DNA of 32,000 nucleotides from Desulfotalea psychrophila LSv54 (lineage in GTDB: Bacteria; Desulfobacterota; Desulfobulbia; Desulfobulbales; Desulfocapsaceae). Below, piece by piece: positions 1 to 32,000 of this stretch (position 1 is the first letter of the stretch; the number at the start of each line of letters is the position of its first letter). The DNA lies in the NCBI RefSeq assembly GCF_000025945.1, contig NC_006138.1, forward strand, positions 3,450,001-3,482,000, read 5' to 3'. The notes under the pieces are model-generated. The model searched no databases, was not told the origin of the DNA, and was given only the letters and a program-made list of their open reading frames with translations. The translations under genes were made by a program, and so were the position numbers.

Positions 1-1300
1 CACCGTAGATACCACCGAGAACAATCACCGGTACCATCAGGGCAAGCTTTGCATCCCAAAATGCCCGAGCAAATGTCTTAAAATTACGTTCTTTCACCTC
101 ACCCTTCCAGCCACGCTTCTTCGAATAAAAGAAACTAAAAACCATCAGGGCAAGTCCGGTAAGAAGACCGGGAACAATACCGGCAATAAAGAGATCACCT
201 ACCGATACCTGGGCGGAAACACCGTAGACGACAAAGGGGTTGGATGGAGGAATCATTACCCCGATCGCACCGGCGGTTGCCACAACGGCACAGGAAAAGT
301 ACTTATCATAGCCACGTGCCATCATGGCAGGAATGGTCAGGGAGCCAATTGCAGCAACGGTTGCAGGGCCAGAACCAGAGATTGCGGCAAAGAACATACA
401 GGTTGCAATGGTCGCAAGGGCCAGACCACCGGGCAGGGCACCGAGAAGTTCATCGGCAAGATCCAGTAGACGGCGGGAAAGCCCACCACAGCCCATGAAC
501 ACACCGGCAGCAATAAAAAATGGAATTGCCATGATGGGAAAGCTATCAATGGAGGTAAAACTCACCTGCGCCACATACTCAATGGGGAGAGAGCCGTTGG
601 CCACAACGGTGGCAAGAGCTGCAAGGCCAAGACTGATGGCAATGGGCACACCAATTACCAAAAAGAGGGCAAAGTAGCCAAAGAGCACTGACAATACGTT
701 AAAGCCACTAAATAAGATTATAGGCAAAGAGATAGCAGCACAGAGCCCCACACCAACAAGTGAATCAAGAATACCCGTTTCCTTAACCTGCTTGAAAAGA
801 TCCTGAAGCAGGCGCAGAGACATCAGGCCAAAGGCAATGGGCAGAATCAAATAGGGTATATAGTACGGTATTTGCAAGGCTGCTGTAGTCTGTGGATATC
901 TGATCTGCATACCGATATGCTTGATACCCATATACAAAATTACTGAAGTGAGGATCAAAAAGAAGACATCAACCACAACCCAGCTTATCCGTTGCAAACG
1001 CGGAGGAAGGCGATCATAAACAATATCAACTCGAATATTACTTCGATTCTTGATCGCTATGGGAACTGCCAGATAAGAGATCCAGATAAAGATAAAACGG
1101 GCAAGTTCTTCGGTCCAAACACCAGCACTCGGGTCAGCACCAAGAGGTACGCCGATATAACGGTAGGAGGTTTGGAAGACACTGATGAGAATGATAGAGA
1201 GCATTCCCAAGATAAGAAAGGGCTTTTCAAAATTATCATCAAGCCAATGCATCCAATTTTTATTGGCCGCCGGCATCTGTGGTGGTGTCGCTGAAGACAT
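1..1300 (-). CDS. TRAP transporter fused small/large permease (DctQ-DctM fusion); the C-terminal end runs off the left edge of the window
   Basis: Absent from the ORF track because no stop codon lies inside the window. My manual minus-strand translation from ATG 1300..1298 stays open to position 1. It reads MSSATPPQMPAANKNWMHWLDDNFEKPFLILGMLSIILISVFQ... (DctQ-like part). It continues into ...FPIMAIPFFIAAGVFMGCGGLSRRLLDLADE...FAAISGSGPATVAAIGSLTIPAMMARGYDK...GVMIPPSNPFVVYG, which are typical DctM motifs. An AAGGA RBS lies about 8 nt upstream of the ATG. Confidence 0.85.
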   Translation of the reverse strand, partial: MSSATPPQMPAANKNWMHWLDDNFEKPFLILGMLSIILISVFQTSYRYIGVPLGADPSAGVWTEELARFIFIWISYLAVPIAIKNRSNIRVDIVYDRLPPRLQRISWVVVDVFFLILTSVILYMGIKHIGMQIRYPQTTAALQIPYYIPYLILPIAFGLMSLRLLQDLFKQVKETGILDSLVGVGLCAAISLPIILFSGFNVLSVLFGYFALFLVIGVPIAISLGLAALATVVANGSLPIEYVAQVSFTSIDSFPIMAIPFFIAAGVFMGCGGLSRRLLDLADELLGALPGGLALATIATCMFFAAISGSGPATVAAIGSLTIPAMMARGYDKYFSCAVVATAGAIGVMIPPSNPFVVYGVSAQVSVGDLFIAGIVPGLLTGLALMVFSFFYSKKRGWKGEVKERNFKTFARAFWDAKLALMVPVIVLGGIYG

Positions 1301-1324
1301 AGAATATTTCCTTACTCACAATAG

Positions 1325-1362
1325 AATGCCAAAGATCATTCTGCTGAACAATCTTTGGCATT
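1325..1362 (-). promoter_or_regulatory. Intercistronic stem-loop between dctP and dctQM (perfect 12-bp stem, 14-nt loop)
   Basis: AATGCCAAAGAT (1325-1336) pairs perfectly with ATCTTTGGCATT (1351-1362). It sits just upstream of the dctQM RBS in the operon sense. Binding-protein/permease operons commonly carry such hairpins to set expression ratios. Confidence 0.5.
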
Positions 1363-1376
1363 TATATTAAACAGTG

Positions 1377-1404
1377 AAGGCATACGTGAATCCTCATATG
1401 CCTT
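1377..1404 (-). terminator. Weak stem-loop directly after the dctP paralog 1 stop; possible partial terminator or mRNA stabiliser
   Basis: AAGGCATA (1377-1384) pairs with TATGCCTT (1397-1404), giving an 8-bp stem and 12-nt loop. In the minus sense only a semi-U-rich tail (CACUGUUUAAUAU) follows. Confidence 0.3.
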
Positions 1405-1420
1405 TTACTGAAGCTAAAAA

Positions 1421-2521
<1,101 letters not shown>

Positions 2522-2528
2522 TCATTTC

Positions 2529-2543
2529 GCAATAAGTGTGCCA
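2529..2543 (-). promoter_or_regulatory. Sigma-54 (-24/-12) promoter for dctP paralog 1 and dctQM
   Basis: The minus strand reads TGGCACACTTATTGC, that is TGGCAC-N5-TTGC with canonical GG-N10-GC spacing. It lies about 62 nt upstream of ATG 2467. A sigma54 activator is encoded in the same locus. Confidence 0.7.
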
Positions 2544-2726
2544 ATAACTGACAATCATCTGAATGCCGTGCGATAATGACACATTCCCATGCCAAGGAGA
2601 CAAAAACAACACGTCAGCATACTAATGCAAAAAAGCAACAGAAAGAAGCCTAGGCTAGAAGAGAAAACATTTCAAAATATTGTAATCATTCAACTTCACC
2701 AAGGACTAACGGCGAATGGCCAATAA

Positions 2727-2779
2727 CAGCACAGGTGTGCATTTAAACAACATGTTGTACAATTGCACACGCTGTGCTG
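2727..2779. promoter_or_regulatory. Imperfect palindrome of about 53 bp; candidate enhancer (UAS) for the sigma54 activator
   Basis: The sequence is cagcacaggtgtgcatttaaACAACATGTTGTacaattgcacacgctgtgctg. It has a perfect 12-bp central palindrome at 2747-2758 and GTGTGCA/TGCACAC arms. It lies about 185-235 bp upstream of the sigma54 promoter and downstream of the paralog 2 terminator. Confidence 0.4.
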
Positions 2780-2828
2780 TTTTCACTCATCTTCCAAGAG
2801 CCATCATTACCAGATCAGCAGAAACGAT

Positions 2829-2862
2829 AAAAAAAGGCCCCTCTGGAAAATCCAGAGGGGCC
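2829..2862 (-). terminator. Rho-independent terminator after dctP paralog 2
   Basis: GGCCCCTCTGG (2836-2846) pairs with CCAGAGGGGCC (2852-2862), giving an 11-bp GC-rich stem. In the minus sense a run of 7 U follows (plus-strand A-run 2829-2835). It starts about 30 nt after the stop at 2894. Confidence 0.85.
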
Positions 2863-2893
2863 TACCTGAGCTCCGATCAACCACTAAAAAACG

Positions 2894-4043
<1,150 letters not shown>

Positions 4044-4096
4044 TAACGCCCCCCTCTCCCTACGAACAACAAACTACACAATAGATATTATGCTAT

Positions 4097-5515
4097 TCAG
4101 GATACTTCCCCATCGGTATACTTTCTTATCTTACGAAATATTGTTGTCCTATTCACATTCATAACCTTGGCAACCTTGGCAATAGAACCATGCACCTTGA
4201 GGGCCTCCAGCAAGACATCCTTTTCAAGCTCGGCCATAATCTCCTTTAAAGATTTCCCCTCAAAGTTAGCATAATTCGCCTGCAGGCCGACAGCACTATT
4301 GTCAAGCTTCCTCTTTGCACACTGCATGGCTGGGGGTAAATCCTCTTCACGAATAACCCCCTCAAGACTGGTAACCACCAAACTATGAATCAAATTCTCC
4401 AGTTCACGCACATTGCCAGGCCAAGCGTATTGAAGAAGCGCCTCCTCAGCAGTGGGAAAGAGACGTATTGTCTTTTTATACTTTTGATAAAATCTTTCCA
4501 GAAAAAATTGAATCAGCGGCAGAATATCCTCCTGGCGTTCACGCAAAGCCGGAACATGGACCACGGCCACCCGAAGACGATAAAAGAGATCACTTCTAAA
4601 ATTACCGGCGACCACCTCCTGCTCCAAATCCCTATTGGTCGCAGCAATAATACGCACATCAACAGCACGAGGCTGAGTTGAACCCACCCGAACAATTTCA
4701 CCATCCTGAAGGGCACGCAACAATCGTCCCTGCATAGGCAGGGGCAGTTCCCCTATTTCATCAAGGAAGAGGGTTCCCTTATCGGCAATTTCAAAAAAGC
4801 CAGCCTTGCCCTTACTACTTGCCCCGGAAAAGGCACCGGCAACATAGCCAAAGAGCTCAGATTCGATGAGATTTTCAGGAATACTGGTACAATCTACCTT
4901 AAAGAATGGTTTGTTAGCCCGGTCACTACGCTCATGAATCCTATGGGCAAGTACATCTTTTCCTACCCCCGTTTCACCAAGCAAGAGAACAGTTGCATCG
5001 GTGCTGGCCACTCTATCAAGGACCCCAAGCAATTTCTGCATAAGAGGACTCTCGGTAATAATTTGTTTTTGTACCGAAAGTTTCTGGATATTCGAACTAA
5101 ACTTTTCAATCATGTCCCGTTGATGATTGATCTGACTTTGAAAACGAGACATAACCGTAACATCGCGCACAAAGGTAACAACAAGCTCAACATCTTCATC
5201 ATAATCAAAGATAGGATGGCCCACCAGGAGCACCCTCCGACCCTTACTTGTTACCTGTACCCTCGTCATGCTCTTCCCTGAAGTAACAATATCAGGGTTC
5301 AGGGCAGTATCAAAAGTACCATCATCTACAAGATCTTTAATGTTTTTCCCTAAAACATCTTTGGCCTTAAGGCCTGAGAGTTGTTCATACGTCCTGTTGA
5401 TAGCAATAGTCATCCCATGCCTATCTGTTACATAGAGACCATCAATAGACGTATTCAGAACACTACACAAATTACTAACGATTAAGTGTCGATATTCAGG
5501 AATAATATAATTCAT
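4097..5515 (-). CDS. Sigma-54-dependent transcriptional activator (PAS sensor, AAA+ domain, Fis-type HTH)
   Basis: Walker A is GETGVGKD. ESELFGY and GAFSGA (a GAFTGA variant) are present, as is the C-terminal HTH AKVAKVMNVNRTTIFRKIRKY. The N-terminal 130 aa are PAS-like and there is no receiver domain. The track start at 5521 is a TTG; ATG 5515 (MNYIIPEY) is more likely. Confidence 0.9.
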   Translation of the reverse strand: MNYIIPEYRHLIVSNLCSVLNTSIDGLYVTDRHGMTIAINRTYEQLSGLKAKDVLGKNIKDLVDDGTFDTALNPDIVTSGKSMTRVQVTSKGRRVLLVGHPIFDYDEDVELVVTFVRDVTVMSRFQSQINHQRDMIEKFSSNIQKLSVQKQIITESPLMQKLLGVLDRVASTDATVLLLGETGVGKDVLAHRIHERSDRANKPFFKVDCTSIPENLIESELFGYVAGAFSGASSKGKAGFFEIADKGTLFLDEIGELPLPMQGRLLRALQDGEIVRVGSTQPRAVDVRIIAATNRDLEQEVVAGNFRSDLFYRLRVAVVHVPALRERQEDILPLIQFFLERFYQKYKKTIRLFPTAEEALLQYAWPGNVRELENLIHSLVVTSLEGVIREEDLPPAMQCAKRKLDNSAVGLQANYANFEGKSLKEIMAELEKDVLLEALKVHGSIAKVAKVMNVNRTTIFRKIRKYTDGEVS

Positions 5516-5659
5516 ACGCAAAAAAAACCCGCCTCTGTCTGCTTGTTAAATTTATGCTTTTACATCTCTTCTCTGGGGCATAACCAGCTCGCAAGGCTCA
5601 TAAATGCTGTAAGGGGAAATAAGAATTCTCCTGTCCCAACCTTGTGACAACTAACTATC

Positions 5660-6550
5660 TTATCGAGAAAATTTCAAGGTAATCTCTTGTTCATCTTCAC
5701 CAAACTGCAGCTGATCAAAATCATTTAGCCTGTAACGACGAATAAGACTCCGCAAGTCTTTCACATACCTATCCCCTATTTCCGAATAGTAGAGAAGCCC
5801 CTCTGCCATCTCAGTACCCTTTGGAAATTGTCCATTTTTACGGTCTGCGGCCCTGATAGAGCGAAGCAAACGATAGCTACGGTGGCTATTCAAATTTTGA
5901 ATATAACTCTCTGTTGCCGAAAAGATAGTGGCAAAGGCGGCGACCTTCGCATCGCTGCCAAGGGCCTTTATATGAGGTGCATTACTGGAAGCGGGTACAT
6001 GTTCCCCATAGAGGGCATTACCTGAAACGGCAAAACGAGAGGTCCCCCAACCACTTTCTAAAATAGCCTGGGCAAGGACCAGCGATGGCGGAATAATATC
6101 TACCCGAAGCAAAAGATCAGCCATTCCAGATCTACTGCCATACTTTATAGCCAATGCTGCTCGCCACTGCTCTTCATCCGGGGTGAGATGTGCACCCTCT
6201 GCCTCCATCTTCGCTAAAGCCTGAAGGCGACTACGCTCCCCGGCAACCATATTATTTGCCCGCACCACTTCAGGCAGGATTAATTCGACAAAGGCCTCTG
6301 CTTTTTGGCCAGTAGATATCCCCAACCAACTCTGCGGCAGATTCTGGGCAAACAAAAATGGCACAGTAGCCCCTATCCGAGCAGGTTGCTTGCTACCATA
6401 GGTCTCTACGAGAAAGGCCAAATACTCTTGACCAGTTGTAAACTCTTTAACAATAGCTTCCCTCTTCGGTTCCGGGGCAACCACCATCTTGCAGGCATAA
6501 AAAACCATAAGACTCAGAAGAACAGAGAGGATGAAGATAGATCTTTTCAT
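5660..6550 (-). CDS. Bax-like / glucosaminidase-domain protein (mannosyl-glycoprotein endo-beta-N-acetylglucosaminidase family), secreted
   Basis: It has an N-terminal signal sequence (MKRSIFILSVLLSLMVFYAC). The conserved block is LAQAILESGWGTSRFAVSGNALYGE, typical of Bax and of the FlgJ C-terminal glucosaminidase domain. Confidence 0.7.
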   Translation of the reverse strand: MKRSIFILSVLLSLMVFYACKMVVAPEPKREAIVKEFTTGQEYLAFLVETYGSKQPARIGATVPFLFAQNLPQSWLGISTGQKAEAFVELILPEVVRANNMVAGERSRLQALAKMEAEGAHLTPDEEQWRAALAIKYGSRSGMADLLLRVDIIPPSLVLAQAILESGWGTSRFAVSGNALYGEHVPASSNAPHIKALGSDAKVAAFATIFSATESYIQNLNSHRSYRLLRSIRAADRKNGQFPKGTEMAEGLLYYSEIGDRYVKDLRSLIRRYRLNDFDQLQFGEDEQEITLKFSR

Positions 6551-6840
6551 AAATTTAAAATTCCCTTAGCGGGCAGAGACTTAGCCTCCACCAGTAATTA
6601 TAAAAAATAGCCCTCTACTAAAAAAGAGAGCAATAGCTCAACTCTTTTTCGTTTAAAAGAACCACAAGGTGTGACATACAGATGAAATCCTACTAAAGTA
6701 TTAGTCTGCAATAAAAAATCAATAGTTTATTAAAATCAACCTTTCTACAAAGACTATTTTTCTCTACCAAAAGAACACAAATGATTGTTTATTGGATAGA
6801 GATTTTCTGCATACAGTTAAATATAAGAGGAGAGCTTGGC

Positions 6841-7929
6841 ATGTCGAGTAGCTTTGGTACATTGTATAAGGTCAGCACCTACGGGGAGTCACACTGCAAG
6901 GGTGTCGGTGTTGTTATAGATGGTTGCCCCCCTGGGCTTGAATTAAGCGAAGCAGATATCCAACGACAACTGGATCGCAGAAGGCCGGGCCAGAATGTCC
7001 TGACCACCGACCGTAAGGAGGCCGATCAGGTAATGATTCTCTCGGGAACCGAAAATGGTAAGACCTTGGGAACGCCCATTGCCCTTCATGTCAACAACCG
7101 GGATCAACGTCCCGGAGATTATGGCGACATCAGCGACCTACCCAGACCATCCCATGCCGATTTTACCTACCAGATGAAATATGGTATCCGGGCAAGTTCC
7201 GGGGGTGGACGTGCCAGTGCCAGAGAAACCATCGGCACCGTTGCAGCAGGTGCCGTGGCCATGAAGGTACTGAAAAAAAAGTATGGCATCGAAATCGTCG
7301 CCTGGGTTGAAAGTGTTGGCCCTATTCAGGCAAGCGGTATCAACCCTGACACCATAAGCCGGGAAGAAGTTGATAAACAGATCAGCCGCTGCCCCGACCA
7401 AATAACTGCCGCAGAGATGGAAAAATTTATCACGGAACTCAAGGAACGAGGTGATTCAACGGGAGGAATAGTCACCTGCTGTATCCGCAATAGCCCCGTG
7501 GGCCTTGGCGAACCAATCTATGAGAAGCTTGAGGCAAAACTTGCCCAGGCAATGCTCGCCATCCCAGCAAGCAAGGGCTTTGAAATAGGATCCGGTTTTG
7601 CCGGGAGCAGACAATTAGGCTCTGAGCACAACGACTTATTTATATGGAAGGATAACAGACTCGGCACCTCAACAAACAACTCCGGGGGCATCCAAGGGGG
7701 CATATCAAACGGAGAGCCTATACTCTTCCGCGTCGCCTTTAAACCGACCGCCACCATCTCTCTGCCTCAGGAAACAGCCACCTTCACAGGCAAGACAGAA
7801 ACCATGCAGGCCAAGGGCCGCCATGACCCCTGTGTTGTCTCCCGAGCGATACCCATTGTTGAATCCATGGCAGCCCTGGTCCTCCTGGACATGGCCATGA
7901 GACAGGAGAGCCGCAAGAGCTTCTTCTAG
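6841..7929 (+). CDS. aroC: Chorismate synthase
   Basis: Diagnostic blocks are [55 protein letters not shown] and GRHDPCV. I moved the start to ATG 6841, with AGAGGAG upstream; the 20 aa from 6781 look like a spurious extension. Confidence 0.95.
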
Positions 7930-8061
7930 GGTCTGAGCTGTTCTCTTTCCTCTTGACTCCCTAAAAAAGGTTCCTTACTGAAGGGAGAAAAGAGGAATCC
8001 TTAGAAAAAGAGCTTGAATCTCTCTCTATAACGCAGTACAAGATTTGCTCCCCGGACGTGT

Positions 8062-8095
8062 GATGATGCACGCCCTCCTACCCCATCATTTTTTT
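8062..8095 (+). terminator. Weak hairpin plus U7 tract; probably the aroC terminator, or a leader attenuator of the ClC gene
   Basis: ATGATG (8063-8068) pairs with CATCAT (8084-8089). The loop is 15 nt and TTTTTTT follows (8089-8095). The stem is short, hence the low confidence. Confidence 0.3.
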
Positions 8096-8132
8096 ACGAG
8101 AGTACCGGCAACTAACCGTAACCGGTAACATT

Positions 8133-10220
8133 TTGAGTATGCCATTCAAAAAAAAATCGCTCAGTGCATTTCTTGACCGACAGGCTCCACCGGAGGGATT
8201 GCTCCTTTTAGGTCTTGCCATCCTCATTGGAGTCATTACAGGTGTTGGTTCTGTAATTTTCATCAAACTCATCCACCTTATCCAGTCCTTTTTCTACACT
8301 GGTGTGTACGAGAAAATACCTTTTCTGGGCAAATGGATATATGTTGTCGCCCCAGTCATAGGTGGCCTGCTGGTCGGGCCCCTGATCCTCCTTGCCAAGG
8401 AGGCAAAGGGACACGGCGTTCCCGAGGTCATGCAGGCTCTGGTGCTCCGAGGAGGACGAATTCGCGGACGAGTTGCAGCCGCCAAGATCGTAGCCTCGGC
8501 AATCTGTATCGGCACGGGTGGTTCTGCCGGTCGTGAAGGCCCAATCATCCAGGTCGGTGCAGCCTTTGGCTCCAGCCTCGGGCAAATACTCAAACTCTCC
8601 GACGAACGAATTCGCAACCTGGTGGCCTGTGGCGCAGCAGCAGGTATTGCTGCCACCTTTAATGCCCCCATCGCAGGCGTTGTCTTTGCCATAGAAGTAC
8701 TGATGTTTAACATCCACATCCGGGCCTTTGGTAATGTGGTAATCTCCTCGGTGGCCGCATCCATCGTCAGTAGACTTTTCCTGGGCCATGGAGCCGCCTT
8801 CGCCGTACCTACCTACACAATGGCCAACCCCGTTGAACTAGTTCTCTACTTCATCCTTGGTCTTACCGCCGCTCTGGTTGGTGTTTTCTTCATCCGCATT
8901 CTTGATGTCGCTGAGACTGTCTTTGATAACTGGGATTTTCCACAGATATTCAAACCTGCCGTCGGCGCAGCCTGTCTGGGCGTTATCGGCCTTATCTATA
9001 TGTCCTTCCCAGGCTTTGTTGATCCAAACGCTACCGGCGTTCACGGCCCTATTACCGCTGCCCCCATTCCTCATATGTTCGGCACCGGCTTTCCCTTCAT
9101 TGGATATGCACTGCAGGGTAAGGGCTCCTTTTGGGTCCTCCTCATGCTGGTATTCTTAAAACCGCTGGCCACCACCTTCACCCTGGGCTCGGGTAACTCC
9201 GGTGGCGTTTTTGCCCCATCTCTTTTCACCGGGGCAATGCTCGGTGGAGCAATGGGACATGTTTTTCTCTACTTCTTCCCTGGAATCACAGGAAACATTG
9301 GCGCCTATGCCCTCGTCGGCATGGCAGCTCTCTTCTCGGCAACAGCCCGGGCTCCACTAACAGCAATGCTTATTGTCTTTGAGATGAGTGGCGATTACGA
9401 GATGATCCTGCCACTTATGATTGCCGGCGTCACCGCCTGTTATGTTGCTCAGTGGCTTCATCCTGAATCCATCTATACTACCAAGCTGGCCAAGCGAGGC
9501 GTTCGCTTTTCCGGGGGTAGAGACATGGACATTATGCAAGGGGTGCGGGTTAGCGAGGTCATGCGCAACCGACCTGTAACGGTGCATAAGAATCAACCCA
9601 TCAGCGAACTCCTTGCCCTCTTCCAAGAGACCAACCTTCTTGGTTTTCCGGTAGTGGCCGATGACAACAAAGTCTGGGGTATTGTTACCCTACAGGATAT
9701 GCACAAGGCAGAATCAAAACCTGACTTTTCATCTAAAGGACTGGTTGTGGCAGATATTGCTACCGAAGATCCTATCACCGCCTTTAGCGATGAACCCATC
9801 TGGACGGCAATTCAAAAGATGAGCCCCAGAGACCTTGCCCGCCTCCCCGTTGTCAGCCGAGACGGTTCAGGCCAACTCTGCGGTGTAATTAGCAGGAGTG
9901 ATATTCTCCGTGCTTACGATGTGGGCGTTATGCGCAAACAGCGAGGTCAATTTGTTGAGGGGCAGGTTGATCTGCGTAAGCAGACCGAAAATGCCTTTAT
10001 GGAGTTTGTTATCTCGGAATCAGATACCTGTAATCAAAAATGCATCCGTGATCTCTCACTGCCGGAGCATGTTAACCTCGTTTCCATCAAGCGGGCAGGT
10101 GAGATTATTATCCCCCGGGGCAAGACCCAGTTGCTGGCAGGTGATGTGGTGAGTATATACGGCAAAATCAAAGAAAATGAAGAGACCAAGAACATGCTCA
10201 GCTGTTCCTCTCCATCATAG
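8133..10220 (+). CDS. ClC-family chloride channel / H+-Cl- antiporter with C-terminal CBS pair and TrkA-C domain
   Basis: ClC selectivity motifs are GHGVPEV, GGSAGREGP and GSGNSGGVFAPS. The tail holds CBS-like repeats (VSEVMRNRPVTV..., LARLPVVSRDG..CGVISRSDI). A TrkA-C-like end follows (VNLVSIKRAGEIIIPRGKTQLLAGDVVSIYG). Confidence 0.9.
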   Translation: MSMPFKKKSLSAFLDRQAPPEGLLLLGLAILIGVITGVGSVIFIKLIHLIQSFFYTGVYEKIPFLGKWIYVVAPVIGGLLVGPLILLAKEAKGHGVPEVMQALVLRGGRIRGRVAAAKIVASAICIGTGGSAGREGPIIQVGAAFGSSLGQILKLSDERIRNLVACGAAAGIAATFNAPIAGVVFAIEVLMFNIHIRAFGNVVISSVAASIVSRLFLGHGAAFAVPTYTMANPVELVLYFILGLTAALVGVFFIRILDVAETVFDNWDFPQIFKPAVGAACLGVIGLIYMSFPGFVDPNATGVHGPITAAPIPHMFGTGFPFIGYALQGKGSFWVLLMLVFLKPLATTFTLGSGNSGGVFAPSLFTGAMLGGAMGHVFLYFFPGITGNIGAYALVGMAALFSATARAPLTAMLIVFEMSGDYEMILPLMIAGVTACYVAQWLHPESIYTTKLAKRGVRFSGGRDMDIMQGVRVSEVMRNRPVTVHKNQPISELLALFQETNLLGFPVVADDNKVWGIVTLQDMHKAESKPDFSSKGLVVADIATEDPITAFSDEPIWTAIQKMSPRDLARLPVVSRDGSGQLCGVISRSDILRAYDVGVMRKQRGQFVEGQVDLRKQTENAFMEFVISESDTCNQKCIRDLSLPEHVNLVSIKRAGEIIIPRGKTQLLAGDVVSIYGKIKENEETKNMLSCSSPS

Positions 10221-10225
10221 CGTAC

Positions 10226-10260
10226 GAGCCCCTATTGACTGCCACAGCCAATAGGGGCTC
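10226..10260 (+). terminator. Stem-loop after the ClC gene (12-bp stem, no adjacent U tract)
   Basis: GAGCCCCTATTG (10226-10237) pairs with CAATAGGGGCTC (10249-10260). A T-run appears only about 35 nt further downstream. Confidence 0.4.
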
Positions 10261-10379
10261 ACAGGGCTCGTCAGCCAGTAACAACCCTTTGCTTTTTTTG
10301 ACACTACGACAAAAAAATGCTTATCTTGTAAAGACTGCCTGCTGTTGACAAAAAACTCCTTTTTTAAAGAGATGCCCCT

Positions 10380-11231
10380 ATGAAAAACAGATTACTTCTC
10401 CTCCTGAGTACCATCCTCTTTTTCAGCACTCCCTGCCATGGCCAAACAATCCCCACTGTTTTCGTCAGTATCCCCCCACAGAAATTCTTTATTGACAGTA
10501 TAGCAGGTGGAAATGTACAGGTGCAGATCATGGTCAATCCAGGCGCCAACCCCATTACCTATGAGCCTAAGCCATCGCAAATGATAGCCCTGAGCCGAAG
10601 TATCGCCTATTTTTCCATAGGGGTACCATTTGAGCAGGCTTGGCTGGATCGCATCAGGGGAGTAAATTCCCATATGAATCTGATACCTACGGACAAGGGC
10701 ATCAAAAAAAGGAAGATGACCGCTCAGCATGGAGCAGATGGCCCGGGAACAGACCCGCATATCTGGCTCTCTCCCCGGTTAGTAAAGGTTCAAGCGCTGA
10801 CCATCAAGGATGCTCTGATTAAACTCATCCCTGAAAAGCAGTCTGTCTTTGAAAAAAATTACCGCACCTTCCTCCTCCAAATAGATCAGTTAGAGCAGGA
10901 GATAGGCGCCTCTCTGCTGGGACAGGCAGACAAGAAATTTTTGGTCTTCCATCCCTCCTGGGGATACTTCGCCCGGGACTTTGGTCTCACTCAGGTTGCC
11001 ATAGAGATAGAGGGCAAGGAACCCAAACCTGCCCAACTGACGGCAATTATCAAGGAGTGCCAGCAGGCCGGCATTCGTATCATTTTTGCCCAACCTCAAT
11101 TCTCCCAAAGAAGTGCTCGCACCATCGCCAAGGCAATAAGAGGCCAGGTGATTCTCATCGACCCCCTAGGCGAAAATTGGCTGCAAAATATGCGGGATGT
11201 TGCCAACAAACTCCAAGAACTGACAGAATAA
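10380..11231 (+). CDS. znuA: Metal (Zn/Mn-type) ABC transporter substrate-binding protein, ZnuA/TroA family
   Basis: It has a signal peptide and cluster-9 SBP blocks (DPHIWLSP, FLVFHPSWGYFARDFGL, EPKPAQLTAIIKECQQAGIRIIFAQPQFS). The metal specificity cannot be determined from the sequence. Confidence 0.8.
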   Translation: MKNRLLLLLSTILFFSTPCHGQTIPTVFVSIPPQKFFIDSIAGGNVQVQIMVNPGANPITYEPKPSQMIALSRSIAYFSIGVPFEQAWLDRIRGVNSHMNLIPTDKGIKKRKMTAQHGADGPGTDPHIWLSPRLVKVQALTIKDALIKLIPEKQSVFEKNYRTFLLQIDQLEQEIGASLLGQADKKFLVFHPSWGYFARDFGLTQVAIEIEGKEPKPAQLTAIIKECQQAGIRIIFAQPQFSQRSARTIAKAIRGQVILIDPLGENWLQNMRDVANKLQELTE

Positions 11232-11235
11232 GCCT

Positions 11236-12012
11236 ATGCAAGTACCCCTTATCGAAATCAGAGATCTCTGCCACTCCTACCAGAATCAGGAGGTATTGCA
11301 CCATATAAACCTGGAGGTATATCATGGTGATTTTATCTCTATAATTGGCCCAAACGGCGGGGGAAAAACAACCCTTTTAAAATTGATCATCGGCCTGCTC
11401 AAACCTACCCGGGGTGAGATCCTTATCAAGGGCCAGCCCTTTGATAAGGAGAGGGCCACCATCGGCTATGTACCTCAATACATCAATCACAACCTCAACT
11501 TCCCCGCAACCGCCCTCGATGTCGTTTTAATGGGTTGCCATAGACCCGCCAGGAGATTTAAGCTCGGCCACTGTAAAAAAGATCGAGAGGCAGCCCAACT
11601 CTCCCTTGAAAAAATTGGCATTGAGAACTGTGCAGAAAAAAAAATCAGGGATCTCTCCGGTGGACAACGGCAGAGAGTGCTCATTGCCAGAGCCCTGGTC
11701 TCAGAACCTGAACTGCTGGTACTCGACGAACCTACAGCCAGTATCGATACCAAAGGGCAGACAGATTTTTATAATTTACTTCAGGAGCTGAACAAAGATA
11801 TCACCATCCTCATGGTCAGCCATGATCTCCTGATGATCTCCTCCTATGCAAAGTCAATTGCCTGCCTCAATAAAGGCCTCAGCTACCACCCAACATTTAC
11901 ATCCTTTAACGATGTGCTCAATGCCTTCTACTCCTGCTCTGTCAAAAATTCCTGCCTCTCTACTACCCTCAGTCAGGAGCATTTACAAATTCACCAAAAG
12001 GGGAGTCTCTGA
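11236..12012 (+). CDS. znuC: Metal ABC transporter ATP-binding protein
   Basis: Walker A is GPNGGGKTT, the signature is LSGGQRQR and Walker B is LLVLDEP. Its stop overlaps the next start (TGATG). Confidence 0.85.
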   Translation: MQVPLIEIRDLCHSYQNQEVLHHINLEVYHGDFISIIGPNGGGKTTLLKLIIGLLKPTRGEILIKGQPFDKERATIGYVPQYINHNLNFPATALDVVLMGCHRPARRFKLGHCKKDREAAQLSLEKIGIENCAEKKIRDLSGGQRQRVLIARALVSEPELLVLDEPTASIDTKGQTDFYNLLQELNKDITILMVSHDLLMISSYAKSIACLNKGLSYHPTFTSFNDVLNAFYSCSVKNSCLSTTLSQEHLQIHQKGSL

Positions 12013-12857
12013 TGCTTGAAGCCCTCCAATTTGAATTTATGCGTAATGCCCTTATGGCGGGAATGCTGGCCAGCATACTCTGTGGCATCATCGGTAGTCT
12101 CATCGTTATTAACCGACTGGTCTTTCTCTCGGGTGGCATCGCCCACAGCGCCTACGGAGGCATCGGTCTGGCAGCATTCTGCGGTTGGCCCTACCTGCTG
12201 GGGGCCACAGGTTTTTCCCTGGTCTCTGCCATGGTTATGGCCGCTGTCTCCATCAAGGCCAAGCATCGGGCCGATACCATCATTGGTGTTATATGGGCCC
12301 TGGGCATGGCCATAGGTATCCTCCTCCTTGATATGACGCCTGGCTATAACGTCGACCTGATGAGCTACCTCTTTGGCAGCATCCTCAGTGTCCCCACTGC
12401 AGATCTGGGCATAATGGCAGCCATAGGCTGCATTATCTTATTTGTGGTAGGATTTTTCTTCAGTGATATTTCGGCGATGTCCTATGACGAGGAATTTGCT
12501 CAGGTACGGGGCGTGCCCGTCCGTCCGCTCTACTTCCTCCTCATCGGCATTGTGGCCATCACCGTGGTGATGGTTGTCCAGCTTGTGGGATTGATCCTGG
12601 TCATAGCCCTGCTGAGCATCCCGGCCCATATCGCTGAAAAGTATACCAAGTCCCTATTAGGAATGATGGGCCTCTCCTGCCTTCTCGGTATGGGATTTAT
12701 TCTGGGCGGACTCTGGCTCTCCTACACCTACGACCTCACCTCGGGAGCCACCATTATCTTCTTTGCCGGAGTCGTCTTCTTTCTCTCTCTAGGCCTGGAC
12801 AAGATAATTTCCTTCCTGCGCAAACGAAGAATCGTCCTAGCCCACAGGCCCTCTTAA
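12012..12857 (+). CDS. znuB: Metal ABC transporter permease
   Basis: A polytopic membrane protein with ZnuB/TroCD-type composition, translationally coupled to the ATPase gene. Confidence 0.85.
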   Translation: MLEALQFEFMRNALMAGMLASILCGIIGSLIVINRLVFLSGGIAHSAYGGIGLAAFCGWPYLLGATGFSLVSAMVMAAVSIKAKHRADTIIGVIWALGMAIGILLLDMTPGYNVDLMSYLFGSILSVPTADLGIMAAIGCIILFVVGFFFSDISAMSYDEEFAQVRGVPVRPLYFLLIGIVAITVVMVVQLVGLILVIALLSIPAHIAEKYTKSLLGMMGLSCLLGMGFILGGLWLSYTYDLTSGATIIFFAGVVFFLSLGLDKIISFLRKRRIVLAHRPS

Positions 12858-12917
12858 AGAAGAAGGGCCCGCCAGGTATTCTGACTGTCTACATAGGTAG
12901 TGTTCAAAGACTGACAG

Positions 12918-13211
12918 GCCGTCTACATCTGTATATTGTCTGTTTCCTCGATGTTTGAGCCTTTATACATTTGTATATTGCCCGTCTACTCGGGTTTTCA
13001 GGCCGTATACATTTGTATATTGCCCGATTACTCGGTGTTTGAGCCTTTATACATTTGTATATTGTCTGTTTCCTCGATGTTTCGGGCTTTATACAGATGT
13101 ATATTGCTTCACTACTGGAGTTTTCAGGATTTATACAGATGTATATTGCGCCAATATTCTGGTTTTCAGGCTTTTTGCATCTGTTTATTCTCTCATGAGC
13201 CTAAGCTTAGG
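12918..13211. repeat. Seven head-to-tail 42-bp units, each carrying a conserved dyad core TA(TA)CA-NN-TGTATATTG
   Basis: Core starts are at 12924, 12966, 13008, 13050, 13092, 13134 and 13176, exactly 42 bp apart. Units 2-4 read TATACATTTGTATATTG and units 5-6 read TATACAGATGTATATTG. Unit 1 reads TCTACATCTGTATATTG and unit 7 is degenerate (TTTGCATCTGTTTATTC). The other 21 bp of each unit are related but much more divergent. Confidence 0.9.
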
Positions 13212-13245
13212 GTTTGCCTCAACAGGTAAGGCCTCTTTCTTCAGT

Positions 13246-13277
13246 CGTCATTTTCTTTTACTCAAAAGAAAATGACG
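13246..13277. other. Perfect 14-bp hairpin with an ACTC tetraloop and no U tract on either strand
   Basis: CGTCATTTTCTTTT (13246-13259) pairs without mismatch to AAAAGAAAATGACG (13264-13277). Confidence 0.8.
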
Positions 13278-13340
13278 GTTCAATAATGAATAGGTGGAGC
13301 TAAAACAAATCAATCAGACTGTTTAAAGTTTACACTGCAC

Positions 13341-13506
13341 TAGTGCTTTGTAGAGCTTTAGATATCGTAAATATTGTTTAGCCATTTTGGTGCGCTGCAA
13401 GGCACGAATGAAGGAGCATAGCAGCGCTATGTGACCGAATGAGAAACGAAGTCAGCGCGAGAAAAGGGCAAACAATATACGGGGGATAAAGTTTTACAGA
13501 GCACTA
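13341..13506 (+). other. 166-nt rod-like imperfect palindrome (candidate structured RNA or MITE/ERIC-like element); strand assignment tentative
   Basis: The outer helix pairs 13341-13360 with 13487-13506: 20 contiguous pairs, 17 Watson-Crick plus 3 G-U in the plus sense. A 5x5 internal loop follows. Then 13366-13383 pairs with 13466-13481 (3+9+3 bp with A bulges), and UUUU/AAAA and UGCGCUG/CAGCGCG extend the rod. The apical hairpin is CAUAGC-AGC-GCUAUG (13417-13431). The right arm overlaps the mocA stop codon. Confidence 0.6.
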
Positions 13507-14094
13507 AAGGCGAGGCCACTCTGCCAGAAGTTGCTGATAGCGTTCCGGGGTATCTATATCGACAAATTCAGCGGAATCGCTAAATTCAAGACTGCAGAGC
13601 AGATGGGGATGGGCACGAATCACCTGCCGACCACCCTCATCCCCCTCCAGAGCCAATAGCTGAGGGCCAAGAGAGGCGGGAAAGATAACAGGATTTCTAG
13701 GCTTTCCTGCCACCTCGGGGCGAACGATTCGACTCTTATCCCTACTAAAAAGCGCCACCATCCTCTCTATACTTGCCGGACGCAGACAGGGCTGATCCGC
13801 CACCGCAAAGAGAAAACCGTCCTGAGCGCGGCTCAACTCAAGGCCCAAACGTACGGAGTAACTCTGCCCCCTCTCTGGATGACTATTGCGCACCAGATGA
13901 AGAGGATAAGACCCCGCACATCCTGCCACCTGATCGTCTGCGTAGATGAGAAAAACTGATCTAAAGAGATGGTAGGGAAAGGCATCCAGAAACACCTCCA
14001 GCAGTGTTTTACCACCGAGGGGCAGGAGAAGCTTATTGGTGCCCATCCGCCTCGAAAAACCTGCCGCTGGGATAATGGCATCAAGTTCAGGCAT
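13504..14094 (-). CDS. mocA: MobA-like nucleotidyltransferase, probable molybdenum cofactor cytidylyltransferase
   Basis: The N-terminal motif IIPAAGFSRRMGTNKLLLPLGGKTLLE is typical of MobA/MocA. I chose the start at ATG 14094, with GAGGAGAGGG upstream; it overlaps the yqeC stop (ATGCCTGA). Confidence 0.75.
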   Translation of the reverse strand: MPELDAIIPAAGFSRRMGTNKLLLPLGGKTLLEVFLDAFPYHLFRSVFLIYADDQVAGCAGSYPLHLVRNSHPERGQSYSVRLGLELSRAQDGFLFAVADQPCLRPASIERMVALFSRDKSRIVRPEVAGKPRNPVIFPASLGPQLLALEGDEGGRQVIRAHPHLLCSLEFSDSAEFVDIDTPERYQQLLAEWPRL

Positions 14095-14815
14095 AGACCC
14101 TCTCCTCATGGATACTCCCGGCCACAAATTCTCTAGTCGGACACAGTTTTCTCAGGGCACTGGCCTCTTGAAAAAGCTCTGCAGACTCGACCTTGTTCAG
14201 ATAGATCTGCTCCCGGCCATGGGCGCGGGCAAACATACCACAGCCCCCCTCCACCACCCGTCGCAGGTGGTCAAGACTGAGTGCATCACCGGGAGAGGCA
14301 TCGGTAAGCTCCAGAAAGAGAGGGAGACGATGGACAAGACTCTGGTCAATCCGCTCCCCCAACACACTTATATCCAGCACCCCTATACTATGGGTGGTGC
14401 AGGCTGGCACAACCGGCTCCGTCTCCTTCCACCCCTTAAGGGGCAGGCACTTAGAGCCATCGGCCTCTATCAGGACCAGATCAAAAAACTTGCTAGAGCT
14501 CAGCAAAAGAGAATCTGCCAGCCCCGCCAACTTTCCCTCCTCGGCGGGCAGACCGGCAACATAGATCCCGGCCTGAGTTGGCTGGAACGCAAAGCCCTCT
14601 CCACTCAAATCTATCTCATCGTAGAGCTCTGGCTCAGGGACAAAGATCCTGGTACTGGTTGTAACCAGCACCCTCATGCCTCTGGCCCGCGCTTCACGGG
14701 CAATTTGAAACATAAGAGATGTCTTCCCCCCGGCGCCAATGATTGCGGCAACAGAGCCGCAACCAAGGCCAAAGGCTGTGAGAAAACTCTCCTCTCTATG
14801 CCAGTTTTCCATCAT
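14087..14815 (-). CDS. yqeC: YqeC-family putative selenium-dependent hydroxylase accessory protein
   Basis: It is 242 aa with the P-loop-like N-terminus AIIGAGGKTSLMFQIA and the later LIEADGSK block that I recognise from the YqeC family. It is translationally coupled on both sides within a Mo hydroxylase operon. Confidence 0.7.
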   Translation of the reverse strand: MMENWHREESFLTAFGLGCGSVAAIIGAGGKTSLMFQIAREARARGMRVLVTTSTRIFVPEPELYDEIDLSGEGFAFQPTQAGIYVAGLPAEEGKLAGLADSLLLSSSKFFDLVLIEADGSKCLPLKGWKETEPVVPACTTHSIGVLDISVLGERIDQSLVHRLPLFLELTDASPGDALSLDHLRRVVEGGCGMFARAHGREQIYLNKVESAELFQEASALRKLCPTREFVAGSIHEERVYA

Positions 14816-17099
14816 TCATCCCCAATAGCACCTTTTCAGCAGTTGCCGGTAGATCACGACAAAAGAACCCCGTCGCATTGTAAATTGCCTGAATAATTGC
14901 CGGAGCGGGGGCATTACAGACCACCTCGCCCACCGATTTGGCTCCATAGGGACCCGTCGGCTCATAGCTCTCTTCAAAGGCGACCTGAATACCATGGACA
15001 TCCTGACGACATGGCATACGGTATTCCATAAAGGAGTTAGTGGTAAGGCGACCCTTGGCTGAATAACGCACCTCTTCGTAGAGGGCCAGACCAATACCCA
15101 TCACCACCCCACTTTCCACCTGAATGGTCGCCAGATTCTTATTGATAACAGTACCGCAATCAACCACGGCAACATAGTCTGTGACCTGGGACTCTCCGGT
15201 TTCGAGATCCACCTCCACCTCGGCAAAACCTGCAATAAATGGAGGGGGAGAGGTATCGCCACCAAAGCTGCCCTTACCCACGAGCTGATCCATGCCGGCA
15301 AAAGAAGAAAGAATGGCCGCCAACTCAGAAAGAGAAATCTCTTGACCGGCCTCAGCGCTGAAGACACCTTCATGATAGCTGATATCTGTCAGCGAACAGT
15401 CCATATGCCTGGCCGCAGTTTCCCTCATCTGTCTAAGGAGATCTTCGGCCGACCTGATTGTGGCATTACCTGTGACATAGGTGCCACTGGAGGCATAGGC
15501 ACCCGGATCATAGGGCAGGGTGTCCAGATCAAAACTGGTGACATTAATCTGATCCATTCCCACCTCCAGAACCTCGGCGGCAATCTGATTAAGTACCGTA
15601 TCCGAGCCCTGACCGATGTCTGCGGCCGAATGACTGAGGGTAAAAAAACCATCCTCATTGAGCTTTATCAGTACCGTTGAGGTATCAATTTTGGCAATTC
15701 CTGAACCCTGCATGGTAACAGCCATACCGTAGCCACGCATCTTCGTTGCACTGATCCTTTTGGCGGGATAATTTTCCTCCCAACCGATCAGCTCCTTACC
15801 CCTTCTTATGCAGCTGCCCAGAGAACTACTCTTTAATACCACGGGCTTTTCAGGCGTTGAACCGCAGAGCATGGCACTACTCTCACCTTCGGCGATGAGG
15901 TTCTGCAAACGCAGGGCCGCCGGGTCCATACCGAGCTTTTCGGCAAGCTCATTTATCGCCGATTCCAAGGCAAAGGTGCCCTGAGTCGCGCCATAACCAC
16001 GAAAGGCGCCAGCAGGGGTTTTATTAGTATAGAGGGCATGACCATGATAACGACAGGCACGGGCCTTGCCATAAAGAGGCATGGTCTTCTCTCCCGCCAC
16101 CCAAAAAACAGTGGCCGCATGCTCACCATAGGCCCCGGTATCAGAGAGGCAGTAGATATCAACGGCATTGATATTACCGGCCAGATCAGCACCCAATCGT
16201 ACCCGCATCTGCATGGCATGCCGAGTACTGGTACTGGTAAAGGTCTCCTCACGGCTATAGACAATTCGAGCCGGTTTTCCGGTCTTGAGAGTGACAAGGG
16301 CGGGAAATATCTCCACGGGCGCGCTCTGCTTACCACCAAAGCCACCACCAACCCGAGGTTTGAGCATCTTTATCTTGCTCCGAGGGATATCAAAGATATG
16401 AGCCAGATGACGGCGAATATGAAAGGGCACCTGGGTGGAGGTCATCACCTGCAGACGACCATGAACATCCAAGGAAGTAGAGGCCCGATAGGTCTCCATC
16501 ATGCCATGGGCCTGGGCCTGGGTATTATAGGTCCGATCAATAATCACCTCGGAGGCAGCAAGTTCAGCCTCCACATCACCCCGACCGACATCCTGGCTGG
16601 CAGCAATATTACGCAGGGCATCGTTACCGATATCAAAGTGAGTATAGGGCTGGCTCTCATGTACCTGAACAGCGTTATCCAGGGCCTCTTCCAGGCTTAA
16701 AACTGGAGTAGTAACCTCATACTTCACCTTGATCTTATCGATAGCCTCAAGGGCGGTAATCTCATCAACAGCAGCAACAATGGCCACCTCATCACCCACA
16801 TAGCGAACCCTGTCCTCAAGAATTCTTCTATCATAGGGCGATGGCTCAGGAAAAGACTGACCGGCAAGGGTGAAACTTTTTTCCGGCACATCCTTATGGG
16901 TAAGGACACACTCCACCCCGGGCATGGCCTCGGCAAGGGAGCTATCAATGGAGAGAATTCTGGCCGCAGCATGAGGACTGCGAAGAATCTTTACCACCAG
17001 GGCGCTGTTATTAGTATCCAAATCACTGGTATAGGCAGGTGTACCCTTAACCAGGGCAAGACCGTCTATCTTGGCAATGCTCTTTCCTATATATTGCAT
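14796..17099 (-). CDS. Molybdopterin-binding large subunit of a xanthine dehydrogenase / aldehyde oxidase family hydroxylase
   Basis: It is 767 aa. The N-terminal a/b-hammerhead region is IGKSIAKIDGLALVKGTPAYTSDL, and typical Mo-binding blocks are present (VGGGFGGK, GAFRGYGATQG, QGSDTV..., GPYGAKSVGE). The start overlaps the 2Fe-2S gene stop (TAATG). Confidence 0.9.
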   Translation of the reverse strand: MQYIGKSIAKIDGLALVKGTPAYTSDLDTNNSALVVKILRSPHAAARILSIDSSLAEAMPGVECVLTHKDVPEKSFTLAGQSFPEPSPYDRRILEDRVRYVGDEVAIVAAVDEITALEAIDKIKVKYEVTTPVLSLEEALDNAVQVHESQPYTHFDIGNDALRNIAASQDVGRGDVEAELAASEVIIDRTYNTQAQAHGMMETYRASTSLDVHGRLQVMTSTQVPFHIRRHLAHIFDIPRSKIKMLKPRVGGGFGGKQSAPVEIFPALVTLKTGKPARIVYSREETFTSTSTRHAMQMRVRLGADLAGNINAVDIYCLSDTGAYGEHAATVFWVAGEKTMPLYGKARACRYHGHALYTNKTPAGAFRGYGATQGTFALESAINELAEKLGMDPAALRLQNLIAEGESSAMLCGSTPEKPVVLKSSSLGSCIRRGKELIGWEENYPAKRISATKMRGYGMAVTMQGSGIAKIDTSTVLIKLNEDGFFTLSHSAADIGQGSDTVLNQIAAEVLEVGMDQINVTSFDLDTLPYDPGAYASSGTYVTGNATIRSAEDLLRQMRETAARHMDCSLTDISYHEGVFSAEAGQEISLSELAAILSSFAGMDQLVGKGSFGGDTSPPPFIAGFAEVEVDLETGESQVTDYVAVVDCGTVINKNLATIQVESGVVMGIGLALYEEVRYSAKGRLTTNSFMEYRMPCRQDVHGIQVAFEESYEPTGPYGAKSVGEVVCNAPAPAIIQAIYNATGFFCRDLPATAEKVLLGMNDGKLA

Positions 17100-17548
17100 T
17101 ACTCAACCCCCATATACTTCTTAATGGCCCGCAACTGCCCCTTATAACCGGAGCAGCGACAGAGATTACCGGCAAGATAGTGACGAATATCGTCCTCCGT
17201 CGGTGTCTCCAATTCGCGTCGCATGGCCAAAACGGTCATGACAAAGCCGGGGGCACAGTAACCGCACTGCTCAGCACCCTCCTCCACCATAAAACGACCA
17301 AACTCTTCTGCCTCTTTTTGCAGGGCCTCGATGGTGGTAATTTCCCGATCAAGGGTTCTGGCAGTGAGGGTTGAACAGGAGAGGATCGGTTTACCATCAA
17401 GCCAGACGGTACAAAGACCACAGGAGCCGGTATTGCAACCCTCTTTGACACTGAGATAGCCATAACGTCTGAGGGTGGTTGCCAAAAATTCACCCGGAAC
17501 AAAGTCAAGCACTACTGGACGACCATTAATATTGGTTTTAAGCTGCAT
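17099..17548 (-). CDS. [2Fe-2S]-binding small subunit of the Mo hydroxylase (CoxS/XdhC-type iron-sulfur subunit)
   Basis: Both 2Fe-2S motifs are present: GCNTGSCGLCTV and QCGYCAPGFVM...CRCSGY. Confidence 0.9.
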   Translation of the reverse strand: MQLKTNINGRPVVLDFVPGEFLATTLRRYGYLSVKEGCNTGSCGLCTVWLDGKPILSCSTLTARTLDREITTIEALQKEAEEFGRFMVEEGAEQCGYCAPGFVMTVLAMRRELETPTEDDIRHYLAGNLCRCSGYKGQLRAIKKYMGVE

Positions 17549-18335
17549 CCCTTACCTCCATAAGACAACGTTTAACAAGAGCGGGACAAACAGCCCGACG
17601 ATAGGCCTCACTTCCCCGAGGGTTGTCGCCAAACTTCAACTCCTCCACAACCATTTGAGCTGCTTTAAGGATGGCAGCATCGGAGAGTCCATGCTCACCG
17701 AGATGAATTTCAGCAAGATTAGCCCGCAGAGATCGTCCCGGCCTGCTACCCACCACAATGCGATAAGTCTTACCCACCTGGGAAACAGCAACATTGAGAA
17801 TAGCATAATCAGTTGCCGACTTACGAACACTGGTATAGGAACCGGCTGTTGCCCCTTTAGGGATGATAATCTTCAGCAGAATATCACGCAGCCCCTTACC
17901 AAGCAGATAGTCTGTAAGACGTACCCTGCCAGCACCGTGGAATAACAACTCGGCATCGAGGGCCACCAGAGCCGTAATAGGATCCGAAAAAGGATAACGG
18001 CCCATGACCGAGCCACCAATGGTCACGCAATTTCGAAGCTGAACACCAACTATATTTTTAACAGAGCGGGAAAGCAGGCCCTGACACATTTCAAGAATGA
18101 GGGGATTGGTTTCAATTTCCCGCAGAGAGGTCATTGCCCCAATCTCAAGACTACTGTCTGAATCCACCACGGTATCAAGACCCAATTTTACTAAATCTAT
18201 TGCCGTATCAATTCTACGTCCGGCAAGACGCAGATAACCACAGCCCCCAAGCACCACACTGGCGGGGACATCCTGAAGTACCTGATACGCATCTTCCAGA
18301 GAAGATGGGCAAAGATAATTGCCTATTTTGAACAT
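17538..18335 (-). CDS. FAD-binding subunit of the Mo hydroxylase (CoxM/XdhB-like)
   Basis: It is 265 aa and is the first gene of the operon. It has the layout of a molybdopterin-dehydrogenase FAD-binding domain (LGGCGYLRL..., IGGSV...) and overlaps the 2Fe-2S gene start. Confidence 0.8.
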   Translation of the reverse strand: MFKIGNYLCPSSLEDAYQVLQDVPASVVLGGCGYLRLAGRRIDTAIDLVKLGLDTVVDSDSSLEIGAMTSLREIETNPLILEMCQGLLSRSVKNIVGVQLRNCVTIGGSVMGRYPFSDPITALVALDAELLFHGAGRVRLTDYLLGKGLRDILLKIIIPKGATAGSYTSVRKSATDYAILNVAVSQVGKTYRIVVGSRPGRSLRANLAEIHLGEHGLSDAAILKAAQMVVEELKFGDNPRGSEAYRRAVCPALVKRCLMEVRDAA

Positions 18336-18534
18336 AATCGAAAAATCCTTGGTAAATTTTTACCCACAGGGAAAAGCTTAAAAAAGTTAGGTCTTTCAAT
18401 AAAGGCGCATAAAAAATTTCACCACAGACAGCGCTGATATCACAGCCTCTGTGCTTACCTTCAAGGATAAAATTTTTCATGTAACACAAAGATTTGCAGA
18501 AAAGACTATTTTCAAAATTTCCTAAGGGGGAAGA

Positions 18535-19167
18535 CTACATCATATCTAAAAGTTGTTGCCGTAACAGAGCACCCCTATCGTAAACATCTGCCCATTGGTT
18601 ATAGCTATGTCCAAAAAATGGATACCTCTTTTTCAGCCAAAGAGGTAGGCGGTTCGCATAGATCCCCCGCAGATAAAGAAGAAGACCGATGGTACACCAG
18701 GGTTCATCGCTGGCATGCTCAAAGAGAAGCGGTTCCCCAGGCAGGCCGCCATGTTTTTTACAGAGGCGGCGAAGACCCCAATAGTGATTTCGCCAACAAG
18801 ACCTGCAAGAGATAAGAAAATCCACCCTGGTTGCCGCCACAATATCCCCATAGTCCTGCCAAAAAGCGAGGATCGGAGCACTTGGCTGAAAAGACCAGGT
18901 TGGGCCTGCAATAATAATATGGTCATAATGACTACGTTGCAGGCAAGGGTCTTCTATCTGACAGCGCCTGCGCCAAAAGGGTTGCCACATGGCCTTGAGA
19001 AGCGAAAAGTTTGAACGAAGGGGGAGGCGAAGGGGGTGGAGGGGATGTAAACTACATATTTCTAAACAAATTTTCGGGTCAGACAAACCTGAGCTATAGG
19101 CTTCAAGAAGGCCCCTGGTTTGATTAGTTAGAGAATAGTAAACAATGAGTACATGCTTTTTCTTCAT
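18535..19167 (-). CDS. Flavodoxin-like-fold protein, function unknown
   Basis: The start is set at ATG 19167 (MKKKHVLIVYYSLTNQTRGLLE, a flavodoxin-type first beta-strand and phosphate loop). The longer track ORF would run through the dsrP terminator. The rest is rich in Cys, Trp and Arg and I do not recognise a family. Confidence 0.5.
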   Translation of the reverse strand: MKKKHVLIVYYSLTNQTRGLLEAYSSGLSDPKICLEICSLHPLHPLRLPLRSNFSLLKAMWQPFWRRRCQIEDPCLQRSHYDHIIIAGPTWSFQPSAPILAFWQDYGDIVAATRVDFLISCRSCWRNHYWGLRRLCKKHGGLPGEPLLFEHASDEPWCTIGLLLYLRGIYANRLPLWLKKRYPFFGHSYNQWADVYDRGALLRQQLLDMM

Positions 19168-19216
19168 AGGTTTTACCCCCAGCCAAAAGAACAGCTTCTG
19201 AAGAGACGAAAAAGGC

Positions 19217-19249
19217 AAAAAAGCCCCCGAAAATTCGGGGGCTTTTTTA
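19217..19249 (-). terminator. Rho-independent (bidirectional) terminator after dsrP
   Basis: AGCCCCCGA (19222-19230) pairs with TCGGGGGCT (19235-19243). It is flanked by an A6 run and a T6 run and lies 22 nt after the dsrP stop. Confidence 0.9.
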
Positions 19250-19270
19250 TAAATCAACCACAAACTAGAA

Positions 19271-20446
19271 CTAGGATTCTATTTCATGCTCCACATCAAC
19301 TACAATCTTATAAAGAATTGTAACAAGGAAGGCACCTACCGCATAAATACCAACGGTAACACCAATCTCATTAGGATGTGGGTAGTACTCTACAATCTGG
19401 TTGAGCGGACTAACGGCCATACCACCAATAACAAAACCGATTCCCTTATCAAGCCAGAGAGCAATAAAAATTGACATACAGGCAAAGGCAATCAATTTCT
19501 CATTCCACACCTTGGAAATTTGCAGATAGCTGAGAATGGCAAGACCTACAACACAGAGAACAACAAATCCCCACATAAATGGAACGAGGTTGTTATAAAC
19601 GTGACCACCATGCTCAATACCAAAGAAGAGATACTGAAGAGTCTCTTTGTGACCAGGAATGTCAGAGTAAAAGCCTACAAAGAACTCAAGACCAACAAAG
19701 AAGGCATTCACAAGAGTTGCATAGATGACGATGGTCATAATCTTGCGGATGGCCTCTTTACCTGCATCAAAACCGGTAAGACGTTTCATCAAGAGTGCCA
19801 TACAAACGATCAGAGCAGGACCGGCGGCAAAGGCAGATGCCAAAAAGCGCGGTGCTGTAATCGCTGACAACCAGAAATGACGTCCTGGCAGACCACAGTA
19901 AAGCATAGCAGTTACGGTGTGAATGGAAACCGCAAATGGAATGGAAGCATATACCAGGATATAGATCCATTTCGGTGGCTTCACGCCCTTACGCTCTGCG
20001 GTGAGAATAACCCAACCACAGATGCCGTTTAAGAGAAGATATCCCCAGAGTACACACATATCCCAAAAGAGCATGGAATTCGGTGTTGGATGGAGAATCA
20101 TGTTCGCACTGCGAACCAAGGTTCCGATATCTACAACAACAAACAACAGGGCAACAATCAATGCAGCAACGGCCAGAAACTCACCCAAAATTGTAATACG
20201 TCCAAAAACTTTATAGTTATGAACATAATACGGCAGGACGAGCATCAAGCCTCCCGCTGCAACACCAACCATGTAGGTAAACTGGGCAATATAAAGTCCC
20301 CAGGAAACATCACGTCCCATTCCTGTCAGGTGCATACCATACATAAACTGTCTGATATAGCAAACCAAGCCGACCACAATAAGCGCCGACAGAAAGGCGA
20401 GCCATGTCCAGTATCTTGTTTTGCCTCTAAGTACTTTTTCGATCAT
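19271..20446 (-). CDS. dsrP: DsrP, NrfD/PsrC-family integral membrane subunit of the DsrMKJOP complex
   Basis: It is a 391-aa polytopic membrane protein at the last position of a dsrM-K-J-O-P gene order. Confidence 0.85.
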   Translation of the reverse strand: MIEKVLRGKTRYWTWLAFLSALIVVGLVCYIRQFMYGMHLTGMGRDVSWGLYIAQFTYMVGVAAGGLMLVLPYYVHNYKVFGRITILGEFLAVAALIVALLFVVVDIGTLVRSANMILHPTPNSMLFWDMCVLWGYLLLNGICGWVILTAERKGVKPPKWIYILVYASIPFAVSIHTVTAMLYCGLPGRHFWLSAITAPRFLASAFAAGPALIVCMALLMKRLTGFDAGKEAIRKIMTIVIYATLVNAFFVGLEFFVGFYSDIPGHKETLQYLFFGIEHGGHVYNNLVPFMWGFVVLCVVGLAILSYLQISKVWNEKLIAFACMSIFIALWLDKGIGFVIGGMAVSPLNQIVEYYPHPNEIGVTVGIYAVGAFLVTILYKIVVDVEHEIES

Positions 20447-20453
20447 GACATCC

Positions 20454-21266
20454 TCACACTATGTAAAAGACTGATGGTTTAGTTCCATAACTCGGCTTTC
20501 TCTGAATGGTTGGGTTCTCTTTGAGAACCTTTGAAACTTCAGAGTTTGGATCATTAAGGTCACCAAAGATCATTGCGCCGGATTCCTTAATTGCTTCAAG
20601 ACAAGCTGGTTCTTGACCAAGTGCCAAACGTTCCGCACAAAAAGTACACTTCTCCACAACACCACGCATACGGGTTGGAAATTCGTGATTGTACTCTTTA
20701 ATATGTGGGCGAGGATCTTCCCAGTTAAAGCTTCGAGCTCCATAGGGACATGCCACCATACAGAAACGACAACCAATACAACGATGGTAATCCATCTCTA
20801 CGATGCCATTATGTTCCTCGATAAAGGTAGCCTTGGTAGGACAAACACGCACACAGGGAGGATTCTCACAGTGATTACACATCACAGGGAACTCATTGTT
20901 CTTGAGAACGTCACTCATATGATTGCCTGAATGTTCTGGAAAGGCATTTTCAAAGGGTTCTGTATAAATCCACTTGACCTCTGTTCGAGGTCAGTCAATT
21001 TCAGGGATATTGTGTTCCCTGTTACAGTCCTCAATAGCGCGATCCATCAGCTCTGGTTTATCATACAGCTTGCGCATGTCAAAGACCATGCCATAGTGGA
21101 TGCCTTTGCTGTTCGCGCCATGTCCTGCTGCAACTGCTCCGTGTCCTGCCGGAACAGAAGACGCATGAGCAGTACTGGTACCAAGCTTTGTTAAAGCGGG
21201 AGCAGCAACACCGGCAAGGGCGGTAGCGCCTGCCATCTTCAAAAAATTTCTTCTTTTAATATCCAT
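20454..21266 (-). CDS. dsrO: DsrO, Tat-exported [4Fe-4S] ferredoxin-like subunit; reading frame interrupted by one in-frame TGA at 20991-20993 (recoding, sequencing error or pseudogene)
   Basis: The 91-aa ORF carries the Tat signal MDIKRRNFLKMAGATALAGVAAP. The 154-aa ORF carries CNHCENPPCVRVCP, CIGCRFCMVACP and CTFC. The 24 codons between them (PRTEVKWIYTEPFENAFPEHSGNH) are in frame and free of stops. The joined length of 270 aa is about what I recall for DsrO (from memory, not checked). Confidence 0.8.
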
Positions 21267-21664
21267 TACTTAACCTCCTTCTTCTCAGCCATTACCGCAG
21301 GGCTCAAATGGCACTCCCAACAGTATGGTGTCACAGAAGCATAGGTGTGACATGTGTCACAAAACTGCTCTTTATCTGTGTGGCATTGCATGCAAGCTAA
21401 CTGTAATCCCTTACGGAATTTCTTGCCGCCAATGGTCACCTCTACTCGATCACCGTCACGAAGAACTTCATCACGCCACTGGTTAAGCAGTACCATATGC
21501 TTTGCTCGCATTTCAGCCGCAGGAAGCACACATTCAGTTTCACTAGTTGGAAGCTGAGGATTAGGCACATCACCTGTTCCCAACAGCCCATTAAACCAGA
21601 GCGGAAAGGTAACAAGTGCGATAAATATCGCCAGTCCTATAATTACTGATCCTTTATTGTACAT
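21266..21664 (-). CDS. dsrJ: DsrJ, periplasmic triheme cytochrome c
   Basis: It is 132 aa with an N-terminal membrane anchor and three CxxCH motifs (CMQCH, CDTCH, CWECH). Its stop overlaps the dsrO start (TAATG). Confidence 0.9.
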   Translation of the reverse strand: MYNKGSVIIGLAIFIALVTFPLWFNGLLGTGDVPNPQLPTSETECVLPAAEMRAKHMVLLNQWRDEVLRDGDRVEVTIGGKKFRKGLQLACMQCHTDKEQFCDTCHTYASVTPYCWECHLSPAVMAEKKEVK

Positions 21665-21693
21665 TACTAGAAACTCCTATATTCTGGGCTGGA

Positions 21694-23325
21694 TTAGAAA
21701 ACCATTGTACGGAGACCTTCTGTAAGATCCGCACGATTTTCGCCTTCCTGGATAATTGCGTTACCAACAAGCTCAGAGATACCACAGACATCAACACCTG
21801 GGTTCCAAAAATTGTTGAGAGACGTTAGGGTTGCGCGATCAATGGCACAAACACAGGCGAGCATATTAACATCATGCTTCTCTTTAACATGCTTAACAGC
21901 ATTTGCCCGAGGAAAACCGGCACGCATTCTCAGGTCCATGATCTCATCGGTATTCAAACCAGTTCCAGATCCACAGCAAAAGGTCTGCTCGCGGATGGTA
22001 TTCTCTGGCATCTCAACCCAATCAACAACATGATCAAGAATATAACGAGGTTCATCAATAAGCCCCATGGCTCGAGCAGGGTTGCAAGAATCATGAAAGG
22101 TAGCCTTAACGTGACTGTTACGACTCTTATCAAGCTTAAGTTTACCGTGCTTAATAAGATCAGCAGTAAACTCACTGATATGAACCATCTTGGTGGATGC
22201 TGCATTCTCGAAATAGGTTCCGGTAATCGGAGAAATTGGTTTCTCGAGAAAATCAGCAGGACCGTTCATGGTATCCATATACTGATGCGCGACACGCCAC
22301 ATATGTCCACACTCACCACCGATGATAAATTTAACACCAAGGCCGTCTGCCTCGGCATACATCTTAGCATTCAGTTTCTTCATGGTCTCATTATTGGTAA
22401 AAAGACCGAAGTTTCCACCCTCGGATGCGTAGGTTGACCAGGTATAGTCAAGTCCAATTGCATCGAACAGTTTCATATAACCCATAGCGGTATAGAGACC
22501 TGGTTCTGCAAATACATCAGCCGATGGGGTGATGAAGAGAATCTCCGCACCTTTACGGTTAAAACTAATATTTGGTTTGATACCAGTAAGGCTCTCAACA
22601 TCTTCTTGAAGGAATTCAACATTATCCTTGAAGGTGTGAGGTTGAAGTCCCATATGGTTACCGGTACGATTGGAGTTAGAGACAGGCTCTAAGATCCAAT
22701 TGATACCAACACCGACAAGGTGAAGTAACTCACGGAACATGATGGTGATTTCCGCAGTATCAATACCGTATGGGCAGAAGACAGAACATCTGCGACACTC
22801 GGTACACTGATAAGAGTACATAAACCACTCTTTAAGTACGTCAGTGGTCATTTCACGGGCACCAGCCATCTTGCCAAGAATTTTACCGGCAAGGGTAAAC
22901 TCTTTACGATAAACAGAACGAAGAAGCTCTGCTCGAAGCACTGGCATATTCTTAGGATCACCGGTACCAAGAAAGAAGTGGCACTTATCGGCACAGGCAC
23001 CGCAACGAACACAGCAATCCATAAAGATCTTGAGAGAACGAAACTTACCCAAACGCTCAGCCAGGCCATTAATGATAATCTCTTTCCAATCCTCGGGAAG
23101 CTTCCAATCTTCATCTTCAGGAGACCAGACACGGGCATTAGGAAAGGAGAGACCTTCTTGACTGTTCAGGTACTCTACCTTCTCTTTTTTAGCAGGATAG
23201 GCATAATTACCCGGTTTAAACTCAACGGGAGTATCCATCCAGCCCATGGCGGGAACTGCACCAGTGGACATGGAAGGTCCTTCCACGATGCTTTTTGATA
23301 ATTGTTCTAATTTTGAAACTGACAT
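21694..23325 (-). CDS. dsrK: DsrK, HdrD-like cytoplasmic iron-sulfur subunit
   Basis: It is 543 aa with ferredoxin-type motifs CVRCGACADKC and CTECRRCSVFCP. The C-terminal half has CCG-type cysteine motifs (FHDSCNPAR, TFCCGSG). AAGGA lies upstream of ATG 23325. Confidence 0.9.
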   Translation of the reverse strand: MSVSKLEQLSKSIVEGPSMSTGAVPAMGWMDTPVEFKPGNYAYPAKKEKVEYLNSQEGLSFPNARVWSPEDEDWKLPEDWKEIIINGLAERLGKFRSLKIFMDCCVRCGACADKCHFFLGTGDPKNMPVLRAELLRSVYRKEFTLAGKILGKMAGAREMTTDVLKEWFMYSYQCTECRRCSVFCPYGIDTAEITIMFRELLHLVGVGINWILEPVSNSNRTGNHMGLQPHTFKDNVEFLQEDVESLTGIKPNISFNRKGAEILFITPSADVFAEPGLYTAMGYMKLFDAIGLDYTWSTYASEGGNFGLFTNNETMKKLNAKMYAEADGLGVKFIIGGECGHMWRVAHQYMDTMNGPADFLEKPISPITGTYFENAASTKMVHISEFTADLIKHGKLKLDKSRNSHVKATFHDSCNPARAMGLIDEPRYILDHVVDWVEMPENTIREQTFCCGSGTGLNTDEIMDLRMRAGFPRANAVKHVKEKHDVNMLACVCAIDRATLTSLNNFWNPGVDVCGISELVGNAIIQEGENRADLTEGLRTMVF

Positions 23326-23357
23326 TTCTATATCATCCTTATAAGCTAGTTAATAGT

Positions 23358-24371
23358 CTATGCTTCTTTAGAAGCAGGGAGTTCCTTATCCACAGGAAGA
23401 CCAGCTTCAACCATAAACTCACGGAATTCATCTTCATAACCTGCATAAGAATGAGGTTTAATCTCAGGATTCCATGGATTGATATGACGTACAGCACGAG
23501 AGGCATTGGTCATATTACGGGTTGGGCTCATAAAAACACCACCACTATGCATCAACTTACTATATGGAAAGCAGGCCAAAAGCACAGACACCAACAAAAT
23601 ATGTATACAAAAAATACCTGGCAAAGTACCACCAACAACAGGCGAGAAGGTTGCCAAACCAATCAGCATTTCCTTAGTGGTGATAATATCCACATGCAGG
23701 AAATATCTCATCAATATACCAGTTACTGCAATCCCGAAGATAAGCACCAGTGGGAAATAATCATTCATCAAAGAGATATATCGTACCTGACGATTCCACA
23801 GACGACGACCAAAAAGAAGAATACAGGCAAATGGGAGTCCAACACTGGTCATATACCAGCGAGGTGCACCTATCTGCATGATACCATCAAAATACTCTAC
23901 CCAGGCGATTGCGGCAGGGACAGGATCAAGAAACAATCGCAAATGTCGAACCACAATAAGAAGAAAACAGTAGTGAAAAATCAGAGCAAACAACCAGAGC
24001 CACTTGGAAGATTCATGAGTAAGCTTAGGCCCATCATGAAGTTCTGCCTTGGTATTACGGAATAGAGATCGGAAGAACACTACTTCCAAAAACATTCTTG
24101 CCATTACCTGCAATTTAGTCTGTGGAGCTTCAAGTTTGTTATGCTTAATAAAATCAAGCGATTTTCCCTGACCACAGGTCGTTTGGATAGAGAACGGAAC
24201 TGGAGATTTCGCCCAATTCACCACTTTATAAACAAACCCGAATAGGAAAATCGCAACGGCCAAATACGGAATGGCGACCCCAAATAAGTATTGCGTTCCC
24301 GGTATCATGGATCCGAGCCCAGCAATCAGAGCCAATGCAGTGACTACCAGGAATGAGAAGGCGTACTTCAT
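23358..24371 (-). CDS. dsrM: DsrM, NarI-like membrane diheme cytochrome b
   Basis: It is a 337-aa polytopic membrane protein with conserved His residues in the TM helices. It is first in the dsrMKJOP order, with a GAGG RBS upstream. Confidence 0.85.
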   Translation of the reverse strand: MKYAFSFLVVTALALIAGLGSMIPGTQYLFGVAIPYLAVAIFLFGFVYKVVNWAKSPVPFSIQTTCGQGKSLDFIKHNKLEAPQTKLQVMARMFLEVVFFRSLFRNTKAELHDGPKLTHESSKWLWLFALIFHYCFLLIVVRHLRLFLDPVPAAIAWVEYFDGIMQIGAPRWYMTSVGLPFACILLFGRRLWNRQVRYISLMNDYFPLVLIFGIAVTGILMRYFLHVDIITTKEMLIGLATFSPVVGGTLPGIFCIHILLVSVLLACFPYSKLMHSGGVFMSPTRNMTNASRAVRHINPWNPEIKPHSYAGYEDEFREFMVEAGLPVDKELPASKEA

Positions 24372-24463
24372 TTCTTACCTCGCTTCAATTGAACTGTTAT
24401 TTTGGAATCCAACAAATAAGGCACTTACCAAATTGTCAAAGACCAGTTAAAAACTCGTTATTT

Positions 24464-24994
24464 TTAAGAAATAACTTCCTTCTCATCATTTTTCAGCATA
24501 CGCGAAGGGCACCTGCTGTCTGTTAAAATATGAGATCCAGATTTTATTTCATCTATTCTAACCTGATACAAACGCTCTCTAAAACGCATATAAACATCGA
24601 AACCTGCCAGAAGAGCAAGATCAACACTAAAGTCAAAATCATAGAGCTCTTGGATAAGATGGGCACGTTCTTTATCCTTTTTAAACACCTCACGGACAAT
24701 ATGCTTTAAAGCATTGAGGGGGGCCAGCGCCTGAGAAGGGGTAAATTGCTGAACAGAACGTATGCTGATAAATTGCTCCAGGGGGGCGACTATTTTTTCT
24801 GAGTCTTCTCCATTGGATATGAGGTCAAAGAGCTCTGCAAAGGCCTCTCTGAAATTACCACCGATAGGATTGGCAAATTTATTCTGCTCGATTTTAAAAA
24901 AACGTGATGAAGAATATGTCGACAGGGCATAATCCACCCACTGACTAACAATCTTGTCTTTATGATTCCTAAAACCTTCTGCGAGATCAATCAC
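24464..24994 (-). CDS. RsbRD_N-like domain protein of unknown function, leading the dsrMKJOP operon
   Basis: It is a 176-aa soluble helical protein. My recollection is that an RsbRD N-terminal-domain gene commonly precedes dsrM in sulfate reducers. The assignment is from memory, not from a search. Confidence 0.45.
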   Translation of the reverse strand: MIDLAEGFRNHKDKIVSQWVDYALSTYSSSRFFKIEQNKFANPIGGNFREAFAELFDLISNGEDSEKIVAPLEQFISIRSVQQFTPSQALAPLNALKHIVREVFKKDKERAHLIQELYDFDFSVDLALLAGFDVYMRFRERLYQVRIDEIKSGSHILTDSRCPSRMLKNDEKEVIS

Positions 24995-25036
24995 ACCTTC
25001 ACCTCAATAAAATAATAAAGCATTACAACTAATTAA

Positions 25037-25064
25037 GTTTTGATTTCAACATTGAAACCAAAAC
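25037..25064. promoter_or_regulatory. 28-bp near-perfect palindrome upstream of the RsbRD_N-like/dsr operon; candidate operator
   Basis: GTTTTGATTTCAA-CA-TTGAAACCAAAAC: 12 of 13 arm positions are complementary and the centre is 2 nt. It lies 43-70 bp upstream of start codon 24994. The half-site TTTCAACATT recurs at 25104-25113. Confidence 0.45.
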
Positions 25065-25168
25065 GTGCCATGCGGGTGATTTTTTAGCATTTTTTGACGT
25101 TGTTTTCAACATTTTTTATTTGACAAATGAAAAAACGTCCCTATTAGCCAACGCTAACATACATCTTA

Positions 25169-27301
25169 TCAGCTCACCTGCCTGCCAATATCCGCAATAA
25201 CCCTTCCTGCTTCCTGCACCCATGGGTCACGACTCACCCCCTGGCGCCAGTGACTCTCTTTTTCTGCCTCTGTTTCAGAAATCGTCGACTTAGGCTCCTC
25301 TTCCAAGAGACCCACCTCAGCGCCAAGACGCTTACGGGCCGCCTTGGCCATTCTTCGATCCCCCCGCATTCGCTCAATATCCAGATAAATATAGGTATCC
25401 AGACTACGCTCTTCAGCCTTTGCCACCTCGTCCCGAATAATATCAAACTCCTTATTCTTCTTAACCCGGACAAGACTGTTTTTTCGTATCTTCTCTATAT
25501 CGGGGGAAAGGCTAAAGGTTGTATAGTCAATAGCCTCAATGCTATCCCAGGGCAGGGAGTAATCAAGATACCTCTCCCCGGATTTCAAATGCTCATAGAT
25601 ACTTGGCAGGACGATATCAGGCTCAACACCCTTATACTGAGTGGATCCACCGTTTACCCGATAAAACTTTTGAATCATAATTTTCAGGGCGCCAAGATCT
25701 TCGTAATTTGCCATGGACAACCAGGGTACATACTCATTAAGATCAAGAACAGTCTGCACCGACCCCTTACCATGGGTATGGGCCCCGCCCATAATAACGG
25801 CACGGTGATAATCCTGCAGGGCCGCAGCCACAATTTCTGAGGCCGAGGCGGAAAACTTGTTCACCAAAATCACCAAAGGACCAGCGTAAACAATACCCTC
25901 ATCCTGATCAAAAAGAATGCGCTTATCCCCCATGCTGGTCCGCACCTGAACCATGGGACCTTCTTTAACAAAAAGCCCAGCTATATCAATGGCATCAACA
26001 AGTGCTCCGCCACCATTATTACGCAAATCAAGAACAATACCATCAACCCCCAAGGCCTTTAACTTAAGCACCTCGACCCTGGTATCATCGGTTGAATTGC
26101 GCCCCTTCTCACCCTTCTTACTCTTTTCAAAATCACGGTAAAAACTTGGGATATTAATATAACCAATCCGCGCCCCATCATCCCCCTTCACCACCAGGCT
26201 TTTGACAAAGGTGTCTTCCATCTGCACAACATCACGAATAATAGGAACAACAGATTTCAGCCCACCATTTTTTCTTACGGTGAGACGAACCTCCGTGCCC
26301 TTAGCACCCCTGATCAAACGTACAGCATCACGCAGGCGCATATCACTCACATCCACGGGCTCTTCGTCACCCTGCCCTACACTCAAGATAGCATCTTCTA
26401 TCTCAAGCCCACCCTGCCTGGCAGAGGCACTCCCGGGGATGACCCGGACCACCTTGATCATACCGTCTTCTTCTTTTAACAGGGCACCGATACCTTCAAG
26501 GCTGCCTCGCATATTAATATCAAACTGTTCTTTGGACGCTGGAGGAATATAATTTGTATGGGGACCAAAGGCACGTGCTACAGAGTTAAAAAAACGATCG
26601 GTGTGATCCTGCAGTGTCTCTTGAGTCAACCTATGCAGAAAGGTCTTGTTTTGCTTGGCAACCTTCTCTGTTGCCTCAGCCCACATCTTCTTGAAATTGG
26701 AGCTAACAGACTTTCTCGTCCCCTCTCCAGATTTTTTCCCTGCAAGATCTGCCCCCTTTGCCGCCTGCGCCTCTTCTTCAAGATCCAGATAACGAGACAT
26801 AACCTGAGCCTTAAGAATCTTACGCCAGCGATCCTCTAATTCTGCCAGTGATTTTGCATAGGAAAGCTTTTTAGGATCACTCTGGTACACCTCGCCAGGA
26901 GTATGGCCAATCTCGGCGGCAACCATTTTGGTAACCATCTGCTGCACCTGAGCGACACGTTTTAGAAGTATCTCAGAACCAAGACTTGGTAAAACAACCT
27001 GCCCGGAACGCATATTATCATCAATGGAATCTGCGTGACTATGCAGAACGTCAACATCCTCCTGGAGAAGAAATCGTTTTTGATAATCAAGCTGTTTCAG
27101 GTAAAGACTAAAGGCAGCCTCTCCCAAGCTATCATTGAGTTCTTTATCGCTATAATGAAGTGTCGGCAACTGCTTGCTCAGCATATGACCAATAAGGCTA
27201 TCCCTCTCCTGCTCTTCTGCCGTCAAAGAATCTGCATGAAGAACAGGGCTGAGAAAAAGCAGCACAAGGACTGAGAAAAAAAACGATTTCATTAATTTCA
27301 T
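25169..27301 (-). CDS. prc: Tail-specific / carboxy-terminal processing protease, S41 family (Prc-like)
   Basis: It has a PDZ region and an S41 catalytic block (NKFSASASEIVAAALQDY with the Ser, THGKGSVQ with the Lys). The start is set at ATG 27301 (MKLMKSFFFSVLVLLFLSPVLHA signal peptide). Confidence 0.85.
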   Translation of the reverse strand: MKLMKSFFFSVLVLLFLSPVLHADSLTAEEQERDSLIGHMLSKQLPTLHYSDKELNDSLGEAAFSLYLKQLDYQKRFLLQEDVDVLHSHADSIDDNMRSGQVVLPSLGSEILLKRVAQVQQMVTKMVAAEIGHTPGEVYQSDPKKLSYAKSLAELEDRWRKILKAQVMSRYLDLEEEAQAAKGADLAGKKSGEGTRKSVSSNFKKMWAEATEKVAKQNKTFLHRLTQETLQDHTDRFFNSVARAFGPHTNYIPPASKEQFDINMRGSLEGIGALLKEEDGMIKVVRVIPGSASARQGGLEIEDAILSVGQGDEEPVDVSDMRLRDAVRLIRGAKGTEVRLTVRKNGGLKSVVPIIRDVVQMEDTFVKSLVVKGDDGARIGYINIPSFYRDFEKSKKGEKGRNSTDDTRVEVLKLKALGVDGIVLDLRNNGGGALVDAIDIAGLFVKEGPMVQVRTSMGDKRILFDQDEGIVYAGPLVILVNKFSASASEIVAAALQDYHRAVIMGGAHTHGKGSVQTVLDLNEYVPWLSMANYEDLGALKIMIQKFYRVNGGSTQYKGVEPDIVLPSIYEHLKSGERYLDYSLPWDSIEAIDYTTFSLSPDIEKIRKNSLVRVKKNKEFDIIRDEVAKAEERSLDTYIYLDIERMRGDRRMAKAARKRLGAEVGLLEEEPKSTISETEAEKESHWRQGVSRDPWVQEAGRVIADIGRQVS

Positions 27302-27427
27302 AAAAAACCTAAGAAAATAAAAGACAAAAACACAGAGAGTTAGCCGCAAACAATCTCTACAGATTACGTTACCACCTGCCAAAAAGTCCAGATAATACTG
27401 CTTTTAGCCATAGAAAAAGGCATGCAT

Positions 27428-27928
27428 CTACAGAAAGAGAATCGATATATCAGTTATTTGCGCTGAAGATAAGGGGCTATTGGGAAAAAATTGCTCATAA
27501 AACTCTAAAAAATTATTCCAGCTACAGTCAATAGAGGAGGAGCGATAATCCCCCCGAACAATTCTCAGTTCTTCTTCAAGAAAAACAATCAATTGCCTAT
27601 GTACCTGCTCACGCAAACCGACTTCTAAAGACTGCCGTTGGCAAAATTTAAGGTAACGCTGATAGTTTGCCATACAACGGCTTAGACCACGATAAGCCGA
27701 GGTACCAATATTTTCCGACAAAATATCCCGTAAAATAATTTCCCTAAATCGGCTAAGGGCGGCATCCTGCAAGCCCTTTAGCTGAACTTCAGTCAGCTCC
27801 AGCTGAGGACCGATTTTATCCCTTGTCAGAAAATAGAGCGCTGAATGCAATGCTATTTCCGGTATTTCTCCAGAGTGGCGGACAACATACCACTCATTTT
27901 CATAAAGCTCTGCAATACTCTGTTCCAT
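27428..27928 (-). CDS. Hypothetical soluble protein (orf167), last gene of the hemA operon
   Basis: The ORF begins at GTG 27931 or ATG 27928, which is 2-5 nt after the hemA stop. I recognised no motif. Confidence 0.5.
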   Translation of the reverse strand: MEQSIAELYENEWYVVRHSGEIPEIALHSALYFLTRDKIGPQLELTEVQLKGLQDAALSRFREIILRDILSENIGTSAYRGLSRCMANYQRYLKFCQRQSLEVGLREQVHRQLIVFLEEELRIVRGDYRSSSIDCSWNNFLEFYEQFFPNSPLSSAQITDISILFL

Positions 27929-27933
27929 CACGA

Positions 27934-29214
27934 CTAGATATCCCCTTTAAGCGAAAACACTGAACGCAGGGTATCAACCTTGGCCTGACTTTTATCGCGT
28001 CCATGACAAGAGTCGCTCTTCAGATAATGGAGGGGATCATGAAGAAATTTGGAGCTTATACTGGCTACCATTTTCTCTATACTCCTCTGATCATGCTCCC
28101 CCAGGTCATGAAGCCTTGGCAGGGTCTTCCTCAGCTCCTGCTCTATGATCCCGGACATTTTTTCACGGAGGGCCAAAACCGTTGGTTTAACGGCAAGCCC
28201 CTGGTACCATTCATCAAACTTACGGGTCTCTTCCTCAACAATACAGCCCGCCTTTATCGCCTCATGATCACGACCGGACTTATTTACCTCAACCACATTA
28301 CTCAGATCGTCAATATCATAGAGATAGACATTTTCCAACTCATTGAGTTCAGGATCCAAATCACGGGGAACGGCAATATCAATGAAAAAGAGGGGCCGAT
28401 TACGGCGGACACGCATAATAGGGCGAACTTCAGCGCTCTCTATAATGATATGCTGGGCACCCGTCGAACTGATGATAATATCGACATCCTCAAGCTGAGC
28501 GTAGAGCTCCTCCATACAGATAGCCGTCCCGCCAAATTTGTCAGCAAGTTCAACGGCTCGGGTAAGGGTTCTATTGGCAACAACAACTGAAGAAACGCCC
28601 TGCCCCACCAAATGCTCTGCGGCAAGCTCGGCCATCTCCCCTGCCCCCACCAGCATTACCTTTTTAGTATCGAGGTTACCAAAGATCTTGCGGGCAAGTT
28701 GAACGGCGGCATAGCTAATAGAAACCGCAGAGGCACCAATAGCCGTTTCTGTACGCACCCGTTTAGCCACAGAAAATGATTTATGCAGGAGACGATTGAG
28801 CAGTGGACCTGTACAGCCGAGTGCAGATGCATGGCGATAGGCCGTCTTCAACTGCCCCAGAATCTGTGCTTCGCCAACCACCATGGAGTCAAGACTTGCG
28901 GCAACTGTGAAGAGATGCTGGACGGCAGGGAGTCCCTTTAAGGCATAGAGATAATCACGACAATCTTCCTCGGGCACCTTGCCTGCAAAGAGAAAACGAC
29001 TCACCTCGGCTTCGATATCCCTTGTACTATCTGCGTAGACAAGAATTTCGACCCTGTTACAGGTTGAGAGCAGATAGGACTCATCGCACCCCACCTCCTC
29101 TTGCAATCGTGTCAGGGCCGTTTCATAGCCATCTGTAAAGGCAATTTTTTCACGCACCGCAACCGGTGTTGTCTTATGGTTAACACCAAAAAGAAATACC
29201 TGTTTTTCAAACAT
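27934..29214 (-). CDS. hemA: Glutamyl-tRNA reductase
   Basis: The catalytic-Cys block LSTCNRVEIL is present, together with the NADPH-binding GAGEMAELAAEHL motif and a C-terminal dimerisation helix. Confidence 0.95.
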   Translation of the reverse strand: MFEKQVFLFGVNHKTTPVAVREKIAFTDGYETALTRLQEEVGCDESYLLSTCNRVEILVYADSTRDIEAEVSRFLFAGKVPEEDCRDYLYALKGLPAVQHLFTVAASLDSMVVGEAQILGQLKTAYRHASALGCTGPLLNRLLHKSFSVAKRVRTETAIGASAVSISYAAVQLARKIFGNLDTKKVMLVGAGEMAELAAEHLVGQGVSSVVVANRTLTRAVELADKFGGTAICMEELYAQLEDVDIIISSTGAQHIIIESAEVRPIMRVRRNRPLFFIDIAVPRDLDPELNELENVYLYDIDDLSNVVEVNKSGRDHEAIKAGCIVEEETRKFDEWYQGLAVKPTVLALREKMSGIIEQELRKTLPRLHDLGEHDQRSIEKMVASISSKFLHDPLHYLKSDSCHGRDKSQAKVDTLRSVFSLKGDI

Positions 29215-30028
29215 TACCGTGTACGCCTCCAGAGAAATACGCTAGTCCCCAGAGGGTAAACATCGCAAGAATAAAACCAATAATAGCCATTGTTGCCGCT
29301 CGTTTTCCACGCCAACCCACGGTCAGCCGTTGATGCATTTGTACAAGATAAAAAAGCCACGGTATAACAGTCCAATCGCATTGCCAGAAGCCATGAACAA
29401 TTCGAGCCCAAAGCACACCGGCAACAATGCCAAGAGTTAAAAATGAAAAACCCACCGTCAAACAATGATTATTGAGCATATCAAGGGAATCAAGGGAGGG
29501 CAGGCGAGAAAAAAAATAGCCGAAACGTTTCTTCTTAAGCTCACGTTCCTGAAGAAGATACATCACCCCGGCCAAAAAGGCTATCCCCAGAAAGCCATAG
29601 GCAAGGAGAGAGACACCGGCATGAAAGGGCAACCAAAGGGTCTGCTCTGTCGGACTAAGGGGAATAATATTTTTTGGTAAAAATGATGCCACCACAAGGA
29701 TCAAAAAAACCAGTAGAGATAAAAACGTACCGAGATTTTTCACACTATGTCGCCAGCGAAAGAGCAAAAATGACCAGGTCACAGCCCAGGCAAAGAAGAC
29801 CAGGGCCTCGTGCGTCGTTGTCACGGGTATATTACCCAGAAACAGGGCTCGATCCAAGATATAGAGGGTTTGAGCGACACCTGAAAAAACAAGAATAACA
29901 CGACCAGACGAGCGCAGAACCTCTTTGAGCGAAACAAAGAAGGCAATATAACTTAGACAAGACATAAAGGAGAGCACCAGGGCCAACCCAAAAAAAATAT
30001 CTTTTACATCACTTATGGTTATCATCAT
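29207..30028 (-). CDS. Cytochrome c assembly family membrane protein (CcsA/YpjD-like), usually adjacent to hemA
   Basis: It is a 273-aa polytopic membrane protein that overlaps the hemA start by 8 nt. Confidence 0.65.
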   Translation of the reverse strand: MMITISDVKDIFFGLALVLSFMSCLSYIAFFVSLKEVLRSSGRVILVFSGVAQTLYILDRALFLGNIPVTTTHEALVFFAWAVTWSFLLFRWRHSVKNLGTFLSLLVFLILVVASFLPKNIIPLSPTEQTLWLPFHAGVSLLAYGFLGIAFLAGVMYLLQERELKKKRFGYFFSRLPSLDSLDMLNNHCLTVGFSFLTLGIVAGVLWARIVHGFWQCDWTVIPWLFYLVQMHQRLTVGWRGKRAATMAIIGFILAMFTLWGLAYFSGGVHGNV

Positions 30029-30092
30029 GATATGAGCCTGTTGGCTTTATTTATTCAGAATAAAAAACGGACAGAGGTCAAATCTTGCCAGC

Positions 30093-30770
30093 TCAATTCT
30101 GACAACATTTACCACGAAAATCCTCCATTATCTCCTCTGCATCAATCTGCTTTGGCAGATGACAATACAATATTTTCGACAAATTCGCCCAACTTTCACT
30201 CTTTATACAGTCCACAAGATCATCGTCCAGCAGCTTGCGAAACATCTTTTGGTTATGACCAACATCAAGGCCCGCCGCAAGTGCTTTTTTACGGATGATG
30301 GCAAGCAAACAGAGACTGTACTCATACTCATCACCAAACTCATCCTCAAGCTTTTGCCGAATAAAACGGGAAAAGGCAGGGCTGCCGCCGTCGGTGGAAA
30401 TCGCCAACTGAAAGCCTCCCCGGCAAAAATAAGCCGGTAACTGAAAATCACAGAGCTCCGGACTATCAGCACTATTGAGCAGAGCACCATACTTTCTGGC
30501 ATCGGCTGCGGCCACGGCCTGCACCTCCACCTGATCGGTGGCGGCAAAAACTAAAAACGCCCCCGAGGCATCACCCTGCTGAAAGCCACGTAACAACAGC
30601 TCTATCTGGCCACCACCCGCAAGCGCCTGTACCTCAGGGACAACCTCCGGAGCAACAACCCGTACCCGGGCCCCATGCTCAACAAGATTACGAATTTTTC
30701 GCAGGGCAACCCGACCACCGCCAACGACAAGACAGAGCCTGCCGGCCACATTTAAATTAACAGGATACAA
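30093..30770 (-). CDS. sirC: Precorrin-2 dehydrogenase / sirohydrochlorin ferrochelatase (siroheme synthase N-terminal domain type)
   Basis: It has a Rossmann N-terminus LVVGGGRVALRKIRNLVEHGARVRVVAPE, is 225 aa long and sits in a heme-operon context. Confidence 0.8.
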   Translation of the reverse strand: MYPVNLNVAGRLCLVVGGGRVALRKIRNLVEHGARVRVVAPEVVPEVQALAGGGQIELLLRGFQQGDASGAFLVFAATDQVEVQAVAAADARKYGALLNSADSPELCDFQLPAYFCRGGFQLAISTDGGSPAFSRFIRQKLEDEFGDEYEYSLCLLAIIRKKALAAGLDVGHNQKMFRKLLDDDLVDCIKSESWANLSKILYCHLPKQIDAEEIMEDFRGKCCQN

Positions 30771-30779
30771 GAAAGACCC

Positions 30780-31532
30780 TTATTTCTTAAAGGTTAAACG
30801 ATTAACTATAATAACAATATCCTTACCCTCTTTTTTGAATTCCTGTTTGTTTATAGCAATATCAAAATCATTTTTAGCAAGTTGAAGAAACTTCGGCAAA
30901 TTTCTACGACTGGCATCATGGGCAAGCCAAATAGCTCCATCCGGCTTAAGATGCTTTTTAAACACGTTCAAGAGAGGCTCAAAAAATTCCTCTCGAAAAA
31001 CCACCTCGGCTGCGGCAAGTATATCATATTGTTTCAACTCTGGAGGGGCAAACCAATCAAACAGAGCAAAATTAACATTTGTCAGGCCTGAAGCGGCAGC
31101 GCTCACCCGTTGAAAATCAACGATCATCTCTTCATAATCAGTAATGGTAACATCCATTCCAGCGGAGGCAGCGGCAAGCCCCGGTGCACCAAGCCCTGCA
31201 CCCAATTCAAGAAGAGTCTTGCCCTGAGGTTGAGGCAGAGAGGTGAGCAGGTAGGAGAGGACAATAGCCGCGTCCCACAGACGAATCCAAAAAGGAAAAT
31301 CCGACACATCGGTATCCTGCAAGGTCTGCAAAAACTCCTGAGGATCACTCATCTTTCCCCGAAGAAATTTTTCAAGTTGGGGATTATCACCTATAAATTC
31401 ACCCAAATCGGCAATTTTAAGAAGGCGAAGGGTTTTATCTTTGACGGTGAGCTTATCAAAGGTCAAGCGATACTTCTTTTTTATTCTATTATATATCTCA
31501 CGTTCCGCATCGGGAAGATTTCGAATATCCAT
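30780..31532 (-). CDS. Class I SAM-dependent methyltransferase
   Basis: Motif I is LELGAGLGAPGLAAASAG. The start is set at ATG 31532 (MDIRNLPDAE). The gene ends 9 nt before the sirC start. Confidence 0.7.
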   Translation of the reverse strand: MDIRNLPDAEREIYNRIKKKYRLTFDKLTVKDKTLRLLKIADLGEFIGDNPQLEKFLRGKMSDPQEFLQTLQDTDVSDFPFWIRLWDAAIVLSYLLTSLPQPQGKTLLELGAGLGAPGLAAASAGMDVTITDYEEMIVDFQRVSAAASGLTNVNFALFDWFAPPELKQYDILAAAEVVFREEFFEPLLNVFKKHLKPDGAIWLAHDASRRNLPKFLQLAKNDFDIAINKQEFKKEGKDIVIIVNRLTFKK

Positions 31533-31713
31533 AAATAACACCTTGAAAAATTTATAAAAATAAAAAAATAACACCAATAATCATGAAGGCTACAGGAAGA
31601 GTAATACCCAAACCACTGTAATTTATTTTCCCTATTAGCTCCGGGAAGAAAATTTATGACATAAGCTGAAATGCCAGAAACAACTCAAGCCACGGCCCTC
31701 TTCAATAATTCAC

Positions 31714-31746
31714 AAAAAAAGGCCGGCTGAATAAAAAACAGCCGGC
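31714..31746 (-). terminator. Rho-independent terminator after the TlpA-like gene
   Basis: GCCGGCTG (31722-31729) pairs with CAGCCGGC (31739-31746). In the minus sense a U7 run follows (plus-strand A-run 31714-31720). Confidence 0.7.
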
Positions 31747-31809
31747 GAGGCAAAATACATAAGTTATGTTGTTCTGTCAATTTAAGGCTAGGGAAGGATC
31801 AATAGCTTT

Positions 31810-32000
31810 CTAGAGAAGGGGGATAATATCTTTTTCAAGCTGCTCTTCGGGAACATATCCTGTGTAACGCTTAACAACATTCCCCAGACGATTAACCAAA
31901 AAGCCAACGGGAATACCATAAATTCCGCCGAAATCACGCATTACCTGCTGATCAGCCATGAGTACAGGGTAGTTAATTCCCTTGCTACTGACAAAATCTT
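31810..32000 (-). CDS. TlpA/ResA-like thiol-disulfide oxidoreductase (redoxin), C-terminal fragment; the N-terminus lies beyond the right edge
   Basis: Manual minus-strand translation gives DFVSSKGINYPVLMADQQVMRDFGGIYGIPVGFLVNRLGNVVKRYTGYVPEEQLEKDIIPLL, ending in a stop (TAG at 31812..31810). The YGIxxxPxxFLI/V pattern is typical of TlpA-like thioredoxin folds. Confidence 0.65.
   Translation of the reverse strand, partial: DFVSSKGINYPVLMADQQVMRDFGGIYGIPVGFLVNRLGNVVKRYTGYVPEEQLEKDIIPLL

What the first reader, a model, noticed from the sequence alone, without database searches (positions are those of the whole stretch)
12918..13211. Seven exactly phased 42-bp units with a conserved TATACA-N2-TGTATA dyad in a gene-free gap between convergent operons
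**Setting.** The znuB (+) and mocA (-) genes converge on a 646-bp region with no credible ORF.

**Phasing.** The left half of the region is a tandem array whose dyad cores start at 12924, 12966, 13008, 13050, 13092, 13134 and 13176. The spacing is exactly 42 bp every time. That is four helical turns at about 10.5 bp per turn, so all dyads face the same side of the helix.

**Conservation pattern.**
- The 15-17 bp core is almost invariant across units.
- The only variable core positions in units 1-6 are the two central bases of the dyad (TT, GA or TC).
- The remaining 21 bp of each unit diverge by roughly 25-50%.

Invariant half-sites with a free centre and a degenerate spacer are what selection for a dimeric DNA-binding protein produces. 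Neutral satellite decay would not give this pattern.

**Possible roles.** I know of no described element matching this architecture in sulfate reducers. The array could be:
- a cooperative operator or nucleoprotein-filament site;
- a centromere-like or iteron-like site;
- a titration sink for a regulator;
- the control region of an unannotated RNA.
Basis: partly seen in the sequence, partly recalled or inferred. Interest (0 to 1): 0.7.

Follow-up and report, generated by a model that had tools for sequence, protein, structure and literature searches.

The report
Strain-specific 42-bp palindrome-core tandem repeat
Between two converging genes of Desulfotalea psychrophila lies a 42-bp tandem repeat with an invariant palindromic core that looks like a row of protein docking sites, but it is missing from the closest relative, has no homologue or partner gene I could find, and its function is unproven.

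Summary
Window 12918-13211 is a tandem array with period exactly 42 bp and no indels. It has five perfect TATACA-NN-TGTATA dyads, one with a single mismatch, and one degenerate end unit.

- **Core conservation.** The core is far better conserved than the rest: 1 of 12 dyad columns varies against 21 of 30 others (p=3.5e-4). Units 2-6 show no core change, although non-core divergence (0.26-1.65 substitutions/site) matches or exceeds znuB dS (0.55) to the nearest relative.
- **Organism.** Desulfotalea psychrophila LSv54; the flanking gene is DP3064.
- **Absence in the relative.** In the closest relative found (a metagenome contig, about 86% DNA identity) the same convergent znuB/mocA stops are 9 bp apart. 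About 634 bp, holding the array, a hairpin and a MITE-like element, are LSv54-specific.
- **No supporting context.** I found no homologous array, ORF, Rfam family, or par/rep/cas/regulator gene. The clade's Zur box (ATGCAACTAAGTTGCAT) differs from the dyad.

**Best reading (about 0.4):** a lineage-specific array of sites for a dimeric DNA-binding protein, built like F-plasmid sopC and possibly a relic of a mobile replicon. **Main rival (about 0.3):** a functionless minisatellite. The whole-genome motif scan could not be completed.

The parts
12012..12857 (+). znuB (ABC-3 permease), last gene of znuACB; left boundary of the gap
   Evidence: Pfam ABC-3 9.1e-70; 100% identical to the D. psychrophila protein P0121
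12874..13503 (.). About 634 bp of LSv54-specific DNA (array, hairpin and MITE-like element), absent from the closest relative
   Evidence: L251 aligns at 86.8% to window 11839-12850 and at 83.8% to 13525-13734. L251 has 40 bp (positions 1013-1052) between the two aligned blocks, and the two stop codons there are 9 bp apart
12885..12904 (.). Degenerate partial copy (CTGTCTACATAGGTAGTGTT) lying 34 bp rather than 42 bp before unit 1; decayed left edge of the array
   Evidence: Read from the sequence; the repeat finder copy 12882-13007 at 64%
12918..12959 (.). Unit 1; dyad 12922-12935 TCTACATCTGTATA (1 mismatch)
12960..13001 (.). Unit 2; perfect dyad 12964-12977 TATACATTTGTATA followed by TTG
13002..13043 (.). 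Unit 3; perfect dyad 13006-13019
13044..13085 (.). Unit 4; perfect dyad 13048-13061; inner spacer (unit positions 22-39) identical to unit 1
13086..13127 (.). Unit 5; perfect dyad 13090-13103 TATACAGATGTATA
13128..13169 (.). Unit 6; perfect dyad 13132-13145 TATACAGATGTATA
13170..13211 (.). Unit 7, degenerate right edge; in-phase remnant 13174-13187 TTTGCATCTGTTTA (3 of 12 dyad mismatches)
13246..13277 (.). Perfect 14-bp A/T-rich hairpin with loop ACTC and no T-run on either strand
   Evidence: the repeat finder I2; 14 consecutive pairs in the minimum-energy folds of both strands; no terminator-like site in the gap
13341..13506 (-). MITE-like element with 20-nt terminal inverted repeats, each starting with TA; its right TA lies in the mocA stop codon. 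Related to the Geobacter 'Gmet_R10xx' multicopy family
   Evidence: the repeat finder I3 and I5; fold z=-5.4; alignment to five Gmet elements sharing the centre TAGCGCTGCTA; PMC2700814 Fig. S1 states that similar sequences occur in D. psychrophila
13504..14127 (-). MobA-like NTP transferase (mocA-like, DP3064); right boundary of the gap
   Evidence: Pfam NTP_transf_3 1.7e-36; 100% identical to DP3064 of D. psychrophila LSv54

Best explanation
The array is a lineage-specific tandem repeat. Its units were held under selection for an invariant 17-nt block, TATACA-NN-TGTATA-TTG, while the remaining roughly 25 nt drifted and recombined.

**Proposed mechanism.** Each dyad is the docking site of a dimeric, probably helix-turn-helix, DNA-binding protein. 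The fixed 42-bp spacing (about four helical turns) puts five or six dimers on one face of the helix, so they can form one cooperative nucleoprotein complex. This is the same construction as the F-plasmid centromere sopC.

**Proposed origin.** The whole roughly 634-bp gap is missing from the closest relative, and no partner gene lies nearby. The array was therefore probably either brought in as a fragment of a mobile replicon (a centromere, iteron or operator array) or acquired in the LSv54 lineage. Its binder, if it still exists, is encoded elsewhere on the chromosome or on one of the strain's two plasmids (that the strain has two plasmids is from my own knowledge).

**Shown:** the array, its phasing, the core-versus-spacer contrast, recombination between units, absence from the relative, and the lack of coding or RNA-family signal.

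**Inferred:** protein binding, cooperativity and mobile origin.
For: - Period exactly 42 bp with 0% indels.
- Six dyads against 0.82 expected, and 0 of 100 shuffles reach that count.
- Dyad columns vary in 1 of 12 cases against 21 of 30 elsewhere (p=3.5e-4). Units 2-6 have 0 of 15 core differences against 8-17 of 27 elsewhere.
- Non-core JC distances between units (0.26-1.65) equal or exceed znuB dS=0.55 to the relative, so the units are old while the core is unchanged.
- The variable positions inside the core are the two central bases, as expected for a dimer site.
- The architecture is the same as sopC: 12 x 43 bp, a 16-bp 7-2-7 inverted repeat with a free centre, four helical turns, and degenerate first and last repeats (PMC3177203).
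- The same 17-mer is a conserved site in the divergent promoter next to a TetR-family gene in nine Stenotrophomonas/Xanthomonas genomes. Dyads of this type are therefore plausibly used as repressor operators.
- Foreign or recent origin: the array is absent from L251.
Against: - No binding protein is identified, and no par, rep or regulator gene lies next to the array.
- The array is absent from the only close relative, so any function is young or dispensable.
- The invariant block is asymmetric: TTG has no mirrored CAA. A purely symmetric dimer site does not explain this.
- The site lies at the 3' ends of two operons, so there is no promoter to regulate.
- Both end units have decayed.
- Recombination between units is evident, so core-centred homogenisation cannot be excluded.
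Confidence: 0.4

Rival explanations
1. The array is a functionless minisatellite (VNTR) that expanded by slippage or unequal crossing-over inside inserted junk DNA. In this reading the core stays identical because it is the stretch of perfect identity where inter-unit recombination and gene conversion start, not because anything binds it.
For: - It is absent from the closest relative.
- It sits beside a MITE-like insertion in a gene-free 3' gap.
- Both edge units are decayed, as is usual for arrays homogenised by unequal exchange.
- The two junction alleles (GCCG/CCTT) and the two spacer alleles (units 1 and 4 against units 2 and 3) occur in all four combinations. Recombination breakpoints must therefore fall in the core.
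- An 84-bp higher-order period is present.
- There is no partner gene and no homologue anywhere searched.
Against: - No known mechanism confines conversion tracts to 15-17 bp while leaving adjacent bases 30-67% different.
- Zero indels despite dozens of substitutions suggests that the spacing is constrained.
- A 14-bp palindrome is too short for hairpin-directed processing (my own knowledge).
Confidence: 0.3
2. The array is transcribed, either as a znuACB 3' UTR or as a small RNA, and acts at the RNA level through repeated stem-loops.
For: - A weak sigma-70-like site lies at 12911-12939 on the + strand.
- Both strands fold far better than shuffles (z=-9.4 and -7.5).
- A perfect 14-bp hairpin lies just downstream at 13246-13277.
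- No intrinsic terminator follows znuB.
Against: - The fold z-scores are expected from any row of palindromes.
- The dyad would give only a 5-bp A/U stem.
- The candidate spacer hairpin is paired in 57% of cells, and its covariation is within the controls.
- No Rfam family matches.
- The number of promoter-like sites is at the level seen in shuffles.
Confidence: 0.08
3. The array is a Zur/Fur-type or other metal-regulator site array, acting as an operator or titration sink linked to the adjacent zinc uptake operon.
For: - It lies next to znuACB.
- In relatives the position after znuB is occupied by a Fur-family gene.
- LSv54 has no such gene in the window.
Against: - The box upstream of znuA in relatives is ATGCAACTAAGTTGCAT, which is unrelated to TATACANNTGTATA.
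- No copy of the dyad lies upstream of LSv54 znuA.
- The array lies at the 3' end of the operon.
- The 91%-identical relative lacks it.
Confidence: 0.03
4. The array encodes a repeat protein (14-residue repeats) or is the remnant of one. Alternatively it is a CRISPR-like array.
For: - The period is a multiple of 3, and three of the six frames are open across the array.
- A conserved part alternates with a variable part in each unit.
Against: - The ORFs have only TTG starts.
- The concatenated translations of five of the six frames (+0, +1, +2, -1, -2) found nothing at E<=10 among 5.8 billion proteins.
- The 'spacers' are related to one another and only about 15 nt long.
- No cas gene lies in the window.
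Confidence: 0.02

Closest known systems
F-plasmid centromere sopC (the SopB/ParB-bound array of type Ia partition systems)
   Same: - Direct tandem repeats of about four helical turns (43 bp against 42 bp).
- Each unit carries an inverted repeat with two free central bases (7-2-7 against 6-2-6).
- Spacing is precise.
- The number of units is similar (3-17 against 6-7).
- The first and last units are degenerate (PMC3177203).
   Different: - The core sequences are unrelated (TGGGACCNNGGTCCCA).
- sopC units are well conserved throughout, whereas here the spacer is 30-67% diverged.
- sopC always lies next to sopAB on plasmids. Here the site is chromosomal, flanked by housekeeping genes, with no ParA or ParB in 32 kb.
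Plasmid and phage replication iterons (for example the seven 22-bp iterons of R6K, or the lambda ori iterons)
   Same: Several phased copies of a protein-binding repeat, often with partial dyad symmetry and an asymmetric conserved block.
   Different: Iterons are usually spaced about two helical turns apart. They lie next to a rep gene, DnaA boxes and an A/T-rich unwinding region. None of these is present here (my own knowledge of iteron origins).
Bacterial intergenic minisatellites / VNTRs (for example mycobacterial MIRUs)
   Same: Head-to-tail units of 40-100 bp in intergenic DNA, present or absent between close lineages, with decayed edge units and recombination between units.
   Different: MIRU-type repeats are dispersed at many loci and are not defined by an invariant palindromic core with a free spacer. 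Dispersal of this unit in the LSv54 genome could not be tested.
REP/BIME clusters at the 3' ends of convergent operons in enterobacteria
   Same: Palindrome-containing repeats clustered in gene-free DNA between convergent transcription units. They are known to bind proteins (IHF, gyrase) there.
   Different: REPs are longer GC-rich hairpins in alternating orientation and are present in hundreds of copies. Here the units are all direct, the palindrome is a 14-bp A/T-rich dyad, and a second symmetry axis is not supported.
TetR-family operator in Xanthomonadaceae (inferred here)
   Same: The identical 17-mer TATACANNTGTATATTG is conserved in the divergent promoter between a TetR-family gene and an oxidoreductase gene in nine genomes.
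   Different: It is a single site in a promoter, in unrelated bacteria. Binding is inferred from position only. No TetR gene lies near the D. psychrophila array.

Membership tests
sopC-type partition centromere | Tandem direct repeats of about 43 bp, each with an inverted-repeat binding site | tested here: met
   Period 42 bp with 0% indels, and a 6-2-6 dyad in six units
sopC-type partition centromere | Adjacent parA/parB (sopA/sopB) genes on a plasmid or prophage replicon | tested here: not met
   Pfam annotation of the ORFs of 120 aa or more examined across the 32-kb window shows only housekeeping genes
sopC-type partition centromere | Core related to TGGGACC-PuPy-GGTCCCA | tested here: not met
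   The core is TATACA-NN-TGTATA; the sopC consensus is taken from PMC3177203
sopC-type partition centromere | Bound by a ParB-family protein | not testable with these tools
   Needs EMSA or ChIP
Replication iterons | Located beside a rep initiator gene, with DnaA boxes and an A/T-rich region | tested here: not met
   No rep gene in the window; the flanks are znuB and mocA
CRISPR array | Identical repeats of 23-47 nt separated by unique spacers of similar length, usually with cas genes | tested here: not met
   The period is 42 bp in total, and the variable parts (about 15 nt) are related to each other (units 1 and 4 share an identical inner spacer). No cas genes are present
REP/BIME or other dispersed repeat | Many dispersed copies in the same genome | tested here: inconclusive
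   No other copy in the 32-kb window or in the fetched relatives.
Zur/Fur operator | Matches the clade's Zur box and lies in a promoter of a metal-uptake gene | tested here: not met
   Relatives carry ATGCAACTAAGTTGCAT upstream of znuA. The array lies at the 3' end of the operon
Intergenic minisatellite / VNTR | Head-to-tail units of 10-100 bp in non-coding DNA | tested here: met
Intergenic minisatellite / VNTR | Copy-number or presence polymorphism between close lineages | tested here: met
   Absent from L251, which has the same synteny and about 86% DNA identity. This rests on a single relative
Any Rfam RNA family | Covariance-model match at or near the gathering score | tested here: not met
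   No match at gathering threshold. The best E-value hits are eukaryotic miRNA/snoRNA models scoring far below their thresholds

The most novel reading that the evidence does not exclude
The array is a chromosomal, sopC-like nucleoprotein array with no adjacent par genes. An unknown dimeric protein, encoded elsewhere in LSv54 or on one of its plasmids, coats one face of about 250 bp of DNA between two convergent, terminator-less operons. There it would act as a centromere-like or plasmid-incompatibility site, a transcriptional roadblock or insulator, or a titration sink. It would be a recently acquired architectural element rather than a promoter operator.
Probability: 0.2. Interest if true: 0.6.

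Novelty: new variant of a known kind. Interest (0 to 1): 0.35.

Why it matters
**If the dyads are bound.** This would be a chromosomal array of phased dimer sites, built like a plasmid centromere but without partition genes, sitting between convergent operons that lack intrinsic terminators. It would be a compact natural example of a protein array used for architecture, insulation or titration in a psychrophilic sulfate reducer. It would also give a ready-made bait for finding its binder.

**If the dyads are not bound.** It would be a clear case of a minisatellite whose palindromic core stays identical while the spacer decays, which would point to core-centred recombination.

Either way it affects one strain's non-coding DNA, and no wider regulon or conserved system has been shown. 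The general importance is therefore modest.

Tried and rejected
1. **Genome-wide motif scan (failed).** The only genome-contig scan used a 17-nt pattern that was too unspecific.
3. **Viral scan.** Eight hits, none with the 42-bp unit. They were 10-bp iterons or other palindromes.
4. **blastn against plasmids and phages.** The array and the whole gap gave only chance hits.
5. **LSv54 plasmids.** The accessions I recalled (NC_006139, NC_006140, CR522871) are not in the plasmid collection.
6. **Coding.** Translations of five of the six frames against 5.8 billion proteins gave nothing at E<=10. Rejected.
7. **Spacer hairpin with compensatory changes.** Only 57% of cells are paired and covariation is within the controls. 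Rejected.
8. **Second dyad axis, or alternating 21-bp elements (BIME-like).** The axis at phase 32.5 is not distinct from background. Rejected.
9. **Remnant of zur in the gap.** No tblastn signal. Rejected.
10. **Zur box identity.** The clade's box is a different sequence. Rejected.
11. **dif/Xer site.** Only an 8-mer resemblance to E. coli dif. The predicted D. psychrophila dif lies elsewhere in the genome (PMC2731167). Rejected.
12. **Sigma-54 or sigma-70 promoter in each unit.** The spacings do not fit when the sequence is inspected, and the scan finds promoter-like sites only at shuffle level.
13. **MocA orthologues at 55% identity.** They keep yqeC-mocA but not the znuB neighbour, so they are uninformative for the gap.
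14. **Literature.** No paper describing this repeat turned up in the library searches.

Full report
**The observation**

The sequence at 12918-13211 is a head-to-tail repeat. Tandem Repeats Finder reports 12924-13189 with period 42, 6.3 copies, 75% matches and no indels. It also finds an 84-bp higher-order period. The repeat finder places six in-register copies spaced exactly 42 bp apart.

Exact TATACANNTGTATA occurs at 12964, 13006, 13048, 13090 and 13132. Unit 1 (12922) reads TCTACATCTGTATA. Unit 7 keeps only a degenerate in-phase remnant, TTTGCATCTGTTTA at 13174-13187. At up to two mismatches there are six matches in the 32-kb window, all in the array, against 0.82 expected, and none of 100 shuffles reaches six. 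A further decayed copy lies at 12885-12904, but 34 bp rather than 42 bp before unit 1. The array is therefore real. It has five perfect dyads, one near-perfect dyad and decayed edges.

**The conservation pattern**

Among units 1-6, 22 of 42 columns vary. Only 1 of the 12 dyad columns varies, against 21 of the other 30 (Fisher one-sided p=3.5e-4). For the 15 non-central core columns, TATACA plus TGTATATTG, the p-value is 9e-6. Pairwise differences are 0-1 of 15 in the core and 6-18 of 27 elsewhere. The two central bases are free (TC, TT, TT, TT, GA, GA).

Two nuances matter:
- The invariant block is asymmetric. TTG after the right half-site never varies, but the left flank does not mirror it.
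- The units are mosaics. The junction alleles GCCG and CCTT and the spacer alleles (units 1 and 4 against units 2 and 3) occur in all four combinations, so units have recombined with breakpoints inside the invariant core.

**Setting and organism**

The left flank is znuA (10380-11231), znuC (11236-12012) and znuB (12012-12857) on the + strand. The right flank, on the - strand, is a MobA-like NTP transferase (13504-14127), followed by yqeC and a xanthine-dehydrogenase-family molybdoenzyme. The rest of the window is housekeeping. It contains no partition, replication, cas, transposase or local repressor gene apart from a sigma-54 activator 7 kb away.

The MobA-like protein is 100% identical to DP3064 of Desulfotalea psychrophila LSv54. 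ZnuB is identical to the D. psychrophila protein.

**Comparison with relatives**

MocA homologues at 55% identity keep yqeC-mocA but not znuB, so they say nothing about the gap.

ZnuB found one much closer relative, a 1291-bp metagenome contig (L251). Its ZnuB is 91% identical, and the 83 aligned C-terminal residues of its MocA are 86% identical. DNA identity is 86.8% over window 11839-12850 and 83.8% over 13525-13734. In that contig the two genes converge exactly as in LSv54, but their stop codons are 9 bp apart. About 634 bp of the LSv54 gap have no counterpart there.

More distant relatives (ZnuB 78% identical) have znuACB followed by a Fur-family gene and carry a perfect ATGCAACTAAGTTGCAT box upstream of znuA. 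LSv54 has no trace of that gene in the window and no such box. The array dyad is unrelated to the box.

**Age of the units**

Synonymous divergence of znuB between LSv54 and L251 is dS=0.55 (dN=0.045). Jukes-Cantor distances between array units outside the core are 0.26-1.65. If the spacers changed by ordinary point mutation, the deepest unit splits are as old as, or older than, the split from that relative, yet units 2-6 have no core change.

This means either strong constraint on the core, or a homogenising process confined to it. It also suggests that the array was already diversified when it arrived in this gap, or that the relative lost it.

**The rest of the gap**

- Positions 13246-13277 form a perfect 14-bp A/T-rich hairpin without a T-run.
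- Positions 13341-13506 form a MITE-like element. It has 20-nt terminal inverted repeats that begin with TA (17 of 20 positions complementary), and the whole element folds into one long hairpin (z=-5.4). Its right TA forms part of the mocA stop codon.
- The centre of that element, CATAGCGCTGCTATG, aligns with the 'Gmet_R10xx' multicopy family of Geobacter metallireducens. Its authors noted similar sequences in D. psychrophila (PMC2700814).
- No intrinsic terminator-like site was found anywhere in the gap.

**What the array is not**

- **Not coding.** Three frames are open only because 42 is a multiple of 3. The ORFs start with TTG. The concatenated translations of five of the six frames found nothing at E<=10 among 5.8 billion proteins.
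- **Not a known RNA.** There is no Rfam match. The strong fold z-scores are what a row of palindromes produces. A candidate spacer hairpin failed the pair-count controls.
- **Not CRISPR.** The variable parts are short and related to each other, and there are no cas genes.
- **Not BIME-like.** A second symmetry axis is not distinct from background.
- **No relative found.** Nothing related appeared in the plasmid, phage or viral collections, or in any locus fetched.

**Best-supported mechanism**

An invariant dyad with a free centre, a drifting spacer and a spacing that never changed is the pattern produced by a dimeric DNA-binding protein that needs its sites on one face of the helix. The closest proven example is F sopC. 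It has 12 repeats of 43 bp, each with a 16-bp 7-2-7 inverted repeat whose two central bases vary. It is spaced at four helical turns, and its first and last repeats are set aside as divergent (PMC3177203).

A by-product of the failed genome scan gives a second precedent. The identical 17-mer is a conserved site in the divergent promoter beside a TetR-family gene in nine Stenotrophomonas/Xanthomonas genomes.

I therefore rate a protein-binding array as the most likely reading, at about 0.4. It would work like sopC, but it is not a member of that family, because the par genes, the plasmid context and core similarity were tested and not met. Its absence from the relative, the lack of a partner gene and the age of the units together fit a fragment captured from a mobile replicon. 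This last step is inference.

**Main rival**

A functionless minisatellite remains credible, at about 0.3. The array is lineage-specific. It lies in junk DNA next to a MITE. Its edges are decayed, and its units recombine within the core. What this reading lacks is a mechanism that keeps 15-17 bp identical while neighbouring bases diverge by 30-67%, and a reason for the absence of indels.

**Limits**

The test that matters most is a scan of the full LSv54 chromosome and its two plasmids for the dyad and the unit. It could not be done. Only one close relative was available, and it is a short contig.

**Verdict**

The array is a new variant of a known kind, of modest general interest (0.35).

Noticed in passing
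window 13341-13506 (- strand): A MITE-like element with 20-nt terminal inverted repeats that begin with TA (TAGTGCTTTGTAGAGCTTTA / TAAAGTTTTACAGAGCACTA). Its right TA is part of the mocA stop codon. Its centre, CATAGCGCTGCTATG, matches the multicopy 'Gmet_R10xx short RNA element' family of Geobacter metallireducens (PMC2700814 Fig. S1). It is absent from the close relative L251.
   Followed up: partly
window 13246-13277: A perfect 14-bp A/T-rich hairpin (GTCATTTTCTTTT-ACTC-AAAAGAAAATGAC plus a C-G pair) with no T-run on either strand. It lies between the array and the MITE-like element, and its role is unknown.
   Followed up: no
window 10221-10379 and 12858-13503; L252 4040-4313 and 6856-7302; L253 335-514 and 3113-3565: Relatives with 78%-identical ZnuB have znuACB followed by a Fur-family (zur) gene and a perfect ATGCAACTAAGTTGCAT box upstream of znuA. 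D. psychrophila LSv54 has neither the gene next to znuB nor that box upstream of znuA. Control of its zinc uptake operon may therefore have been rewired.
   Followed up: partly
L002, L005, L014, L030, L039, L060, L070, L093, L115 (for example L005 7184-7200, L039 3446-3462): In nine Stenotrophomonas/Xanthomonas genomes the 17-mer TATACANNTGTATATTG is an orthologous, conserved site (GTGTATACANNTGTATATTG). It lies in the divergent promoter between a TetR-family regulator gene and a FAD/NAD/2Fe-2S oxidoreductase gene, so it is probably that repressor's operator.
   Followed up: partly
L245 395-542, L247 5715-6110, L248 6345-6904; L246 4320-4610: Three IMG/VR contigs carry clusters of 4-7 copies of the perfect palindrome TATACACGTGTATA at spacings of 27-34 bp and longer. 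A fourth carries runs of 10-bp direct repeats (TTGTATACAT/TTGTATTCAT). These are probably phage operator or origin arrays and are unrelated in sequence to the 42-bp unit.
   Followed up: no
window 12838-12874: An imperfect stem-loop (GGCCCTCTT-AAAG-AAGAAGGGCC) overlaps the znuB stop codon, with no T-run after it. No canonical intrinsic terminator was detected for either convergent operon in 12700-13700.
   Followed up: no
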